In this document: positions 1-64,000 of the stretch, in pieces
Position numbering within the stretch: position 1 is the first letter of the stretch
How the letters are laid out: each line of letters begins with the position of its first letter
DNA from: Hyphomicrobiales bacterium
GTDB taxonomy: Bacteria; Pseudomonadota; Alphaproteobacteria; Rhizobiales; Xanthobacteraceae
Assembly: GCA_003140315.1 (NCBI GenBank)
Contig: PLJS01000101.1
Coordinates: 4,252-68,251 of the forward strand
DNA: 64,000 nt
Direction of reading: 5' to 3'
Made by a program: the position numbers and the translations under genes
The notes under the pieces: model-generated
Database searches by the model: none
Seen by the model: the letters and a program-made list of their open reading frames with translations, nothing else
Told to the model about the DNA's origin: nothing

Positions 1-773
1 TCGCCGAGAACGTGGCCTTCGGCTTGGAGATGCGCAAGTTATCCAAGACCGAGGTCGTCGCTCGCTCGCGCGAAGCACTGCGGCTCGTCCGGCTCGAAGG
101 TTACGCCGACCGCTTGCCGCGTCAGCTCTCCGGCGGCCAGCAGCAGCGCGTCGCACTCGCGCGCGTGCTCGCGATCCGACCCGACGTGCTGCTTCTCGAC
201 GAGCCGCTCTCCAATCTGGATGCCAAGCTGCGCGAGGAAGTGCGCATCGAGATCCGCGAGTTGCAGCGCCAGCTCGGGCTGACCACCATCATGGTCACGC
301 ACGACCAGGAAGAGGCGCTGATCGTCGCGGACCGTCTCGTCGTCATGTCAGAGGGGAAAATCCGCCAGATCGGCACCCAGCGCGACCTCTACGAGCGCCC
401 CGCTGACCGGTTTGTCGCCGGCTTTGTCGGCCGCAGCACGGTCCTGCAGGGGCGCGTGATCGCGCCCGGGCAATTCGAGACCGCGGGCGGGCTTGCCCTG
501 CAATGCCGCGACGGCGCGCCCGGTAAGGCCGCGCTCGTGTTGCGTCCCGAGCGGATCGCCCTTGGCGTCGCGAACGGGATGGACAACCGGCTGTCCGGTA
601 CGGTGGAATTCGTGTCCTATCTGGGAGACGCGATCGAGCTGCATGTGCGCCTGTCGCCTGCCGACCGCGTGGTCGTACAACTGGCGAACCGCGGCGAGAC
701 TACGGTGCCGGCTGTCGGCGATGCCGTCGACATTGGCTGGCAGCGGGATGCTGGTCTGATTTTTGCTGAGTAG
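1..773 (+). CDS. ABC transporter ATP-binding protein, PotA/MalK-like, 5'-truncated by window edge
   Basis: Frame of ORF 12..773 stays open to the window start. It has the ABC signature LSGGQQQRVALARV, Walker B LLLDEPLSNLD, H-loop VTHDQEEA and a TOBE-like C-terminal tail. Walker A lies upstream of the window. Confidence 0.9.
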   Translation, partial: AENVAFGLEMRKLSKTEVVARSREALRLVRLEGYADRLPRQLSGGQQQRVALARVLAIRPDVLLLDEPLSNLDAKLREEVRIEIRELQRQLGLTTIMVTHDQEEALIVADRLVVMSEGKIRQIGTQRDLYERPADRFVAGFVGRSTVLQGRVIAPGQFETAGGLALQCRDGAPGKAALVLRPERIALGVANGMDNRLSGTVEFVSYLGDAIELHVRLSPADRVVVQLANRGETTVPAVGDAVDIGWQRDAGLIFAE

Positions 774-798
774 TGAAACCCGATCTGGAGGGACCGAC

Positions 799-1848
799 AT
801 GATCCGCAATGGAAAATTCTCGCGACGCGACGCCCTGGGCTTGGGTCTCGGCGCCTTCGCGCTGCCGGCTTTCGGACCCGGTGACGCGCGCGCCGAAGGT
901 GGCCGCGTCGTCGTCGGCACCTGGGGCGGCGACTATGCGCGGCTGCTCACCAAGAACGTCGAGGATCCGCTGCTCAAGCCGAAGGGCTACGACGTGGCGC
1001 AGGATCAGGCCGGCGATGCGCCGCGTCGTACCAAACTGGTGGCGGAGAAGCGCCTGCCGCGCGGCACGACCGACATCCAGGGCCTGTCCGCCTCCAACAT
1101 GTACGAGATGAACGAGGCGGGAGTGGTCGAGACGATCGACTATTCGAAGCTGCCGAACGCCAAGAACATCATCCCGCAAATGAAATATCCTTACGGCATC
1201 GGCCACATCTATTCCGGCAAGGTCGTCGTTTACAATCCAAAGCTCATTCCGGAGCCGCCGAAGGCGTTCAAGGATGCGTTCGATCCCAAGCACGGCAACA
1301 AGATCGGCATCATCGACATCCAGTATCAATACGTCATGGTCGCCGCCGCGCTCGCCGCCGGGGGCAAGGTCAGCGACATCGAGCCCGGCAAGGCGGTGCT
1401 GATGGAAGCCAAGAAAGCCGGTGCGCGCGTCTATCCGACCAACGAGGCCTTCGCGCAGGCGCTCAAGACCGAGGAAATCTCCATCGGCGTCATGTGGAAA
1501 GCGCGCACCGTGCAATGGCAGAACGCCGGCATCAGCGTGCAGTCGGTCGCGCCCTCCGAAGGCGTGCCGATGTACGTCTCGGGATTCGTGATCCCGAAGA
1601 ACGCACCCAACAAGGACGGCGGCTACGCTTACATGAACGCGATGCTGGAGAAGAGTGCGCAGGAGAATTTTGCGATCGACATGGGCTACAATCCGACCGT
1701 CACGAACGCCACCGTGGCGCCCGACCTGCAACAGCGCATCGGCTTCACGGCGGAAGAACAATCCCGCCTCGTTGATCTCGACTACGGCTATCTCGCCAAG
1801 AACGACTCGGCGATGAAGGAGTGGTGGGACAAGGTCTTCAAGGCTTGA
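799..1848 (+). CDS. periplasmic solute-binding protein (family 1, PotD/PotF-like) of ABC importer
   Basis: ORF 763..1848. ATG 799 is preceded by GGAGGG. The N-terminus has a twin-arginine-like signal (FSRRDALGLGLGAFALPAFG). The gene lies between the ATPase and permease genes. Confidence 0.85.
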   Translation: MIRNGKFSRRDALGLGLGAFALPAFGPGDARAEGGRVVVGTWGGDYARLLTKNVEDPLLKPKGYDVAQDQAGDAPRRTKLVAEKRLPRGTTDIQGLSASNMYEMNEAGVVETIDYSKLPNAKNIIPQMKYPYGIGHIYSGKVVVYNPKLIPEPPKAFKDAFDPKHGNKIGIIDIQYQYVMVAAALAAGGKVSDIEPGKAVLMEAKKAGARVYPTNEAFAQALKTEEISIGVMWKARTVQWQNAGISVQSVAPSEGVPMYVSGFVIPKNAPNKDGGYAYMNAMLEKSAQENFAIDMGYNPTVTNATVAPDLQQRIGFTAEEQSRLVDLDYGYLAKNDSAMKEWWDKVFKA

Positions 1849-1851
1849 ACC

Positions 1852-1900
1852 GCGCATGATCCCGAAAGGTGGAAACCGGCTTTCGGAAAAGATCATGCGC
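1852..1900. repeat. nested perfect inverted repeat (REP-like hairpin) in the SBP-permease intergenic gap
   Basis: GCGCATGATC (1852-1861) pairs with GATCATGCGC (1891-1900). Inner CCGAAAG (1862-1868) pairs with CTTTCGG (1880-1886). Confidence 0.6.
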
Positions 1901-1905
1901 AAACA

Positions 1906-2772
1906 ATGAACGCTGAACGAAGCTCTACGCTCAGCGCCGCAGGGCTCGTCGGTCCGGCGACGCTTTATGTCGGGATCGGGCTCCTGGTGCCGCTCGCGAT
2001 TCTGCTGCGCTACAGCCTGAACCAGTTCGTGCCCGGCAAGTTCATGGTCGACGCGCTGACCGTCGAGAATTACGTCAAGTTTTTCACCGACGGTTATTAC
2101 ATCGCGGTGTTGCTGCGCACGGTGCGCATCGCGCTTATCACTACCATCATCTGTTTGCTGATGGGCTTCCCGCTCGCCTATGTGCTGGCGCGCACGCGGA
2201 CACGCTACAAGACCCTTCTCATCATGCTCGTGGTGCTGCCGCTGTTCATCGGCAATGCGGTGCGCGCCGCCGGCTGGATGGTCGCCTTCGGCAACAAGGG
2301 CGTTCTCAACGCCAGCCTCATGGGGCTCGGTGTCGTGTCGGAGCCGCTGGAGATCATGTTCACGGAAGGCGCAGTGATCATCGGCATCACGGCGGTGAAC
2401 CTGCCGTTCATGGTGCTGACCTTGCAGAGCGTCATCGAGGGCATCGACCGTTCGGTCGAGGAAGCGGCGTTCAACCTCGGTGCCACGCCGCTGCGAATGG
2501 CCTATCGCGTGCTGTTCCCGCTCGCCATGCCGGGCGTGCTCGCCGGCACCATCCTCACCTTCATCCTGGCGATGAACGCCTATGCGACGCCCGTGCTGCT
2601 CGGCGGCCCGCGTTTCCAGATGATGGGGCCGCTGGTGTACGGGCAGTTCGTGCAGCAGAACAACTGGCCGTTCGGGGGCGCGATCTCATTCATCCTGATG
2701 ATCGCAACACTCGTTCTGACGCTCGCCGCCAATATGCTGGTGCAGCGGCGCTATCGCGAGGCGGCGGTTTGA
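1906..2772 (+). CDS. ABC transporter permease (PotB-like, BPD_transp_1 type)
   Basis: 288-aa ORF that is hydrophobic throughout, with about six predicted TM stretches and an EAA-like loop (EEAAFNLGATPLRMAYRVLFP). Confidence 0.9.
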   Translation: MNAERSSTLSAAGLVGPATLYVGIGLLVPLAILLRYSLNQFVPGKFMVDALTVENYVKFFTDGYYIAVLLRTVRIALITTIICLLMGFPLAYVLARTRTRYKTLLIMLVVLPLFIGNAVRAAGWMVAFGNKGVLNASLMGLGVVSEPLEIMFTEGAVIIGITAVNLPFMVLTLQSVIEGIDRSVEEAAFNLGATPLRMAYRVLFPLAMPGVLAGTILTFILAMNAYATPVLLGGPRFQMMGPLVYGQFVQQNNWPFGGAISFILMIATLVLTLAANMLVQRRYREAAV

Positions 2773-2837
2773 GCAGCGGATTTTGAAAACCTGCGCTACA
2801 ATCTGTGCCGCTGATTTCTGCAAGCAGGAAAGACACG

Positions 2838-3773
2838 ATGTTCGAGGCGGGCAGCCCACGTGGAATGATCGCGGTCGACAAGATGGGAGCGAAGGTCTTG
2901 TTCCTTGATCCGGTGACCTTCGAGACGCAGGTCGTGCTCGATGGTTTTCCGCGCACTGTGCACGAACTCCTCGTCGTGCCGGAAACCGATCTTGCCTATG
3001 TGCCGATCTACGGCGAAGGAATCCACGGCCGCAATCCAAATCCCGGCCATCTCTTGTGCGTCATCGACCTCAAGACGCGAACCCACGTGGGCGATATCGA
3101 TCTGCGGCCGCTGTCCGGTCCGCATACATTGAAACTTGGGCCGGACGGTCTGATCTACATCACCTGCGAGAACAGCGCCGTGGTGGCGGTGATCGACCGC
3201 TCCACGAACAAGGTCGTCGACGCCATCAATTCCGGCTCAACCAACGGCCACCGTCTTATCATCTCGCCCGATGGCCAGCGGCTCTACACCGAGAACGAAG
3301 AGGATGCCACGGTATCCGTGATCGACCTGCCGAAACGAAAGCTCTTGGGCAAGATAGCGACCCCGCACGCGCTAGCCGGCATCGCGATATCGGCCGACGG
3401 CAACACGGTGGTGGCGGTCGACGACGAGGAGCCGGCGCTTTTCCTGATCGATACCAAGAGCGAGCAGGTCACGCGCACTGTGCGGCTTGAAGGCGCTCCC
3501 AAGCCGGCGCAGATCGCGCGCTACAGCCCGGACAACAGCGTGATCGGCGTCACCAGCGTGCAGGGCGACACGGTCAGCCTGATCGATCCGTCGTTCCGTG
3601 AGCAGACCGCGATCAAGGTCGGACATCAGCCGATGGACATGGCGTTCCGCGGCGATGAAATGTTCGTCGCGTGCCAGGGCGATGGATCGGTCCATGTCGT
3701 CGATATTCCGGCACGGCGCGTCAAGTACCGTTTCCAAGCCGGCACGGGTTGCGAGTCGCTCGGGTTTTTTTGA
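2838..3773 (+). CDS. YVTN/YncE-like beta-propeller repeat protein, no signal peptide seen
   Basis: ORF 2805..3773. ATG 2838 follows AGGAAAG. Repeated ~40-aa units are visible (..VAVIDRSTNKVVDAI.., ..VSVIDLPKRKLLGKI.., ..LFLIDTKSEQVTRTV.., ..VSLIDPSFREQTAI.., ..VHVVDIPARRVKYRF..). Confidence 0.75.
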   Translation: MFEAGSPRGMIAVDKMGAKVLFLDPVTFETQVVLDGFPRTVHELLVVPETDLAYVPIYGEGIHGRNPNPGHLLCVIDLKTRTHVGDIDLRPLSGPHTLKLGPDGLIYITCENSAVVAVIDRSTNKVVDAINSGSTNGHRLIISPDGQRLYTENEEDATVSVIDLPKRKLLGKIATPHALAGIAISADGNTVVAVDDEEPALFLIDTKSEQVTRTVRLEGAPKPAQIARYSPDNSVIGVTSVQGDTVSLIDPSFREQTAIKVGHQPMDMAFRGDEMFVACQGDGSVHVVDIPARRVKYRFQAGTGCESLGFF

Positions 3774-3911
3774 TCTCTTCCGCCGCGGCCCTCATCGGGC
3801 GAGGCTCCATTCGCACGTCATCCCCTTCGATGGGGCTGTTCAATGCGCGGCAAGTGAGCCATCCTGAAAGCGCGCGGCCATAAATAAAGATATGCGCTGG
3901 GGAGGGAAACC

Positions 3912-5261
3912 ATGGCTCAGACAATCGAAGCCTTTGTCGGAAATGCGTTGGATGAGGCGAAGATCTCGCCGCTCCATCGGAGAGTTGTCGCGCTCATCGC
4001 GGCGGGATATTTCTTCGACGTCATCGATTTCACGGTATTCGGCTCACTCGTTCCGTTTCTTCTTCAGTCCAAGTTTGCGACGGGTGCAGAAGTCGCGGCG
4101 ATCGGCAGCGCCGCCATTTTCGGCATGTTCATCGGCACTGCGGGCCAGGGCGAGTTCAGCGACCGGTTCGGTCGAAGGTTCATCTATCAGTTCAACCTGC
4201 TCCTGTTCGGCGTTTTCACGATCCTCGGAGCGTTTGCCCCGAGCGTCACTCTGATGATCATCTGTCGCTTCATCGCCGGGATCGGTCTCGGCGCCGAGCA
4301 GCCGCTCGCCTTTGCCTATGCGGGCGAATATGCGCCCAAGCGCATTCGCGGTCGGATCCTGGCGATCGTTCATTTCATCGGCGGCGCCTGCGTGTGGCCG
4401 ATCGGAACAGCGGTCGTGCTTGGCTTCGGCAGCCTCCTCGATACGCCCGAATATGTCTGGCGAGGCGTCTGGCTGGTCATCGGCATCGGTGCGCTGATCG
4501 TCTGGGTATTTCGCTTCACGCTGCCGGAATCGCCGCGCTACCTGGCGACCCATGGCAGAGGCAAGGAAGCGCTCGACGTGCTCGAGCGCCTCGGCATTGC
4601 CGGACCGAAGGAGCCGCTGTCGACCGATGTCGCCAGCAACACCAAGAGCGATCCGTTCGCCGTGGTGTTCACCCAGTTCCCGGTTCGCGTCATCGCCGGC
4701 ATGATCTGCTTCTCGGCGTTCTTCGGTGTCGCCATCGGGCTCGGTGCCTGGCTGCCGAACATCATGAATGCCAAGGGATTCAACATCACCAAGTCGCTGC
4801 AATATACGCTCGCCATGAACTTCGCCGTACCATGCGCGAGCTTGTTCATGATGTACGCGCTCGACAAATACGGCCGCAAGATCACTTCGGTCTGCGCGTT
4901 CGTCTGCGCCGGTTTGATGGCGTTCGTGTTCGCTAATGCCGGCACCCCTACGGAACTCATCATCGCCGGCTTCGTCATGATCTTCTTCGTCCAGGTCGCC
5001 GGCAACTCGATGCAGATCTTCGCGTCCGAGGTGTTTCCCACCAATGCACGGGCATCCGGCTTCGGCTGGGCCGCGGGCGTCGGCCGGCTGGCGACGGCGT
5101 TCATCATGCCCATGATCTTGTGGGTGCAGAACGGTTGGGGTCTGACAACAGTGTTCGTCTGCCTTGCCACCTTCCTGTTGGTCGCCGCCGCCTCGGTCAC
5201 CCAGCTTGGCCCGGAATCGCGTCAGAAGGGTCTCGACGAGGTCGCGGCGCCGACCGGGTAG
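3912..5261 (+). CDS. MFS transporter (metabolite/sugar:H+ symporter type)
   Basis: 449-aa ORF with RBS GGGAGGG upstream. About 12 hydrophobic segments, an MFS loop motif (SDRFGRR) and a second-half motif (DKYGRK). Confidence 0.9.
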   Translation: MAQTIEAFVGNALDEAKISPLHRRVVALIAAGYFFDVIDFTVFGSLVPFLLQSKFATGAEVAAIGSAAIFGMFIGTAGQGEFSDRFGRRFIYQFNLLLFGVFTILGAFAPSVTLMIICRFIAGIGLGAEQPLAFAYAGEYAPKRIRGRILAIVHFIGGACVWPIGTAVVLGFGSLLDTPEYVWRGVWLVIGIGALIVWVFRFTLPESPRYLATHGRGKEALDVLERLGIAGPKEPLSTDVASNTKSDPFAVVFTQFPVRVIAGMICFSAFFGVAIGLGAWLPNIMNAKGFNITKSLQYTLAMNFAVPCASLFMMYALDKYGRKITSVCAFVCAGLMAFVFANAGTPTELIIAGFVMIFFVQVAGNSMQIFASEVFPTNARASGFGWAAGVGRLATAFIMPMILWVQNGWGLTTVFVCLATFLLVAAASVTQLGPESRQKGLDEVAAPTG

Positions 5262-5281
5262 CGACGATAGTTAACGAAACC

Positions 5282-5313
5282 CGAGGCCCGGCATCGCGAG
5301 ATTCCGGGCCTCG
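5282..5313 (+). terminator. stem-loop downstream of the MFS gene (possible intrinsic terminator)
   Basis: A 10-bp perfect stem, CGAGGCCCGG (5282-5291) with CCGGGCCTCG (5304-5313), and a 12-nt loop. It is followed by TTCATTG, which is only a weak U-tract. Confidence 0.4.
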
Positions 5314-5366
5314 TTCATTGATATGATGGAGGCACGCATCCTCCATACAGATGTGAGAACCATCCC

Positions 5367-6596
5367 GTGGCGCCGTCGTCGAAAAACATCCGCTTCCTTT
5401 CGCGCAGCGATCAGGGCGGCCGGCCCGACGGCACCCAGATCATGGTGCACAAGGGCCACGCCTATATCGGTCATACGTTCAGCGATGGCGTCAGCGTCCT
5501 CGACGTGCGCGATCCGCTCAATCCAAAGCCGGTGACGTTCATCGCGGCGCCCGCCAACACGCGCTGTCATCACCTCCAGGTGCATGACGACCTTCTGTTT
5601 GTCGTAAACGGCGCCAACGTCTGGGCGATGCAGCAGTACGCCAAGGCTCAGGATTATTTCGGCAAGCCGCTGGCCGACTCGTTCAGTACCCGCTCATCGC
5701 AACAATTCGCCGCGGGCCTGCGCATCTTCGACATCGCGGACCCCGCGTCCCCGCGCGAGATCGCGTTCCTGCCGGTCGAAGGCATCGGCCTGCATCGCAT
5801 CTGGTATGTCGGTGGACGCTACGCCTATGTGTCGGCGCATTTCGAGGGCTTCACCGATCACATCATGGCGGTGATCGACGTGGCGGACCCAACCCGCCCG
5901 GCGCTTGCCGGCCGCTGGTGGCTGCCCGGGATGAACCGCGCGGGCGGCGAGCAGCCTGCGTGGCCGCAAGGCAGGCGCTGGGCGTTCCATCACGCGATCA
6001 TCGCCGGCAACATCGCCTATGGCGCCTGGCGCGATGGCGGTCTCACGGTGCTCGATATCGGCGATCCCACGACGCCAAAGCTGATCGGCCAGCGCAATTG
6101 GTGCCCGCCGTTCGCCGGCGGCACGCACACGCCGCTGCCGCTGCCCGGTCGCAATCTGCTGATCGTCGCCGACGAGGCGACCGCGACCAACTGTGCCAAC
6201 GGGATCGCCTACACCTGGGTGCTCGACGTGCGCGACCCGACGAATCCAGTAACTATCGCCACCTTGCCGACGCCCACGGAAGAAGACTTCTGCGCCAAGG
6301 GCGGCAAGTTCGGCCCGCACAATTTGCATGAGAACCGGCCCGGCTCGCTGCAAAGCTCGGACTTGATTTTCGCGACCTATCACAATGCCGGCCTGCGCGT
6401 GTTCGATATCGCGAACGCTTTTGCGCCGCGCGAGGTTGGGTATTTCGTTCCGCCCGCGCCTGAGCGGCTGATGGATACGCGGCCGGGCGCCGCGCAAGTG
6501 ATCCAGACCTGTGACGTGTTCGTCGACCCGCAGGGGGTGATGTATCTCACCGACACCAACGCGGGGCTCTATATCCTGCAATACGAAGGCAACTGA
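5367..6596 (+). CDS. LVIVD-repeat beta-propeller protein, function unknown
   Basis: 409-aa ORF with a GTG start. Repeated hydrophobic-D units are followed by DP..P (VSVLDVRDPLNPKPV, LRIFDIADPASPREI, MAVIDVADPTRPALA, LTVLDIGDPTTPKLI, TWVLDVRDPTNPVTI, LRVFDIANAFAPREV). No signal peptide is apparent. Confidence 0.7.
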   Translation: MAPSSKNIRFLSRSDQGGRPDGTQIMVHKGHAYIGHTFSDGVSVLDVRDPLNPKPVTFIAAPANTRCHHLQVHDDLLFVVNGANVWAMQQYAKAQDYFGKPLADSFSTRSSQQFAAGLRIFDIADPASPREIAFLPVEGIGLHRIWYVGGRYAYVSAHFEGFTDHIMAVIDVADPTRPALAGRWWLPGMNRAGGEQPAWPQGRRWAFHHAIIAGNIAYGAWRDGGLTVLDIGDPTTPKLIGQRNWCPPFAGGTHTPLPLPGRNLLIVADEATATNCANGIAYTWVLDVRDPTNPVTIATLPTPTEEDFCAKGGKFGPHNLHENRPGSLQSSDLIFATYHNAGLRVFDIANAFAPREVGYFVPPAPERLMDTRPGAAQVIQTCDVFVDPQGVMYLTDTNAGLYILQYEGN

Positions 6597-6599
6597 CGC

Positions 6600-7436
6600 A
6601 TGGACAAATTCGGCCGCCTCGCGCTGCACATGTGGACGATCGATACGACGCCGCTCGCAACCGCGCTCGACGCCGCGCGGGAGGCCGGATACGACGCCGT
6701 GGAGCTGCGGCGCATCGACTTCAAGCGCTGCTTCGAGAACGGCATGAGCAACGCGCAGGTGCTCGATCTCATCGCCAAGGCGAACATCCCGGTCGGCGTG
6801 CTCGGTGTGGAATACGGCTGGCTGTTCGCGACCGGCGAAGAGAGCAAGCGGCTCTTCGGCGTGTTCCGCGAGTCCTGCGAGAACGCTGTCGCGCTCGGCT
6901 GCCCGATGCTGATGAGCGCACCCGGACAGGTCAACGGTCCGATCAGCGATGCCATCGTGCATCTGCGCACGGCCGGCGATATCGCCGCCGAATACGGTTT
7001 GCGGCTCGCGATCGAATTCAACTCGCAGCACGACGTGCTCAACAGCTTAGGCGTCCTGCGCGAACTCATCACCGGAGCCGGCAAGGCGAATTGTGGCTAT
7101 CTGATCGACGCCTATCATTTCGCGCGCAGCGGCGCGGGCGGTCGCGGCTTCGAGAGCATTCCGGCCGAGCAGATATTCTGCTTCCAGTACAGCGACCTGC
7201 CGGCCACGCCCGTTACCGGCGTGAAGCGGCCGACCGATCGTCTCGCGCCCGGCACGGGCGTGGTGAAATGGCGCGAGGTGCTCGGCCTGCTGGCCGAGAA
7301 GAACTACACCGGCTATCTCAGCTACGAGGCGCCGAACCCGGAATTCTGGGTGCGCTCGCCCTACGAGGTCGCGCGCGAGGGTATCGAGCTGACACGCAAG
7401 CTCTTACGCGACGCCGTTCCCGGCTACGCGACGTGA
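6600..7436 (+). CDS. sugar phosphate isomerase/epimerase (xylose-isomerase-like TIM barrel)
   Basis: 278-aa ORF. Its size and sequence pattern (..GYDAVELR.., ..LAIEFN.., ..GYLIDAYH.., ..GYLSYE..) are typical of AP-endonuclease-2/xylose-isomerase-like TIM barrels. Confidence 0.75.
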   Translation: MDKFGRLALHMWTIDTTPLATALDAAREAGYDAVELRRIDFKRCFENGMSNAQVLDLIAKANIPVGVLGVEYGWLFATGEESKRLFGVFRESCENAVALGCPMLMSAPGQVNGPISDAIVHLRTAGDIAAEYGLRLAIEFNSQHDVLNSLGVLRELITGAGKANCGYLIDAYHFARSGAGGRGFESIPAEQIFCFQYSDLPATPVTGVKRPTDRLAPGTGVVKWREVLGLLAEKNYTGYLSYEAPNPEFWVRSPYEVAREGIELTRKLLRDAVPGYAT

Positions 7437-7443
7437 GGACACG

Positions 7444-8463
7444 ATGACCGAATCCGATCCGCTGTTTGCCGGGCTCAACGACCGCTCGATCACCGCGATC
7501 CCTGCGGCGGTGGAAAAGCAGCGCTACATGGCGAGCGTCGCGCCGGTCGCCGCCAAGCCCGGCCGATGGGTCGAGCAGCCGCGTCTGCCGATCCCGACCG
7601 GCGAGCACGCCGTGATCGAGTGCTCGGGCAAAATCCACGTCATCGCCGGCTATGCGCGCCACCGCGTCGACGGAAATTTCCATCAGGTGTTCGACCCGAA
7701 GACCGGCGCCTGGGACATGAAGGCGCCGTTTCCGCTGCCCTGCAATCACGTCGCCAGCGTTTCGATCGGGGGCAAGATCTACACCTTCGGCGGATTCGTC
7801 GAACAGAACCGCTGCCCGCACTCCAAATGTTTCGTCTATGACACCACGACCGACCAATGGGCGCCGATCGCCGGCCTGGCACGTCCGCGCGGCGCGATCT
7901 CAGCCATCGTGCTGGATGGAAAGATTCATCTGCTCGGCGGACGCGACGTGCGCTCGGTCGAGTGGCACGAGATTTACGATCCAGCGACCGACAAATACAC
8001 GATCCTTGGCGGTATGCGCGGCTCGACCGGCACGCAGCCATTCGTTGGCCAGCGCGACCACATGGGCGTCGCCGTGGTCGACGGGAAAATCCACGCGATC
8101 GCGGGCCGCATGGACAGTTACGATTTCAACACCGGCCTCAACGCCGTCTACGATCCAAAGTCTGACGGCTGGAGCTTCCGCGCGCCATTGCCGACGCCGC
8201 GCAGCGGGCCGTCCTGCGTCTACATCGGCGGCAGGATCGTGGTGTTCGGCGGCGAGGCGACCGGCAAGGTGTTCGGCACCAACGAAGCCTACGATCCGAA
8301 GACCGACGCCTGGGAGGCGCTCGCCCCGATGGCGATCCCGCGCCACGGACTGCATGGCGCGACCTGCGCGGTGATCGGCGACATGGTGCATGTGCCCGGC
8401 GGCGGGCCGGTGCCGGGCGGACAGGTGCAGGGCGCCTACCACGACGCATTCACGTTTGCCTGA
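7444..8463 (+). CDS. Kelch-repeat protein (galactose-oxidase-type beta-propeller), no signal peptide seen
   Basis: 339-aa ORF with Kelch-like units GKIHVIAGY, GKIYTFGGF, GKIHLLGGR, GKIHAIAGR and GRIVVFGGE, each followed by a ..YDP..D.W.. pattern. Confidence 0.8.
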   Translation: MTESDPLFAGLNDRSITAIPAAVEKQRYMASVAPVAAKPGRWVEQPRLPIPTGEHAVIECSGKIHVIAGYARHRVDGNFHQVFDPKTGAWDMKAPFPLPCNHVASVSIGGKIYTFGGFVEQNRCPHSKCFVYDTTTDQWAPIAGLARPRGAISAIVLDGKIHLLGGRDVRSVEWHEIYDPATDKYTILGGMRGSTGTQPFVGQRDHMGVAVVDGKIHAIAGRMDSYDFNTGLNAVYDPKSDGWSFRAPLPTPRSGPSCVYIGGRIVVFGGEATGKVFGTNEAYDPKTDAWEALAPMAIPRHGLHGATCAVIGDMVHVPGGGPVPGGQVQGAYHDAFTFA

Positions 8464-8470
8464 GCCGCCG

Positions 8471-8953
8471 ATGCAGCAGGTCAATCTCACGGTGAATGGG
8501 CGCGCGGTCAGCATCGCAGCCGCGCACGAGGACGTGCCGCTGCTCAATGTATTGCGCAACGACCTCGGCCTGATGGGGACGCGGTTCGGCTGCGGGCTCG
8601 AGCAGTGCGGCTCCTGCATGGTGCTGATCGATGGCGCGGCGGAGAAATCCTGCGCGCGCGGGATCGCGAGCGTCGCCGGTAAAGCGATCACAACCGTTGA
8701 GGGACTCGGTACGGCGGAGAAGCCGCATCCGTTGCAGCAGGCCTTCATCGACGAGCAGGCGGGCCAATGCGGCTATTGCCTCAGCGGGATCCTAATGTCG
8801 GCGAAGGCGCTACTCGATCACAATCCTTCGCCGTCGCGCGCCGAAATCGCGCAGGCGCTTGACGGCAATATCTGCCGCTGCGGGTCGCATAATCGAATCC
8901 TGCGCGCGGTTGCAAAAGCCGCAGCCAGCTTGCGCGAGGGAGACAGCCGATGA
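8471..8953 (+). CDS. (2Fe-2S)-binding small subunit of IorA/aldehyde-oxidoreductase type
   Basis: In-frame ATG 8471 (MQQVNLTVNG). Cluster motifs CGLEQCGSC, CGYCLSG and CRCGSH are present. The stop overlaps the next gene's start (ATGA at 8950-8953). Confidence 0.9.
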   Translation: MQQVNLTVNGRAVSIAAAHEDVPLLNVLRNDLGLMGTRFGCGLEQCGSCMVLIDGAAEKSCARGIASVAGKAITTVEGLGTAEKPHPLQQAFIDEQAGQCGYCLSGILMSAKALLDHNPSPSRAEIAQALDGNICRCGSHNRILRAVAKAAASLREGDSR

Positions 8954-11063
8954 CGCTTCCCGGGCCGCTCGCGGAGAATCCTTCGCTCGATCGTTGGGTG
9001 TCGTTTCCCGCGCCCGGCGAGGTGACGATCTGCACCGGTCGGGTGGAGATCGGGCAGGGCGTGCTGACCGCGATGGCGCAAATCGCCGCCGACGAGCTTG
9101 ATGTCGCAATTGAATGCATTTCGATCCGGTCCGGCGATACGGATCTGACGCCGAACGAGGGATACACGGCCGGCAGTCAATCGATCCAGTTTGGCGGCAT
9201 CGCGTTGCGCCAGGTCTGCGCCGACGTTCGCGCGCTGTTTCTTATTGAAGCCGCGCGCGTGCTTGGTTGCGATGCCGCGGAACTCGCCGTGCGCGACGGA
9301 CAATTCCTGCGCGACGGCGACTCGATCGGCCAGAACTACTGGACGCTCGCCGGTGACGTCAGTCTGGCGCGCAATGCGACCGGGACGGCGTCGCACAAGC
9401 CGGTCAAGGACTATGCGTTTGTCGGCAGCAATACGGCGCGGCTGGACCTTGCGGCCAAGGTTTTCGGCGCGCCGGTCTTCATCCATGACATGGCACTCGA
9501 CGGCATGGTGCATGCGCGGGTCGTGCGCCAACCCAATCGCGGCGCGACGATCTCGGAGAGATCGATGAGGCCGCAATCCGCCGCACCGCGCGCGGCCCGA
9601 TCGAGTTCGTGAGGCACGGCAATTTCCTCGCGATCCTCGGCGAAGATGAAACGGCCGTCGAAGCCGCTGGCGCCGCGGCGCCGAGGCATGTCGTCTGGCA
9701 GGGCGTCGAACAGTTGAATTCGCTGCAGCAGGAAGCATCCTGGCTCAAGCAACGGCCGTCCATCGATCGCACGCTCCGTGCGCCGGAAGCGCCCGCAGCG
9801 CGCGGCCAGGTGCGCTATGAGGCGACGTATACGCGCGCGCATCTCGCTCACGCGTCCATCGCGCCGTCCTGCGGCCTTGCGCAATACGAAGACGGTCACC
9901 TGACGGTATGGACCCATTGCCAGGGCGTCTATCCGCTCAAGGCGGCGCTCGCGCGTCAGCTTAGCCTCGATCCGGCGACGATCTCCGTCAAGCACGTCCA
10001 GGGCGCGGGTTGCTACGGCCACAATGGCGCCGACGATGCGGCCGCCGACGCGGCGCTGATCGCATTACAGAAGCCCGGCAAGCCGATCCGCGTGCGCTGG
10101 CGCCGCGAGGAGGAGTTCGCGTTCGAGCCGGTAAGTCCGGCAATGATCGTAACGGTGCGCGCGGCACTCGATGATGCCGGAAAGCCGACCGATTGGACGG
10201 CGGAAATCTGGAGCGGGAATCACAATGGGCGCCCGGGCGGCGGCGCCAACCTGCTCGCCGCCGAAGCGCTGCCGAACCCGCCGCCGGTGCCGCCGCCGAC
10301 CGAAGTGCCCGAAGCGAATGGAGGCGGCGCAACGCGCAACGCCGATCCGCTCTACGATATTCCGGCACGGCGCATCATCCATCATCTGGTGCCCGAGACG
10401 CCGGTGCGCACGTCCGCGCTGCGCGGGCTTGGCGCGATGCCCAACGTATTCGCGATCGAGTCCTTCATCGATGAGCTCGCCGAACGCGCGGGCGTCGACC
10501 CGGTGCAGTATCGCTTGGCGATGCAGTCCGATCCGCGCGCGCGAGCGGTGATCGAGCGCGTGGCGGCGATGTCCGCATGGCGGGCGGGTGACGCCGGAGG
10601 CCCCGGCCGCGGCCGGGGCATCGGCTTTGCGAAGTACAAGAACCGCGCGGCCTATTCGGCCGTGGTGGTGGATCTCGAAGCCGATGAGGAAATCCGGCTC
10701 AAGGAGATATGGTGTGCGACCGACGCCGGGCTGGTGGTCAATCCCGACGGCGCGATCAACCAGCTCGAGGGCGGAATCATCCAGTCGGCGAGCTGGGTGC
10801 TGAAGGAGCAGGTGCGCATCGAAAGCGCCGGCATCACGTCGCTCGACTGGGACAGCTATCCGGTGCTGCGTTTCAGCGAGATCCCTGAGATCCATGTCGA
10901 GCTGATCGGGTCAGCACATGACGGTCCGCTCGGCGTGGGTGAGGCCACGGCCGGGCCGACCGCGGCTGCGATCGGCAACGCGGTGTCGCACGCGCTCGGC
11001 ACACGTATCCGCGAACTTCCGCTGACGCGGGAGCGGATTATGGCCGCACTGCTCGCGCAGTAG
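8950..11063 (+). pseudogene. IorB-like molybdopterin-binding oxidoreductase large subunit, split by a frameshift near 9556-9561 (or an assembly error)
   Basis: ORF 8950..9612 and ORF 9609..11063 lie in different frames. The second frame reads ..LGEIDEAAIRRTARGPIEFV.. upstream of its nominal start. Deleting one AG from GGAGAGAT (9555-9562) joins them into about 703 aa. Confidence 0.75.
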
Positions 11064-11193
11064 TTGGTGCGCTCTCGCCTTTCGCGGCGTCAAGTCGTTG
11101 CGCGCAGAAGCCTCCTTTTGGCACAAAGCAGACGTGCGATCTGGCATAGTCGATGTCCGCTTGCTTAGAAGAAACGAAGGCAGAGGAAATCCC

Positions 11194-12354
11194 ATGCACC
11201 GGAGTGCGGACCGTGTCCTGACAACCCATGTTGGCAGTTTGCCGCGTCCCGCGGACCTGCATGCGATGAGTGTCGTGCGCAGCAAGGGCGAGACGATCGA
11301 CGAGGCGGCATATGCCACGCGGGTGCGCCAGGCGGTCGCCGACATCGTGAAGAAGCAGGTGGCGCTCGGCATCGACATTGTCGATGACGGCGAAATGAGC
11401 AAGCCGAGCTTCATCACCTATATGAACGACCGGCTTGCCGGGTTCGAACCCGATACGGCGTATGAAAATCGGAGCCCTTGGGCCGGCTCGCGCGAGGCCC
11501 TGGACTTCCACGACTATTACAAGCCGCAACTGGCCAATGTGCACACACGGCACGCGCATTTCACCTGCACGGGGCCGGTCACCTATCGCGGCGCGAGTCA
11601 GCTCAAGACAGACCTCGACAATCTCCGCGCCGCCTTGGCAGGCATGAATGTGACCGAGGCCTTCGTGCCGTCCACGTCGGTGTCGAGCATAGAGGACTGG
11701 AACCGCAACCAGTACTACAACTCCGACGAGGACTATCTTGGCGCTCTCGCGGACGCGATCAATGTGGAATACCGCGCCATCGTCGAGGCCGGGTTTCTAT
11801 TGCAGGTGGACGATCCGCATCTCGTGACCTACTACGTCTGCCATCCCGACAAGACGATGGAAGACTGCCGCAAGTGGATCGCGCTGCGGGTCGAGGCGAT
11901 CAATCGCGCGTTGCGCGGTATTCCGCGCGACCGCGTGCGTTTTCACACCTGTTACGGCATCAATTTCGGTCCGCGCGTGCACGACATCGAAGTCAAATAC
12001 ATCGTCGATATCCTCGGCCGGCTGAACGTCGGTGCGTTCTCGTTCGAGGCCGCAAATCCGCGGCATGAGCATGAATGGACGTCGTGGCGGGATGCCAAGC
12101 TGCCTGACGACGTCATCATGATTCCGGGCGTGGTCACGCAGTCGAACGTGATGGTCGAGCACCCGGAGCTGGTCGCGCAGCGCCTCGGCCGCTGGATCGA
12201 CGTCTTCGGCCGCGAGCGCGTCATCGCCGGGACCGACTGCGGCTTTGCGAGCTTCGCCGGCAATGACGAGATCCACGAGAGCATCGTCTGGGCGAAGCTC
12301 CAGGCTCTCGTTGACGGTGCTCGCATCGCGTCGAAGGAATATGCACCGGCCTGA
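11194..12354 (+). CDS. stand-alone MetE C-terminal-domain homologue (cobalamin-independent methionine synthase II family)
   Basis: ATG 11194 follows AGAGGAAA. The N-terminus VLTTHVGSLPRP is typical of the family. Zn-ligand motifs RFHTCYG and GTDCGFA are present. Confidence 0.8.
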   Translation: MHRSADRVLTTHVGSLPRPADLHAMSVVRSKGETIDEAAYATRVRQAVADIVKKQVALGIDIVDDGEMSKPSFITYMNDRLAGFEPDTAYENRSPWAGSREALDFHDYYKPQLANVHTRHAHFTCTGPVTYRGASQLKTDLDNLRAALAGMNVTEAFVPSTSVSSIEDWNRNQYYNSDEDYLGALADAINVEYRAIVEAGFLLQVDDPHLVTYYVCHPDKTMEDCRKWIALRVEAINRALRGIPRDRVRFHTCYGINFGPRVHDIEVKYIVDILGRLNVGAFSFEAANPRHEHEWTSWRDAKLPDDVIMIPGVVTQSNVMVEHPELVAQRLGRWIDVFGRERVIAGTDCGFASFAGNDEIHESIVWAKLQALVDGARIASKEYAPA

Positions 12355-12400
12355 CTGAGGCTGGAATAACAACACGCTCATAATTCCCGGGAGCTACTTC

Positions 12401-13408
12401 ATGCCGTCTCCGCGCATCCAAACCACCACGGTCGGCTCCTATCCGATGCCGGACTGGCTGGTGGCTTTGCCGTCCGAGCAGGCGCTGATCGATGCGACGC
12501 GCGTCGTCATCGACACGCAGGAGCAGGCCGGGATCGATCTCGTCTGCGATGGCGAGCTCTACCGTTTCGACATCAATCATCCCGAGACGAACGGCATGAT
12601 CGAGTATTTCACGCGCCCGATGGCGGGCATCCGGCGCGACATGGGGCTTACCGAGTGGATGACGTTCAAGAACGCGCCCGGCATGGCGTTCCGCACGCGT
12701 CCGCCCGGCGTGGTCGAGGCCCCGGTCGGGCCCGGCACGCTCGATCTGCCGTCGGCCTGCGCGCGGGCGAAAGCGCTCGCGGCTAAGCCGTTCAAGTTCA
12801 CGCTCACCGGCCCGCACATGCTCGCCAAGATGCTGCTCGACACCCACTACAAGGACAAGTCGAAGCTCACACTGGCGATCGCCGATGTACTGGCCGAACA
12901 GGTCCAGCATATCGACGCTGATGTGGTCCAGGTCGATGAAGCGAACCTACCCGGGTCGCCGCAGGAGTGGGAATGGGCCGCCGAGGCGATCAACAAGGTA
13001 CTGCGCGCGGTCAAGACCACGCCCGCTGTGCATCTGTGCTTTGGGAATTATGGTGGTCAGACCATCCAGAAGGGTTCCTGGGGCTCGTTGATGAAATACC
13101 TCAACGCGCTGCACGTCGACCACATTGTCATGGAGAACGCGCATCGGCCGCCGGAAGAACTCGAGGTGTTCCGGGACCTGCGCCCTGAGATCGGGTTCGG
13201 GTTGGGTGTCGTCGACATCAAGCAGACGGTGATCGAGTCGGCCGACGACGTCGCGCGTGCGATCGAGCGTGCCGACAAGGTTCTCGGCCCCGGCCGCGTG
13301 AAGTACATCCATCCCGACTGCGGCTTCTGGATGCTCAAGCGCGGCATTGCGGACGGAAAGATTCGCGCGCTGGTGCGCGGGCGCGATCTCTACGAAGGCC
13401 GGCACTAG
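12401..13408 (+). CDS. second stand-alone MetE-like Zn alkyltransferase homologue
   Basis: 335-aa ORF with N-terminus TTTVGSYPMPDWL and Zn-ligand motifs VHLCFGNYG and HPDCGFW. Confidence 0.8.
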   Translation: MPSPRIQTTTVGSYPMPDWLVALPSEQALIDATRVVIDTQEQAGIDLVCDGELYRFDINHPETNGMIEYFTRPMAGIRRDMGLTEWMTFKNAPGMAFRTRPPGVVEAPVGPGTLDLPSACARAKALAAKPFKFTLTGPHMLAKMLLDTHYKDKSKLTLAIADVLAEQVQHIDADVVQVDEANLPGSPQEWEWAAEAINKVLRAVKTTPAVHLCFGNYGGQTIQKGSWGSLMKYLNALHVDHIVMENAHRPPEELEVFRDLRPEIGFGLGVVDIKQTVIESADDVARAIERADKVLGPGRVKYIHPDCGFWMLKRGIADGKIRALVRGRDLYEGRH

Positions 13409-13416
13409 GGCATGCC

Positions 13417-13566
13417 ATGAACGGCCCGCAATACATCGCCGACCGCGGCATCAGCGATGCTCAATTTCGCGCCATCGCCAACGTGCTGCGCGTACCCACC
13501 GAGCCCGACCTTAGCGCTAACCCGGCCGTCGAGGCGTGCGGCGGCATGACACCGGCCGCGCGGTAG
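13417..13566 (+). CDS. possible small protein (49 aa), hypothetical
   Basis: ATG 13417 lies 6 nt after AGGG, which overlaps the upstream stop codon. Third-position G/C is 39 of 48 codons by hand count. No recognisable motif. The ORF is below the length cut-off of the ORF track. Confidence 0.25.
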   Translation: MNGPQYIADRGISDAQFRAIANVLRVPTEPDLSANPAVEACGGMTPAAR

Positions 13567-13643
13567 CGCGATGCTTTACCGGCCTGAGGGCTCTGATAGG
13601 CTGGCGATAAATCACCGGCCAAAGGTGATATTTGGGAGGGACG

Positions 13644-14480
13644 ATGTCGTTCGCGAGCGATACAGCTAAGCTCGGGACTGAAACGGCGGCGACGGCTGCC
13701 GGCCTAGGCGTGCTCAGGAAGCTGATGCCGCTCGCCGGCATTGTGGCATTCCTGCTGGTTTGGCAGGTCTTCGTCGTTGTCTGGAAGATGCCGCCTTATC
13801 TGCTGCCCTCGCCGGTCGCCATCGCAAGCACGTTTGTCACGGAGCTGCCGGACCTGCTGCGCCATGGCTGGGTGACGGTCTACGAGATGATCGCCGGCTA
13901 CACGCTCGCAGTCTGTGTCGCGATTCCGCTCGCCATCGCGATCACCTCATCGGCGCGGTTCAATGAATTCGTCATGCCGACGATGCTGTTTTTCCAGATC
14001 GTGCCGAAAGTCGCGATCGCGCCGCTGTTCCTCGTATGGTTCGGCGTTGGCCCCACGCCGAAGATCCTCGTCGCCTTCCTGATTTCGTTCTTTCCCATCG
14101 TGATCGACGCGGCCGTCGGTTTGCGTTCGATGTCGACCGAGATGGCTGACCTTGCCCGCTCGATGGGCGCGACACGGCTCCAAGTGTTCGCCCGCTTCCG
14201 ATTGCCGACGAGCCTGCCTTATCTCTTCAGCGGCCTGAAGGTCGCCGCCACGTTGGCGATCGCCGGCACCGTGGTCGGCGAGTTCGTCGGCGCCGACAAG
14301 GGACTCGGCTATCTGCTGCTGGTGACCAACTCCAATATGCAGACCTCGCTGATGTTCGCGACCATTGTCGCACTCACGATCATCGGACTGGTCTTCTACT
14401 ATTCGGTGGAATTGGTAGAGGGGCTGCTGATCCCCTGGCACGTCACGCACCGGGCGCGCGAAGAGTCCGGGACGATGTGA
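13644..14480 (+). CDS. ABC transporter permease (NitT/TauT/SsuC family)
   Basis: ORF 13632..14480. ATG 13644 follows GGGAGGG. It is a hydrophobic BPD_transp_1-type protein with an EAA-like loop (TEMADLARSMGATRLQVFARFRLP). Confidence 0.9.
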   Translation: MSFASDTAKLGTETAATAAGLGVLRKLMPLAGIVAFLLVWQVFVVVWKMPPYLLPSPVAIASTFVTELPDLLRHGWVTVYEMIAGYTLAVCVAIPLAIAITSSARFNEFVMPTMLFFQIVPKVAIAPLFLVWFGVGPTPKILVAFLISFFPIVIDAAVGLRSMSTEMADLARSMGATRLQVFARFRLPTSLPYLFSGLKVAATLAIAGTVVGEFVGADKGLGYLLLVTNSNMQTSLMFATIVALTIIGLVFYYSVELVEGLLIPWHVTHRAREESGTM

Positions 14481-14523
14481 AACGACACTTCGTAGAAAAA
14501 CAATGGAAACAGGGAGAAGCTCA

Positions 14524-15543
14524 ATGAGACGCTTCGGGACATTATTGCCGCTTGCTGCGCTCGTCGTGGCGGCGGCGTTCACCAGCGCGGCGAACGCACA
14601 GGACAAGCTTTCGTTTCGGCTGAACTGGACGCTCTACGGCGAACATGCGCCGTTTTTCGTGGCGCTCGACAAAGGTTTCTACAAGGACGAGGGGCTCGAC
14701 GTCGAAATCCTCGAGGGCTCAGGCTCCACGACGGTCGCCCAGCTCGTCGCCAACCAGACCAATCCGGTTGCCTACGTGGACGCCGCCACCATGATGCGCG
14801 GCGTCGGCGCCGGGATGCCGATCAAGGCGGTGGGCGTCACATTGCAGCAGAGCCCGATGTCCTTCATCTATCGCGCCGACGCGGCGAAGCCGACCAAGAT
14901 CGAGGAGATCAAGGGCAGCCGCATCGCGATCACCGCGGGCGACGCGAGCCTCGCGATCTTCACGGCCTTCCTCGGTAAGCTGAACATGCAGCTCAGCGAC
15001 GTGCAGCTCATCACGGTCGCCAATCCGCAGTCCAAGGAGCAGGCTGTGCTGAACAAGCAGGCCGACTCGCTGCTTGGCTATTTCATGGACCAGGGCCCGC
15101 GTATGCAACTCCAGACCGGCGTGAAGATGGGCTGGACGCGGCTTTACGACATGGCCGGCATTACGACGCTGTCGAGCGCGATTATCGTGAATAACGATTG
15201 GCTCAAGGACGCCAAGAACCAGGACATTCTCAAGCGCTTCCTGCGCGCGTCGCAGCGCGGCTGGGATTATTCGGACAAGAACCGCAACGAGGCCGCCGAG
15301 ATCTTTCTGAAGCACGCGAAGGCGTTCAACATGGAAATCGCGCTGCTTGAGATCAACGGCACCATGACGATCACTCACACCAAGCACACGGAAGGCAAGG
15401 CGCTGTTCTGGTCGGCGAAGGAGGATTGGCAGGATAGCCAGGACCTACTCGAGAAGTACGCCAAGATGCCGCCCGAGAAAGACATGGCGAAGTACTACTC
15501 CAACGAGTACCTGTCCGAGGCGCCCTACGCGCCGAAGAAATAG
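14524..15543 (+). CDS. ABC substrate-binding protein (NMT1/THI5/SsuA-like)
   Basis: ORF 14503..15543. ATG 14524 follows GGGAGAAG. Sec-type signal MRRFGTLLPLAALVVAAAFTSAANAQ. The gene lies between the permease and ATPase genes. Confidence 0.85.
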   Translation: MRRFGTLLPLAALVVAAAFTSAANAQDKLSFRLNWTLYGEHAPFFVALDKGFYKDEGLDVEILEGSGSTTVAQLVANQTNPVAYVDAATMMRGVGAGMPIKAVGVTLQQSPMSFIYRADAAKPTKIEEIKGSRIAITAGDASLAIFTAFLGKLNMQLSDVQLITVANPQSKEQAVLNKQADSLLGYFMDQGPRMQLQTGVKMGWTRLYDMAGITTLSSAIIVNNDWLKDAKNQDILKRFLRASQRGWDYSDKNRNEAAEIFLKHAKAFNMEIALLEINGTMTITHTKHTEGKALFWSAKEDWQDSQDLLEKYAKMPPEKDMAKYYSNEYLSEAPYAPKK

Positions 15544-15617
15544 AGACACCGGACTCGCTCTTCCACGGCGTGCGTCGCGGAGGGGCGCCCGCTCTCATTC
15601 AAAATCAAGAAAGCAGT

Positions 15618-16394
15618 ATGAGCGAGCCGTTCATCCGCCTGACGAATGTCGGCAAAGTCTATCAGACCAAGACCGGACCGACGGAAGCCTGTTCGGATAT
15701 CAATCTGGATATCCAGAAGTCCGAGTTTGTCGCCATCGTCGGTCCGAGCGGCTGCGGCAAGACCACGATCCTGAAGATGGTCGCCGGGCTCGCGCCCTAT
15801 ACCGCCGGCACCATCACGGTCGGCGGCAAACGGGTCGACCGCCCGCAGACGGATGTCGGCATCGTGTTCCAGGAAGCCATCATGCTCGATTGGCGTGACG
15901 TTCTGGAGAACGTCATGCTCCAGATCGATATCCGCCATATGGATCGCGCAACCTACGAGCCGGTCGCGCGCGGCCTGCTCAAGGCCACGGGCCTTGAAGG
16001 CTTCGAGAAGAAGAAGCCCTACGAGCTCTCGGGCGGGATGCGCCAGCGTGTCTCCATCTGCCGCGCGCTGGTGCATGGGCCGACCATGCTCTTGATGGAT
16101 GAGCCGTTCGGCGCGCTCGATGCGCTCACGCGCGAGCAGATTTCCATGGATATCCAGCGTGTCTGGATGGAATCGCGCAAGACGGCGCTGCACATCACGC
16201 ACAGCATTCCGGAAGCGGTCCTGCTCGCCGACCGCGTCGTAGTGATGGGACCGCGGCCGGGGCGGATCGTCGAAATTATCGATATCGATCTCCCGCGCCC
16301 ACGCCGGCTTGACCGGTTGCCGGAGCGCTTTCACGAGTATTCGACGCGCATCCGCAATATCTTCAAATCGAACGGCGTACTTGCCATGGATTAA
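15618..16394 (+). CDS. ABC transporter ATP-binding protein (NitT/TauT family)
   Basis: In-frame ATG 15618. Walker A GPSGCGKTT, signature LSGGMRQRVSICRAL and Walker B LLMDEPFGALD. Confidence 0.9.
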   Translation: MSEPFIRLTNVGKVYQTKTGPTEACSDINLDIQKSEFVAIVGPSGCGKTTILKMVAGLAPYTAGTITVGGKRVDRPQTDVGIVFQEAIMLDWRDVLENVMLQIDIRHMDRATYEPVARGLLKATGLEGFEKKKPYELSGGMRQRVSICRALVHGPTMLLMDEPFGALDALTREQISMDIQRVWMESRKTALHITHSIPEAVLLADRVVVMGPRPGRIVEIIDIDLPRPRRLDRLPERFHEYSTRIRNIFKSNGVLAMD

Positions 16395-16476
16395 GGCTGG
16401 ATCGCGGGCCGCGCGGGCGACTATGGTGTCGCTCGATCCGCCCTGGGAAGGCTCTCGGCTTCGGACCGGCTGACGG

Positions 16477-17367
16477 ATGAAGGCTGCACCTTTCGAGTAT
16501 GTGAGACCGCAGTCGGTGGACGAGGCGTGCATCTGCCTCGCCGCCGACGCGGACGCCATGATCATCGCCGGAGGCCAGACGCTTGTTCCCATGATGGCGA
16601 TGCGGCTCGCGCGGCCCTCGCGCCTTGTCGACATCACGCGCATCCCCGAATTGCACGGTATCCGCGACGACGGTACGGCGATCGCGGTGGGCGCGGGGAC
16701 GCGTCAGGTGACTGCGGCAAACGACTGTTCGATCGCCGGAAGCGTGCCGCTCCTCGCCGCCGCGCTTCCCTGGGTCGGTCACGCCGCCACGCGCAATCGA
16801 GGGACGATTGGCGGTTCCGTCGCGAACGCCGATCCGGCAGCCGAGATACCGCTCGTCCTTGTGACGTTGAAGGGGAGCGTCGTCCTGCGCAGGCCGGCGG
16901 GATCACGCATCGTCGCGGCGCAGGAATTCTTTATCGGCCCGATGATGACGGTGATCACGCCGGCCACCTGCATCATCGAGGTCCGCTTTCCGGTGTGGAG
17001 CGCAAGCCTTATTGGCGTTGGCTTCCAGGAAATCAGCGCACGGCGCAGCGATTTTGCGCTTGTTTCGGCGGCCGCACAGGTCGCACTGGACGATTCCGGA
17101 CGGTGCGTTGCTTGTGCCCTCGGCATCGGCGGCGCATCCGCCGTGCCGCAACGGCTCGACGCAGCCGCGGATGCGCTGGTCGGATCGCGATTGTCGGACG
17201 ATGAGATCGGGCAAGCCGTGCGGGCCGCCGTGGATACGATCGAGATCATGACCAGCTCGCACGCCAGCGACGGCTATCGGCGCCGCGCCGCGGCCGTGCT
17301 CGGCACGCGCGCGCTCGCAGAGGCGCGCGATCACGCAATTCAGTGCGCTGCCGGTCCTGTCCAATGA
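16477..17367 (+). CDS. FAD-binding medium subunit of a xanthine-dehydrogenase-family molybdoenzyme (CoxM-like)
   Basis: 296-aa ORF with the AGGQTLVPMM motif and GTIGGSVANADPAAE, both typical of FAD_binding_5 subunits. The stop overlaps the next gene's start (ATGA at 17364-17367). Confidence 0.85.
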   Translation: MKAAPFEYVRPQSVDEACICLAADADAMIIAGGQTLVPMMAMRLARPSRLVDITRIPELHGIRDDGTAIAVGAGTRQVTAANDCSIAGSVPLLAAALPWVGHAATRNRGTIGGSVANADPAAEIPLVLVTLKGSVVLRRPAGSRIVAAQEFFIGPMMTVITPATCIIEVRFPVWSASLIGVGFQEISARRSDFALVSAAAQVALDDSGRCVACALGIGGASAVPQRLDAAADALVGSRLSDDEIGQAVRAAVDTIEIMTSSHASDGYRRRAAAVLGTRALAEARDHAIQCAAGPVQ

Positions 17368-20258
17368 AAGTGGACCTTCTGGTCAACGGCGCTCGCTGCC
17401 GCCTAGACGTTGAGGCGCGGACGACGCTGGTGGACTGCCTGCGCGACCATCTCGATCTCACCAGCGTGCATACCGGCTGCGAGCATGGCATCTGCGGGGC
17501 ATGCACCGTGCTCGTCGATGGCGAGCCGGCGCGCGCCTGCCTGATGTTCGCGGTGCAGGCCGACGGCTACGCCATCACCACGGTGGATGCGCTCGCGCCG
17601 GCACCTGGCGAACTCAGCGTGATACAGGACGCGTTTTGCGAAACCCATGGCATGCAGTGCGGCTTCTGCACCTCCGGCATGCTTCTGGTTGCTCACGCGC
17701 TGCTCAGTCGCAATCCCAATCCGTCACACGCCGACATTGTCGATGCGATCTCCGGCAACATCTGCCGTTGCACCGGCTATGGCCAGATCGTCGACGCGAT
17801 CGAGCTGGCCGCGCGGCGGCTTGCGGGAACGAATATCGGTGCCCCCGGGGCCCGCATCATGAGCGGCCCGGCGTTCAAGTTTGTCTCGGCGAATCGCCGG
17901 GTACGAGAGGATCGGCGTTTCGCGGCCGGCCGGGGACATTACGTTGCGGACATCAAGCGCGACGGCATGCTGCATGTCGCGATCGTTCCGTCGTCGCATG
18001 CCGCGGCACGTATTCTCTCGATCGATGCGGCAGCGGCGCTGGCCATGCCGGGCGTGCATTATGTTGTCACCGGCGCAGAACTGGCCGCCGCCGTTGACCC
18101 GATGTTGAACGGGCTAGACACGCCGCGGGTGCGCCGCTTTTCGCTCGCTGTCGGACAGACGCGCTACTCGGGCGAATGGGTCGCGGCCGTGGTTGCCGAC
18201 ACGCGCGCCATCGCCGAAGACGCGGCCGAGCGCGTGGAGGTTGCCTACGAACCGCTTCCGCACGTGGTGGACGTCGAGCGGGCGCTCGATCCGTCGAGCC
18301 CAGAAGTCCATCCGGAGCACGGCTCTAATGTCCTGCTCGACAAGACCTTCGTCTGGGGCGAAGTAGATCGGCATTTCGCCGAAAGTCCGCGCAGCCTGTC
18401 GTTCCGCGTGACCTGGGGGCGCAACTCCACCGTACCCATCGAAACCTTCGGCGTGCTGGCATCCTGGGACCCTTGGCACGAGATGCTCGATGTCTGGGCG
18501 TCGATCCAGATGCCGAAATACGCCGAACAGATCGCGCGCGCGCTGCGGCTGCCGGCCAATGCGGTGCGGGTCCACTACGACGTGGATGTCGGCGGCAGCT
18601 ACGGCGTGAAGCGCGGCATCAAGCACACCGTGCTGGTCGCATATCTCGCCAGAAAGCTCGGCCGGCCGGTGCGACTGATCGAAGACCGGCTCGACAACAT
18701 GCGCTCCGGCGATGCGCACGGACCGGAGCGGATCTTCGATGTCTCTGTCGCATTCGACGACGCCGGCATCGTCAAATCGATGAAGATGCGCGCGCTCGAC
18801 AATGTCGGCGCCTATGCGGGACGTGCGCCGTTCCAGCTCGGCAAGCCGATCGGCGCGATCGTCGGTCCGTACAAGATCGAGAGCGTACAGTATCAGGCGC
18901 TCTCGGTGATGACCAACAAGGCCGCGCAGGAGGCGGTGCGCGGGTTCGGGCAGTCGCCGACGAACTACGCCATCGAAGCCGCGATCGACAAGGTCGCTGC
19001 CGCGATCGGGCTCGACCGGGTTGAGGTGCGGCGGCGCAATTTCATCCGCAAGGACGAGTTTCCGTATCTGATTCCGAGCGGGACGCGGTACGACAGCGGC
19101 GACTACCATACCGTGGTCGATAAGGTGCTCGCGCACGCCGACTGGTCCGGCTTGCAGCAGGAACGGGATCGCCTGCGCGAGACGGGGATGCTCGCCGGCA
19201 TTGGGATTGCCGCATGCCTGGAGCCGAGCGGCGGCAATTCGTCGTTCGAGCCTTTGCTCAATCCGAAGAACACCACGACGACCTGGATGGATTCCTGCCG
19301 CATCATCGTCGATGGACTCGGCCATGTGACGGTGGCCATCCACACGACCTCGTCCGGCCAGGGCCACGAGACGCTGGCCGCGACCGTCGTCGGCGAGGTG
19401 ATGGAGATCGACCCGGATCGCATTCGCGTCGTGCGGCCGGATTCGCTTGCGAGTCTTCCCAGCAACTCGCCGGTCGGGAGCCGCATGGCGGTGATGCTCG
19501 GCGGCGCCGCGTTCCATGCAGCGCAGAAGCTCAAGCGCAAGCTCACGACAATCGCCGCGCACCGGTTCGGCGTTGCAGCCGACGCGGTCGATTACGTGCA
19601 GGGCGCCGCGATCGACCGCGCGACAGGCAAGCGTCTCGAATGGGCCGATCTCATCCTGATCGCACATCGCAACATCCACCTGATGCCGGAAGGGATGGAG
19701 CCCGGGCTGGAAGTGACTCATGTGATGCAGGTGCCGACCGGGACTGCGCTGCCGACCGCCGATGGCCGGGTCCAGATGTATCCGTGCCATTCGTTCGAAT
19801 TCCATGTCGTACTCGCCGCCATCGACCCCGACCTCGGCAAGACCGAGCTGCGCCGCTACGTGATCGGCCATGACTGCGGCACCGTGATCAATCCGCATAT
19901 CGTGAAAGGAATGACGCTCGGCGGCATCGCGCACGGCATCGGCGCCGCGCTGATGGAGGAGTTCGTCTACGACGCGGACGGTCAGATGATGAGCCAATCG
20001 TTCATGGATTATCTGTTGCCTTCGTCGCACGAGGTGCCGAGCGTTGAGATCGTGCATCACTGCACGCCGTCGCCCTTCACGGTGCTTGGTCAGAAAGGCT
20101 CCGGCGAATCCGGCTACCTCGGCGCGCCTGCGGCCATCGCGGGCGCGATCAATGATGCCGTTTCCTCGCTCGGGATATCATTCGACAAGCTCCCCATTCG
20201 CCTGACCGCAATCAGCGACGCCGTCGCGGCCGCGCGTGAGTCGACCGGAGGACAATGA
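17364..20258 (+). CDS. fused [2Fe-2S] small subunit :: molybdopterin-binding large subunit of a xanthine-dehydrogenase-family hydroxylase
   Basis: About 964 aa from ATG 17364. The N-terminal ~160 aa carry CEHGICGACTV, CGFCTSG and CRCTGY. The rest resembles CoxL/XdhB-type large subunits, with the loop AVRGFGQSP and no CODH AYxCSFR motif. Confidence 0.85.
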   Translation: MKVDLLVNGARCRLDVEARTTLVDCLRDHLDLTSVHTGCEHGICGACTVLVDGEPARACLMFAVQADGYAITTVDALAPAPGELSVIQDAFCETHGMQCGFCTSGMLLVAHALLSRNPNPSHADIVDAISGNICRCTGYGQIVDAIELAARRLAGTNIGAPGARIMSGPAFKFVSANRRVREDRRFAAGRGHYVADIKRDGMLHVAIVPSSHAAARILSIDAAAALAMPGVHYVVTGAELAAAVDPMLNGLDTPRVRRFSLAVGQTRYSGEWVAAVVADTRAIAEDAAERVEVAYEPLPHVVDVERALDPSSPEVHPEHGSNVLLDKTFVWGEVDRHFAESPRSLSFRVTWGRNSTVPIETFGVLASWDPWHEMLDVWASIQMPKYAEQIARALRLPANAVRVHYDVDVGGSYGVKRGIKHTVLVAYLARKLGRPVRLIEDRLDNMRSGDAHGPERIFDVSVAFDDAGIVKSMKMRALDNVGAYAGRAPFQLGKPIGAIVGPYKIESVQYQALSVMTNKAAQEAVRGFGQSPTNYAIEAAIDKVAAAIGLDRVEVRRRNFIRKDEFPYLIPSGTRYDSGDYHTVVDKVLAHADWSGLQQERDRLRETGMLAGIGIAACLEPSGGNSSFEPLLNPKNTTTTWMDSCRIIVDGLGHVTVAIHTTSSGQGHETLAATVVGEVMEIDPDRIRVVRPDSLASLPSNSPVGSRMAVMLGGAAFHAAQKLKRKLTTIAAHRFGVAADAVDYVQGAAIDRATGKRLEWADLILIAHRNIHLMPEGMEPGLEVTHVMQVPTGTALPTADGRVQMYPCHSFEFHVVLAAIDPDLGKTELRRYVIGHDCGTVINPHIVKGMTLGGIAHGIGAALMEEFVYDADGQMMSQSFMDYLLPSSHEVPSVEIVHHCTPSPFTVLGQKGSGESGYLGAPAAIAGAINDAVSSLGISFDKLPIRLTAISDAVAAARESTGGQ

Positions 20259-20261
20259 TCA

Positions 20262-21239
20262 ATGGTGATCGACTGCCACGCGCATTTCGTGTCCCCGAGC
20301 CTGCTCGACGCCGTCCGGCGCGAGGACGCGACGTTTCCGTCGCTGCGCCTCGTCGATGACGGCGCGGCGTTCGGCTTCTCGTTCAGTGGCGGCAAGCCGA
20401 CCCGGCCGGTGTCTAAGCCGCTGAGCGATCTGGCCGGGCGCCTCAAATGGATGGACAATAACAAGATCGAGCGGCAGGTGGTCGGCGGCTGGCTCGACAT
20501 GTTCGGCTACGAGCTGCCGCCGGAGGAAGGCGCCCGCTGGGCGCGGCTCGCGAACGAGCATCTCCTTGCCGCAGCGAAATCGCAGCCGCGCCTTATTCCA
20601 CTCGCGACCGTGCCGTTGCAGGAAGGCGTGCGCGCCGCCGAGGTGTTGCGAGAGGCGCACGCGGCGGGCTTTGCCGGCGCCATGATCGGGACGCAGCCGA
20701 AGGGAGTCGGCGGCGTGCTCGACGATCCATCACTCGACCCGTTCTGGAGCGCAGCCGACGAGTTGGGCAGCGCGCTTTTCATTCATCCGGTTTTCGAGAG
20801 CGGCGACAACCGTGTGCACGACTACGGTATGGCCAATGCGATCGGACGCATCACCGATACGCTGATCGCGGTGAGCCGCATCATCTATTCGGGCCACATC
20901 CTGCGCTATCGCAACGCCAAGGTGATCGTCGGGATCGGCGGGGCTGCGCTGCCCTATGTAGTTGGCCGCCTGCGTCGCAACTATTCGCTCGACCGCGAAA
21001 AATTGGGCGATCCCGACGCGAGCCTGGCCGCGCTCTACTATGATACGCTTGTGCACGATCCGAAAGTGCTGCGCTTCCTTGCCGACCAAGTGGGCGCCGA
21101 TCGGATCATGCTCGGCTCGGACATGCCGTTCCCGATCGGTGACGTCGCTCCCGGTAAGATCATCGAACAGGCCGGATTTTCCGCAAACGAAGTCGCATCC
21201 ATCACCGGCGGCTTGGCGCAACGGCTTTTCATCCGATAG
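20262..21239 (+). CDS. amidohydrolase-2 family protein (ACMSD/LigW/IDCase-type non-oxidative decarboxylase or hydratase homologue)
   Basis: 325-aa ORF. The N-terminal metal motif VIDCHAHF and the overall length are typical of the amidohydrolase_2 family. Confidence 0.8.
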   Translation: MVIDCHAHFVSPSLLDAVRREDATFPSLRLVDDGAAFGFSFSGGKPTRPVSKPLSDLAGRLKWMDNNKIERQVVGGWLDMFGYELPPEEGARWARLANEHLLAAAKSQPRLIPLATVPLQEGVRAAEVLREAHAAGFAGAMIGTQPKGVGGVLDDPSLDPFWSAADELGSALFIHPVFESGDNRVHDYGMANAIGRITDTLIAVSRIIYSGHILRYRNAKVIVGIGGAALPYVVGRLRRNYSLDREKLGDPDASLAALYYDTLVHDPKVLRFLADQVGADRIMLGSDMPFPIGDVAPGKIIEQAGFSANEVASITGGLAQRLFIR

Positions 21240-21273
21240 ATGCGGCGTGGTGGCCGAACGGGCAGGGGAACGC

Positions 21274-22248
21274 ATGACTGGATTGAGGCTGAGGGCATTT
21301 GCCTTGTGCGTCGCGGGCTGCATGAGCCTCGCAAGTGCCGTTCAGGCCGCAAGCCTGGAGAACCTATCGATCGTCGTGTTCGGTGCTCCTTCGCTCGGCG
21401 CCTTTCTTCCGCCTGTCATCAAGCATCTGAAGCTCGATGAGCAGAACGGACTTTCGATTACTTTCGTTGAGCGCACTCCGGATGCCTACACGGCGCAATT
21501 CAATTCGGGTGAGTTTCTGATCGGCGGCAGCGCATCGCTGCTCACCGTTGGCCAGGCGGACCTGCGCGGCGTCAAGGTCGCGTATCTGTTCAACCTCTTC
21601 GATTATTGGGGCGCGGTCGTCACGTCCCGCCCCGAGGTCAAGACCTTGCGCGACCTGGAAGGCAAGGAGCTCGCCGCGGCGCGCGGCACCACCAACTACC
21701 TGATGTTCGACTGGTTCGCGCGCCAGCAAGGCGTCGACCCGATGAAGCTTTCCGTGGTCAATACCGCGACGCCCGGTCTCATCGGCTACGCGCTTGCCGA
21801 CCGCGCCGCCGCGGTCCAGCTTTGGGAGCCGGCTTATACAATCTTGCTCTCCAAGAAGCCCTCGCTGCGAACCCTCGATCTCCAGATCGCCGAGAAGTGG
21901 ACAGCGTTCGCAGGCAGCCGCAACATTCCGTATCTCGGCGTCGCCGCGCACATCGACTGGATCGACCAGCATCGGGAGACCGTCCCGAAGCTCTATGCGA
22001 CGTACAAGGCGGCCGCGGACTGGATCGTCGCGCATCCCGACGAGGCCGCGATGCTGATATCGCCGAAGGGCTCGACCGACGATCAGAAAGCGTTGGCCGA
22101 CCTGATCAGGTCGAACGAGCGGCTCGGGCTCAATGTCCGCTGGGCGTCCGACGTGCGCAAGGAAATCGAAGCGGTCTATGCGGCTGGCAAGTCCATCGGC
22201 TTCCTTGGCGCCGACCCCGCTAAGACGAGTATCTATCAGGTGCAATAG
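21274..22248 (+). CDS. ABC substrate-binding protein (NitT/TauT, NMT1-like)
   Basis: In-frame ATG 21274 within ORF 20962..22248. Signal peptide MTGLRLRAFALCVAGCMSLASAVQA. Followed by cognate permease and ATPase genes. Confidence 0.8.
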   Translation: MTGLRLRAFALCVAGCMSLASAVQAASLENLSIVVFGAPSLGAFLPPVIKHLKLDEQNGLSITFVERTPDAYTAQFNSGEFLIGGSASLLTVGQADLRGVKVAYLFNLFDYWGAVVTSRPEVKTLRDLEGKELAAARGTTNYLMFDWFARQQGVDPMKLSVVNTATPGLIGYALADRAAAVQLWEPAYTILLSKKPSLRTLDLQIAEKWTAFAGSRNIPYLGVAAHIDWIDQHRETVPKLYATYKAAADWIVAHPDEAAMLISPKGSTDDQKALADLIRSNERLGLNVRWASDVRKEIEAVYAAGKSIGFLGADPAKTSIYQVQ

Positions 22249-22256
22249 GCGGACGA

Positions 22257-23054
22257 ATGGCACGGTCTATGAGGAAGAGGGGCGCGTTTCCGCACACCGC
22301 GATGCGCGCGGCGGAGATTCTCGCGCCATTTCTTCTGCTCGCGGCCGTTTGGCAGATCGCATCGTACAATTTTCCGAGTTATCTGTTCCCGTCCCTCATT
22401 GACGTGTTTGTGCACACGATCGCGATCTTCGCGAGCTGGTCACTATTCGCGGAAGTTTTGGCGACGGTCGGCCGGATTCTTGCGGGACTCGTGGGCGCTT
22501 TCCTGCTCGGAACCGCGATTGCGACGGTCATGGCGAGATTCCGCGGCATCGACCGCTTCCTCGCGCCAATTCTGAATTTCTTCCAGGGAATTCCAGCTTT
22601 GTCCTGGGTGGTTTTCGCGATCATCTGGTTTCATGGAACCGAACCGCGCATCTTCTTCATCATGACGATGACGGCGTTACCTGCCTTCACGTTTCAGGTC
22701 CTCGACGCGCTGCGCGGGATGTCGAACGATCTGGTCGAGATGGTGATGTCGTTCCGGCCGACGCGCGGCAAGATGTTCCGGGTGATGATCCTGCCGGCGA
22801 TTCTTCCTGACATTCTAACGGCTTGGAAGGTCAACCTGGGGAATGCCTCGCGCGTGGTGGTCGTGGCGGAGCTCGTGGGCGCGACCGGCGGCGTCGGTTA
22901 CGAGTTGCTCCAGCAGCAGCAGATCTTCGACATGGCCGGCGCGCTTGCATGGACGCTGCAGCTCGTTTTTTTCGTCCTGATCATGCAAAAGATCATTGCG
23001 CTGATCGAAGCTTACGCCTTCCGCTATCGCGCGATATCGGAGCGCTCGCTGTGA
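22257..23054 (+). CDS. ABC transporter permease (NitT/TauT family)
   Basis: 265-aa hydrophobic ORF of BPD_transp_1 type. The stop overlaps the next gene's start (GTGA at 23051-23054). Confidence 0.9.
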   Translation: MARSMRKRGAFPHTAMRAAEILAPFLLLAAVWQIASYNFPSYLFPSLIDVFVHTIAIFASWSLFAEVLATVGRILAGLVGAFLLGTAIATVMARFRGIDRFLAPILNFFQGIPALSWVVFAIIWFHGTEPRIFFIMTMTALPAFTFQVLDALRGMSNDLVEMVMSFRPTRGKMFRVMILPAILPDILTAWKVNLGNASRVVVVAELVGATGGVGYELLQQQQIFDMAGALAWTLQLVFFVLIMQKIIALIEAYAFRYRAISERSL

Positions 23055-23824
23055 CGCTGGCCGCCGACGCGCGAGAAGCCGAAATTCATCTAGAACATGT
23101 GTCGAAATGGTTCGGCCGCGGCGAAAATGATGCCGAGATGCTTCGTGCTGTCGACGGCCTTGATATCAGCATCGCCCGTGGCGAGATGGTCGCCCTGCTC
23201 GGCAAGACCGGGTGCGGCAAGTCCACGACATTCAATATGATTTGCGGCCTCCTCGCGCCCTCCGAGGGTACCGTGCGGGTGCAAGGCTGCGATCCGTTCA
23301 AGAATTTCAACGACTTGCGCGGCAAGATCGCGGTCGTATTCCAGAACGATCGTCTGCTGCCGTGGCGTACCGCCATCGGCAATGTCGAACTCGGCCTTGA
23401 GATGCTCGACATGCCACGCCCCGAGGGGCGCAAGATCGCCCAGTCCTGGCTCTCGCGGCTCGGTCTTGAGGGCCATGAGAACGATTATCCGCACGCGCTG
23501 TCCGGAGGTATGCGCCAGCGAGTCAGCATCGCCCGCGCGTTCGCGACCGACGCGAGCATACTGCTGTGCGACGAGCCATTCTCGGCGCTGGACGAGATCA
23601 CGGGTCAGCGCCTGCGCGAGGAGTTCGCCAATCTCGTGCGCGAGAACCGCAAGACGGCGGTCTTCATAACTCATTCGATCAATGAAGCGTTGCAGATCGG
23701 CGACCGCGTCGTCGTCATGACGCGCCCGGCGAAAATCGCCTATGACGTCAGGCTTGGAGACGGTGCGACCTCCGAACAGAATGCAGCAATCCGCGCGCGC
23801 ATCCAGGACGTCCTTGCGGCGTGA
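23051..23824 (+). CDS. ABC transporter ATP-binding protein (NitT/TauT family)
   Basis: In-frame GTG 23051 within ORF 22823..23824. Walker A GKTGCGKST, signature LSGGMRQRVSIARAF and Walker B LLCDEPFSALD. Confidence 0.9.
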   Translation: MTLAADAREAEIHLEHVSKWFGRGENDAEMLRAVDGLDISIARGEMVALLGKTGCGKSTTFNMICGLLAPSEGTVRVQGCDPFKNFNDLRGKIAVVFQNDRLLPWRTAIGNVELGLEMLDMPRPEGRKIAQSWLSRLGLEGHENDYPHALSGGMRQRVSIARAFATDASILLCDEPFSALDEITGQRLREEFANLVRENRKTAVFITHSINEALQIGDRVVVMTRPAKIAYDVRLGDGATSEQNAAIRARIQDVLAA

Positions 23825-23878
23825 GAAAGCAGATCCCGTGGCTATGATGAGAGCCGGCCCCGCTATCGTTGACAAGCC

Positions 23879-25279
23879 GTGAGCGCAACGCCGCGAAACC
23901 TGCTCGTCGTCGGTCAGGGAGCGGCGGGACTTGCGGCCGCGCTTTCGGCCGCCGAAGAAGCGCGCAAGCGGGGATCGCCGATCCGCGTCACGGTCATCGA
24001 CAAAGCTTCGGCGGACGAAGCCGGCGGAAATACACGCTGGTCGCCATCCTATATGCGCATGGCGACGCCGGATCGCGTGGAGCCGGGCTTCGTACACGAC
24101 ATGCTCGTCGCCACCCGATTTCAGGGGGACAAAAGCTATTTTGCCCGCTTGGCCGATGACACCCCCGCGACTGTGGCATGGACTGCGTCTCACGGCGTCG
24201 ATTTCATTCAACCGACGTACTACCTCGCGAAGGGGCCGCCGCGCATCCAGCCGGCCGGCGGCGGGGCGGCTCTCGTGAAGACGCTGACGTACGCGGCCAG
24301 GCAAGCGGGCGTGATCTTCCATCATGGCTGCGTCGCGCATGAACTTCTCGCCGAAAGCGGTCGCATCACGGGGCTGGTGGCGATGCGCCACGGTGCAGAC
24401 GAGATAATTTCTGCCGATGCCGTCATTCTCGCCTGTGGCGGCTTTCAGGGTAACGGCGACATGATGCGGAAGCATTTCGGGCCCGGCGCGGAGACAATGC
24501 AGCTGCTCTCGCCTGGCACGCGCTTCGGTACGGGTGAAGGCATTCGCATGGCACTGGCGCTCGGCGCCGCCCGTGCGGGCGATTGGAACGGCATGCACGC
24601 GGAGCCCGTCGACGCGCGAGCCAAGAACTCCGCGCCGGTCGTTCTCGTCTATCCCTATGGCATCGTCGTCGACAGGCAAGGCCGCCGCTTTGTCGACGAG
24701 GGCGCAGGCTTTGTACACGAGACCTGGGAATGGCTTGCGCGCGACGTGCACTTCAAGACTCCGGGTTCCAAGGCGTACGCGATTCTCGACAGCCGCCTGT
24801 TGGAGATCGCCGACTATCAGCGCGCCATCCGCTCCGAAGTGCCGGCCGTGCGTGCCGACACGCTCGCCGCGCTGGCGAGACTCATTGAGGTCGACGCCGA
24901 GACCCTCGGCGCCACCGTCGCGGTCTACAACGCCGCCTGCGTGGGCGATCCGAAGATTTTCGACGCCACACGCTGCGACGGTCTTGCGGCCAGTAGCGTG
25001 CTTAAGCCGCCGAAGTCGAACTGGGCCCGCGCCGTCGTCATCCCGCCATTCTTCGCCTACCCGCTGGTCGGCGCCGTGGCCTACACATTTGGCGGTCTCG
25101 CGACCGACGACCACGCCCGCGTGTTGCGCGACGACGCGCCCATACCGGGCCTGTACGCGGCCGGCGAGATGACCGGGCACTTCTATGACACAGCGCCAAA
25201 CGCTGTGTCGGTGCTGCGCGCCTTGGTGTTCGGAAGAATTGCGGGCCGCAAGGCGGTTGCGGAATTGGGAGCCCGATAA
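23879..25279 (+). CDS. FAD-dependent oxidoreductase, fumarate-reductase/TcuA (tricarballylate dehydrogenase)-like flavoprotein
   Basis: 466-aa ORF with an N-terminal dinucleotide fold (LLVVGQGAAGLAAALSAAE) and a C-terminal GLYAAGEMTG motif typical of FAD_binding_2 enzymes. No partner TcuB-like gene is seen. Confidence 0.75.
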   Translation: MSATPRNLLVVGQGAAGLAAALSAAEEARKRGSPIRVTVIDKASADEAGGNTRWSPSYMRMATPDRVEPGFVHDMLVATRFQGDKSYFARLADDTPATVAWTASHGVDFIQPTYYLAKGPPRIQPAGGGAALVKTLTYAARQAGVIFHHGCVAHELLAESGRITGLVAMRHGADEIISADAVILACGGFQGNGDMMRKHFGPGAETMQLLSPGTRFGTGEGIRMALALGAARAGDWNGMHAEPVDARAKNSAPVVLVYPYGIVVDRQGRRFVDEGAGFVHETWEWLARDVHFKTPGSKAYAILDSRLLEIADYQRAIRSEVPAVRADTLAALARLIEVDAETLGATVAVYNAACVGDPKIFDATRCDGLAASSVLKPPKSNWARAVVIPPFFAYPLVGAVAYTFGGLATDDHARVLRDDAPIPGLYAAGEMTGHFYDTAPNAVSVLRALVFGRIAGRKAVAELGAR

Positions 25280-25586
25280 CCGGGTCATTATTCGGAGCTC
25301 GCTATTTCGACTTCCACTTTTTGGGGTCGGACCAGCCTTTCTGCCGACGCGCCTGCTGGGTCTTGTTCAGCAGGTCGATCGTCGACGAGCTTCGTCGCAA
25401 CAAGATCGTGGGCGCCGCGAAAGCGCAAGAAATAACGTCAAGTTAAGTTCCTACGTCTTGGTTATTGACGCCGGAGAGGCCCATCTTCATGGTCGTCGCG
25501 GGACGCAGCCGACGAGGGGCGGCCCCGAAGGCGAAAGAGCCCAAGCCGAAACCGGGCGCACGTCAAAAAATCAAGGAGGGAACCCC

Positions 25587-26738
25587 ATGCTACGCTCAGG
25601 ATTGTATGTCTCCCTGGTCGCTGCCGCGCTTGGCGTCGCCAGTCCGGCCTTCGCTCAATCGACGCCAACCTCCGTTTACATTCCCGCCATCCTTGAATTG
25701 TCGGGTCCGGGCGCCGTGTCCGGTACCAATTTCCGCGATGGGATGCTTTTGGCGATCGATGAAATCAACGCCAAGGGCGGCATTCTCGGCCGCAAGATCG
25801 ACACGCCGCTGCTCGACACGCAGAGCGACGCCAGCATCTCGCGCGCGCAAGTCCAGAAGGTGCTCGACAACAAGCCCTACGTCATCCTCGGTCCGGTGTT
25901 CTCCGGCTCGGTGCTCGTCGACATGGCGCTGACACAAAAGGCCGAGATTCCCGAGATCGTCGGCGGCGAGGCTGCGGCGATTACCCAGAAGAACAATCCG
26001 TATGTGTTCCGCACCTCGTTCGGCCAGCAGTTCAGCATGCCGAAGATCGCCAACTACATTCGGGACGGCATCAAGGCCAAGACGGTCGCCGTATTGTGGG
26101 TGAACAACGATTTCGGCAAAGGCGGACGGGACAATTTCATCAAGGAAATGGCGTCACGCAACATCAAGGTCGTGGCCGATGTCTCCACCGAATCCGGCCA
26201 GGCCGACTTCTCCGCCGACGTGGTGAAGATCAAGGCCGCCAATGCTGACGCGATTTTCGTCTACACCAACGAAGAAGAGAGCGCTCGTTTCCTCAGGGAA
26301 GCGAAGAAGCAAGGCATCAAGTCCCCGCTCATCGGCGAAACCACCTTGCTCGGTCAGAAGGTGATCGATCTCGCGGAAGGCGCGGCCGACGGCGTGCGCG
26401 GCCATGTCGGTCTTACCGTCGATGCGCCGAATCCCGCAGTCAAGGAGTTCGCCGAGCGATTCAAAAAGCGGTTCAACTACGTGTGCGATCACAACGGCAT
26501 CAAGGGCTATCTCGCCGTCTACTTCATCAAATATGTGACCGAGAAGATGGGCAAGTTCGACAGCAAGGCGTTTGCCCAAACGGCTCACGGTCTCACCATT
26601 ACGCCCAAGCAGGAGCCCGGCATTTTGATGGAAGCAACTTGGGACCAGAACGGCGACATCGATCGCGAGAGCTTCTTGGGCGAGGTCGTGAACGGCAAAC
26701 AGAAGATCGTCGAGACACTGCCGAAGCTGGGCAAATAA
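25587..26738 (+). CDS. Liv-type (branched-chain amino acid/aromatic acid family) ABC substrate-binding protein
   Basis: In-frame ATG 25587 after AAGGAGGG. Signal peptide MLRSGLYVSLVAAALGVASPAFAQ. Type-1 periplasmic binding fold pattern (..GPVFSG.., ..NNDFGKG..). Confidence 0.85.
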   Translation: MLRSGLYVSLVAAALGVASPAFAQSTPTSVYIPAILELSGPGAVSGTNFRDGMLLAIDEINAKGGILGRKIDTPLLDTQSDASISRAQVQKVLDNKPYVILGPVFSGSVLVDMALTQKAEIPEIVGGEAAAITQKNNPYVFRTSFGQQFSMPKIANYIRDGIKAKTVAVLWVNNDFGKGGRDNFIKEMASRNIKVVADVSTESGQADFSADVVKIKAANADAIFVYTNEEESARFLREAKKQGIKSPLIGETTLLGQKVIDLAEGAADGVRGHVGLTVDAPNPAVKEFAERFKKRFNYVCDHNGIKGYLAVYFIKYVTEKMGKFDSKAFAQTAHGLTITPKQEPGILMEATWDQNGDIDRESFLGEVVNGKQKIVETLPKLGK

Positions 26739-26804
26739 CGATCGTCATCTTCAAGTCCTTCCGCCTGGCGGCAATGGCCGGGCGGGAGCCGAGCGCGAGC
26801 GCCG

Positions 26805-27680
26805 ATGGCCTCCTTTGTTCAGCTTGTGGTATCCGGCCTCGCGACCGGGGCGATTTATGCCCTCATCGCGGTCGGATTTACGCTGCTGTGGCAGACCTCG
26901 CAGACGATCAATTTCGCCCAAGGCGAATTCGTCATGCTGCCGGCGTTCTTCATCCTGGCGTCGATGAATCTGGGCGCGCCGTTCTGGCTCGCGGCGCTGA
27001 TCGGCATCGCGCTGTCGATTCTCGTTCTCGGCCTCCTGTTCAAGCTCGTCATCGTCGATCCGATGCTCAAGCACGGCGTATTGCCTTTGGTGATCTCGAC
27101 CATCGCGCTATCGTTGTTCCTGAAAGAAAGCGCCAAGGACTTCTATAGCTCGCAGGCGCAGCCGTTTCCCGCCTTGGTGCCGTCGACCGACGTTCATGTG
27201 TTCGGGGCAGTTGTCTCGACGCAAAGCCTCGCCGTGCTGGCTGTTGCGATCGCCACGGTGGTGGCCCTGCACCTGTTGCTCAACAAGACGCGGCTCGGCC
27301 GCTGTATGCAGGCGACGGCGCAGAATCCGACGCTCGCGCGCATCCTGGGCATCCCGGTGCGGCGGATGGTGCTCTACACGTTTCTGATCAACGGCGCACT
27401 CGTGGCGATCGCGTCGATCCTGATCAGCCCGATCTATCTGGCCAAATTCACCAATGGCGAGACCTTGGGCATGGCGGCGTTCCTGGCCGCTATCATCGGC
27501 GGATTCAATCAGGTGCGCGGCGCCATACTCGGCGGCGTTATTCTCGGCGTTCTCGATAATCTTTCCGCTGCGTATATCTCGTCGCAATACCGGGGCGCGT
27601 TCCCACTGCTCATCCTGATCGCCGTGATCCTGCTCCGCCCGCAGGGACTGCTCGGCCGCATCGAGGAGCGCACGGTATGA
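26805..27680 (+). CDS. branched-chain-type ABC permease (LivH-like)
   Basis: 291-aa hydrophobic ORF with N-terminus FVQLVVSGLATGAIYALIAVGFTLLW, typical of LivH. Overlaps the next gene by 4 nt. Confidence 0.9.
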   Translation: MASFVQLVVSGLATGAIYALIAVGFTLLWQTSQTINFAQGEFVMLPAFFILASMNLGAPFWLAALIGIALSILVLGLLFKLVIVDPMLKHGVLPLVISTIALSLFLKESAKDFYSSQAQPFPALVPSTDVHVFGAVVSTQSLAVLAVAIATVVALHLLLNKTRLGRCMQATAQNPTLARILGIPVRRMVLYTFLINGALVAIASILISPIYLAKFTNGETLGMAAFLAAIIGGFNQVRGAILGGVILGVLDNLSAAYISSQYRGAFPLLILIAVILLRPQGLLGRIEERTV

Positions 27681-28657
27681 ACCGCCTCGGCATCATCGCC
27701 GTCGTCGCCGCCGCGATCGTCGCCGTCGCGTTGCCCTTCTTCCTTGCGCCGTTCGGCATCTACCTCATATCGATGTGGACGGTTCTCACGATCGCGGCAA
27801 TCGGTCTCAACCTGACGCTCGGCTACGCGGGTCAAGTTTCGCTCGCGCAGGGCGCATTCGTCGGAATTGGGGCCTATTGTGTTGCGCTGATGACGCAGGC
27901 GGGATGGCCCTACCCATTCGCTTTCGTTTGCGCCGGTTTGCTGTGTTTCGTCATCGGCTGGATTCTCGGCTATCCGGCGCTGCGCGTGCAACATCACTAT
28001 CTCGCGTTCGTCACGCTTGCGTTTACGACGTTGGTGTTCCTTGTATTGCGCAACGAGGAATGGCTGACCCACGGCATCTATGGCATCGACGGCATCGCGC
28101 GACCGACGCTGCTTGGCTGGTCGACCGGCGAGGCTCTCGATTTTTATGTCTTCAGCCTCGGTGCGTTAACGGTACTGGCGGCGACCACGTGGTGGATGCT
28201 GCGTTCGCCGTGGGGCCGGGCCTTCGTCGCCTTGCGCGAAAATCCGATCCGCGCGCTGTCGCTCGGCCTCGATACCAGACGCTATACGTTGATGGCCTTC
28301 GCCATCGGCTCAAGCCTCGGGGGGCTCGCCGGTGCGCTCTATGCGCCGCTGGTGCAATTCATCGAGCCGAGCTCATTTGCGCTCGGTCTGTCTTTCAATC
28401 TTCTACTGATGGTGATTGTCGGCGGCAGCGGGTACTTCTTCGGCCCCTTCGTCGGCGCCTTGATTGCCGTGCTGTTGCCGGAGTGGCTGCGCGTCACGCA
28501 GGGCTATTATCTGATCGTGTATGCGGCCGCGGTCATGATCATGATGGCGCTCTGTCCGTCAGGTCTGTTGGGATTGGCCGAACGCGCCGCAAAAGCCGTG
28601 CTGCGGCGCGATCCGCCGCCGGTGGCACCCTTGCGCATCGAGGTCACGGAACCATGA
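27677..28657 (+). CDS. branched-chain-type ABC permease (LivM-like)
   Basis: 326-aa hydrophobic ORF with GYAGQVSLAQGAFVGIGAY typical of LivM. The stop overlaps the next gene's start (ATGA at 28654-28657). Confidence 0.9.
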   Translation: MNRLGIIAVVAAAIVAVALPFFLAPFGIYLISMWTVLTIAAIGLNLTLGYAGQVSLAQGAFVGIGAYCVALMTQAGWPYPFAFVCAGLLCFVIGWILGYPALRVQHHYLAFVTLAFTTLVFLVLRNEEWLTHGIYGIDGIARPTLLGWSTGEALDFYVFSLGALTVLAATTWWMLRSPWGRAFVALRENPIRALSLGLDTRRYTLMAFAIGSSLGGLAGALYAPLVQFIEPSSFALGLSFNLLLMVIVGGSGYFFGPFVGALIAVLLPEWLRVTQGYYLIVYAAAVMIMMALCPSGLLGLAERAAKAVLRRDPPPVAPLRIEVTEP

Positions 28658-29397
28658 GCGCGGTTCTGGAGGTCTCGAATCTGCGCAAGACGTTCGGTGG
28701 CATCACGGCGGTCGATGACGTGTCGTTCGAGGTGCGCGAAGGCGAAATTCTCGGAATCATCGGTCCGAACGGTTCGGGCAAATCGACGCTGTTCAATTGC
28801 GTGCTGGGGCAGCTCACCCCGAACCAGGGCGAGGTTCGCGTCGACGGTAGGGTGACCACTGGCATGCGCCCGTGCGATCTCAATCGCCTGGGCGTGAGCC
28901 GGACGTTTCAACTGCTGCAGGTGTTTCCGCAGCTCTCGGTGCGCGACAACCTCATCCTCGCCGGCCAGGAGCATCAAGGCTCGATGTTTTCGCGCCTGAT
29001 CGGACACCCCGATGCCGGACTTGGGCCTGCCGCCGAACAAATGATCGCGTTCTTTCGCCTGTCGCATCTGTCGGACGAGCAGGCGGGCGCGCTGAGTTAC
29101 GGACAGCAAAAGCTGCTCGACGCTGCCATGGCTTTCATGGCCGGGCCGCGCCTCGTCCTTCTCGACGAACCCGCCGGCGGTGTGAATCTGACCATGCTGG
29201 GGAACTTGCGTGACAGGCTTCAGGCTTATCATGCGCAGCGCAACGCCACGTTCGTCGTCATCGAGCATCAGATGGAATTCGTCATGGCGCTGTGCACGCG
29301 CGTGCTGGTGCTTGCGCAAGGACGCATCATCGCTGAGGGGACGCCGCAGGATATTCGCCGCAACCCCGTCGTGATCGAAGCTTACCTCGGGCACTGA
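28654..29397 (+). CDS. branched-chain-type ABC ATP-binding protein (LivG-like)
   Basis: In-frame ATG 28654. Walker A GPNGSGKST, signature LSYGQQKLLDAAMAF and Walker B LVLLDEPAGGV. Confidence 0.9.
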   Translation: MSAVLEVSNLRKTFGGITAVDDVSFEVREGEILGIIGPNGSGKSTLFNCVLGQLTPNQGEVRVDGRVTTGMRPCDLNRLGVSRTFQLLQVFPQLSVRDNLILAGQEHQGSMFSRLIGHPDAGLGPAAEQMIAFFRLSHLSDEQAGALSYGQQKLLDAAMAFMAGPRLVLLDEPAGGVNLTMLGNLRDRLQAYHAQRNATFVVIEHQMEFVMALCTRVLVLAQGRIIAEGTPQDIRRNPVVIEAYLGH

Positions 29398-29408
29398 GTG
29401 ATCCGCTC

Positions 29409-30158
29409 ATGAGCGCGACTGAGCCCGTTCTGATCCTCGATGGCGTCTTCGCCGGATACGGCAAGATGACGATCCTCAACGGCACCACGGCGCGTATTCG
29501 CCGCGGCGCGATCACGACCGTGATCGGTCCGAATGGCGCCGGCAAGTCGACGATGTTCAAAGCGCTTTTCGGCTTGTTGCCGATACGCTCGGGGACGATC
29601 ACGTTCGACGGCCGCGATACCACGAATTTTTCGCCGCGCCAGATGATCGACGCCGGCCTCGCCTATGTGCCGCAGGGCCGAAATATTTTTCCAGAGCTGA
29701 GCGTGCGGCACAATCTCGAGCTCGGTGGCGTCGCGCTGTCCGACCAGGCCAGCCTGCCCGATCGCCTCGACAAGATCATGCAGCGGTTTCCGATGCTGAA
29801 GGAGAAGGTCGACGTTCAAGCCTCGACGTTGTCGGGCGGCCAACAGAAAATGCTCGAAGTGGCGCGCGGACTTCTGCTCGATCCAAAGCTGATGCTGATC
29901 GACGAGCCCTCGATCGGACTTTCGCCGCTGATGGTGCAGGAGGTTTTCGCGATTCTGAAGGCGCTTCGCGACAAAGGCGTCACCATCTTGTTGATCGAGC
30001 AGAACGCCAAGCAAGCGTTGCAGATGTCCGATTACGGGCTGGTTCTGGAGCAGGGCCAGACCCGGATCGAGGGTACCGCGCCGAACATTCTGGCCGACCC
30101 GCGGATCGTCCAGCTCTTCCTGGGCGGCGGTCTGGCGCAGCCGGTGGCCGTGTCATGA
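29409..30158 (+). CDS. branched-chain-type ABC ATP-binding protein (LivF-like)
   Basis: Walker A GPNGAGKST, signature LSGGQQKMLEVARGL and Walker B LMLIDEPSIGL. The stop overlaps the next gene's start (ATGA at 30155-30158). Confidence 0.9.
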   Translation: MSATEPVLILDGVFAGYGKMTILNGTTARIRRGAITTVIGPNGAGKSTMFKALFGLLPIRSGTITFDGRDTTNFSPRQMIDAGLAYVPQGRNIFPELSVRHNLELGGVALSDQASLPDRLDKIMQRFPMLKEKVDVQASTLSGGQQKMLEVARGLLLDPKLMLIDEPSIGLSPLMVQEVFAILKALRDKGVTILLIEQNAKQALQMSDYGLVLEQGQTRIEGTAPNILADPRIVQLFLGGGLAQPVAVS

Positions 30159-31039
30159 ATGATCGCAAGGTCCTGGTCGGCCTGATCGGCGCCAACATCA
30201 TGAAGTCTCTGTCGCCGGCGCTGCATGCGGATGCTTTCGTTGCCGCCGGCATCGACGGCTACTACCACCTGATGGATGTCGATCGCTTGAAGGGGCGGAC
30301 GCTGCCACAGTTGCTCGATGCCGCCAAAGCGGCCGGTTTCGCCGGCACCAACGTCACGTTTCCGTTCAAACAGGATGTCCTGGCACTTCTCGACGACGTG
30401 GACCGTGAGGCGGCTCAGATCGGCGCCGTCAACACCGTCACGATTGCCGAGGATGGTCGCACCACCGGCTACAATACCGACCGGCGCGGCTTTCGTCGCA
30501 GCTTCGAGGAAGGGCTTGGCCGCGCCAGCGCGGAAGCCGCGACCGTGGTGCTGGTCGGAGCCGGTGGCGCCGGCCACGCAGTCGCCTTCGCGCTGATGGA
30601 CCTCGGCGTCGCGACGCTCGTCCTTTTTGATCAGGACGTTTCGCGCGCAAGAGCGCTGATGGCCGACTTGGGTGCACATTACGGCCCGTCGCGATGCCGC
30701 CTCGCGGCCGGACTTGAACGCGAGATTGCCGCAGCCGACGGCGTCGTCAACGCCACGCCGGTCGGCATGCACGGCTTTCCCGGCAACCCGGTGCCAGTCT
30801 CGGCCCTCCATGCGCGCCATTGGGCCGCCGACGTGATCTACACGCCGATCGAAACCGCGTTCATCAAGGCCGCGGCCGCGAAGGGCGCCCGTGTCCTGAC
30901 CGGCGGTGGGATGTGCGTGCATCAGGCAGCCGAGGCGTTCCGGCTTTTTGTCGGTCTCGAACCCGATATCACGCGCATGCATCGCACGTTTGCCCGGGCA
31001 CTTGCCGCACGCGATGCTGCGATGACCGAGCTGCTTTGA
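30155..31039 (+). CDS. shikimate/quinate dehydrogenase family protein (AroE/YdiB-like)
   Basis: 294-aa ORF with KSLSPALH, NVTFPFK (catalytic Lys context), GYNTD (catalytic Asp context) and the dinucleotide motif GAGGAGHAV. Confidence 0.85.
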   Translation: MNDRKVLVGLIGANIMKSLSPALHADAFVAAGIDGYYHLMDVDRLKGRTLPQLLDAAKAAGFAGTNVTFPFKQDVLALLDDVDREAAQIGAVNTVTIAEDGRTTGYNTDRRGFRRSFEEGLGRASAEAATVVLVGAGGAGHAVAFALMDLGVATLVLFDQDVSRARALMADLGAHYGPSRCRLAAGLEREIAAADGVVNATPVGMHGFPGNPVPVSALHARHWAADVIYTPIETAFIKAAAAKGARVLTGGGMCVHQAAEAFRLFVGLEPDITRMHRTFARALAARDAAMTELL

Positions 31040-31143
31040 TCTCGGGCTAGAAAGCAGAGGGCTGGAGCGATGAAGACCTCGATTGCCACGGCACCCACGG
31101 GCGTGAACGGGGATTTGGCTCGTGACCAAGCGCCCCAGAACGC

Positions 31144-31698
31144 CTAGCGCGATTGGGAGGGCTTTAGCGCCGATAAAATCTGCTCAACGATCTCGCGGGG
31201 CCCCGGTTCAATCGAGACGATGAGAGGATCTTCGTCCGATTCCGGCTCTTCTAGTGCCTCGAACTGACTGTGCAAAAGGCTTTGCGGCATGAAATGTTCG
31301 TGACGGGTGGCGATGCGGCGCGCGATGAGTGTCTCGCCGCCCTTGAGATAGACAAGGCGGACGTCGGTGCGGTCGCCGATAAGGATGTCACGGTAGCGTC
31401 GCTTGAGCGCTGAGCACGCGACGACGCCGTGTTGACCGGCCGCTCGTGTCTTGTCGATCCAAGCTGCGACGGCGGCGAGCCAGGGCGCGCGATCCTCGTC
31501 CGTGAGCGGAATACCGCTGTGCATCTTCTCGACGTTGGAAGCCGGGTGAAACCAATCTGCATCCTCGAACTCCCATTGGAGACGCAGGGCGAGGAGTGCT
31601 CCGACGGTCGATTTTCCGCTTCCCGAAACTCCCATAACGACTATGACTGCGGGAGCAATAGATGAATGGCCTTCCATCGACCGGAGGTCGGTTGGCAT
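31144..31698 (-). CDS. gntK: gluconokinase (shikimate-kinase-fold, GntK type)
   Basis: P-loop GVSGSGKST followed by DADWFHP..N..KM..G.PLTDEDR.PWL, typical of GntK. The ATG shares one base with the pgl stop. Confidence 0.85.
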   Translation of the reverse strand: MPTDLRSMEGHSSIAPAVIVVMGVSGSGKSTVGALLALRLQWEFEDADWFHPASNVEKMHSGIPLTDEDRAPWLAAVAAWIDKTRAAGQHGVVACSALKRRYRDILIGDRTDVRLVYLKGGETLIARRIATRHEHFMPQSLLHSQFEALEEPESDEDPLIVSIEPGPREIVEQILSALKPSQSR

Positions 31699-32435
31699 CA
31701 ATGCGTCCCCGCCGGCGTTGCGGCGCGATCCGTGAACCAGTGCAGCTTCCCTGCGGGATGAACGTTTGTCGCGGGCAGCATCCGATCCCCAGCCTGCGCG
31801 CGAGCGACGACATCTCGTTTCTCCTCACCGGTCGCTAGGAATGCGAGATCGCGGCTGCTGTTGAGCGCCGAATAGGTCAGCGTAATGCGCGCCTCAGATT
31901 TGGCTCCGATGACCGCGACCACCCATCTCCGCTTTTCCTGTAGCGCTGGTTGCTCAGGGAATAACGAGGCGGTGTGCCCATCTTCGCCGATCCCGAGCAG
32001 CGTCACGTCGAAGAGCGGTCGGGTCGAAGCGAGAATATGGGATTGATGGAAGCGCTTGAGCGTCGCCTCGTACGCGACGGCGGCTTCCACCGGAGACAAG
32101 CCCACTGTCGGAATTGCGTGAATATTCTCAGGAGGAATCGGGACCCGCGAAAGAAGTGCTTCGCGCGCCATCAGGTAATTGCTGTCAGGGTCGTCGTGCG
32201 GCACGAATCGCTCGTCGCCCCAGAACCAGTGCGCGCGTTTCCAAGGAAATCGCGACGCGATGGCCGGGTCGGCAAGACATTCGTAGAGACGCCGCGGTGT
32301 CGATCCACCCGACAGGCAAACCGCAAACTCGCGATCACTCGCCAACACCAACGCGCAGAGCCATTCGGCGACGTCGTGCGCGAGCGTTTCGGCATTCTCG
32401 AACGTGCGATGCTCCACCGATGCAACATCCGTCAT
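31698..32435 (-). CDS. pgl: 6-phosphogluconolactonase
   Basis: 245-aa ORF with LSGGSTP, WFWGDER and LLGIGEDGHTASLFP motifs. Lies in the operon with zwf and gnd. Confidence 0.88.
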   Translation of the reverse strand: MTDVASVEHRTFENAETLAHDVAEWLCALVLASDREFAVCLSGGSTPRRLYECLADPAIASRFPWKRAHWFWGDERFVPHDDPDSNYLMAREALLSRVPIPPENIHAIPTVGLSPVEAAVAYEATLKRFHQSHILASTRPLFDVTLLGIGEDGHTASLFPEQPALQEKRRWVVAVIGAKSEARITLTYSALNSSRDLAFLATGEEKRDVVARAQAGDRMLPATNVHPAGKLHWFTDRAATPAGTH

Positions 32436-33283
32436 GTCATCGCGCCTCCAATGGGCATGGCTCGCTGCAGAATGAATCGCTCGATTGCCTTGGCGAAGCC
32501 TTCGTTGTCATAGGAGTCTGTAACGAGATCGGCTTGCGCTTGCACCTCCGGGGCGGCATTGCCCATGGCTATGCTGAGGCCGCTTTTTCGAAACATCAAC
32601 ACGTCGTTCGGCATGTCGCCGATCGTGGCGATCTCTCTGGTGGGGACCGTGAGAAGCTTCGACAGTGTCGTGACGACGGTCCCTTTGTTAGCGTCAGGGT
32701 GCGTCACATCGAGATAGTACGGTTGCGAGCGGACCGCTGACGCGCCGGTGCCGAGCGCTTCCTGAACATCTTTTTCGCAACGCGCGACAAGGTCGGGGTC
32801 GTCGCTTACACCGACGATCTTCACTGCGCTACCGAGAATATTCTTGAAGTTTTCGGTGACAATCGGCGCAAACCTGACGGTCCCTTGCTCGCGCGCGACA
32901 TGCGGCGCATTGGCGTCTCGAATAAACCAGTCCTTGCCGCTATAGACCCAGACGTCCATCCCGTGACGGAGGATGATGTCGTGCGCGCGCGTTGCCGCCT
33001 CGGTGGCCAGCACATGCTCTTCCATGATGGTCATGTCTGGTTTGACGAAGATTCCGCCATTGAAGCCAGCGACCGGGGTCTGCAGCGCCAGAGGATTGAT
33101 CAGCATCGCCATGCCGCGCGGTGGACGCCCGCTGGTAATCGCGAAGGCGATCCCTGCGGTGTGAAGCGCCTTCACGGCCGCCGCGGCGCGTTCGGTCAGG
33201 ACCTTCTCCGCGGTCACGAGCGTGCCGTCGACGTCGGCGAGGACGAGCGATATTTTCGATACTTCGCGAGCGGGGCCTGTCAC
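32432..33283 (-). CDS. HAD-IIB (Cof-type) phosphatase
   Basis: DVDGTL motif I, ITSGRP motif II and GDMPNDVLMF motif IV. GTG start overlaps the upstream stop (GTGA). Confidence 0.85.
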   Translation of the reverse strand: MTGPAREVSKISLVLADVDGTLVTAEKVLTERAAAAVKALHTAGIAFAITSGRPPRGMAMLINPLALQTPVAGFNGGIFVKPDMTIMEEHVLATEAATRAHDIILRHGMDVWVYSGKDWFIRDANAPHVAREQGTVRFAPIVTENFKNILGSAVKIVGVSDDPDLVARCEKDVQEALGTGASAVRSQPYYLDVTHPDANKGTVVTTLSKLLTVPTREIATIGDMPNDVLMFRKSGLSIAMGNAAPEVQAQADLVTDSYDNEGFAKAIERFILQRAMPIGGAMT

Positions 33284-34155
33284 ACGGGGTCTCCTGCTGG
33301 TGCTTTCTCTGCCCGCAGGTTCGAACGATCGCCGCCGAGAACGAACCGCTCGATCGCGGCGGCAAAGCCATCGTCGTCGTTGCCGTCGGTGACGAAATCC
33401 GCAGCCGCCTGCACCTCCGGACTGGCATTTCCCATGGCGACGCTCATACCGCTACGCTCGAACATCGCGACATCGTTGCTGCCGTCTCCGATAACAGCGA
33501 TCTCATCCAACAGAACACGCATGCACTTCGCCATCTCCGCCAATGCGGCGCCTTTGTTGGCGAGCGGGTGCGTGACGTCGAGGTAGTAAAGCTGCGAACG
33601 CGCGACGCTAGCCTCTCCAGCCAGAGCGGACCGCACGTCGCGTTCACGCTGCGCGAGAAGCGCGAAGTCCTTGCTTACACCGACGATCTTGACGGCTGCA
33701 TCAAGTGCAGCTCCGAAATCCTCGACGATTTTCGGTCCGAACTGCACGGTGCGCTCTTCGAATCCGACATAGGGGCCATCAGGATCGCGCACGAGCCATT
33801 CCTGTCCACTGAAAACCCAGCATTGCGTCCCGTGCGCATCGAGCATGGCGACCGCGCGCCGAGCGACATCGGGCGACAGGAAATGCTTGGTGATGACGGT
33901 CAGATCAGGCCTCGAGATAACTCCGCCGTTGAAGCTGCCGACCGGCGTCGTGATTCCCAGCGGCTCAAGCAGCATGCTCAAGCCGCGTGAGGGTCGGCTG
34001 CTGATGATCGCAAAGGCAATTCCACGTGAGCGAAGCTCGGCCGCGGCGGCCGTGGAACGCGGGGTCAAGATTTTCTCTTCGGTCAATAGGGTGCCGTCGA
34101 CATCGGAGACAACGGCCGAGATCTTCGTTGCTGGAAATCGGGGAGGTGGCGTCAT
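33280..34155 (-). CDS. HAD-IIB (Cof-type) phosphatase, tandem paralogue
   Basis: In-frame ATG 34155 overlaps the zwf stop (ATGA). Motifs DVDGTL, ISSRPS and [10 protein letters not shown]. Colinear similarity to the neighbouring HAD gene. Confidence 0.8.
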
Positions 34156-35678
34156 GACGACGGCCCGTTGCCGCCATTGATGGGGCGCCAGCGCCGGCCG
34201 TCGCGTGCCAAAAGCGCGTCCGCTTCGCTCGGTCCCGCGCTTCCCGCTGGATAGAGTGGAAGGTTTTCCGCGCGGTCCTTTGCCCAGGCGTCGAGCGCCG
34301 GCTGGACCACCCGCCATCCGGCCTCGATGTTGTCGGCACGCTGGAACAGCGTCGCATCGCCGATCATGCAGTCGTAGATCAGCGTCTCGTAACCGGTGCT
34401 CGGCGCGGCCTTGAAGTGGTCCTGGTAGTTGAACTTCATCTCCACCCCGTCCATACGGACGTTCGGTCCCGGAATCTTCGCGCTGAAGCGTAATGTCACC
34501 CCTTCTTCCGGTTGGATCTGCAGGATCAGATCGTTCGGCGTGAGCCGCTCGACCGGCGTGTCACGAAACAGTGCGAACGGCGCCTGCTTGAACTGGATGG
34601 CGATCTCGCTTCGCCGCGCGGCGAGCGCCTTGCCGGTCCGCAGATAGAACGGCACGCCGGCCCAGCGCCAGCTGTCGATCGCCAGCTTGAGCGCGACATA
34701 GGTTTCGGTCACGGAATCCGGCGCAACATCGTCCGCGCCGCGATACGCATCGACCCGCTTGTTCTCGATGATACCGGCGACGTACTGCGCGCGCACGACG
34801 TTGCGCCGCGCGTCCTCGGGGCCGAAAGGGCGGACGCCCTCCAGTACTTTGGATTTCTCGGAGCGCACCGCCTCGGCGCCGAAGCAGGTCGGCGGCTCCA
34901 TCGCGGTGAGCGTAAGAAGCTGGAAGAGATGGTTCGGCACCATGTCGCGCAACGCGCCGGTGGCGTCGTAGAACTTGCCGCGCCGCTCGACGCCGAGCGT
35001 CTCCGCGACCGTGATCTGGACGTGGTCGATGTGATTTCGATTCCACAGCGGTTCGAATATGCCGTTGGCAAAGCGGAACACCAGGACGTTCTGAACCGTC
35101 TCCTTCCCGAGATAATGATCGATACGATAGATCTGGCTCTCGGCGAGCACGCCGAGGATGTCGCGATTGAGGGCCTGGGCCGACGCAAGATCGTGGCCGA
35201 ACGGCTTCTCGATAATGACCCGCCGCCAATGCCCCTCCTCTTCGCGGACGAGACCCGCGTCCGCGAGACGCTGCACGATGGGGCCGAACACCTGCGGAGG
35301 TGTCGCCAGATAGAACAGGCAATTTCCGCCCGTGTGATGCGCCTCATCGGTCTTGGCGAGAAGCTGCGCGAGGTTCTTGTAGGTCGCGGGATCGTTGAAC
35401 TCGCCCGGCTGGTGATAGAGCCGTTCGGTGAGCCAGTTCAAATCGTCGTCAACAACCTCACCATTGCCGGATTCGCGCAGGCTTGCGCCGAAGTCGCGGC
35501 GGAATGTTTCTTGGTCGATAGCCTGCCTGGAGACGCCGATCACGGAGAATGCCTCCGGCAACAACTTTGCGCGCCGGAGATTATAAAGCGCCGGGATAAG
35601 CAGGCGCTTGGTGAGGTCCCCGGACGACCCGAAGATCACAAGGATGCAAGGGTCCGCGGGTCGTGCCTGCGGCTCCAT
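34152..35678 (-). CDS. zwf: glucose-6-phosphate 1-dehydrogenase
   Basis: In-frame ATG 35678 ([25 protein letters not shown]). Motifs RIDHYLGKE and EKPFG. Confidence 0.92.
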
Positions 35679-35679
35679 C

Positions 35680-36663
35680 TCAACGATCCGCCTTCGGTTC
35701 GACGTGCCCGCCGAACTTGTTACGCATGGCCGATAGCAACTTGTCGGAGAAGCTTTCCTTCTCGCGCGAGCGGAAGCGGGCATAGAGCGCAGCCGAAAGG
35801 ACATCGGCCGGCACCGCCTCTTCGATCGCCGCGTTGACGGTCCAGCGGCCTTCGCCGGAATCCGCCACTACGCCCGAATACTTTGAAAGCTTCGGGTCCT
35901 CCGCCAACGCCATCGCGGTGAGGTCGAGCAGCCAGGAGCCGATCACGCTGCCACGGCGCCAGACCTCGGCGACATCGGGCAGGTCGAGCTGATAGCGCTG
36001 CTCCTCCGGCAATTCTTCCGACGCGGCGCCGCGCAGAATGTTGAATCCTTCCGCATAGGCCTGCATGAGGCCATACTCGATGCCGTTGTGGATCATCTTG
36101 ACGAAACGCCCTGCGCCGCTTGGACCGCAATGCATGTAGCCGCGCTCGACACGCGGATCGCGCCCTTTGCGATCTGGCGTGGCCGGTATGTCGCCCGCGC
36201 CGGGAGCCAGCGCACCGAAGATCGGATCGAGACGATCGACCGCCTCCTTGGCACCGCCGATCATCAGGGAGTAGCCGCGATCGAGACCCCAGACACCGCC
36301 GCTCGTGCCGCAATCGACATAATGGATTCCCTTCGCCTTCAGGGACTTTGCCCGCCGGATGTCGTCCTTGTAGAAGGCGTTGCCGCCGTCGATGATGGTG
36401 TCGCCTGGTTCGAGCAGCGCACCAAGCTGCGTGACCGTGGTCTCGGTGATTTCGCCCGCAGGCAACATGACCCAGACGGCGCGCGGCTTGTCGAGCTGAC
36501 GGACGAGTCGCTTGAGGTCAGCACCTCCGGTGATTCCCTCGCCGACAAGCGCCTTGATGGCGGCCGGGTTCTGGTCGAACACGACGCATTGGTGACCGCT
36601 GCGCGTCAGACGGCGAACGATGTTGCCGCCCATGCGCCCCAGTCCGATCACGCCGAGCTGCAT
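35680..36663 (-). CDS. gnd: 6-phosphogluconate dehydrogenase (decarboxylating), short ~330-aa type
   Basis: ATG 36663 after AGGAGAAG. N-terminal [14 protein letters not shown] fold, plus [11 protein letters not shown] and MIHNGIEYG motifs. Confidence 0.9.
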
Positions 36664-36686
36664 CGGGGTCTTCTCCTGTACGCCGC

Positions 36687-39560
36687 TCACGTGAGCGCTT
36701 GCGCAACGGCATCCTTGAGCGTCGTCAGTCCGCCCGCGACATGCTCGCCGAGATGGATGCGCAGCACACGCCGGCCGCGTTCGGCCAGCACCTGAAGGTC
36801 CCCGCGCGCCTGCGCCGCCTGGACGATACCGAAGGTGTATTTCTGGTCTGGCACTTGGACATCGGGCAGGTCATCGCAAGTGATCTGAAGAAAGACGCCG
36901 GTGTTCGGCCCACCCTTGTAGGCCTGCCCGGTCGAATGCAGGAACCGCGGCCCGAAGCCGACGCATGTGGCGACGCGCTTGCGATCGCGGATCAGGACGC
37001 GGATGTCCTGCAGCGCGTCACGATGGCGCTTGTTGCGTTCGACATAGGCGAGCAGCGCGCAGTAGTCGCCGGCTTGAACTTGTCCGAAATGTACCGTGAG
37101 GTAGTCGACGAGCGTTTTGGCCTTCGCGAAAGACTTGCTGTTCTTCTCATCGACAAAGAGTGTCAGGCCGGCCTCTTCGAACAGCGGTGTCTCCGGCGGC
37201 AGTGTCCCGCTTTTCTCGTATGCGGTAGTAAGCTCGCGCGTCTCGTCCTTGCTGGCCTCGACGTCGGGCTGATCGAACGGATTGATGCCGAGGATCGCGC
37301 CCGCGACCGCGGTAGCAAACTCCCAGCGGAAGAATTCCTGGCCGATGTGATAACGGTCGGCGACAGCGATGCCTACGACCGGGTGACCTGCTCTCTCGAT
37401 CGCAGCGACTGCATCATCCTGCTTGGCATCCGCTCCGTTCGAAAGTCGCAGATAGACGAACAAGCGGTCCGGTCCGTAGACATCGGGCGACCCCAGCGGC
37501 TCGGCATCGACGGGAATGAGCCCCTTGCCCTGCTTGCCGGTCGATTCGGCGAGGAGCTGCTCGAGCCACGCTCCGAAGTCCGCGATGCCGGGCGACGCGA
37601 CGATGGTGACCTTGTCGCGGCCAGCCTTTCCGAGCACACCCAGGATGGTGCCGAGCGCGACGCCCGGATTGTCGGCCGGCGGCACATCGGCGCCGCAGGA
37701 GCGCACCATGATCTGCGCCGCGTCGAGCAGGCGGGTTAGGTCGATCCCCATCGTGGCCGCGGGTACGAGGCCGAAATCCGAGAGAACCGAATAGCGGCCG
37801 CCAATGCTTGGAATCCCGTAAGTGATATGGCGGAATCGATCGCGCTCGGCGATCGCCTGCAGTTTCGAGCCGGGATCGGTGACGGCGATGAAGCGCGATC
37901 CCGCCTTGTCGGCACCGACCGCACGCTTGGTGGATTCGAAAAAATACTGCTTCAGGATATTCGGCTCCAGCGTGCTGCCGGACTTGCTGGATACGATAAA
38001 AAGCGTCCGCGCAGGATCGATCTTGCTTTCGATCGTTCGGATCTGCGCGGGGTCGGTCGAGTCGAGGACCGACAGCTCGGGATGGCCCTTCTGGCTGCCG
38101 AAAGTCTCGGCAAAGACCTCCGGGCCAAGACTGGACCCTCCCATCCCGAGCAGAAGAACGTTGGTGAAGTCCTGCTGTTTGACGTCATCAGCCAACTTTG
38201 AGAGCGAGGCGACGCGCTTGCGCTGCTCCTCGACAATGTCGAGCCAGCCGAGCCATTTCGCCCCGTCGGAACCGGTCCACAGCGTTGCGTCACCGGCCCA
38301 GAGCCGGCGCACGTTCCCATCGCGCCGCCACGTTTCGAGCGAAGCCGCCACCATCTTCTCAAGCGCAGCGGGAAGCTTGATCGCCTGAGTGTCGAGCTTG
38401 TCGCCCAGCAACGCCGCGCGCTTTTGCGCCACCGCGCCGAGCAGCTTATCGAACGCATCGGCGAAGAGCTGCACCCCCTCTTCGACCAGCCTTGCCGTCG
38501 CGGCATCGATCGAGATGCCGGACCGCCCTAGGATCGCCATCGTCTGCCGGGCTTGATCGATATTCTCCTCAAGGCTCGCCCTTGCCTTTCCGTGATCGCG
38601 GAAGGCATCCAGTGTCGTGGGCGGAACCGTATTGACGGTATCGGGAGCGATCAGCTCCTCGACATAGAGCACATCGCTGTAGTCTTTGTTCTTCGTTCCG
38701 GTGCTGGCCCAAAGCAGGCGCTGCACGCGCGCGCCTTTTGCCTTCAGCTTCTCCCAACGTTCGCCCGCGAACAAACGCTTGTAGCTTTGATAGGCGAGCT
38801 TGGCATTGGCGATGGCGACTTTGCCTCGCAGGCTGGCCAGCGTTTCGCGTTGGCCCGCGTCCTTCGTCTGCGGAAGGCGCTCGTCGATGAGCTTGTCCAC
38901 CGCCACATCGATGCGGCTCACGAAGAAGCTAGCGACGCTTGCGATCTTGCTTGGATCCCCGCCCTGCGCGACCAGATATTCCAGTCCTGCCAGATAGGCT
39001 TCGACGACCTCTTCATAGACCTGCTGCGAGAACAACAGCGTGATATTGACGTTGATGCCTTCGCCGATGAGTTTGCGGATCGCCGGCAGGCCCTGTTTGG
39101 TCCCCGGCACCTTGATCATCAGATTGTCGCGGCCGACCGCGTGCCGCAGCCGGCGCGCCTCGACCAGCGTCGCATCGGTGTTCATCGCCAGGTAGGGCGA
39201 GACTTCGAGGCTGACATATCCGTCGTGGCGCCCCGTCGCGTCGTAAACCGGCCGCAAGGCGTCCGCTGCGTTCTGGATATCTTCGATCGCGAGGTGTTCG
39301 TAAAGCGCCATGACGCCTTTGTCGCCATCGCTTTCCGCCGCCTTCAATGACGAATCATAATCGGCGCTACCCGCGATCGCCTTTTCGAAGATCGAAGGAT
39401 TGGAGGTGACGCCTGTCAGCCCATCCTGCTCGATGAGCGTCTTGAGATCGCCCTCGGCGAGGAAGCGTCGAGATAGGAAGTCGAGCCAGACGGCTTGCCC
39501 GAGATCATGCAAATGCCTGAGCGGGTTCACGGGAGTCTTCGTTTTAGTCTGCACGTTCAT
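36687..39560 (-). CDS. bifunctional transaldolase / glucose-6-phosphate isomerase fusion
   Basis: 957 aa. The N-terminal ~370 aa are transaldolase-like ([21 protein letters not shown]). The C-terminal ~560 aa are PGI-like ([22 protein letters not shown]). Confidence 0.92.
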
Positions 39561-41653
39561 GGTGTCCCCTTGGAATTTGCGATCTGCTCCTTCGCGGCGG
39601 CAAGCACCTTATCCGGCGTAAAGCCGAATTTCGTGAGCAGGTCCTTGAGCGGTGCCGAAGAGCCGAATGTGTTCATGCCGACCTTGGCGCCGGTCATCCC
39701 GACATAGCGGTCCCAGCCGATCACCGAACCCATCTCGGCCGAGACGCGCGCCGTGACGTTCGGCGGAAGAACCTCATCGCGGTAAGCCTTATCCTGCTGC
39801 TCGAACAGCTCCCAGGATGGCATGCTGACCACGCGCGCCGGAATGCCGTCGTGCTTGAGATCCTCGTAGGCACCGAGACAGAGCGCGACTTCGCTGCCCG
39901 TGCCGATCAATATCACGTCGGGCTTGCCGTCGCCGGCGTCCGCCAAAACGTAAGCCCCGCGCCGCAAACCGACGGCCGGCGCGTAGCGCGTGCGGTCGAA
40001 TGTCGGCAGCGGCTGGCGGCTCAGCACGATGGCTGCCGGCTGATGCTTCAGCCCGATCATGACGCGCCAAGCTTCGCCGACCTCATTAGCATCGGCGGGC
40101 CGCAGTGTGATCAAGCCGGGGACGCTGCGCAGCGCGAGCAACTGCTCGACCGGCTGATGCGTCGGTCCGTCCTCCCCGACGCCGATCGAGTCGTGCGTGA
40201 AGACATAGATGACCGGGAGCTCCATCAGCGCCGCCAACCGGATGGGCGGTTTCATATAATCGGAAAAAATGAGAAAGCCCGCACCGAAAGCCCTGATTTT
40301 CGACAGTGCAAGCCCGTTGAGGATCGCCCCCATGGCGTGTTCGCGAATACCGAAGTGCAGATTGCGCGCGCCCGGCGCATCCGCTTCCAGATCGCCAGCG
40401 CCCTCGAATGTGAGGCGCGTCTTGGTCGATGGCGCGAGATCGGCCGCGCCTCCGATCAGCCAGGGGTGATGCGACGCGATGGCGTTGAGCACTTTGCCGG
40501 AAGAATCTCGGCTGGCAATCCCCTTCACGTCGGCCGGAAAGACCGGCAAATCCGCGTCCCACCCCTCGGGCAGTTCGCGCCGCTGCATGAGGTCGATCTG
40601 ATCCGCAAGGTCGGTATGTTTCTTTCGGTACGATTCGAACAGCGCGTTCCACGCCTCATGCAAATTTCGGCCGCGCCGGGCCATGCCGTCGCGGAAATGC
40701 TCGTGCACGCCGCCCGGCACCAGGAACTTCGCGTCCTCCGGCCAGCCGTAACTGCGCTTGGCGAGGCGTATCTCCTCCTCGCCGAGCGGCTCACCGTGAG
40801 CCGCGCTTGTATCGTGCTTGTGCGGGGCGCCATAACCGATATGGCTGTCAACGATGATGAGGGTCGGCACGTCCTTGGTGCGCCGGAAGGTCTCGAGCGC
40901 CTCCCCCAGGCGCTCGGTGTCGTTGGCGTCGCCCACGTGAAGCACGTCCCACCCATAGGCCAGGAAGCGTGCCGCGACGTCGTCGCTGAATGCCAAATCC
41001 GTGTGGCCCTCGATCGTGATCCGGTTGCTGTCATAGATCCAGCACAAGTTGCCAAGCATCTGATGTCCGGCGAAGGAAGCTGCTTCGCTCGACACGCCCT
41101 CCATCATGTCGCCGTCGCCGCACACGGCATAGACGTCGTAATCGAACACCGTGAAGTCCGGCCGATTGAAGTGTTTGGCGAGCCACCGTCCGGCAAGCGC
41201 TATGCCGACGCTGTTGCCGCAGCCCTGCCCGAGCGGGCCCGTGGTGGTCTCGACGCCCGATGTCAGGTGATATTCGGGATGGCCGGGGCATTTGCTGCCA
41301 AGCTGGCGAAACCGCTTGATGTCCTCAAGCGTGACCGCGGGCTCGCCAAGCCGTTCGTATTTCGCGTTGACGGCTTTGACGCCCGTGAGATGGAGCACGG
41401 AGTAAAGCAGCATCGAGGCATGGCCGTTTGACAGCACGAAACGGTCTCGATTTGGCCAGATCGGATCGTCGGGATCGAATCGCAGGAATTCTTGCCAGAT
41501 CGTGTAGACCAGCGGCGCCAGCGCCATCGGTGTCCCGGGATGGCCGGAGCCTGCTTGTTGGACAGCGTCCATCGACAAGGTGCGAATCGTGTTGATGCAG
41601 AGGCCATCGATGCCTGGGGAATGCGTTCCGCCGGTTGCTGCAACAGACTGCAT
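39557..41653 (-). CDS. tkt: transketolase
   Basis: In-frame ATG 41653. Motifs GSGHPGTPMALAP, GDGDMMEG and THDSIGVGEDGPTHQPVEQL. The stop overlaps the tal-pgi start (ATGA). Confidence 0.92.
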   Translation of the reverse strand: MQSVAATGGTHSPGIDGLCINTIRTLSMDAVQQAGSGHPGTPMALAPLVYTIWQEFLRFDPDDPIWPNRDRFVLSNGHASMLLYSVLHLTGVKAVNAKYERLGEPAVTLEDIKRFRQLGSKCPGHPEYHLTSGVETTTGPLGQGCGNSVGIALAGRWLAKHFNRPDFTVFDYDVYAVCGDGDMMEGVSSEAASFAGHQMLGNLCWIYDSNRITIEGHTDLAFSDDVAARFLAYGWDVLHVGDANDTERLGEALETFRRTKDVPTLIIVDSHIGYGAPHKHDTSAAHGEPLGEEEIRLAKRSYGWPEDAKFLVPGGVHEHFRDGMARRGRNLHEAWNALFESYRKKHTDLADQIDLMQRRELPEGWDADLPVFPADVKGIASRDSSGKVLNAIASHHPWLIGGAADLAPSTKTRLTFEGAGDLEADAPGARNLHFGIREHAMGAILNGLALSKIRAFGAGFLIFSDYMKPPIRLAALMELPVIYVFTHDSIGVGEDGPTHQPVEQLLALRSVPGLITLRPADANEVGEAWRVMIGLKHQPAAIVLSRQPLPTFDRTRYAPAVGLRRGAYVLADAGDGKPDVILIGTGSEVALCLGAYEDLKHDGIPARVVSMPSWELFEQQDKAYRDEVLPPNVTARVSAEMGSVIGWDRYVGMTGAKVGMNTFGSSAPLKDLLTKFGFTPDKVLAAAKEQIANSKGTP

Positions 41654-42076
41654 CGTCACGTTGGTTTTCGGAGCGACATTCCGGACGCTTGTCGCGCGTT
41701 TGAGGGTAGAAGACACGATCCACACAGACGGGGAGAAGCGCGCGTCTTCAAGAACATGCTGATGTAGAGGATAGTTCCGCCACGATGGCGATCGTTAGTG
41801 GTAGCTCGTTCAACAAGTGGTGAAGCCGGTGGGGCGCTTTTGATGCGCGTCTGCGTTCTGGTACCGTTAGTCACCCATCTCGCTGGGGATTCGCCGGCAC
41901 AGGCCGCCGCGTACGAAACAACGCTCAATCGCTATCGCGGCGCCGCAACGTTTTTCTGCTCGTCCCTTGTTCGGCGTGATGCTGGGAATCGGAGAGAACG
42001 ACACACACCCTTCGGCACTTGAGGAGCCTGCGGCCTGGGTTCCTGTCGTATCGCTTTGCAAACTTCGGAGTCCGAG

Positions 42077-42922
42077 ATGGACGAAAATGCCGACCAGAAG
42101 AATTCGCCGGCCTATCGGTTGGCAGCGCTGGACCCGGACTTTCTGCTCGGCGACTCCATGCGCGGGGTGCGGCTGCAGCTCGAATATGAAAAAGCAGAGG
42201 AACGGCTTCGAGCTTGGGTCGTGCGCTCGACCATCGTCGTATTCGGAAGCGCACGGGTTCTTCCACGCGAGAGTGGCACCGAGGCTGTTTCTACAGCACA
42301 ACTCCCGCCGGGAGCGGTGCCGCGTCGAGGCGAACAATCAGCGCGATGGTATGACGAGGCTCGGCGCTTTGGGCGAATCGCGTCCGAGCGAGGCGGGGCG
42401 CTCCGGCCGCGCGATGGCATCCGCGACAATGTGATCGCAACCGGCGGCGGTCCCGGCATCATGGAAGCGGCAAACCGTGGAGCTTCGGACGCGGGAGCGC
42501 CGTCCATTGGCTTCAACATCGGGTTGCCGCATGAGCAGGAACCCAACGGCTATTCGACACCGGACTTGACTTTTCAGTTCCATTATTTTGCGGTGCGCAA
42601 ACTTCATTTCGCCATGCGCGCTAACGCACTTGTAGTTTTCCCGGGAGGCTTTGGCACGATCGACGAACTCTTCGAGTTACTGACGCTGATGCAAACCGCG
42701 AAGATGCCTGCGATTCCCGTCGTTCTCGTCGAGAAACAATATTGGACTCGCGTCATCAATTTCACGACGCTTCTCGACGAAGGAATGATTGCGCGTGCCG
42801 ACCTCGATTTGTTTTCCTATGCGGCCGATGCCGAGGATGCCTGGCAAGAGCTCATCAGGCGTGATTTGAACAGCGGGCCGCGTCCGGCGGGATACCCCTC
42901 AAAGATGACCCGACCTAAATAA
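42077..42922 (+). CDS. LOG-family (TIGR00730-type) nucleotide/cytokinin-riboside 5'-monophosphate phosphoribohydrolase homologue
   Basis: In-frame ATG 42077. Motifs TGGGPGIMEAANRGA and PGGFGTIDELFE. G+C drops part-way through the gene. Confidence 0.85.
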   Translation: MDENADQKNSPAYRLAALDPDFLLGDSMRGVRLQLEYEKAEERLRAWVVRSTIVVFGSARVLPRESGTEAVSTAQLPPGAVPRRGEQSARWYDEARRFGRIASERGGALRPRDGIRDNVIATGGGPGIMEAANRGASDAGAPSIGFNIGLPHEQEPNGYSTPDLTFQFHYFAVRKLHFAMRANALVVFPGGFGTIDELFELLTLMQTAKMPAIPVVLVEKQYWTRVINFTTLLDEGMIARADLDLFSYAADAEDAWQELIRRDLNSGPRPAGYPSKMTRPK

Positions 42923-42953
42923 GATTGAATTCGTTCCGGAAGGACCCCAATCG

Positions 42954-44114
42954 ATGACGCTGAAAACAACACTCCTTGCGGGAAACGCCATTGAGGTGGC
43001 GTTTCTGCAACAGCAGGGGCGCGATCCATTCACGGTAACACAGGAGCGGACGGCGCAGATTCAAGACGTGGCCAGTTGGATCGCCAGCTTCATCAGTGAA
43101 GCGAAATCAACGCTCGACATCGCGATCTACGACTTCCGCCTCCATGACGAGGCGGCGACTATCGTCGGGGATGCGTTACGGTCGCAAGCGCGCAAAGGGA
43201 CCCGCATACGCATTGTTTATGACCATTCCACCGATTCCGGCCTCGACTCCAGCGTCATACCCACTGCTGCCCCTGCGCATCTTGAGGCAGATCAGAAGCC
43301 GCCGGGGACCGACAGCTTTGTCCGCTCTTTTTCGGGTGTCGCAGAGTTCAAAGGTATCACCGGATACCGGGTCCTCATGCACAATAAGTACATTCTTCGT
43401 GATGCCGACGCCACGAATGCAGCTGTTTTCACCGGCTCTTCCAACTACACGAACGACTCCTGGGGGCTTCAAGATAACAACCTGTTGTGTCTGCGTTCGC
43501 AACAACTAGCATCATACTACGCGCAGAATTTCACCGACCTTTGGTCCCGCGGAAAGATCGTCGATTCGACTGGCCGCCGCGAGACAGGGACCATTCAGCT
43601 AAATAACGTGCCGGTGACGATTGCGTTTACGCCGGGTGAAAGCCCGGCGGTGTTGAAGGAAATCGTCGGAGCAATTGCGGCTGCCCGAAATCGGCTTTAC
43701 GTAGCGTCCGTTGTTCTGTCATCGGGACCGATTCTCGCAGCTCTGTCGGAGGCTATCGACCGAGGCTTGCCATTGGCTGGTCTGTTTGATGGCCCACAAA
43801 TGGACCAAGTCGAACGGCAGTGGAGGGCCGCGAATGTCGGAGCGGATAAGGTCAATACGTGGCAGAAAGTGGCGCACTACTTGGTACGCAAGAATTCCAT
43901 CCCCTACGATCGTCACAAGCCGTCCCAACCGCACAATTTCATGCACAATAAGCTTGTCGTCGCGGACGATACTGTTGTGACCGGGAGCTTCAATCTGTCC
44001 AATCATGCCATGGGCAACGCGGAAAATGTTCTGCTCATACGGGATCAGGCGCTCGCCGAGATATACGCGCGATATATTCAACTTTTGATGGCAAACTACG
44101 CCGTCAACTCATAA
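42954..44114 (+). CDS. phospholipase D superfamily protein with two HKD motifs
   Basis: 386-aa ORF with HNKYILRD...GSSNYT and HNKLVVADD...GSFNLS motifs. No signal peptide or TM segment is apparent. G+C is visibly lower than in flanking genes. Confidence 0.85.
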   Translation: MTLKTTLLAGNAIEVAFLQQQGRDPFTVTQERTAQIQDVASWIASFISEAKSTLDIAIYDFRLHDEAATIVGDALRSQARKGTRIRIVYDHSTDSGLDSSVIPTAAPAHLEADQKPPGTDSFVRSFSGVAEFKGITGYRVLMHNKYILRDADATNAAVFTGSSNYTNDSWGLQDNNLLCLRSQQLASYYAQNFTDLWSRGKIVDSTGRRETGTIQLNNVPVTIAFTPGESPAVLKEIVGAIAAARNRLYVASVVLSSGPILAALSEAIDRGLPLAGLFDGPQMDQVERQWRAANVGADKVNTWQKVAHYLVRKNSIPYDRHKPSQPHNFMHNKLVVADDTVVTGSFNLSNHAMGNAENVLLIRDQALAEIYARYIQLLMANYAVNS

Positions 44115-44155
44115 CGCAATTGCGTAAATGTCGATCTCGCGCGTCCCTCATCGCT

Positions 44156-45232
44156 TTAGACCAGAAGCTGCACGCCCGCGGCCGGCAGATTGACCGAGCA
44201 TGTGTCGCCGGCCGCGAGCAACTCTCCGGCCGTCGGGTTCCACTGCACCACGAGAAGCTCAAGATCGCCGGTGCGTATGCGATATTCCGCCTTCTCGCCG
44301 AGGAATACGCGGCCTTCAACGATGCCTGGCAGGGCGCCATCACTGCGGCTGAGCGAGATGGCCTCGGGACGGACAACCGCGTCGACGACACTACCGATCG
44401 TGACGGTCGCGTCCGTAGCGACAGTCCAGCGATGACCGACAATATCAAGCGTCACGCGGCCGCCGTCAGCCGCCAGCGCGGTGCCGCGGACGAGATTTGC
44501 GTTTCCAAGAAATCCCGCAACGAAGCGTGAGACGGGCTTCCGATACAGCTCCTCGGCCTTGCCGATCTGAACGATGCGGCCTTCGTTCATGATCGCGATG
44601 CGGTCGGAGATCGCCATCGCTTCCTCCTGATCGTGCGTGACATAGACCGTTGTGATTGCGAGTTCCTCCTGCAACCGCGATATCTCGCTCCGCATCTCCA
44701 CCCGCAGCTTGGCGTCGAGGTTGGATAGAGGTTCGTCGAACAGCAGCACACGCGGCTTGATCGCGATAGCGCGAGCGAGTGCTACGCGCTGCTGTTGGCC
44801 GCCGGACAACTCGCTGATCATCCGCCCGCCGAGCCCTTGCAGGCCAACCTGCCGCAGCCCCTGTTCGACGCCAGCATCGATCTTGGCGGCATTTTGGCGC
44901 TTGATGCGAAGCCCATAGGCAACGTTCTCGAACACCGAAAGATGCGGGAATAGCGCATAATTCTGGAACACGAATCCGATGTCGCGCCGGTTCGCCGGAA
45001 CGTTCGTCACGTTCGCGCCGTCGAAGAGGATTTCACCCGCCGACGGCTGCTGGAATCCTGCGATCATCCGCAGCGTCGTGGTCTTTCCGCAGCCCGACGC
45101 GCCGAGCAAGGTAAGAAACTCGCCCGGCTGAATTATAAGGTCGAGATCCTTCACGGCAGTGATGTCGCCGCGGCTCTCGTGTTGAAACGTGGCCGAAATG
45201 CCGCGCAGCCTGATCTCGAGCGATTTCGCCAT
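44156..45232 (-). CDS. ABC transporter ATP-binding protein (FbpC/PotA-like with TOBE tail)
   Basis: In-frame ATG 45232 (MAKSLEIRLRGISATF). Walker A GASGCGKTT, signature LSGGQQQRVALARAI and Walker B LLFDEPLSNLD. Confidence 0.9.
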   Translation of the reverse strand: MAKSLEIRLRGISATFQHESRGDITAVKDLDLIIQPGEFLTLLGASGCGKTTTLRMIAGFQQPSAGEILFDGANVTNVPANRRDIGFVFQNYALFPHLSVFENVAYGLRIKRQNAAKIDAGVEQGLRQVGLQGLGGRMISELSGGQQQRVALARAIAIKPRVLLFDEPLSNLDAKLRVEMRSEISRLQEELAITTVYVTHDQEEAMAISDRIAIMNEGRIVQIGKAEELYRKPVSRFVAGFLGNANLVRGTALAADGGRVTLDIVGHRWTVATDATVTIGSVVDAVVRPEAISLSRSDGALPGIVEGRVFLGEKAEYRIRTGDLELLVVQWNPTAGELLAAGDTCSVNLPAAGVQLLV

Positions 45233-45237
45233 GACGG

Positions 45238-46938
45238 TCACGTCCCGATTCGACTGATGCGAAGGCTCGGCGCAGTCATGCGCCGCAACGCGACGTTCAA
45301 CAGACCGGTGACTGCGACCACCACCGCGATGACGAACACCGAGAACGCCGCCGCCGGCCCGAGGGCGACCTCGGTCATGTTCTCGAGAATTTTCACCGTG
45401 ATCAGCGTCCAGTCGATCGAGACGAGGAAGATCGTGGCGCTGATCGCCGTCATGGAGCGGATGAACACCACGCCGAGTCCCGCAAAGAACGCTGGCAGGA
45501 TCAGGGGCAACATCACGCGCCGGAACGTGACGAGGTTGCTTGCACCGAGGCTGGCGGAGGCTTCCTCCATGCTTTTGTCGATCTGCTGTAGCAGTGCGAT
45601 TGTCGTGCGGATGCCGGTCGGGCTGTAGCGGAAGACGTAGCAGGCGATCAGGATCGTGGCGGTTCCGGTCAGCGCCAGCGGCTTGTCGTTGAACGCTAAC
45701 AGATAAGCGATGCCGACGATCGTGCCGGGCAGCGCATAGTTCAGCATGCTGACGACTTCCATAGCGCGCCTGCCGACGAACTTTGTACGTCCGATCAGAT
45801 ACCCAACAATGATGCCGTAGAGCCCGCCGAGCGGCATGCCGATGATGGCAACGATCAGCGTGTCTTTGATCGCCGGCAGTCCTTCGGTGAAGATGACGCG
45901 GTAATGGTCGAGCGTGAGGGTCTGGTTGGCGCCGAAGGCTTGGACGATTGAGGCCCAGAACAGCAGTGCGTAGAAATAGAGGATGAGCGCGACGGTCAGA
46001 ACGCAGAAGGTCAGGAGCGCGACCTTTGCCCCTGTCGACAAGGAGTCGCGCCGCGCCGACGCCGAGGCCTTGCCGGTGACCGTGACATAAGAGCGCCCGG
46101 CGACAACGCGCTCCTGCGCGTAGAACACAAGCCCGGCCGGCACGAGCAACAATAGCGAGAGGATCGCGCCGCTCCTCAGGTCGAACATGCCGGTGATCTG
46201 TAAGTAAGCTTCCGTAGGCAGCACGGAGAAATCGCTGCCCGCGAGGATCAGCGGTGTCGCGAAATCGGCGAGCGAGCAGCCGAATAGCAGCAGAAACGCG
46301 TTTGCGAGTGCCGGAATAATGAGCGGAATCGTGACAGTGCGGAACGCGTGCCAGCGCGAGCCCCCGAGACTGAATGAGGCCTCCTCGAAGTTGCTGCTGA
46401 TCGATGCCAGCATCGGCCGCAGCGCCAGATAGGCGATCGGGAAATAGGTCAGCGTCTCGGCAGCGAATGTGCTGGTGAGGCCGTACATCTGCGAATTCTT
46501 GATACCGAGCAGATCGTAGGTGATGAGGCCGCGCGGGCCGAACGAGAACACGAACGCGATGGAGGTCGTGAACGGCGGGGAAATGAGCGGCAAAAACGTC
46601 AGGCCGTCGATCAGGCGCGCGGTGCGGGGCCCAAGATTGGCGCGGTCTAGCGCGAGCGCGAAGGCAAGCCCGACGAGCGTGCCGGCCGCGCCGACAAGAA
46701 ACGCAAGCAGCAGACTGTTTCGCAGCGCGCGCAGATTGCTGGTGCTCTTGAGCGCCGCGAAGAGCGCGTCGAGTGTGAACCCGCCATCCGCCAGGAACGC
46801 ACGCAACAGCAGCATCACCAGCGGATAGACGATGAACGCCACCAGAAGCAGCCAAATCGCAAACAGCCCGGCGGCGCGCGCGAAGCTGCGGGGATGCGGT
46901 GCCATCGGCTGTGCCGACACGTTAACGCCGGTCATCAA
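45238..46938 (-). CDS. fused two-domain ABC permease (FbpB/iron(III)-type)
   Basis: 566-aa hydrophobic ORF with two BPD_transp_1-like halves, each carrying an EAA-like loop (EEASFSLGGSRWHAFRTVTIP and MEEASASLGASNLVTFRRVMLP). Confidence 0.9.
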   Translation of the reverse strand: MMTGVNVSAQPMAPHPRSFARAAGLFAIWLLLVAFIVYPLVMLLLRAFLADGGFTLDALFAALKSTSNLRALRNSLLLAFLVGAAGTLVGLAFALALDRANLGPRTARLIDGLTFLPLISPPFTTSIAFVFSFGPRGLITYDLLGIKNSQMYGLTSTFAAETLTYFPIAYLALRPMLASISSNFEEASFSLGGSRWHAFRTVTIPLIIPALANAFLLLFGCSLADFATPLILAGSDFSVLPTEAYLQITGMFDLRSGAILSLLLLVPAGLVFYAQERVVAGRSYVTVTGKASASARRDSLSTGAKVALLTFCVLTVALILYFYALLFWASIVQAFGANQTLTLDHYRVIFTEGLPAIKDTLIVAIIGMPLGGLYGIIVGYLIGRTKFVGRRAMEVVSMLNYALPGTIVGIAYLLAFNDKPLALTGTATILIACYVFRYSPTGIRTTIALLQQIDKSMEEASASLGASNLVTFRRVMLPLILPAFFAGLGVVFIRSMTAISATIFLVSIDWTLITVKILENMTEVALGPAAAFSVFVIAVVVAVTGLLNVALRRMTAPSLRISRIGT

Positions 46939-47999
46939 CTTGCGTTGAGCACTTCCGCGACCCAGCGATCCACGATGCGCTTGCGGTTATCACCGGCCCA
47001 GCGGTCGTCGATCTCGATGATGTTCGCGGATTTCAATATCGCGGCGAGATCGGGGTCGGGCGCTACCTTCGGGTGGGCGGGCAGAAAGTTAATCTTGGAC
47101 GGCGCGAGCAGCGACTGCATGTCCGGGCTCGTTGCCCAGTCGATCAGTTTCTTGGCGGCAGCACCGTTCTTGTTTCCGTTTACGAGCCCGAGGCATTCCG
47201 CCGCCGAGCCGATCCCTTCCTTCGGGAAGGAGATCTGCACATCGTAACCCTTCTGGCGCGTGAATAGCGCATCGACGATGAAGAAGATGCCGCCAGCCGC
47301 CTGGCCGAGGCCGACCGGCACCGTGCCGCCGCCGCCGCTTTTGGTGTAGGCTTGGATGTTCTGGCGCAGCTTCTTCATGTAAGCGAAACCGGCGTCCTCG
47401 TTGCGGTTGTTGACCTGAAGGATCGAGAAGATGCGCGTCACCGCCGTGCCGGACGTGCGCGCGTCAGCCATTTGCAGCATGCCTTTGTAGGCGGGATTGA
47501 GCAGGTCATCCCAGGACGCCGGGGCCTTTAGATTGTGCTCCTGCAGGAACTTGGTGTTGGTCATGAACACCAGCGGGTCGTCCGCGATCGCGGTCCACAT
47601 GCCCTTCTGGCTCTTGAACCGTGGCGGCAGGTCGGCGGCGCTCGGTGGCGTGTAGGCCTCGAAGATCCCCTGTTCCTCACCTGCGGTGAACGTCTCCACC
47701 GGCCCCCCAAACAGCACGTCCACTTGCGGATTGCCTTTTTCGGCGATGAGCCGCGCCAGTGCCTCGCCGGACGAGAAACGGATGAAATTGACATGAATGC
47801 CGCTCGCCTTCTCGAATGCCTCCAGCATCGGTCGCGCGTAGTTCTCAGGCCAGATCGAATAAGCCTTGAGGGAATCCGCGGCGAGTGCGTTGCGCTGAAC
47901 AAACGGCGAGGCGAGCGCCGACAACAGGATGGTGCGGCGGGTTATTCTCGATGCAAAGGGAGGTTTGTCCACCCGGATTGGCTTTCCCTCCGTCTTCAT
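46935..47999 (-). CDS. periplasmic substrate-binding protein (family 1, Fbp/iron(III)-like)
   Basis: ATG 47999 after GGGAGGA. Tat/Sec-like leader SRITRRTILLSALASPFVQRNALA. Overlaps the permease start by 4 nt. Confidence 0.8.
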   Translation of the reverse strand: MKTEGKPIRVDKPPFASRITRRTILLSALASPFVQRNALAADSLKAYSIWPENYARPMLEAFEKASGIHVNFIRFSSGEALARLIAEKGNPQVDVLFGGPVETFTAGEEQGIFEAYTPPSAADLPPRFKSQKGMWTAIADDPLVFMTNTKFLQEHNLKAPASWDDLLNPAYKGMLQMADARTSGTAVTRIFSILQVNNRNEDAGFAYMKKLRQNIQAYTKSGGGGTVPVGLGQAAGGIFFIVDALFTRQKGYDVQISFPKEGIGSAAECLGLVNGNKNGAAAKKLIDWATSPDMQSLLAPSKINFLPAHPKVAPDPDLAAILKSANIIEIDDRWAGDNRKRIVDRWVAEVLNAS

Positions 48000-48190
48000 G
48001 ATCGATCCTCCCATCGTTTTCTCGCAATTTTGCGAAGTGTGCCATTCTATGGATCGAAACGCACGCCCTCTCCGCCGAGGCTCCTTGGGACGTTGACACG
48101 TAAATTCGCGCGGACGTCGGGACATGGGCGCTCAATGTCGACAATGAATACGATCACGTATAGTGGCAAGGCGACTCAAGAGAGCGACCG

Positions 48191-49096
48191 ATGCCAGTTG
48201 ATTTTCCGCAGATTGGGCTTCGCCTGAAGGCGCATCGGTTAGGGGCGGGATTGTCGCCCGACGAAGCGGCCGACCGTCTTGGTGTGTCTCGCGCCGCTCT
48301 TTACAACTATGAGCGGGGATCCACACCCATCAAAGTCGAGACGTTGGAGCGGATGGCAGAGATACTTGGCGTTTCTCTGCCGTCGCTTCTCGGTGCCGGC
48401 ACGGAGTACTTCTCCACTGCGATCGCGTATTTCGAGCGTCTCAGGCAGCTTGAAGCGCAATCGGAACGAATCACGCTCTTCTATGAGCCGATCACCTTCC
48501 TCCTGACGTCGGAGGATTTCTCGCGCACGCTGCGCATGATGCTGCTCGAAGGATTGCCTGAGACGGTCGCCGACCGGGCGAAGGCCGTCGATGACATCGA
48601 CCGGCTGCTGGTCGTGCTCGAGCAGCGGCGCTCCGTCCTGATGCCGGGCGGTCCGACGATTGCCGGCCTGATCGGATTGACCGAGGTGAGGCGGCTCCTG
48701 CGCACCGGCCTGATCGGGACGTACGCCTTGAAAGACAAGCAGCGGGAGGCTCGGCGACAGCTCGCACGGCAGGAGGTGGAGCGGACGGCCGCATTGATGG
48801 AGCGGGAACCGCTCGGCATGCAGACCGGCGTCATTGATGATACCGTCCCGAACCAGACGTTCGAGATCTGCCGATTGCGCGACCGAACATCGCTTGTCGC
48901 CGTCAGCCCCTTCCGCCTCGGCGAGTTGCCGAACGTGAGGCTCGGCGTGGCGTCGATCACCGCGGCCGCCGACGCGGTCGAGCTCTACGAGCGCCTCGTT
49001 GCGGCGATGTGGCAGCGCGCGGCGAAAGGCGCGGCCGGCGCAGCCTTGTTGCGCCGCGCGATCGCGGAGCTAAAAAAACAGGCACAGCCGAGCTAA
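48191..49096 (+). CDS. XRE-family transcriptional regulator with a long uncharacterised C-terminal domain
   Basis: N-terminal HTH_3 pattern (LKAHRLGAGLSPDEAADRLGVSRAALYNYERGSTPIKVETLERMAEILGVSL), followed by ~230 aa with no motif I recognise. Confidence 0.8.
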   Translation: MPVDFPQIGLRLKAHRLGAGLSPDEAADRLGVSRAALYNYERGSTPIKVETLERMAEILGVSLPSLLGAGTEYFSTAIAYFERLRQLEAQSERITLFYEPITFLLTSEDFSRTLRMMLLEGLPETVADRAKAVDDIDRLLVVLEQRRSVLMPGGPTIAGLIGLTEVRRLLRTGLIGTYALKDKQREARRQLARQEVERTAALMEREPLGMQTGVIDDTVPNQTFEICRLRDRTSLVAVSPFRLGELPNVRLGVASITAAADAVELYERLVAAMWQRAAKGAAGAALLRRAIAELKKQAQPS

Positions 49097-49104
49097 AAAA
49101 CATC

Positions 49105-49120
49105 ATCTAACGATTTAGAT
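49105..49120. promoter_or_regulatory. 6-4-6 palindrome ATCTAA-CGAT-TTAGAT, candidate operator between the XRE regulator gene and the MFS-pyr-like operon
   Basis: A perfect inverted hexamer pair in an AT-rich patch, 9 nt after the regulator stop and about 80 nt before the MFS start. Confidence 0.3.
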
Positions 49121-49201
49121 TTGTCTTTCCATTTGGATTATCCCGTCTTAGCCTCCTTCTCGGCCTCGTCTCCGATGAGACGTTTGCTGAGGGAGGGCGT
49201 C

Positions 49202-50452
49202 ATGGCGCACGGCGTAACGTTAGAACCGACCGCCGATGAGGCCGCCGGACCTCAGACTGTCGATGCAGCCGCGTGGAAAGCCCTTATCGGCTCCGCGCTC
49301 GGCTACGCGATGGACGGTTTCGACCTGCTGATCCTCGGCTTCATGCTGCGCATGATCTCGGCCGATCTCCACCTAACGCCGGCCGAGGGCGCGTCGCTTG
49401 TCACCGCAACGCTGATCGGCGCCGTCATCGGCGGCGTGGTCTTCGGCATGTTGTCCGATCGGCTCGGCCGCGTTCGTGTCCTCACCTGGACGATCGTGCT
49501 GTTCGCGGTGTTTACCGGCATGTGCGCTCTGGCGCAGGGGTATTGGGACCTGCTCGCCTATCGCACTATCGCCGGCGTCGGGCTTGGCGGCGAGTTCGGA
49601 ATCGGCATGGCGCTGGTCGCCGAAGCCTGGCCAGCCTCAAAGCGGGCGCGCGCCTCCTCATATGTCGGTCTCGGCTGGCAACTCGGCGTTCTTGCCGCCG
49701 CTATCCTGACGCCGATCCTGCTCCCGATCATCGGCTGGCGCGGCATGTTCGCGGTCGGCATCTTCCCGGCGGTCGCGGCCTTCTTCATCCGCCAGTCGCT
49801 GCATGAGCCGGAAGTCTTCGTCCAGAAGGTCGAGAAGGCGCCGGAGCACAAGAACTCGCTTGGCCTCCTCGTGAAGGACGCCGAAACGACCAAGCTCAGC
49901 ATCGGCATGATCATTCTCTGTTCGGTGCAGAACTTCGGCTATTACGGCGTGATGATCTGGCTGCCGAATTATCTGGCGAGCCGGTTCGGCTTTGGCCTCA
50001 CCCAATCCGCCGTCTGGACCTCGGTGACGATCGCCGGCATGGCAGTCGGCATCTTCGCCTTCGGCCACATCGCGGACCGCGTCGGTCGCCGCCCGGCCTT
50101 CTTCGGCTACATGCTGATGGCCGGCGTCATGGTCGTGGTCTATTCGCGCCTGACCGATCCGATCGCGCTGCTGATCGCGGGTGCCGTGATGGGCTTTTTC
50201 GTCAACGGCATGCTCGGCGGCTATGGTGCACTGATCAGCGAGCTGTTCCCGACCGCGGCGCGCGCGACGGCGCAGAACGTCCTCTTCAACATCGGTCGTG
50301 CGGTTGGCGGAACGGGGCCGATCGTCGTCGGAGCCGTTGCGGCGGCCCTCGGCTTTGATACCGCGATCGCGCTGCTTGCGTTGCTCTACGGGCTCGACAT
50401 CGTGGCGCTCCTGCTGCTCATCCCGGAACGCCGCGGCGCGACGCTCTCGTGA
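49202..50452 (+). CDS. MFS transporter
   Basis: In-frame ATG 49202 after GGAGGG (an alternative in-frame ATG is at 49175). About 12 hydrophobic segments with MFS motifs LSDRLGRVR and ADRVGRRP. Confidence 0.85.
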   Translation: MAHGVTLEPTADEAAGPQTVDAAAWKALIGSALGYAMDGFDLLILGFMLRMISADLHLTPAEGASLVTATLIGAVIGGVVFGMLSDRLGRVRVLTWTIVLFAVFTGMCALAQGYWDLLAYRTIAGVGLGGEFGIGMALVAEAWPASKRARASSYVGLGWQLGVLAAAILTPILLPIIGWRGMFAVGIFPAVAAFFIRQSLHEPEVFVQKVEKAPEHKNSLGLLVKDAETTKLSIGMIILCSVQNFGYYGVMIWLPNYLASRFGFGLTQSAVWTSVTIAGMAVGIFAFGHIADRVGRRPAFFGYMLMAGVMVVVYSRLTDPIALLIAGAVMGFFVNGMLGGYGALISELFPTAARATAQNVLFNIGRAVGGTGPIVVGAVAAALGFDTAIALLALLYGLDIVALLLLIPERRGATLS

Positions 50453-50482
50453 TCGTCCGCGCTTGCCGGAGGGTTGATCTCG

Positions 50483-51355
50483 ATGCATGCCGAAGAGCCC
50501 GCGATGGGAGGGCACGCTCCGCCTATTCCGGATAGCACGCTCCCTGGCGGCGAATGGTCGGCAGCTATCGCGGCGGAGCTCGCCGAGGTTCTCGCCAACA
50601 CGGCGATCAATACCGAATACCGCCATCTGGTGGTGAAGTGCGGGCGGCCGGCGCTCGACGCGGTGCCGGGACAGTTCTTTCAATTGCTGTGCCCGCAGCC
50701 TGCGGGCGAGCAGCCCTATCTGCGCCGTCCGATGAGCCTGTACGGCGTTGACCCGGACGCCGGCACTGTCGAGTTTCTCTACAAGATTGCGGGCGCGGGC
50801 ACCCGCGGTCTCGCGATGCTGCATCCCGGCGACCGGCTCGACATCATGGGTCCGCTCGGCGTCGGCTTCTCGCTCGATCCGGCCTGGAAGCACATCGTGG
50901 CGGTCGGTCGCGGCGCTGGACTTGCCACGCTCGCGCCGCTCGCCAAGGCGGCGCGCGCCAAAGGCATGCACGTCACCGCAATCTTCAGCGCGCGCCGGCC
51001 GGATCTCGTGCTCTCGGTCGAGCTCTTCCAGAGCCAGGGCGCGACCGTCATTCCGGTCACCGACACCGAGCGCACCAGCGGTCCGGCGCATGTGGAGCGG
51101 CTCCTGCGCGGACTGATCGCCGAGCAGCGCTGCGATGCCTTCTTCACCTGCGGTTCGAGCCGACTGATGCGCGTGCAGCAGCGCCTCGCGACGGAGTTCG
51201 GTCTGCGCGGACAAGTTGCGATGGAGCAGCAGATGGCCTGCGGGATCGGCCTTTGTTTCTGCTGTGTGCGCGATTTCAACGTCAAGGGCGAGATCGTTCA
51301 CCGCCGCGTCTGCTGGGATGGTCCGGTGTTCGACATCCTGGAGGCGATCCCGTGA
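50483..51355 (+). CDS. PyrK-like FAD/NAD-binding, 2Fe-2S electron-transfer subunit (dihydroorotate dehydrogenase B type)
   Basis: In-frame ATG 50483 after GGAGGG. Ferredoxin-reductase-type fold (RRPMSL, GPLG) and a C-terminal cluster motif MACGIGLCFCCV typical of PyrK. Confidence 0.75.
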   Translation: MHAEEPAMGGHAPPIPDSTLPGGEWSAAIAAELAEVLANTAINTEYRHLVVKCGRPALDAVPGQFFQLLCPQPAGEQPYLRRPMSLYGVDPDAGTVEFLYKIAGAGTRGLAMLHPGDRLDIMGPLGVGFSLDPAWKHIVAVGRGAGLATLAPLAKAARAKGMHVTAIFSARRPDLVLSVELFQSQGATVIPVTDTERTSGPAHVERLLRGLIAEQRCDAFFTCGSSRLMRVQQRLATEFGLRGQVAMEQQMACGIGLCFCCVRDFNVKGEIVHRRVCWDGPVFDILEAIP

Positions 51356-51368
51356 TCGGCCGCGCCCC

Positions 51369-52319
51369 GTGACCGATCTTTCGGTGCGCATCGGTTCGCT
51401 GACGCTCGCGAACCCCGTGATGCCCGCCTCCGGCACCTTCGCCGAAGGTCTCGAGCGGGTCATGGATTTCAGCAGACTCGGCGCTTTCGTGACGAAGACG
51501 ATCACGCGCGAGCTGCGCACCGGCAATCCGCTTCCGCGCGTCGTGGAGCGCCCGGGTGGGCTGATCAATGCGATCGGCATCCCATCCAAGGGCGTTCCCT
51601 ATTTCGTCGAGCACACGCTGCCGCACTACGCGCCCTACAGCGTCCCGCTCGTCGTCAGCATCTCGGCGCCGACTGCGGAAGGCTTCGCGAGTCTCGCTGC
51701 GGAGCTCAGCGCTGTGCCCGGCATCGCGGTGATCGAGGCGAACATCTCCTGTCCGAACATCGAAGAGGACGGTAAGGCCTTCGCGATGCGGGCCGGCTCG
51801 ACCGAAGCCGTCGTGCGCGCGCTCCGCGCGGCGACGAAGCTGCCGTTGTGGGTCAAGCTGACGCCGAACACGGGCGACTTGCCTGAAGTCGCAGCGGCCG
51901 CCGAACTCGCCGGCGCGGATGCGCTCGTCGTCGCCAATACGATCCTAGCGATGGCGATTGACCTGAACACATTCCAGCCTTCGCTCGGCAACGTTATGGG
52001 CGGACTTTCCGGGCCCGCCATCAAGCCGATCGTGCTGCGGCAGGTTTATCAATGTGCCCGTGTCGTGAAGCTTCCGATCATCGGCTGCGGCGGGATAGCG
52101 ACCGCCGACGATGCGGCCGAATACATGCTGGCGGGTGCGACCGCAGTGCAGGTCGGCACCGCGACATTCGTGCAGCCGGCCGCCATGATCTCCGTCATCG
52201 ACGGCTTGGCGAAGTTCTGCGAGCGGCGCGACATCGCGCGCGTATCAGACTTGGTCGGCGCGGTACGCAACGAGGAGACCGACGAGGCGGACCTCGAATG
52301 GGTCGCGCCGCCGCAATGA
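51369..52319 (+). CDS. class 1B-type dihydroorotate dehydrogenase catalytic subunit homologue (PyrD-1B/PreA-like, without a ferredoxin domain)
   Basis: In-frame GTG 51369 within ORF 51216..52319. Motifs NPVMPASGTF, EANISCPN (active-site Cys context), PLWVKLTPN and IGCGGI. The stop overlaps the next gene's start (ATGA at 52316-52319). Confidence 0.8.
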   Translation: MTDLSVRIGSLTLANPVMPASGTFAEGLERVMDFSRLGAFVTKTITRELRTGNPLPRVVERPGGLINAIGIPSKGVPYFVEHTLPHYAPYSVPLVVSISAPTAEGFASLAAELSAVPGIAVIEANISCPNIEEDGKAFAMRAGSTEAVVRALRAATKLPLWVKLTPNTGDLPEVAAAAELAGADALVVANTILAMAIDLNTFQPSLGNVMGGLSGPAIKPIVLRQVYQCARVVKLPIIGCGGIATADDAAEYMLAGATAVQVGTATFVQPAAMISVIDGLAKFCERRDIARVSDLVGAVRNEETDEADLEWVAPPQ

Positions 52320-53575
52320 ACGCCGATGCGGACCGGATCCTGTGCGAAGAGCTGTTCGATGCATTGAGGACGGCCACGTTTGACGGCGTCGGCATCACCC
52401 GCGACGCGTACGGGCCGGGCGAATCCCTCGCGCTCGATATCGTCGAGCGCGCCGCCCGCGCGGCCGGCCTCGCGACCGAGCGCGACGCCGGCGCCAATCT
52501 CGTCGCGACGCTCCCCGGAACAGAACCCGCGCTTCCCTTCATCGCCTGCGGATCGCATCTCGATTCCGTGCCGCAGGGCGGCAATTTCGACGGCGGCGCC
52601 GGCGTGGTCGCCGGTCTTGCGATTCTCGCCGGCTTTTTGCGCGAGGGTTTCAGGCCACGACGCACGCTCAAGCTCTATGGTCTGCGCGGTGAGGAAAGCG
52701 CTTACTTCGCCCGCGCCTATGTGGGATCGAGCGCGCTGTTTGGGCAGTTGACGGCCGCCGACCTCGCGAGCCGGCACGCGGTCACTGGACGGTCGCTTGC
52801 GGATTGTATGCGCGACGTCGGTGCCGACGTCGACCGCATCGGCCATGGAGAAGCTCTCCTCGATCCCGCGACGGTCGCCGCCTGGCTGGAACTCCATATC
52901 GAGCAGGGCCCCGTCCTCGTCGCCCGCGACCTGCCGCTCGGGATCGTCACCGGCATCCGCGGCAACGTCCGCCACCGGGTCGTGGAATGCATCGGCGAAG
53001 CGGGGCACTCGGGCGCGGTCCCGCGCTGGCTGCGCCGCGACGCGGTGTTTGCCACGGCCGAGCTCATCACTCATCTTGACCGGCATTGGCGTACACTGCT
53101 CGAACGCGGCCGCGACCTCGTCGTCACATCCGGCATCGTCGGCACCGACCCGGCCGAGCACGCGATCGCGCGTATCCCGGGGATGGTGCGGTTCAGCTTC
53201 GAGGCGCGCAGCCAGAACGTCGAGACGCTGGAGGCGTTCTATGATCTCTTCTTGTCGGAATGCGAGGGAATCGGAGAAGAGCGTGGCGTGACGTTCAAGC
53301 TCGAACGCAGGATCGAATCGGCGCCGGCGACCATGGATCCGACCTGGATCGAGCGGCTGCGCGGCGCCGCCCGCTCGTTGGGCCTGCCGGACGAGACGAT
53401 TCCGAGCGGCGCCGGCCATGACGCCGCGGTGTTCGCCGGAGCCGGCGTGCCGAGCGCGATGGTCTTCGTGCGCAATGAGAATGGCTCGCACAATCCGCAG
53501 GAAGCCATGACTCTCGACGACTTCCTCGCCGGCGTATCGGTGATGCGTGCGGCGATCGCGGAGGCGGCGCAGTGA
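52316..53575 (+). CDS. M20-family Zn amidohydrolase of the hydantoinase/carbamoylase group (N-carbamoyl-L-amino-acid or allantoate amidohydrolase-like)
   Basis: In-frame ATG 52316. Motifs GSHLDSVPQGGNFDG, ELHIEQG, GEAGHSG and SGAGHDA. Confidence 0.85.
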   Translation: MNADADRILCEELFDALRTATFDGVGITRDAYGPGESLALDIVERAARAAGLATERDAGANLVATLPGTEPALPFIACGSHLDSVPQGGNFDGGAGVVAGLAILAGFLREGFRPRRTLKLYGLRGEESAYFARAYVGSSALFGQLTAADLASRHAVTGRSLADCMRDVGADVDRIGHGEALLDPATVAAWLELHIEQGPVLVARDLPLGIVTGIRGNVRHRVVECIGEAGHSGAVPRWLRRDAVFATAELITHLDRHWRTLLERGRDLVVTSGIVGTDPAEHAIARIPGMVRFSFEARSQNVETLEAFYDLFLSECEGIGEERGVTFKLERRIESAPATMDPTWIERLRGAARSLGLPDETIPSGAGHDAAVFAGAGVPSAMVFVRNENGSHNPQEAMTLDDFLAGVSVMRAAIAEAAQ

Positions 53576-54669
53576 GCCTCGATCGGATGTTTGACAGTGC
53601 GGCCGGCGCGGCAGCCAAGACGCAAGGCGATTGCATCACCATCCGTCGCCCGGACGACTGGCACGTCCACCTGCGCGACGGCGACATGCTGCGCAGCGTG
53701 CTCCCGTTCACGGCAGCGCAGTTCGCGCGCGGGATCATCATGCCGAACCTCGTGCCGCCGGTGACGACGCCCGAGATGGCCGCCGCCTATCGGGCGCGTA
53801 TCGTCGCCGCGCTGCCGGAGGGCAGCGACTTTCAGCCGCTGATGACCTGCTATCTGACCGACACCACGTCGCCCGACGCGATCGAGCGCGGCTACGCGGA
53901 AGGCATCTGGGTCGCCGCCAAGCTCTATCCGGCCGGCGCGACCACCAACGCGCACCACGGCGTGACGAGCATCATCGGCATCGCGCCGGTCCTGGAGCGC
54001 ATGGAGCGCATCGGCATGAAGCTCCTCATCCATGGCGAGGCGACCGATCCGTCGGTCGACATCTTCGACCGCGAGGCGGTTTTCATGGAGACCGAACTGC
54101 TGCCGCTGCTTGTTCGCCATCCCGGCCTGAAGGTGGTCGTCGAGCATGCGACGACGGCCGAAACGCTGGACATCGTGCGGGCGAACGCCGTGCGGGCTGC
54201 GGCGACGATCACGCCGCATCACCTCGTCATCAACCGGACGTCGATCTTCCAGGGCGGGCTGCGCCCGCATCTCTACTGCCTGCCCGTCGCCAAGCGCGAG
54301 TGCCATCGCCTCGCGCTGCGCGCTGCCGCGACCTCGGGCGAGGCGTGCTTCTTCATCGGCACCGATACGGCCCCACATCCCCGCCGCAACAAGGAACGCG
54401 AATGCTGCGCCGCCGGCGCATTCGTCGGCGCGAGCGCGCTGCAATGCTACGTCCAGGTCTTCGACGAAGAAGGCGTGCTGGACCGCTTCGAGGCTTTTGC
54501 TTCGCTCAACGGCGCGCGCTTCTACGGGCTCGAAGCGAACTCCGGAACGATCACGCTTCAACGCCGCCCGAGCCATGTGCCGCAAGCCGTGCCGATCGAT
54601 GGCGACGAGGTCGTGGTCTTTCGCGGCGGCGAGATCTTGCCATGGTCGATCGCGGAGGTGCGGGCGTGA
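53572..54669 (+). CDS. pyrC: dihydroorotase, homodimeric class II (E. coli PyrC type)
   Basis: Contains ITIRRPDDWHVHLRDGDML, MPNLVPPVTT, MTCYLTD and AAKLYPAGATTN, which closely resemble E. coli-type PyrC. There are 4-nt overlaps at both ends. Confidence 0.88.
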   Translation: MSLDRMFDSAAGAAAKTQGDCITIRRPDDWHVHLRDGDMLRSVLPFTAAQFARGIIMPNLVPPVTTPEMAAAYRARIVAALPEGSDFQPLMTCYLTDTTSPDAIERGYAEGIWVAAKLYPAGATTNAHHGVTSIIGIAPVLERMERIGMKLLIHGEATDPSVDIFDREAVFMETELLPLLVRHPGLKVVVEHATTAETLDIVRANAVRAAATITPHHLVINRTSIFQGGLRPHLYCLPVAKRECHRLALRAAATSGEACFFIGTDTAPHPRRNKERECCAAGAFVGASALQCYVQVFDEEGVLDRFEAFASLNGARFYGLEANSGTITLQRRPSHVPQAVPIDGDEVVVFRGGEILPWSIAEVRA

Positions 54670-55352
54670 CGACAAAAGACATCGGCGGCACGATCGCACG
54701 GCTGTTGCTCGAAGCGGGAGCCGTCAGGTTCATGCTCGAGCGACCGTTCACGCTGGCGGCCGGATGGGCGAGCCCGGTCTATGTGGATTGCCGCGTGCTG
54801 ATCGGTGATCCTGCGGCGCGCCGCGCCGTCACGGCCTGCGCCGTCGAGGCCGTACGGTCGGCCTTCGCGCCCGGCGAGGTAGCGGTCATCGCCGGCGCGG
54901 AGACCGCCGGCATCCCATACGCCGCGTGGCTTGCGGATGCGCTCGATCTCCCGCTCGCCTATGTGCGCAAGCGCCCGCTCGGCATCGGCCGCAATGCCCA
55001 GGTCGAGGGCGCGGACGTCGACAAGCGCCGCGTCCTTCTAGTCGATGATCTTACGACCGACGGTTCCGGCAAGGTCGCATTCACGCGCGGCCTCCGAATG
55101 GCCGGCGCGGATGTGCGCGACGCCCTCACGATTTTCTATAACGGCGTCTTTCCGGGCGTCGTGGAGCGGCTCCGGACGGAACGCGTGAGCCTTCTATCTT
55201 TGGCGACATGGGACGACATTCTCCGGACCGACGTTGGACAGCGGCTGTCGGCCGAAGACAGGGCCGTACTTCACGAGTTTCGAAACGACCCGATCGCCTG
55301 GTCCACCCGCCACGGCGGACGGAGCCTCGCAGCCACGCGCCGCGCGCGTTGA
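54666..55352 (+). CDS. pyrE: orotate phosphoribosyltransferase
   Basis: In-frame GTG 54666 (overlaps the pyrC stop). PRPP-binding motif VLLVDDLTTDGSGK and an N-terminal ..GAVRF..RPFTLAAGWASPVYVDCR pattern. Confidence 0.85.
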   Translation: MTTKDIGGTIARLLLEAGAVRFMLERPFTLAAGWASPVYVDCRVLIGDPAARRAVTACAVEAVRSAFAPGEVAVIAGAETAGIPYAAWLADALDLPLAYVRKRPLGIGRNAQVEGADVDKRRVLLVDDLTTDGSGKVAFTRGLRMAGADVRDALTIFYNGVFPGVVERLRTERVSLLSLATWDDILRTDVGQRLSAEDRAVLHEFRNDPIAWSTRHGGRSLAATRRAR

Positions 55353-55372
55353 CCGACGAAAAGATGTTCCGA

Positions 55373-55690
55373 TCACCGAACCGAACCACGCAAGAGGTTC
55401 TTCGAGAAAAGACGCTGCATCTGCCCCTTCAACTTCTCGATCTTCTCTTTCAGGCGGCTCGTCTTGGTCTTGAGAGCCTCGGACGGCTCTTGCCGGTCGG
55501 CACTGTCGAGCTGCTGCAGATAGCGCGCGACCCTCTCCTCTATCTGCGCCATGCGGCGCTCCGTCTTCACGCGGGTGAAGCTCTTGTCGCGGTTGTTCAC
55601 CGCCTTGAACTTGCTGCCGTCGATCGCCACGCTGGCTTAGGTGAGCAGGCCCATAGTGCGGCACAGCGCAACGAACCGGGCGCTGACCCG
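55373..55690 (-). mobile_element. internal fragment of an IS1182-family (IS5-like) transposase gene, decayed
   Basis: The translation ..VAIDGSKFKAVNNRDKSFTRVKTERRMAQIEERVARYLQQLDSADRQEP.. is typical of IS1182 transposases. There is an in-frame TAA at 55637-55639. Both the N- and C-terminal parts are missing. Confidence 0.65.
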
Positions 55691-55976
55691 CCAAATAACG
55701 ACCACCGGCTAACCAAGCCGAAGCATCCCTGGACCAATGGTCAGGTCGAGAGAATGAACCGAACCATCAAAGACCACGGTGCAGCGATTCTATTACGAAA
55801 TCCACGATCAACTCCGCCGACACCTCGCCGACTTCGTCGCCGCTTACAACTTTGGCCGCCGACTGAAGACCCTCAAGGGCCTCAAGCCTTACGAACACAT
55901 CTGCAAAACCTGGACATCCCAACCAGAGCGCTCCACCCTCAACCCGCTCCACCAAATGCCGGGACTAAACAACTAG
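55688..55976 (+). mobile_element. 3' fragment of an IS481-family transposase (rve integrase core end), frameshifted
   Basis: ..HRLTKPKHPWTNGQVERMNRTIKD.. continues in another frame as ..QRFYYEIHDQLRRHLADFVAAYNFGRRLKTLKGLKPYEHICK..HQMPGLNN. A 1-nt indel lies near 55774. No 5' part or terminal repeats are seen. Confidence 0.7.
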
Positions 55977-56755
55977 TCCGTCGCCAGCGCCAGTGCGCGC
56001 ACCGGACTGCCGCTCCCGCGCAAGATTTTCAACGGTGCCGCGATGAGGACAGCCCCGGTCGGTGGCAGCAGGTCGAGATTCGCAAGGCATTGCAACCCGT
56101 AGCGGCCGGCGCCGTGCATGAAGGTGTGGCACGGATAAGGAGGGCGGAACTGCGCCGCCTGTCCGGCGTCGGTGCCGATCGTCTCGGTGCCGAAGCCGAG
56201 TACATCACGTTCTTCGACGAGGAAGCGTACGGCGCGCGCATCCGGCCCCGGCGTGTGCTGGCCGGTCTCGTCGAAATTCTGGTAGGCGACCGGATCGCTG
56301 CGTTTCGACCAGTCCGAACGCATCAGCACCCAGGCGCCGGCCGGGACCTTGCCGTGCCGGTTCTCCCAGGCACGGAGATGTTCGGCGGTGAGCAGGAAGT
56401 CCGCGTCGCGCGCCGACTCCGCCGAACAATCGATCACGCACGCCGGTGCGATGAACGACGCAGGCGGCATGGTATCGGTCGTATTGTTCGGCAGATCGCG
56501 ACCACTGATCCAATGAACCGGTGCGTCGAAATGCGTGCCGGTGTGCTCGCCGAACGAAAGGTTGTTCCAGTACCAGCCGGGGCCGCGCTCGTCGTAGCGC
56601 GAGATTTCTTCCACGCGGAACGGCGCACATTGATCGAACTCGGGCGGCAGCACGATCTGCGGGAAGCGCGACGACAGCGTTTGCGACAGATCGACGACGC
56701 GCACGCCTCCGGCGGCGAGCGCGCCGGCAAGCTCGCTGAGAAGCGCGGCGCTCAT
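55973..56755 (-). CDS. cyclase-family protein (kynurenine-formamidase-like metal hydrolase)
   Basis: In-frame ATG 56755 overlaps the upstream stop (ATGA). Contains the family's hallmark motif, GEHTGTHFDAPVHW. Confidence 0.85.
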   Translation of the reverse strand: MSAALLSELAGALAAGGVRVVDLSQTLSSRFPQIVLPPEFDQCAPFRVEEISRYDERGPGWYWNNLSFGEHTGTHFDAPVHWISGRDLPNNTTDTMPPASFIAPACVIDCSAESARDADFLLTAEHLRAWENRHGKVPAGAWVLMRSDWSKRSDPVAYQNFDETGQHTPGPDARAVRFLVEERDVLGFGTETIGTDAGQAAQFRPPYPCHTFMHGAGRYGLQCLANLDLLPPTGAVLIAAPLKILRGSGSPVRALALATD

Positions 56756-57996
56756 TGGTCCCACAATTCGCGTTCGAGCACTTTGGCGCTCTCGCGAAAG
56801 CGCGTCACGATGTCCTGCGCGACGTCGCCCGGATAGACGTCTTCGATGCCGTCGCGCAGCGCGGCAACGATGGCCTCCGCGAGCGCCACTGGTGCGAGCT
56901 TCGGCGGTGGCACAAGCTGGTTCCATTCGTCGTCGATCGGACCGGGGAAGACATTCACCACACGGATCCCAGCGTGGCGCATCTCGGCGCGCAGGTTTTG
57001 CGACAGCGCGAAGGCCGCAGCTTTCGTGGCCGAAAACGTGCCGTGCGAAGGCAGCGCCGAGAGTGCATGAATCGACAGCAGATTGACCCAGGCGGTAGCC
57101 GGCGCCGAACCCTCTGCCGCCCGCACACGCATCGCGGGGCCGAACGCTTGGGCGAGGCGCAGGAGACCCAGATAATTCACCTCCATTTCGGCGCGCGCGG
57201 TCTCGGTGCCGCGATCCACGACGGTGTGCGTTCGATGAAATTCCGCAGTGTTGATCAGGATATCGACCTTGCCGCCGATGACGCCGGCCAATTCCTCGAC
57301 CGATTTCTCGTCGGTCACGTCGAGCGGCACGATTTCGATTTGCTTCAGCTTCGTCAGCGCATCGAATCCGGGCGCCTGCTTCCACGGCTCGGCGACGCCG
57401 ACCCAAACGATATCGGCGCCGGCTTCGACCATCGCCATCGCAACCGCCTGCCCGACGGCGGGTTTCCCGTCGGTGACGAGCACCTTGCGGAATTTCGGAT
57501 CGCTGGTCATCTCGCGCAACATTGGATCGTCCGCCATGTTCGCCGTATCCTCCGCGGGGAGCGCGATCAGCACGGCCTGCCCGCTCTTGTCGAGATGCGC
57601 GCTTACACGCACGCGCGATGGCGCCGCCGCGCAGTCGCCCTGCAGATGCACGAGCAGGGCTGGTCCGGCATCGAGCCGCACCGTTCCGAGCCGCAGTGGC
57701 ACGCGTTCGCGATAGTAAAGTTCGTTCGAGTGATGCAGGACCGTGCCGGAGATCAATTCACCCGCGCCGTTGGTCTCACGCCATTCGAGCCGGTGCGACA
57801 GGCACGTCACGCAGGCCGAGCGTGATGGATATTGAACCGTGCCGCAATCAGCGCAATGCTGCAGCTCAAGGCGGCCTTCGGCGGCGGCGGCCGTGAGCCG
57901 CAGTGCCGACCGGCTGCGCGCCGGAGGCGGCAATGTCGGCAGCCGCAGCGCGCTGACGGGGTTGCGCGGTTTCGGTTTGATGAGCGCCGGCGTCAT
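56752..57996 (-). CDS. fusion of a DUF35-type Zn-ribbon/OB-fold domain with a degenerate SDR-like domain
   Basis: In-frame ATG 57996. N-terminal Zn ribbon CADCGTVQYPSRSACVTC plus an OB region. The C-terminal Rossmann-like domain reads VTDGKPAVGQA in place of TGxxxGxG and FSATK in place of YxxxK. Confidence 0.8.
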   Translation of the reverse strand: MTPALIKPKPRNPVSALRLPTLPPPARSRSALRLTAAAAEGRLELQHCADCGTVQYPSRSACVTCLSHRLEWRETNGAGELISGTVLHHSNELYYRERVPLRLGTVRLDAGPALLVHLQGDCAAAPSRVRVSAHLDKSGQAVLIALPAEDTANMADDPMLREMTSDPKFRKVLVTDGKPAVGQAVAMAMVEAGADIVWVGVAEPWKQAPGFDALTKLKQIEIVPLDVTDEKSVEELAGVIGGKVDILINTAEFHRTHTVVDRGTETARAEMEVNYLGLLRLAQAFGPAMRVRAAEGSAPATAWVNLLSIHALSALPSHGTFSATKAAAFALSQNLRAEMRHAGIRVVNVFPGPIDDEWNQLVPPPKLAPVALAEAIVAALRDGIEDVYPGDVAQDIVTRFRESAKVLERELWDQ

Positions 57997-59156
57997 GGCG
58001 CGCCCAAAATCGCGGCGCCGCTGCACAGGCCGCGATCGTAGTTGACCATGCCGAAGCCGCTGACGAGGCCACGCCGCGCCTTCTCAACCTTTGCGCCGAG
58101 AGTATGTCCGGTGAGCTGCCGCACCGCCTCGGTCAGGCCGAGATAGCCGCCGGCCGCGCCGGCCTGCCCGACCGACAACTGCCCCCCGGAGGTGTTGAGT
58201 GGCAGCGTTCCGCCGACGGTAAACGTGTTGCGCCGCACGAAGTCCACGCCCTCACTTTTCGGACAGAAACCGAGGTCCTCAAGCTGCATGACCTCGATCA
58301 CCGGATAGTCGTCGTAGACCTGAACGAAATCCATGTCGGCCGCGCCGACGCCAGCCTGTGCATAAAGATCGTCGCAATCGAGCGTCCAGCCGCCGCGCAG
58401 CTGGATCGGATCGTCGGGAAACGCATTGTGCCGTTCGATGGCGCCAAGGATGCGTGCGAAGGAGAGATCGAGCCGGCGCGCTTCCGCCTCGGTCATTACA
58501 AGGAAGCCTTCGGCGCCTGCGCACGGCATTACGCAGTCGAACAGCTTCAGCGGATCGGCGATCGGACGGGCATTGAGATAGTCGTCGAGCGTCAGCGGCT
58601 TCTTGAACAGCGCGTGCGGAAACATCAGGGCGTTGTCGCGCTGCGCGACGCAAAGTTTACCGAAGTCCGCGGCTTCGATGCCGCATTGGTTCATATAATA
58701 GGACGTCAGCAACGCAAAGCTTGCGTTCGGCCCGCCCGCGCCGAACGGATAGACCGCGTCGCGCGCAAAGCGGCTGAAGTTCGCAAGATTTTGTCGAAAA
58801 GAATCCACATGATTGGTGTCGCCCGCGATGCAGGCAACGATCTCAGCGTCACCCGCCTGCACAGCGCGCGCCGCGCGACGCAGAGCCACCACACCGCAGG
58901 CGCCGCCCATCGGAATGTGATCGAGCCAGCGTGGCGAGAGGCCGAAATGCTGCGTCAGGCCGACCGCCGTATCGGGAAACAGCGTGAAGCTCGACACGCA
59001 CAAACCATCCAATCGGCTCTTCTTGATGCCCGCACTCTTCATCAGCGCCGCAAGCACGCGGCCGAGAAACCAATGCGCATCCTTCGTAGAGTAACGGACA
59101 TAAGGAATCGTCACCGGGGCGGCGATCACCACTCCTTCATAGGAAGCGCGGCTCAT
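57993..59156 (-). CDS. thiolase-like protein of the SCP-x/lipid-transfer (Ltp) type
   Basis: 387-aa ORF with MGGACGVVAL (nucleophile Cys context) and NTSGGQLSVGQAG near the C-terminus. It partners with the DUF35 gene downstream. There are 4-nt overlaps at both ends. Confidence 0.8.
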   Translation of the reverse strand: MSRASYEGVVIAAPVTIPYVRYSTKDAHWFLGRVLAALMKSAGIKKSRLDGLCVSSFTLFPDTAVGLTQHFGLSPRWLDHIPMGGACGVVALRRAARAVQAGDAEIVACIAGDTNHVDSFRQNLANFSRFARDAVYPFGAGGPNASFALLTSYYMNQCGIEAADFGKLCVAQRDNALMFPHALFKKPLTLDDYLNARPIADPLKLFDCVMPCAGAEGFLVMTEAEARRLDLSFARILGAIERHNAFPDDPIQLRGGWTLDCDDLYAQAGVGAADMDFVQVYDDYPVIEVMQLEDLGFCPKSEGVDFVRRNTFTVGGTLPLNTSGGQLSVGQAGAAGGYLGLTEAVRQLTGHTLGAKVEKARRGLVSGFGMVNYDRGLCSGAAILGAP

Positions 59157-60793
59157 GCGCGCGCTTTCTCGCGCAGGGTCGCCTTGAAGGCGCGCAGGTC
59201 AATCGTGCGGGGCGCACCGACCGCGGTTGCTGCGAGCGCCTTGATCGCGCCGCGCTGAAGCTTTTGCGTCGGTGTGATCGGGATCGTGTCGACTAAGGCG
59301 ACGTAGCCCGGCACCTTGTGATAGGCGAGCCGCTCCGCGCAGGCGCGCGCGATGTCCTCGGCAAATGCACGCGCATCGCGCGGCTTTACGCGCGGCACGA
59401 TCAGCGCGAGCACTTCCTCGCCGCGCATCTCGTCCGGCACCGGCGCGACCGCCACACCGACGACGCTGTCAAGATTTGAGAGCACGCCCTCGACCTCGAT
59501 CACCGCAATATTCTCGCCGGAGCGGCGCACAATGTTCTTCTTGCGGTCAACGAAGAACAGCGTGCGGTCATCACCCTCGTAAATGACATCGCCGGTGTGG
59601 AACCAGCCACTCTCCCAGGCTTCGGCGGTCGCGGCTTCGTCCTTCAGGTATTCCAGGAAGAAGCCGCGTCTTGGTTCGTCGCCTTTTTTCCGTACCAGCA
59701 GCTCGCCCGAAGTACCCTGTCTCACGTCCGCGCCCGCGTCGTCGACGATGCGATAATCCATCGTGGCCGTCGCACGGCCGATGCAGCGCTTGCCGACGTG
59801 GCGCGGCCCGCCCGCCGTCGACGTAACGGCGCCGCCGCCCGTCTCGGTCATCGCCCAAGCCTCGATCAGCGGAAACTTAAAGCGCGTCTCGAACGTCTCC
59901 TGATGGCGCGGATCGACTCCCGCGCCGAACCCGAATCGCACGTCGTGTGCCGTTTCAGAGTCTTCCCTCGGTAGCTGCAGCAAAATCGCCGGCATCACAC
60001 CGAGATAGTGGACCACGGTTGCGCAGGATTCCTTCACCGTGCGCCACCAGCGCCGTGCGTGGAAGCGATCGAGTGGCACGACCGTGCCGCCCTTCAGGAT
60101 CATGCCGAGGACCGTGCAGCCGAGCGCGTTCATGTGGAACATCGGCAGCGGCGTCAGCACGGTTTCGGCGTTGTCACACATCGTGGCTTCGCCGCCCTGG
60201 GAAACGTACCAGTCGGCAATGCGCAGGAAATAGTCGTTCGAGAGCATGCAGCACTTGGGCTTCGCGGTCGTGCCCGACGTGAACAGCAACGCGCAAGGGT
60301 CGTCCAGTTCGGCCGTCTGGCGCGTCACAGTCGCGTGGCACGCGGGTGGCGGATCGTCAGGGCCGATGATGCGCCCCGCCCCGTCCCATGCTTTCGCGAT
60401 CAGCGGATGCGTCTCCGGCAATGCGACCGCAAGGTGCGGTTCGACGATCGAAAGCTGATAGGCAAGATCATCCACGCGCAAATCCGGATTGATCGGCAGA
60501 ATCGAGACGCCAAGCGCGTTAAGCGCGAGCCAGTGCCATATGAACTCAGGTCGATTTTCCAGAAGCAACGCCACGCAGGCGCCCCGGCCATAGCCTGCCG
60601 CCGCATAGGCGCGCCGCAACGCCTCGATGCGCGTTAGCCCCTCGCCGTAGGTGTGAGCGAATCCGTCCGGCGCGTAGGGCAATTCGGCTGCCGCCGGCGC
60701 GCGCAGAAAGATCGCATTAGGCCGCGCGGCCGCCTGCGCCTCAAGCGCCTCGTAGGGCGAGAACGCATCCCTTCGTTGCAGACCTTCCGACAT
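59153..60793 (-). CDS. AMP-dependent acyl-CoA synthetase/ligase
   Basis: 546-aa ORF with the AMP-binding motif LLFTSGTTAKPK, plus GWFHTGD and VDRKKNIVRRSGENI. Confidence 0.9.
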   Translation of the reverse strand: MSEGLQRRDAFSPYEALEAQAAARPNAIFLRAPAAAELPYAPDGFAHTYGEGLTRIEALRRAYAAAGYGRGACVALLLENRPEFIWHWLALNALGVSILPINPDLRVDDLAYQLSIVEPHLAVALPETHPLIAKAWDGAGRIIGPDDPPPACHATVTRQTAELDDPCALLFTSGTTAKPKCCMLSNDYFLRIADWYVSQGGEATMCDNAETVLTPLPMFHMNALGCTVLGMILKGGTVVPLDRFHARRWWRTVKESCATVVHYLGVMPAILLQLPREDSETAHDVRFGFGAGVDPRHQETFETRFKFPLIEAWAMTETGGGAVTSTAGGPRHVGKRCIGRATATMDYRIVDDAGADVRQGTSGELLVRKKGDEPRRGFFLEYLKDEAATAEAWESGWFHTGDVIYEGDDRTLFFVDRKKNIVRRSGENIAVIEVEGVLSNLDSVVGVAVAPVPDEMRGEEVLALIVPRVKPRDARAFAEDIARACAERLAYHKVPGYVALVDTIPITPTQKLQRGAIKALAATAVGAPRTIDLRAFKATLREKARA

Positions 60794-60905
60794 CCAACGT
60801 TCCGGCCAGACTCGCTCGATGCTCAGCTTACCGTATCTTTGCTCAGCGGCCTTCGCGCCTTTATTCTATGCTGAATCCGGGACTTCAAGGCAGGGACTTC
60901 CCGAC

Positions 60906-62003
60906 ATGGCAGGCGCAGCCGTTCATCCGATGCATGGACCGAACAAGCTCAAGCTCGGCGTCTTCTCGCTGAATTCGGACGGCGGGCTGACGCTGACAAA
61001 GGTGCCGGAGCGCTGGCCTGCGACCTGGAACGAGATCGTTGAGGTGTCGCAACTCGCGGATCGCGCGGGCTTCGAGTTCCTGCTGCCGATCGCGCGCTGG
61101 AAGGGATTTGGCGGCGAGATGAACAGCCGCGAATGGTCGTTCGAGACGCTGACGCATGCAGCCGCACTCGCAGGCGTGACGAAGAATATCGGCGTGTTCG
61201 CGACCGTGCACGTGCCGATGATACATCCGGTGTTCGCCGCGAAGGCGCTGACGACGGTTGACCACGTGTCGAACGGGCGCGCGGGGCTGAACATTGTGTG
61301 CGGCTGGAATCCCGAAGAATTCGGCATGTTCGGGCTCGCGCTGATCGAGGGGCGCTACGAGCAGGGACTCGAATGGTTCGAGATCATGAACCGCATCTAC
61401 ACGGCGGATGCGCCCTTCGACTATGACGGCAAGTTTTACAAGCTGAAGGCCGTGTCGGGGAAACCGCGCCCGGTGCAGCAGCCGCGCCCTATCACCCTCA
61501 ATGCTGCGTTCTCGCCGCCGGGCCGCGAGTTCGCCGCCAAGGCTGCGGATTATCTGTTCACGACCTTCACCGAGATCGACAAGGGCCGCGAACATATCGA
61601 GGACATGAAGAAACGCGCGGCGGCCGAGAAGCGCCAGGTTGGGGTCTTCACGACGTGCCATGTGGTGTGTCGCCCGACCCAGGCAGAAGCCGAGGCGTAT
61701 TACGAGTACTACGCGGTGACGATGGCCGACAAGGCGAGCCTCGATCATTACGTGAAGCAGAAGCAGACCTTCTCGGGCTCGCATGACGAGGAAGCCTACC
61801 GACTGCACCGCAAGCGCTTCGCGGCCGGCGCCGGGACTTATCCGCTGGTTGGGACGCCTGCCTTCATCGCGGATCAGATGGTGAAGATTTCGCGCGCGGG
61901 CTTTGCGGGCACCACCGTGTCGTTTGTGAATTTCAAGAACGAACTGCCGTATTTTATCGACAACGTGCTGCCGTTGCTGAAAGAAGCAGGCCTACGCATG
62001 TAG
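60906..62003 (+). CDS. LLM-class (luciferase-like) flavin-dependent monooxygenase
   Basis: In-frame ATG 60906 (an alternative in-frame ATG is at 60930). KLGVF.., ..ADRAGFEFLLPIARW.. and ..DHVSNGRAGLNIVCGW.. are typical of the NtaA/SsuD/DszA-like LLM family. Confidence 0.85.
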   Translation: MAGAAVHPMHGPNKLKLGVFSLNSDGGLTLTKVPERWPATWNEIVEVSQLADRAGFEFLLPIARWKGFGGEMNSREWSFETLTHAAALAGVTKNIGVFATVHVPMIHPVFAAKALTTVDHVSNGRAGLNIVCGWNPEEFGMFGLALIEGRYEQGLEWFEIMNRIYTADAPFDYDGKFYKLKAVSGKPRPVQQPRPITLNAAFSPPGREFAAKAADYLFTTFTEIDKGREHIEDMKKRAAAEKRQVGVFTTCHVVCRPTQAEAEAYYEYYAVTMADKASLDHYVKQKQTFSGSHDEEAYRLHRKRFAAGAGTYPLVGTPAFIADQMVKISRAGFAGTTVSFVNFKNELPYFIDNVLPLLKEAGLRM

Positions 62004-62006
62004 GCC
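61989..62006. terminator. hairpin spanning the 12-bp overlap of two convergent genes (possible bidirectional terminator)
   Basis: GGCCTAC (61989-61995) pairs with GTAGGCC (62000-62006), with loop GCAT. Both stop codons (TAG at 62001-62003 on plus, CTA at 61992-61994 on minus) lie in the stems. Confidence 0.4.
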
Positions 62007-63809
62007 CTGCCACACCTCGGCGGGATCGTCCGGCGGAACGGCCGCGAGCAGCATACGCGTGTACTCATGCGCAGGCGCGGCAAATACCTGTTCGGTTGGC
62101 CCGCTTTCGACCACTTCGCCGCGATACATCACCAGCACGCGGTCGCAGAGATGGCGAACGACCGACAAGTCGTGCGAAATGAACAGCATGGAAAATTGCC
62201 GCTCGCGACGAAGCGCGGCCAGCAGATTGAGAAGTTGCGCCTGCACCGAGACGTCGAGGCCGGAGACGATCTCGTCAGCAATGAGGATACGTGGCACGGC
62301 GCAAAGCGCGCGCGCGATGTTGACGCGCTGACGCTGACCGCCGGAAAGCTGCTGCGGAAATCGCATCGCAGCCTCGGGCGGCAGACCGATTTCGCCGAGC
62401 AGCAGGTCGGCCCTTGCAAGGCGCTCCTCCCAGGTCGCGACGCCCGCCGCCTCCAGAGGCTGCGTCACGATACTGGCGACGCGGCGGCGCGGGTTCAGCG
62501 CCGATTGCGGGTCCTGAAACACCATTTGCACATGGCGGCGGCGGTGCTCGTCGAAGTCGGGATGGCTCGCGTCGTGCCCGGCAATGGCGATGCGACCCTG
62601 CGACGGCGTCTCCAAACCGACGATCAGCCGCGCCAAGGTGCTCTTGCCGCTGCCGCTCTCGCCCACAATGCCGATAAACTCGTTCTCGTGGAGCGAGAAG
62701 CCGACATCGCTCAGGGCCGCGACTTCGGAACGGCGCAACAGGCCGCCCGCGACGAAGCGTTTGCCGAGACCTGAGACTTCGAGAACCGGCGCGGTTTGAC
62801 GCGGCTCCGCGGCGGGCACGAGCGCAGGAGCCGCGATACGCGCGGTTTTGTCGGCGCGGATGCAGGCCGCGGCGTGGTTAGGGCCGACCTCGACGAGTGG
62901 CGGCATCGCGCGGGTGCAGTCCTCGATCACGTTGGGGCAACGCGGCGCGAAGGCGCAGCCCTTGATCCCGTTCCAGGCGCGCAACCCCGGCATGCGCTCC
63001 GGCAGTGCGTAAAGCCCGCGGCGCTTGCCGCTCATCGCGGGGTTCGCGAGTTGCAGGCAGCGCGTGTAGGGATGACCGGACGTCGCAAACACCTGCCGCG
63101 CCGGCCCGTATTCAACGGCGCGACCCGCATAGAGCACAAGGATGTCGTCGCACACCTGCGCGGCGAGCCGCAGGTCATGGGTGATGAACACCACCGCGGT
63201 GTTCTCACGCTCCTGCATCTCGGCGATGAGCCGCACGATGCGCGCCTGGATCGTCACGTCGAGCGCGGTGGTCGGCTCGTCTGCGATCACGAGCTTCGGC
63301 TTGCTGGCGAACGCGAACGCGATCAGCACGCGCTGACACATTCCGCCGGAGAGCTGGTGCGGATAGCGCCTCAGCAGGTCGGCGGCATGCGGCAAATGGA
63401 CCGCATCAAACAATTCGAGCATTCGCGGGCGTCGGTCTCCCGCCGCGACCCCGATACGCGCCAGATGCTCGTCGAATTGAGTGCGGATGGTCAGCACCGG
63501 ATTGAGCGCCGAGAGCGGCTCCTGCGGAATGAAGGCGATCTCGCGGCCGAGCAGCGCGCGGCGTGCCTCGGGCTCCATCGTGACGAGATTAGCCTCGGAA
63601 AATACGAGGCTTCCGCCGCTCACGGCGAAACCGGAGGGGAGCAATTGCGCCACGGTGCGGCCGACCATCGATTTGCCGGCACCGGATTCGCCGACCAATC
63701 CGAGCATCTTTCCGGCTTTCAGTGTGAACGACAGATCACGAATGACCGGCACGCGCCCGCCATCGAGCGATGCCGAAACGGTGAGATCGCGAGCGACCAG
63801 CAGGCCCAT
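61992..63809 (-). CDS. duplicated (two-cassette) ABC ATP-binding protein of Dpp/Opp peptide/nickel type
   Basis: In-frame ATG 63809. Two Walker A motifs (GESGAGKS, GESGSGKST) and two signatures (LSGGMCQRVLIAFA, LSGGQRQRVNIARAL). Confidence 0.9.
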   Translation of the reverse strand: MGLLVARDLTVSASLDGGRVPVIRDLSFTLKAGKMLGLVGESGAGKSMVGRTVAQLLPSGFAVSGGSLVFSEANLVTMEPEARRALLGREIAFIPQEPLSALNPVLTIRTQFDEHLARIGVAAGDRRPRMLELFDAVHLPHAADLLRRYPHQLSGGMCQRVLIAFAFASKPKLVIADEPTTALDVTIQARIVRLIAEMQERENTAVVFITHDLRLAAQVCDDILVLYAGRAVEYGPARQVFATSGHPYTRCLQLANPAMSGKRRGLYALPERMPGLRAWNGIKGCAFAPRCPNVIEDCTRAMPPLVEVGPNHAAACIRADKTARIAAPALVPAAEPRQTAPVLEVSGLGKRFVAGGLLRRSEVAALSDVGFSLHENEFIGIVGESGSGKSTLARLIVGLETPSQGRIAIAGHDASHPDFDEHRRRHVQMVFQDPQSALNPRRRVASIVTQPLEAAGVATWEERLARADLLLGEIGLPPEAAMRFPQQLSGGQRQRVNIARALCAVPRILIADEIVSGLDVSVQAQLLNLLAALRRERQFSMLFISHDLSVVRHLCDRVLVMYRGEVVESGPTEQVFAAPAHEYTRMLLAAVPPDDPAEVWQGLHA

Positions 63810-63810
63810 A

Positions 63811-64000
63811 TTACGCCCGCCGCGTTTCGGTGAGGCGCACGTCGAGCGCGCGGCGCAGCCCATCGCCCAGCACGTTGAAGCCGAGCACCGTGATGAAGAT
63901 CATCAGGATCGGAAACACCAGATTCCAGGGCGAGTCGTAGATATATTGCCGCGCGTCGGCGATCATCTGGCCCCAGGCGGGCGTGTTCGCGCCCACGCTC
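63811..64000 (-). CDS. ABC permease C-terminus (DppC/OppC-like), continues beyond the window
   Basis: The translation ..PWNLVFPILMIFITVLGFNVLGDGLRRALDVR.. is typical of DppC/OppC C-termini. The stop lies 1 nt before the ATPase start. Confidence 0.75.
   Translation of the reverse strand, partial: SVGANTPAWGQMIADARQYIYDSPWNLVFPILMIFITVLGFNVLGDGLRRALDVRLTETRRA

Follow-up and report, generated by a model that had tools for sequence, protein, structure and literature searches.

Between positions 48191 and 55352 of the window, by which we mean the whole 64-kb stretch of DNA analyzed, we found seven ORFs, all seven on the + strand. Using Pfam and NCBIfam profile models with curated cut-offs, and the PDB for the best structural relatives, we assigned them to an XRE-family regulator, an MFS carrier, a PyrK-like protein, PyrD, an M20 hydrolase, PyrC, and a PyrE-like protein. 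This is the gene set claimed in an earlier note on this DNA, with the qualification that the last gene is PyrE-like only. The start/stop overlaps that the note described were read in the sequence exactly where it had placed them (ATGA, 52316-52319; GTGA, 53572-53575; GTGA, 54666-54669). The claimed absence of pyrB, carAB, and pyrF also held across the whole 64-kb window: tblastn searches with E. coli K-12 queries revealed no homologue of CarA, CarB, PyrB, PyrI, PyrF, or class-2 PyrD, the sole signal being a weak match of the class-2 PyrD query to the class-1B gene itself. Since dozens of species share this gene order, chance is excluded, and we refer to the recurring cluster as the module.

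The first gene (48191-49096, + strand) encodes the XRE-family regulator, which consists of an N-terminal HTH (residues 7-64; HTH_31, 56.8 bits; HTH_3, 51.8 bits) and a C-terminal domain of ~230 amino acids. The C-terminal domain has no Pfam match, and PDB matches are confined to the HTH. Full-length orthologues are present in the Klebsiella (42% identity) and Variovorax (47% identity) modules. The regulator gene is followed, ahead of the MFS gene, by a perfect 16-bp palindrome, ATCTAACGATTTAGAT (49105-49120). Its counterparts in the two closest relatives are ATCTATCGTTTTAGAT (L006) and ATCCAATGCTTTGGAT (L007); in L007 both half-sites are altered and palindromy is kept. No conservation of the palindrome was seen in more distant loci. 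The XRE protein is likely to regulate the operon, with the palindrome as its likely operator.

The MFS carrier (49202-50452, + strand; MFS_1, 166 bits), whose start is most likely the ATG at 49202, is the proposed orotate importer. Its nearest models are the aromatic acid/H+ symporters of TIGR00895 (320 bits, below the cut-off of 418) and sialate:H+ symporters. At 67-68% identity to the carriers of the Klebsiella and Variovorax modules, it is the best-conserved protein at such distance.

The next two genes encode a dihydroorotate dehydrogenase (DHOD) of the class 1B (PyrD/PyrK) type. The PyrK-like FAD/[2Fe-2S] electron-transfer subunit (50483-51355, + strand; DHODB_Fe-S_bind, 43 bits) lies in an ORF that opens with TTG at 50474. 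Because GGAGGG is found 9 nt upstream of the ATG at 50483 and the relatives are 289-290 amino acids long, this ATG is most likely the start. The best NCBIfam score, 126 bits, is below every curated cut-off; the best PDB matches are the DHOD B PyrK subunits 5ksw_B and 1ep3_B (~100 bits), and the LRRPMS motif and the cysteines of CGIGLCFCC...VCWDGPVF align with their PyrK counterparts. The catalytic subunit PyrD (51369-52319, + strand, GTG start at 51369), the proposed orotate reductase, exceeds the cut-off of NF005574 (345 versus 269 bits) and scores 345 bits as a DHOD versus 141 bits for PreA. The best PDB matches are 5ue9 (240 bits) and Lactococcus DHOD B 1ep1 (234 bits), and the NISCPN motif, with the catalytic cysteine, aligns with solved DHOD B. 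Class-1B DHOD is the biosynthetic enzyme in many Firmicutes, and both it and dihydroorotase are reversible.

PyrC (53572-54669, + strand) is a type II (E. coli-type) dihydroorotase (TIGR00856, 396 bits; cut-off 293) that matches E. coli dihydroorotase 1xge with 414 bits, with the motifs DWHVHLRDG, MPNL, AAKLYPAGATTN, HGE, EH, and GTDTAPH aligned. PyrD and PyrC both exceed curated equivalog cut-offs with their catalytic and substrate motifs intact, so orotate, dihydroorotate, and carbamoyl-aspartate are the expected intermediates.

Between pyrD and pyrC lies the gene for the M20 carbamoylase-type amidohydrolase (52316-53575, + strand), which belongs to the hydantoinase/carbamoylase family TIGR01879 (275 bits; cut-off 204). 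The best NCBIfam model is NF009527, "Zn-dependent hydrolase" (437 bits, below the cut-off of 461), and the protein reaches the cut-off of no named equivalog, AllC and ErtE included; ErtE, the third-best model, gives 290 bits against a cut-off of 520. The best PDB match is the L-carbamoylase 3n5f (192 bits), and beta-ureidopropionases from bacteria and yeast (8c46, 1r3n) are homologues. The motifs SVPQGGN, RGEES, GIRGNxRH, and EHAxxRIPG are conserved in at least 70% to at least 97% of 83 aligned cluster-linked sequences, a set that takes in the window and redundant copies. Pocket residues particular to this clade are conserved, several of them Arg or His; the Asn aligned with that of "GINVIP" in 3n5f is lost and the adjacent Arg is invariant. 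These substitutions are consistent with a dicarboxylate substrate, and we infer that the gene is a candidate for ureidosuccinase (N-carbamoyl-L-aspartate amidohydrolase, EC 3.5.1.7).

The last gene (54666-55352, + strand) encodes a PyrE-like phosphoribosyltransferase (PRT) with an altered catalytic loop. The best PDB match is the OPRTase 4ohc (186 bits). We rejected a standard OPRTase identity, as the protein falls below both curated cut-offs (NF001729, 231.6 versus 245 bits; TIGR00336, 82.5 versus 106.8) and Leu105, which aligns with the catalytic-loop Lys103 of E. coli, is Leu in 67 of 67 cluster copies. The equivalent residue is Lys in 4ohc, 3m3h, E. coli, and neighboring housekeeping copies. 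With the lysine lost and neither cut-off reached, the PyrE salvage branch to OMP that the earlier note envisaged is doubtful. Several Bosea-type loci have a genuine housekeeping pyrE (386 bits; cut-off 245) right beside the module, indicating that the PyrE-like copy is a paralogue. One possibility is an OPRTase of weak or altered activity, which would maintain the OMP supply during the destruction of carbamoyl-aspartate; another is an orotate/PRPP-sensing partner. The PyrK-like, M20, and PyrE-like proteins all fail to reach the curated cut-offs of the named families closest to them, so their substrate may be an altered one.

Synteny was examined in 66 loci from other species with enough flanking sequence, taken from 80 loci, the best 80 of 580 matches, a restriction that skews the sample to Alphaproteobacteria. 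The most constant neighbor of the M20 gene in these 66 loci is the PyrE-like gene (94%), and the other companions are PyrD (92%), PyrK (86%), MFS (80%), and PyrC (41%). The MFS-pyrK-pyrD-M20-pyrC synteny raised in the earlier note was seen in 80-92% of loci for MFS, PyrK, and PyrD and in a minority for pyrC. In the closest relative, pyrC is cut to a 32-codon in-frame deletion scar, so the module can manage without its own copy, as expected if a reversible housekeeping dihydroorotase substitutes. By its frequency and this scar, pyrC is an optional component outside the module core. Five loci contain the M20 and PRT-like genes with no PyrDK within 6 kb, two of them with an MFS gene; in the four that were scanned (L038, L062, L068, and L081), the neighboring genes are unrelated. 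Directly downstream of the module, 10 loci among the best 80 of 580 matches carry an aspartate ammonia-lyase gene (NF008909, 722 bits; cut-off 510). In relatives, a gene for a small 105-amino-acid protein that matches no family follows the module, and in Acidobacteriota loci pyrF adjoins the cluster. In the window, the aspartase and small-protein genes of the relatives are absent, and the module is ended by mobile-element remnants (55373-55972) that include an rve_3 integrase-core fragment (26.2 bits versus a cut-off of 26.5; E = 7e-6). The segment 55695-55972 matches at 815 places in 533 plasmid records.

The module itself is found on plasmids of Roseomonas, Neorhizobium, Variovorax, and Klebsiella, a genus with its own chromosomal class-2 pyrD, pyrC, and pyrE. 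In Klebsiella, it occurs on 53-55 plasmids with at least 99.9% identity and comprises orthologous MFS, PyrK, PyrD, M20, PyrC, and regulator genes. The Klebsiella, Neorhizobium, and other versions without the PRT-like gene still keep PyrDK. In all three Klebsiella plasmids inspected, the module adjoins acquired lacYZ. The acquired Klebsiella lac operon has been linked to bovine mastitis (PMC12724306), and orotic acid is present in cow milk at 32-36 mg/L (PMC8614319). The module is accessory and, most likely, horizontally mobile and widespread.

Taken as a whole, the operon probably specifies inducible orotate catabolism, in which three steps of pyrimidine synthesis run in reverse. Orotate would be taken up by the MFS carrier and reduced to L-dihydroorotate by the NAD-linked PyrD/PyrK-type enzyme. 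A dihydroorotase, the module's own PyrC here and the housekeeping enzyme in hosts of pyrC-less modules, would open the ring to give N-carbamoyl-L-aspartate, which the M20 enzyme, as ureidosuccinase, would split irreversibly into L-aspartate, CO2, and NH3, pulling the two reversible steps before it. In some genomes the adjacent aspartase would yield fumarate and a second NH3; the PyrE-like protein would be an accessory part. Sequence alone does not reveal in which direction DHOD works. Orotate as the starting point is suggested by the co-occurrence of PyrD and M20, since a DHOD and a carbamoyl-aspartate hydrolase are both required only on the route from orotate to aspartate: use of dihydroorotate or carbamoyl-aspartate needs no PyrDK, and salvage to UMP needs no M20. 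The earlier note had proposed this same catabolic sequence, and the synteny, plasmids, aspartase in 10 loci, housekeeping pyrE of the Bosea-type loci, and optional pyrC favor it; PyrE salvage is doubtful, and pyrC is not a core gene.

Two observations sit uneasily with the orotate-to-aspartate scheme. The scheme assigns no clear role to the PRT-like gene, which is nearly constant, and the five PyrDK-less loci are unexplained by orotate reduction unless PyrDK is encoded elsewhere in the genome. That M20 and PRT-like form the tightest pair, even without PyrDK, together with the reversibility of dihydroorotase and class-1B DHOD, would suit use of exogenous L-dihydroorotate or N-carbamoyl-L-aspartate, with M20 (and PyrC) freeing aspartate as a nitrogen source and PyrDK working oxidatively to pass orotate to the PRT-like protein for pyrimidine salvage. 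We consider this unlikely, as PyrDK accompanies M20 in 86-92% of loci, even in PRT-less versions, where an oxidative DHOD would be purposeless if the host has a class-2 DHOD, and the PRT-like protein is without the OPRTase loop lysine. It is quite improbable that the substrate is an orotate analogue or some other cyclic ureide (substituted orotate, hydantoin-type) and that the enzymes are paralogues that have diverged to act on it: the sub-cut-off scores of three proteins, the clade-specific substitutions in the M20 pocket and PRT loop, and the lack of known families for the regulator's sensor domain and the 105-amino-acid protein point that way, but PyrD and PyrC exceed equivalog cut-offs and keep every motif aligned with solved orotate- or dihydroorotate-bound enzymes, the aspartase linkage indicates unsubstituted aspartate as product, and the pyrC scar implies that a housekeeping dihydroorotase can replace the module enzyme. 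Back-up or alternative pyrimidine biosynthesis, such as an NAD-linked DHOD for oxygen or quinone limitation with M20 and MFS as passengers, is very improbable: despite the homology of PyrD, PyrC, and the PRT-like protein to consecutive biosynthetic enzymes, the biosynthetic class-1B DHODs of Firmicutes, and the pyrF of Acidobacteriota loci, the window has no pyrB, carAB, or pyrF, conservation and translational coupling tie M20 and MFS to the operon, PyrC is dispensable, the PRT-like protein has no catalytic lysine, aspartase is linked, and the module resides on plasmids of Klebsiella, which has its own pyr genes.

Orotate catabolism to aspartate resembles the reductive orotate fermentation of Clostridium oroticum, which reportedly (Lieberman and Kornberg, 1950s) proceeds through orotate reductase (EC 1.3.1.14), dihydroorotase (EC 3.5.2.3), and ureidosuccinase. 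The three proposed reactions and their order are identical, and both systems have an NAD-linked iron-sulfur flavoprotein DHOD (class 1B PyrD/PyrK). Unlike the C. oroticum pathway, the module is carried mainly by aerobic Alpha- and Betaproteobacteria from soil and by Klebsiella plasmids, and it includes its own MFS carrier and an XRE regulator, in most cases a PRT-like protein, and in some cases aspartase. In reductive pyrimidine catabolism (PydA or PreA/PreT, dihydropyrimidinase, and beta-ureidopropionase), the 5,6 double bond is likewise reduced, the ring opened by a cyclic amidohydrolase, and the carbamoyl group removed, a parallel between reaction modules discussed in PMC4016543. However, the module has a true DHOD with PyrK rather than a PreT/GltD-type partner, its ring-opening enzyme is a type II dihydroorotase rather than dihydropyrimidinase, and its product would be aspartate rather than beta-alanine. 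The pyr operons of Firmicutes share the PyrK-PyrD pair, its cofactor motifs, and PyrC with a PyrE-type gene in one operon, but the module has no pyrB, carAB, or pyrF, places the M20 gene between pyrD and pyrC, has lost the PRT loop lysine, and is accessory and plasmid-borne with an importer and its own regulator. The module resembles hydantoin utilization (hyu) and ergothioneine catabolism clusters in combining a permease with a cyclic amidohydrolase and an M20 L-carbamoylase, and ErtE (N-carbamoyl-L-glutamate amidohydrolase) likewise acts on an acidic N-carbamoyl amino acid, as proposed for the module enzyme. Unlike those clusters, the module has no hydantoinase or racemase, its ring-opening enzyme is a dihydroorotase, it includes a DHOD, and its M20 protein is far below the ErtE cut-off.

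We found no published description of such a gene cluster. To our knowledge, no gene has been assigned to the clostridial ureidosuccinase. For this activity, for which we found no assigned gene, the operon supplies a candidate.

The operon at 48191-55352 of the window consists of seven genes, all on the + strand. The first encodes an XRE regulator with an N-terminal HTH; HMM scans of the other ~230 amino acids returned no family match, and the C-terminal domain corresponds to no Pfam family. The second encodes an MFS carrier whose closest models, those of aromatic-acid and sialate:H+ symporters, were matched below their cut-offs. The product of the third, a PyrK-like FAD/[2Fe-2S] subunit, passes DHODB_Fe-S_bind (43.3 bits against a cut-off of 23.9) and misses every curated PyrK equivalog (126, 122, 121, and 95 bits against cut-offs of 314, 270, 219, and 224, respectively). 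Its LRRPMS motif (RRPxS, FAD) and its CGIGLCFCC...VCWDGPVF motif, with the four [2Fe-2S] cysteines, align with PyrK 5ksw_B, and on its sequence we regard the protein as a diverged subunit of the PyrK type.

An earlier note had assigned the next gene to class-1B PyrD and the sixth to the E. coli type of PyrC, and both assignments held. PyrD exceeds the cut-off of NF005574 (345.4 against 269), and its NISCPN motif, the class-1 catalytic cysteine motif N-x-S-C-P-N, aligns with DHOD B 5ue9 and Lactococcus 1ep1; its nearest solved structures are of the DHOD B type, 1ep1 among them. PyrC is a type II dihydroorotase (TIGR00856, 395.8 against 292.95). When it was aligned with E. coli DHOase 1xge, the HxH-L-R, MPN, KLYPAGATTN, HGE, EH, and DxAPH motifs were all retained, and the metal ligands, the carboxylated lysine, and the substrate-binding Arg, Asn, and His were all kept. 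Between the two lies an M20 amidase of the hydantoinase/carbamoylase family (52316-53575; TIGR01879, 275 against 204). The seventh gene (54666-55352) encodes a PyrE-like phosphoribosyltransferase (PRT-like protein) that falls below both curated OPRTase cut-offs (NF001729, 231.6 against 245; TIGR00336, 82.5 against 106.8). The gene overlaps reported by that note, ATGA at 52316 and GTGA at 53572 and 54666, are present in the sequence. As it had also stated, pyrB, carAB, and pyrF are missing here: we found no carA, carB, pyrB, pyrI, pyrF, or class-2 pyrD homologue in the 64-kb window. An Rfam search of the window gave no match.

Scanning an M20 orthologue alignment against one genome per species gave 580 matches, the best 80 of which were 62-87% identical to the window M20. 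These 80 came from Bradyrhizobium, Bosea, Tardiphaga, Roseomonas, Telmatospirillum, Paracoccus, Neorhizobium, Rhizobium, and Rhodomicrobium, as well as from a Comamonadaceae MAG and Acidobacteriota, and the top relative among them has an M20 87% identical to that of the window. When searched by tblastn with the window proteins, the loci showed the same gene order almost everywhere. Neighbors lying at most 6 kb from M20 were counted in 66 loci with sufficient flanking sequence (the species loci and a few others from plasmids or contigs); recurrent families were found by ORF clustering, which yielded many antisense artefacts in high-GC loci, and were then checked with HMMs. The PRT-like gene was present in 94% of the 66 loci, PyrD in 92%, PyrK in 86%, MFS in 80%, an XRE homologue in 59%, and PyrC in 41%. 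The synteny of the module is thus conserved in relatives. Aspartate ammonia-lyase was found in 15%; it lies directly 3′ of the module in ten loci (NF008909, 722 against 510), the position expected if aspartate were the module product.

The closest relative retains a scar of pyrC. Between its M20 and PRT genes is a 32-codon ORF (locus L004/L006, 11257-11355) in which the 5′- and 3′-terminal codons of pyrC are joined in frame, a scar left by a ~1-kb internal deletion that preserved the overlapping start and stop codons. Thus, pyrC was deleted in this relative with coupling retained. Loss of pyrC fits a step that can be supplied by a reversible housekeeping dihydroorotase.

Other loci vary in composition. 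A ~105-aa protein without a family match occurs in ~26% of the 66 loci; proteins of ~102-108 aa with no Pfam or NCBIfam match lie 3′ of the module in about 17-20 loci, including those of Klebsiella and Variovorax (for example, L022 13521-13826, L086 12454-12780, and L087 13066-13392). The window has no such protein; its PRT gene is followed by mobile-element remnants instead. Three Acidobacteriota loci (L075, L077, and L080) have the order MFS-M20-PRT-pyrK-pyrD, with a pyrF homologue just upstream on the opposite strand; their pyr genes may be a housekeeping set to which M20 and MFS are attached. Two Neorhizobium loci (L060 and L065), one on a 1.76-Mb plasmid, carry the module without the MFS and PRT genes. 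There, a putative ABC transporter, judged from the sequences to comprise a periplasmic binding protein, a permease, and an ATPase, follows the module and may replace the MFS carrier.

The gap separating the regulator gene from the MFS gene contains a perfect 16-bp palindrome (ATCTAACGATTTAGAT, 49105-49120), a candidate operator. It is kept in the two closest relatives, in one of them with a change on both half-sites, and is not conserved in more distant loci. A simple half-site count revealed no common operator motif, and a scan for consensus promoters and terminators found nothing over shuffled expectation. The flanks of the operon are unrelated to it, with an ABC transporter upstream and mobile-element remnants followed by acyl-CoA-type catabolic genes downstream. 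The remnants directly after the operon (55373-55972) include a fragment of an rve_3 integrase core, and a stretch of ~280 bp within them has 815 matches in 533 plasmid records, mostly from Rhizobium. Farther upstream, ~4-6 kb from the operon, are genes for a LOG/"lysine decarboxylase"-family protein (PF03641) and a PLD-like protein (PF13091) at 42056-44114; we saw no link between these genes and the operon, and the ABC transporter, on the other strand, lies between.

The module is also carried on plasmids of Roseomonas, Neorhizobium, and Variovorax, and a 7.2-kb version, at least 99.9% identical throughout, is present on 53-55 plasmids from five Klebsiella species. Identities between the Klebsiella and window proteins are 67% for MFS, 40% for PyrK, 56% for PyrD, 49% for M20, 51% for PyrC, and 42% for the full-length regulator; the Klebsiella module has no PRT gene. 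Its gene set (L086, 4065-18537; also L093 and L094) encodes a porin-like 421-aa protein that matches no Pfam family, MFS, PyrK-like, PyrD, M20, PyrC, an HTH protein, and a 108-aa protein. None of 5,426 complete E. coli genomes carried the Klebsiella version. Matches to the MFS carrier on Ralstonia megaplasmids were orphan transporters without the module. Since the Klebsiella chromosome carries class-2 pyrD, pyrC, and pyrE, the plasmid module cannot be the housekeeping set there; the module is accessory. In all three Klebsiella plasmids inspected, the module is flanked by lacY-lacZ, ~1.4 kb away, and, at its opposite end, by an IS5-family element. A strong association of the acquired lac operon with isolates from bovine mastitis has been reported (PMC12724306), and cow milk contains 32-36 mg/L orotic acid (PMC8614319). 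Two Klebsiella mastitis genomics papers make no mention of the module genes.

The most constant neighbor of M20 is the PRT-like gene, whose product the earlier note had cast as a salvage branch to OMP. We aligned this protein with E. coli K-12 PyrE, the solved OPRTases 4ohc and 3m3h, and neighboring housekeeping copies. It keeps R99 and K100 (YVRK) and the PRPP motif VLLVDDLTTDG (D124-D125-x-x-T128 in E. coli). The catalytic-loop lysine, Lys103 in E. coli and Salmonella numbering, is replaced by Leu105 in the window (residues 101-107, YVRKRPLGIG, 54966-54986). Leucine occupies this position in 67 of 67 cluster copies, and no alphaproteobacterial cluster copy departs from it; the residue is Gln in the Acidobacteriota copies, Val with a three-residue deletion in Variovorax, and Lys in E. 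coli, 4ohc, 3m3h, and seven neighboring housekeeping copies. Substitutions of K103 reportedly inactivate Salmonella OPRTase. In Bosea-type loci, a second pyrE adjoins the module and scores 385.8 with NF001729 and 115.1 with TIGR00336. As this housekeeping gene reaches 386 bits with the same model, the module copy is a paralogue. With both curated OPRTase cut-offs missed and the catalytic-loop lysine absent, a salvage role is doubtful. As a caution, the Acidobacteriota PRT, in a cluster adjoining pyrF, might be a housekeeping enzyme, so that the significance of losing the lysine depends on those reported K103 substitutions. The PRT-like protein is clearly under selection. Five loci have the PRT-like gene and M20 without PyrDK within 6 kb, and three of these (L038, L062, and L081) also lack MFS; their flanking genes are unrelated and give no clue to the role of the PRT.

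The metal and catalytic motifs of M20 (GSHxDS, DG, EE, HIEQG, and SHxP) align with those of 3n5f and 1z2l. M20 scores below the cut-off of every named specificity group (AllC, 199.8 against 597.75; ErtE, 290.4 against 520), as well as below those of NF006771 (376.5 against 399) and NF009527, "Zn-dependent hydrolase" (437.2 against 461). Across 83 aligned sequences, the clade has its own residues at SVPQGGN, RGEES, GIRGNxRH, and EHAxxRIPG. The asparagine of x-x-N-x-I/V-P (GINVIP in the L-carbamoylase 3n5f, TVNVVP in AllC 1z2l) has been lost; it is Ala285 in the window and Thr or Ser in Klebsiella and Variovorax, and is followed by an invariant arginine, Arg286. The downstream arginine, R298, is retained. 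We take the asparagine position to be part of the pocket and R298 to bind the substrate carboxylate. The predicted pocket changes would be compatible with a substrate bearing a second carboxylate.

Ureidosuccinase (EC 3.5.1.7) is an enzyme defined by its activity: it hydrolyzes N-carbamoyl-L-aspartate, releasing L-aspartate, CO2, and NH3. Reportedly described in the 1950s, it has, to our knowledge, no assigned reference sequence, and the term was not found in the literature searched. On genomic context, M20 is a candidate ureidosuccinase.

PyrDK, PyrC, and M20, which would cover all three steps, are encoded in one coupled operon; that the module is separate from the housekeeping pyr genes is indicated by its plasmid carriage in Klebsiella, Variovorax, and Roseomonas and by the adjoining housekeeping pyrE in Bosea. 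If orotate enters and aspartate leaves, a DHOD and a carbamoyl-amino-acid hydrolase would be needed together, and this would be the one such case. Were dihydroorotate or carbamoyl-aspartate the substrate, PyrDK would be superfluous. Were the route one of salvage to UMP, M20 would be. Under the orotate-to-aspartate reading, irreversible decarbamoylation would pull the two steps before it, those of NAD-linked DHOD and of dihydroorotase, each of which is reversible. A pathway of this kind has reportedly been described in Clostridium oroticum, and the one proposed here would be like it. Synteny, plasmid carriage, and aspartase linkage favor the earlier reading of these genes as an orotate-utilizing operon running in reverse, minus its PyrE salvage branch, and we consider it fairly probable that the operon specifies an orotate-to-aspartate route.

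A broader proposal is more tentative, and we hold it to be possible rather than probable: that the M20 clade is the ureidosuccinase family; that the module is a widespread, horizontally mobile system for orotate catabolism in aerobes; that on Klebsiella plasmids with lac it adds a second adaptation to milk, so that both lactose and orotate are used; and that the lysine-less PyrE-like protein is not a salvage enzyme but an OPRTase fold repurposed to sense orotate, PRPP, or OMP, or to partner the hydrolase. A literature search that covered few subscription journals turned up neither an orotate-catabolic gene cluster nor a ureidosuccinase gene; DHOD/DHPDH reaction modules have been discussed without this cluster (PMC4016543). 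What is old is the biochemical pathway. What is new is the module at the level of genes, its distribution among aerobes and plasmids, a candidate family for ureidosuccinase, and a PRT that has been altered.

These observations define, in common soil bacteria, a conserved operon of carrier, regulator, and enzymes for what would be orotate use, and they provide a concrete, readily testable gene candidate for ureidosuccinase. The PRT-like protein offers a clean case of a biosynthetic enzyme fold that is selected for after a key catalytic residue has been lost. The Klebsiella version, beside a mastitis-linked lac operon, suggests an unrecognized nutritional trait for growth in milk. Present annotation of these genes as pyrimidine biosynthesis or as "Zn-dependent hydrolase" misleads metabolic reconstructions, in which a genome with the module may appear to have a second biosynthetic set of pyrD, pyrC, and pyrE.

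Follow-up and report, generated by a model that had tools for sequence, protein, structure and literature searches.

What can a short-chain dehydrogenase/reductase (SDR)-like domain contribute to a protein once it has lost the cofactor-binding and catalytic motifs of its family, and why would it be fused to a DUF35 domain, composed of a zinc ribbon and an OB fold? These questions are raised by a gene in a 64,000-nucleotide stretch of DNA from a Hyphomicrobiales bacterium (contig PLJS01000101.1), which we refer to as the window. Based on its sequence and gene neighbourhood, we identify the gene as an orthologue of iadH, a component of the iad auxin-degradation locus. The iad pathway enables Variovorax and Bradyrhizobium to remove auxin in the root microbiome and is being engineered into other root bacteria (the pathway of Jensen et al. 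1995 is cited here as given in Conway 2022). Its side-chain removal step has so far been assigned by database names alone, as a ‘reductive removal’ by a ketothiolase, IadG, and an alcohol dehydrogenase, with IadH called either ‘alcohol dehydrogenase’ or ‘short-chain dehydrogenase/reductase’ and given a reductive role (PMC12633357, PMC12852158). Here, we describe the architecture of the fusion, its conservation and its partners, and then propose a different role for it.

Gene structure and domain architecture

The fusion gene had been predicted at 56752..57996; these coordinates hold, but the open reading frame belongs to the minus strand, the plus-strand reading being interrupted by a stop. 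The gene starts with an ATG at 57996, ends with a TGA at 56752-56754 and encodes 414 amino acids plus the stop, with no internal stops. Its features are:

56752..57996, minus strand: IadH-like gene, DUF35 (zinc ribbon and OB fold) fused to an SDR-fold domain (open reading frame, translation, Pfam, AF2 model)
57892..57996, minus strand: N-terminal arm, residues 1-35, without regular secondary structure up to residue 28 (AF2, pLDDT 75-87)
57784..57891, minus strand: rubredoxin-like zinc ribbon, residues 36-71, with Cys48, Cys51, Cys62 and Cys65 (PF12172, E 7.5e-12)
57556..57783, minus strand: OB-fold part of DUF35, residues 72-147, Pfam match 72-129 (PF01796, model, alignment to 6ok1_B)
56755..57504, minus strand: SDR-fold domain, residues 165-414, with TDGKPAVG at 175-182, NTAE at 249-252, Asn274, Ser308, Phe321 and Lys325 (adh_short, VIA-align, HMMER)

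It had been suggested as a caveat that the two domains might be separate genes, joined by a missed stop or a frameshift in annotation or sequencing. We found no evidence for such an artefact and regard it as practically inconceivable: the gene is one open frame here as well as in 76 genome loci and 28 metagenome loci, and all four Pfam domains are present in 115 of its 120 best database relatives. The remaining five, of 349-352 amino acids, are shorter and miss only the ribbon match, which may reflect start-codon calls or contig ends. The AF2 model (pLDDT 92.8, pTM 0.92) is confident across the junction, with values of 92-95 for the inter-domain residues 141-170, so that a rigid packing of the domains is predicted. 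Within the N-terminal arm, a PxLPPxxRSR stretch is conserved in an alignment of 46 sequences (A1).

The assignment of the N-terminal part to DUF35 is borne out by profile searches, in which zf-ChsH2 (PF12172) matches residues 36-71 with 45.3 bits (curated cut-off 23.2) and OB_ChsH2_C (PF01796) matches residues 72-129 with 35.4 bits (cut-off 27.1). The ribbon string noted in the original prediction, CADCGTVQYPSRSACVTC, and its four cysteines are present, but the spacing is C48-x2-C51-x10-C62-x2-C65 and not CxxC-x12-CxxC. Of 36 family representatives, 35 have all four zinc cysteines and the other is truncated at its N terminus. An OB fold follows, residues 70-147 forming beta strands in the AF2 model. 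Residues 28-131 align to the ChsH2(DUF35) chain 6ok1_B (E 5.7e-7), and 6esq_E and 9myr_B are likewise matched (query residues 1-150). The six best PDB matches of residues 1-150 are DUF35 subunits from entries that also name a thiolase-fold protein, with the DUF35 chain of the Ltp2 complex as the best, in agreement with the earlier view that this is the kind of DUF35 that binds such partners. Both fold-search result lists were filled by the SDR domain, and DUF35 membership therefore rests on Pfam and sequence comparison.

Residues 165-414 adopt a Rossmann-type SDR fold: adh_short matches residues 171-358 with 82 bits (curated cut-off 26.6), and the model superposes on 5u4s_B with a VIA-align Z of 34.0 and an rmsd of 1.5 Å over 236 aligned residues, other SDR entries listed in the comparison scoring Z 25-28. 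The motifs are degenerate. TDGKPAVG replaces TGxxxGxG, NTAE replaces NNAG, and from the Asn-Ser-Tyr-Lys tetrad Asn274, Ser308 and Lys325 are present, with Phe321 in place of the Tyr. In HMMER alignments to solved SDRs, Phe321 falls in the catalytic Tyr column and Lys325 in the Lys column, which confirms the proposed Tyr-to-Phe exchange; the strings quoted for it and for the other motifs (VTDGKPAVGQA, INTAE, EVNYLG, LLSIHAL and FSATK) are all found in the translation. No curated NCBIfam SDR cut-off is reached, the best score being 167.4 bits for NF006118, which requires 279.

Motif loss and conservation across the family

The degeneration of the cofactor and catalytic motifs, originally read from a single sequence, is a property of the family. 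Among 77 genome orthologues, the window copy included, the first Gly of TGxxxGxG is replaced by Asp in 76 and by Asn in one, the Gly of NNAG by Glu in 73 and by Asp in four, and the catalytic Tyr by Phe in 71, with Tyr kept in six; Tyr is also retained in 9 of 28 metagenome fusions. The persistence of the Asn and Ser positions, also noted originally, extends to 77/77 orthologues for both Asn274 and Ser308, and Lys325 is kept in 75. In the wider family, sampled as 36 representatives of 50% clusters, Asp occupies the TG site in 28, Lys is kept in four, and Tyr and Lys are both kept in three. Among SDRs of the same subfamily, 17 of 18 standalone proteins have canonical motifs, against 3 of 72 fusions.

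On a quick tree (SH-aLRT supports, midpoint root for drawing), all 66 ‘TD’-type fusions lie on one side of one branch, with the caveat that these groups are defined by the motif itself and leave out rows P0186, P0215 and P0222. Phe and Tyr alternate among close orthologues, with 6 changes on this tree, at least 3 of which are forced by well-supported branches. Apparently, the cofactor motif was lost once, and the catalytic Tyr and Lys were then lost repeatedly. The domain is nevertheless well conserved, with a mean entropy in orthologues of 0.51 versus 0.69 for the DUF35 part, and the 26 SDR motif positions that we chose have an entropy of 0.24, a value as low as this being reached by 0.4% of random domain sets; this conservation argues against a functionless relic. 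We infer from these patterns that the SDR-fold domain is no longer a classical NAD(P) dehydrogenase.

A four-gene module shared with auxin-degradation loci

The fusion is flanked by three genes on the same strand:

59153..60793, minus strand: IadF-like AMP-forming acyl-CoA ligase (PF00501, PF13193; 44-52% identity to locus ligases)
57993..59156, minus strand: IadG-like thiolase-fold protein, probable retro-aldolase, with Gly84-Gly85, Y281-D-D-Y284, Gln326 and Gln331 (phmmer, Foldseek, alignments)
55973..56755, minus strand: IadI-like isatin hydrolase, Pfam ‘putative cyclase’ family (PF04199; phmmer to 5nna)

In the order acyl-CoA ligase, thiolase-fold protein, fusion and isatin hydrolase, all three junctions are ATGA overlaps, the ATG of the fusion overlapping the TGA of the upstream thiolase-like gene and its TGA the ATG of the downstream gene. 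The arrangement is conserved: where the locus offers room for the neighbour in question, the thiolase-like gene adjoins the fusion in 73 of 75 loci, a cyclase-family (isatin hydrolase) gene lies directly downstream in 71 of 74, and in 56 of 67 the thiolase-like gene is preceded by a ligase with 44-52% identity to that of the window. Residues 3-260 of the IadI-like protein match ‘isatin hydrolase A’ (5nna) with a phmmer E of 1.6e-110.

In Variovorax loci, the gene between iadG and iadI encodes a protein with 64-67% identity to the fusion over residues 1-411, and the core of the window module shows 65-75% identity to iadG-H-I of Variovorax; one of these loci (L010) has the published order iadA/B-C-D-E-F-G-H-I-J-K (Table 2, PMC12852158). 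The ligase, thiolase-like, fusion and cyclase genes of the window thus form the same block as iadF-G-H-I in Variovorax, and with an identity of about 66% the fusion is, by sequence and synteny, the IadH orthologue. Two other relationships were considered and rejected. IadH is not a paralogue of IadJ, as the BLASTP match spans only 85 residues (34% identity) and the YSATK of IadJ is normal, and the ‘iadH’ of Pseudomonas LY1 (PMC8383072) is unrelated and reflects the naming of iac genes.

The thiolase-fold neighbour

The adjacent protein had been described as thiolase-like. The thiolase fold stands, but the protein is closer to the steroid aldolases Sal and Ltp2 than to thiolases: its best phmmer matches are 9myr_A (Sal, E 1.7e-47) and 6ok1_A (Ltp2, E 1.1e-38), and the top Foldseek matches are the same two entries. 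It has no nucleophilic Cys; in the alignment, the Cys of thiolase 7yvy is matched by Gly85, the corresponding site in Sal is Gly-Gly, and Gly84 and Gly85 are invariant in alignment A3. The sequence YDDYPV is found in 73 of 73 rows, with Tyr281 aligning with Tyr294 of Ltp2 and with the Tyr of the Sal YDCY motif. The second catalytic residue of the known enzymes is absent, as Asp283 is found in the column of Sal Cys304 and a Gly in that of Ltp2 Tyr344, which makes the IadG-like protein a third variant. Taken together, these comparisons indicate that it is probably a retro-aldolase of the Sal/Ltp2 type.

Proposed role of IadH

In the model that we favour, with a probability of roughly 0.6, the DUF35 part docks on an IadG aldolase that cleaves dioxindole-3-acetyl-CoA to isatin and acetyl-CoA, and the SDR-like part does not function as a classical NAD(P) dehydrogenase. 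IadH would act as a subunit within a translationally coupled module of IadF-like ligase, IadG-like aldolase, IadH and IadI-like hydrolase. The ligase would produce dioxindole-3-acetyl-CoA, a 3-hydroxyacyl-CoA whose alcohol is tertiary and thus cannot be oxidised to the 3-oxo form that a thiolase requires. By analogy to Shy-DUF35 on Sal and ChsH2-DUF35 on Ltp2, the zinc ribbon and OB fold of IadH would dock on the IadG dimer, and the IadG-IadH complex would carry out a retro-aldol cleavage with Tyr281 of IadG as the putative base and Asp283 in place of the catalytic Cys of Sal. The isatin released could then be converted to isatinate by the IadI-like hydrolase. The C-terminal SDR-fold domain would not bind NAD(P) in the classical manner and may have been retained as a rigidly packed module with a structural or a ligand-binding role.

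Published genetics are consistent with this model. Deletion of iadH, like that of iadF or iadG, lowers anthranilate and leads to accumulation of C10H9NO4 (dioxindole-3-acetic acid) (PMC12633357), which is what loss of an obligate aldolase partner would give. In the Sal system, the isolated DUF35 domain is sufficient for co-purification with Sal, whose yield is low when it is expressed on its own (PMC11321319). One may also speculate that the SDR pocket has been converted rather than lost, with Asp176, Glu252 and the kept Asn, Ser and Lys forming a non-NAD(P) site for the oxindole product or for the nucleotide end of the CoA thioester, and that IadH is a pseudo-enzyme adaptor, handing the isatin made by the aldolase on to the hydrolase in a ligase-aldolase-hydrolase assembly. 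Such an adaptor would explain why, in the published iad work, no free intermediate was detected after dioxindole-3-acetate and before the C8 product, but we consider this extension a long shot.

Alternative functions

The most direct challenge to the docking model is that the SDR-like domain still works as a reductase, though a non-canonical one, converting isatin to dioxindole after side-chain cleavage or catalysing another redox step, with an unusual mode of NAD(P)H binding and a residue other than Tyr. C8H7NO2, which has the formula of dioxindole, builds up in a published strain expressing iadCDEFGH_JK2, which has iadF, G and H but not iadI, and also in an iadI deletion (PMC12633357), and a reduction is thus needed somewhere. 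In addition, three residues of the tetrad (Asn, Ser and Lys) persist, some orthologues have the Tyr as well, conservation is strong at the pocket positions, and 5u4s, with Leu in place of the Tyr, was still crystallised with NADP. Fusions with canonical motifs are also found next to an aldolase-like gene of this kind, and one of them (locus L082) adjoins a YDDY aldolase-like gene, indicating that an active SDR can accompany such a partner. Against this, acidic residues occupy the Gly sites of the dinucleotide crevice in all orthologues (Asp/Asn176, 77/77; Glu/Asp252, 77/77), and the alternation of Phe and Tyr among close orthologues would not be tolerable for a catalytic base. Reduction to dioxindole would also divert isatin from the conserved adjoining hydrolase that uses it as substrate. 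In the iadH deletion it is the uncleaved C10 acid that builds up, and no report of isatin accumulation was found in the literature searched. We judge a reductase function unlikely.

The docking model could apply and the substrate still differ: in this genome, the module may serve no auxin degradation and perform the same chemistry on another 3-hydroxy acid, supplied by a divergently transcribed FMN-dependent monooxygenase. A search of the genome found no iadCDE or iadJ adjacent to the module, the best match to IadD having 37% identity and lying on another contig (C26) and the best match to IadJ having 36% identity (contig C309), so that the substrate in this genome is inferred only. In two genomes of the same genus, conserved neighbours include a luciferase-like monooxygenase and an Opp-type ABC ATPase, with 88-91% and 78-80% identity, and other alphaproteobacterial loci combine the G-H-I core with either an MDR dehydrogenase or a hydroxylase of the HpaB type. 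On the other hand, another oxygenase or the environment could just as well supply dioxindole-3-acetate, and the full-length match to isatin hydrolase A, together with the identity of the core to Variovorax iadG-H-I, makes isatin as the product the simplest reading. A different substrate is a possibility that we hold to be rather doubtful.

Implications for the iad pathway

In the literature searched, no paper assigns IadH to the DUF35 proteins or describes an aldolase function for IadG, and the iad literature searched makes no mention of the DUF35 part or of the motif loss in IadH. The sequence evidence points away from the database names and towards a retro-aldolase that resembles Sal and Ltp2, has DUF35 as its partner and carries YDDY as a new active-site variant. 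Its product would then be isatin, which feeds the isatin hydrolase, and IadH would be a docking subunit without dehydrogenase cofactor motifs. If true, this changes the interpretation of a published pathway step and bears on the gene set needed for a minimal engineered auxin-degradation pathway. It would also add the SDR fold as a third partner domain to the hydratase-linked DUF35 aldolase systems.

Comparison with known systems

The closest counterpart is IadH of Variovorax, which is about 66-67% identical to the window gene over the full length and shares with it the F-G-H-I gene order, the domain architecture and the degenerate motifs, whereas the window copy is without neighbouring iadCDE and iadJ. 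The requirement of IadH for the conversion of indole-3-acetate to anthranilate has been shown only in V. paradoxus CL014 (PMC12633357). With regard to other fusions, the passages on fusions in a preprint on archaeal fatty-acid synthase (10.1101/2024.07.05.601840) do not include one of DUF35 and a ketoreductase.

In anaerobic toluene degradation, the DUF35 zinc-finger protein BbsA and the thiolase-fold protein BbsB, which is among the phmmer PDB matches of the IadG-like neighbour, are encoded beside an SDR pair, BbsCD, of which BbsC is reportedly the inactive subunit. DUF35 and pseudo-SDR are separate proteins in that system and fused in the window gene, and, unlike in our reading of the window genes, true thiolase activity is ascribed to BbsB, and BbsCD is regarded as an active dehydrogenase. 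By its title, a study by von Horsten et al. (2021) deals with inactive pseudoenzyme subunits in the BbsCD pair.

The closest solved structure to residues 165-414 is 5u4s, an SDR of Burkholderia cenocepacia J2315 with NADP, which is 36% identical and whose entry title states no function. Both have the C-terminal signatures PPPK and G-x-[ED]-[ED]-V-Y and both are without the Tyr, but 5u4s is standalone and has canonical TGADRGLG and NNAG motifs, whereas the window domain is fused and degenerate.

Among DUF35-aldolase pairs, ChsH2(DUF35)-Ltp2 (6OK1), which acts as an aldolase on steroid side chains, shares the Cys4 ribbon with x10 spacing. Its DUF35 is C-terminal to a MaoC domain, unlike the N-terminal DUF35 of the window fusion, and Ltp2 has a YDHF motif, whose Tyr corresponds to Tyr281 of the window neighbour, and a second catalytic Tyr, which corresponds to Gly. 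Shy/Sal of Comamonas testosteroni (9MYR), as described in PMC11321319 and PMC12329534, resembles the window in its layout: Shy has an N-terminal DUF35 followed by a second domain, and its gene, like the window fusion, lies directly downstream of that for a thiolase-fold aldolase without a Cys nucleophile. The two systems differ in the ribbon (Cys3His in Shy, Cys4 here), in the aldolase motif (YDCY in Sal, YDDY here) and in the connection of the domains, for which the Sal paper describes long flexible linkers in Shy and the AF2 model predicts rigid packing here. The second domain of Shy is an active MaoC hydratase, whereas that of the window fusion is an SDR fold without catalytic motifs.

Gene structure and domain architecture of the fusion protein

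The fusion gene was originally placed at 56752..57996, and these coordinates hold, but it is encoded on the minus strand, as the plus-strand reading contains a stop; the minus-strand frame runs from the ATG at 57996 for 414 residues with no stop. All sequence strings cited in the original prediction are present in the translation, and the following Pfam domains score above their curated cut-offs:

Pfam domains of the fusion protein
Residues 36-71, zf-ChsH2
Residues 72-129, OB_ChsH2_C
Residues 171-358, adh_short

The zinc ribbon, which had been described as CxxC-x12-CxxC, in fact has the spacing CxxC-x10-CxxC, given as canonical in the Sal paper. The best PDB sequence match of residues 1-150 is ChsH2(DUF35) of the Ltp2 complex (E 5.7e-7), followed by the DUF35 chain of the archaeal thiolase/HMG-CoA synthase complex, the Shy DUF35 of the Sal complex and three PhlB-type chains, a resemblance established by sequence. 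An AlphaFold2 model built from a 46-sequence alignment (mean pLDDT 92.8, pTM 0.92) places both domains in one confident structure, and residues 141-170 between them have pLDDT values of 92-95, so that a fixed relative orientation of the two domains is predicted. Foldseek identifies the SDR fold: residues 165-414 match 5u4s, an SDR of Burkholderia cenocepacia whose crystal form includes NADP (Foldseek E 2.5e-23; VIA-align Z 34.0, rmsd 1.5 Å, 236 aligned residues). None of the curated NCBIfam SDR models reaches its cut-off for the fusion, the top score being 167 bits where 279 are needed.

Gene order and assignment to IadH

The fusion gene and its neighbours are arranged as follows:

55973-56755, minus strand, 'putative cyclase' family protein (isatin hydrolase), directly downstream of the fusion gene
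56752-57996, minus strand, DUF35-SDR fusion
57993-59156, minus strand, thiolase-like protein
59153-60793, minus strand, AMP-forming acyl-CoA ligase, further upstream of the fusion gene
60819-62003, plus strand, luciferase-like FMN-dependent monooxygenase (SfnG/NtaA-like), divergent to the ligase gene
61992-63863, minus strand, double ABC ATPase, beside the monooxygenase gene

The ATG of the fusion gene overlaps the TGA of the thiolase-like gene (ATGA), its own TGA overlaps the ATG of the isatin-hydrolase gene, and the ligase/thiolase-like junction is likewise an ATGA overlap, and therefore the four genes are translationally coupled. The product of 55973-56755 matches isatin hydrolase A (5nna) over its whole length (E 1.6e-110).

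Across 80 genome loci, counting only those with room for the neighbour in question, 73 of 75 have the thiolase-like gene immediately upstream of the fusion (the exceptions being L005, with a split match, and L074, with none), 71 of 74 have the isatin-hydrolase gene immediately downstream (exceptions L005, L073 and L074) and 56 of 67 have a ligase upstream. The order in Variovorax sp. KK3 (locus L010) is an indolepyruvate-oxidoreductase-like gene (DUF6537), a 2Fe-2S reductase, Rieske alpha and beta subunits, ligase, thiolase-like gene, fusion, cyclase, SDR and solute-binding proteins, in agreement with the published iadA/B, C, D, E, F, G, H, I, J, K2. The entries in Table 2 of PMC12852158 are 'short-chain dehydrogenase/reductase' for iadH, 'thiolase' for iadG and 'cyclase family protein' for iadI. 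From this shared gene order and the 64-67% identity of the window's fusion to the Variovorax copies, we conclude that the gene is an IadH orthologue. The IadH family is already known genetically; no description of its architecture and likely role was found in the literature searched.

Several loci depart from this arrangement. At L074:5482-6753, a fusion orthologue (64% identity) has neither a thiolase-like nor a cyclase gene nearby, and at L087 and L105 two tandem cyclase genes follow the fusion (71-72% and 61% identity). At the metagenomic locus L082:2187-7834, the DUF35-SDR fusion carries motifs that are all canonical (TGAAGGIG, NNAG and YCASK). It adjoins a ligase and an aldolase-like gene with YDDY, after it come a MarR-like gene and a Rieske oxygenase, and there is no isatin hydrolase; judged from these motifs, the SDR domain may still be active in this version of the system.

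Neither iadCDE nor iadJ is found near the module in the window's genome. The monooxygenase (88-91% identity) and the ABC ATPase (78-80%) are conserved at this position in two congeneric genomes and may stand in for iadCDE and iadJ in the supply or import of the substrate. At other alphaproteobacterial loci, the core lies beside an HpaB-type hydroxylase or an MDR dehydrogenase. Just downstream of the isatin-hydrolase gene, an rve_3 integrase-core match (E 6.3e-5, below the Pfam cut-off; about 55700-55780, plus strand, within a long spurious ORF) may be an insertion-sequence remnant at the end of the module. Further away, a plus-strand run at 49121-54669, encoding an MFS transporter, a DHODB-type Fe-S subunit, a dihydroorotate-dehydrogenase-like protein, an M20 peptidase and an amidohydrolase, appears to be a catabolic cluster of its own, directed at a cyclic amide or pyrimidine-like compound.

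Distribution

A survey of the architecture found all four Pfam domains in 115 of the best 120 matches in a 90%-clustered database, the other five (349-352 aa) lacking only the ribbon match. In the 50%-clustered database, 199 clusters match the fusion at E <= 1e-30, and among one-genome-per-species contigs at least 599 stretches fit the search patterns, at least 554 of which encode a relative. Closer to home, matches occur in 10 of 41 genomes surrounding that of the window (5 of 16 others in the genus, 8 of 24 in the family), and the gene is therefore accessory and patchy. The sole other zf-ChsH2 match in the window's genome (G000:C126:2873-2971, 29 bits, open frame of 177 aa) points to a second, standalone DUF35 protein.

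State of the SDR-like domain

The degeneracy of the SDR motifs noted originally is confirmed. HMMER alignments with solved SDRs place Phe321 in the catalytic Tyr column and Lys325 in the Lys column. In a set of 77 orthologues, Asp (76) or Asn (1) replaces the first Gly of TGxxxGxG, Glu (73) or Asp (4) replaces the Gly of NNAG, and Phe stands at the Tyr site in 71, with Tyr in the remaining six. For comparison, 5u4s has canonical TGADRGLG and NNAG motifs, yet carries Leu in the Tyr column of the sequence alignment. Of the 36 proteins that represent the wider family, 28 carry Asp at the TG site, four keep the Lys and three both Tyr and Lys, and 35 keep all four zinc Cys; the DUF35 part is the more conserved in this wider set (entropy 1.75 versus 2.11). 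Canonical motifs are present in 17 of 18 standalone SDRs of the same subfamily (235-275 aa, match beginning after residue 125 of protein P0152, no more than 25 aa of open frame upstream) versus 3 of 72 fusions. In a quick, unrooted tree built from 90 rows of the SDR domain, the three fusions with canonical motifs cluster with the standalone enzymes, one branch separates them from all 66 'TD'-type fusions, and the state with Tyr and Lys kept is scattered (six changes, at least three of them forced by well-supported branches). This pattern is consistent with the cofactor motif having been lost once and the catalytic residues repeatedly thereafter.

Taken from its sequence, the domain is likely not a classical NAD(P) dehydrogenase. 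The original prediction, a non-catalytic or non-canonical pseudo-enzyme domain recruited as an extra scaffold or ligand-binding module, has partial support. Within the IadH clade, the Asn and Ser are invariant and the Lys nearly so, the SDR-like domain is conserved at least as well as the DUF35 part, and 26 hand-picked motif positions are more conserved than random position sets; moreover, 9 of 28 metagenome fusions keep the Tyr. Together with the canonical L082 fusion beside a YDDY gene, this retention of residues and conservation of the pocket argue against a mere relic. The domain may serve purely as a scaffold or may form a remodelled binding site. The original reading is also more specific now, with regard to the partner protein and the pathway.

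The thiolase-fold neighbour and a proposed reaction

The best PDB sequence matches of the 57993-59156 product are 9myr_A (E 1.7e-47) and 6ok1_A (E 1.1e-38), which belong to the bile-acid aldolase Sal-Shy(DUF35) and the steroid aldolase Ltp2-ChsH2(DUF35), and both are again on top in a structure search with its model (pLDDT 77.1). In the alignment, Gly85 occupies the Cys position of the true thiolase 7yvy, with Gly-Gly at the site, and Tyr281 falls in the column of Ltp2 Tyr294 and of the Tyr of Sal YDCY. YDDYPV is invariant over 73 rows, as are G84, G85, Q326 and Q331 in a 20-row alignment.

In the bioRxiv preprint of Jiang et al. (PMC12633357), strains deleted for iadF, G, H or I have less anthranilate and accumulate C10H9NO4 (dioxindole-3-acetic acid), and C8H7NO2 builds up when iadI is missing and in a strain that expresses iadCDEFGH_JK2; its account of these strains reports no further intermediates. 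For these steps its authors 'resorted to annotated enzyme function', listing IadG as a ketothiolase, IadH as an alcohol dehydrogenase and IadI as a kynurenine-formamidase-like broad amidase, with the side chain lost by 'reductive removal'. Conway et al. (2022) detected dioxindole, isatin, isatinic acid and anthranilate.

On chemical grounds, dioxindole-3-acetyl-CoA is a 3-hydroxyacyl-CoA with its hydroxyl on a quaternary carbon, and cannot be oxidised to the 3-oxoacyl-CoA required by a thiolase. Retro-aldol cleavage would instead yield isatin and acetyl-CoA, for which the elements balance (C10H9NO4 = C8H5NO2 + C2H4O2). Such a scheme fits both the aldolase-like IadG and the isatin hydrolase encoded next door, and the build-up of the C10 acid on iadH deletion would be expected if IadH were the obligate DUF35 partner of the aldolase. 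On this scheme, the C8H7NO2 (dioxindole) would be reduced isatin, made either adventitiously or through a non-canonical activity.

Comparison with known systems

Sal co-purifies with the DUF35 domain alone and gives a low yield when expressed by itself (PMC11321319), and the Sal and Shy papers (PMC11321319, PMC12329534) describe substrate-cleft walls partly formed by DUF35, a DUF35 domain that is N-terminal in Shy and a shy gene that immediately follows sal, an arrangement shared with iadG-iadH. The active sites differ: the window's thiolase-like protein has YDDY where Sal has YDCY and Ltp2 YDHF, with Asp283 in the column of the catalytic Cys304 of Sal and a Gly in that of Ltp2 Tyr344, while the Gln pair of Sal (GGQ...GQ) is shared. 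By these aligned residues, the YDDY protein looks like a third active-site variant among thiolase-fold aldolases. With its putative binding between IadG and IadH, the window's system adds a new variant to the thiolase-fold aldolases that have a DUF35 partner.
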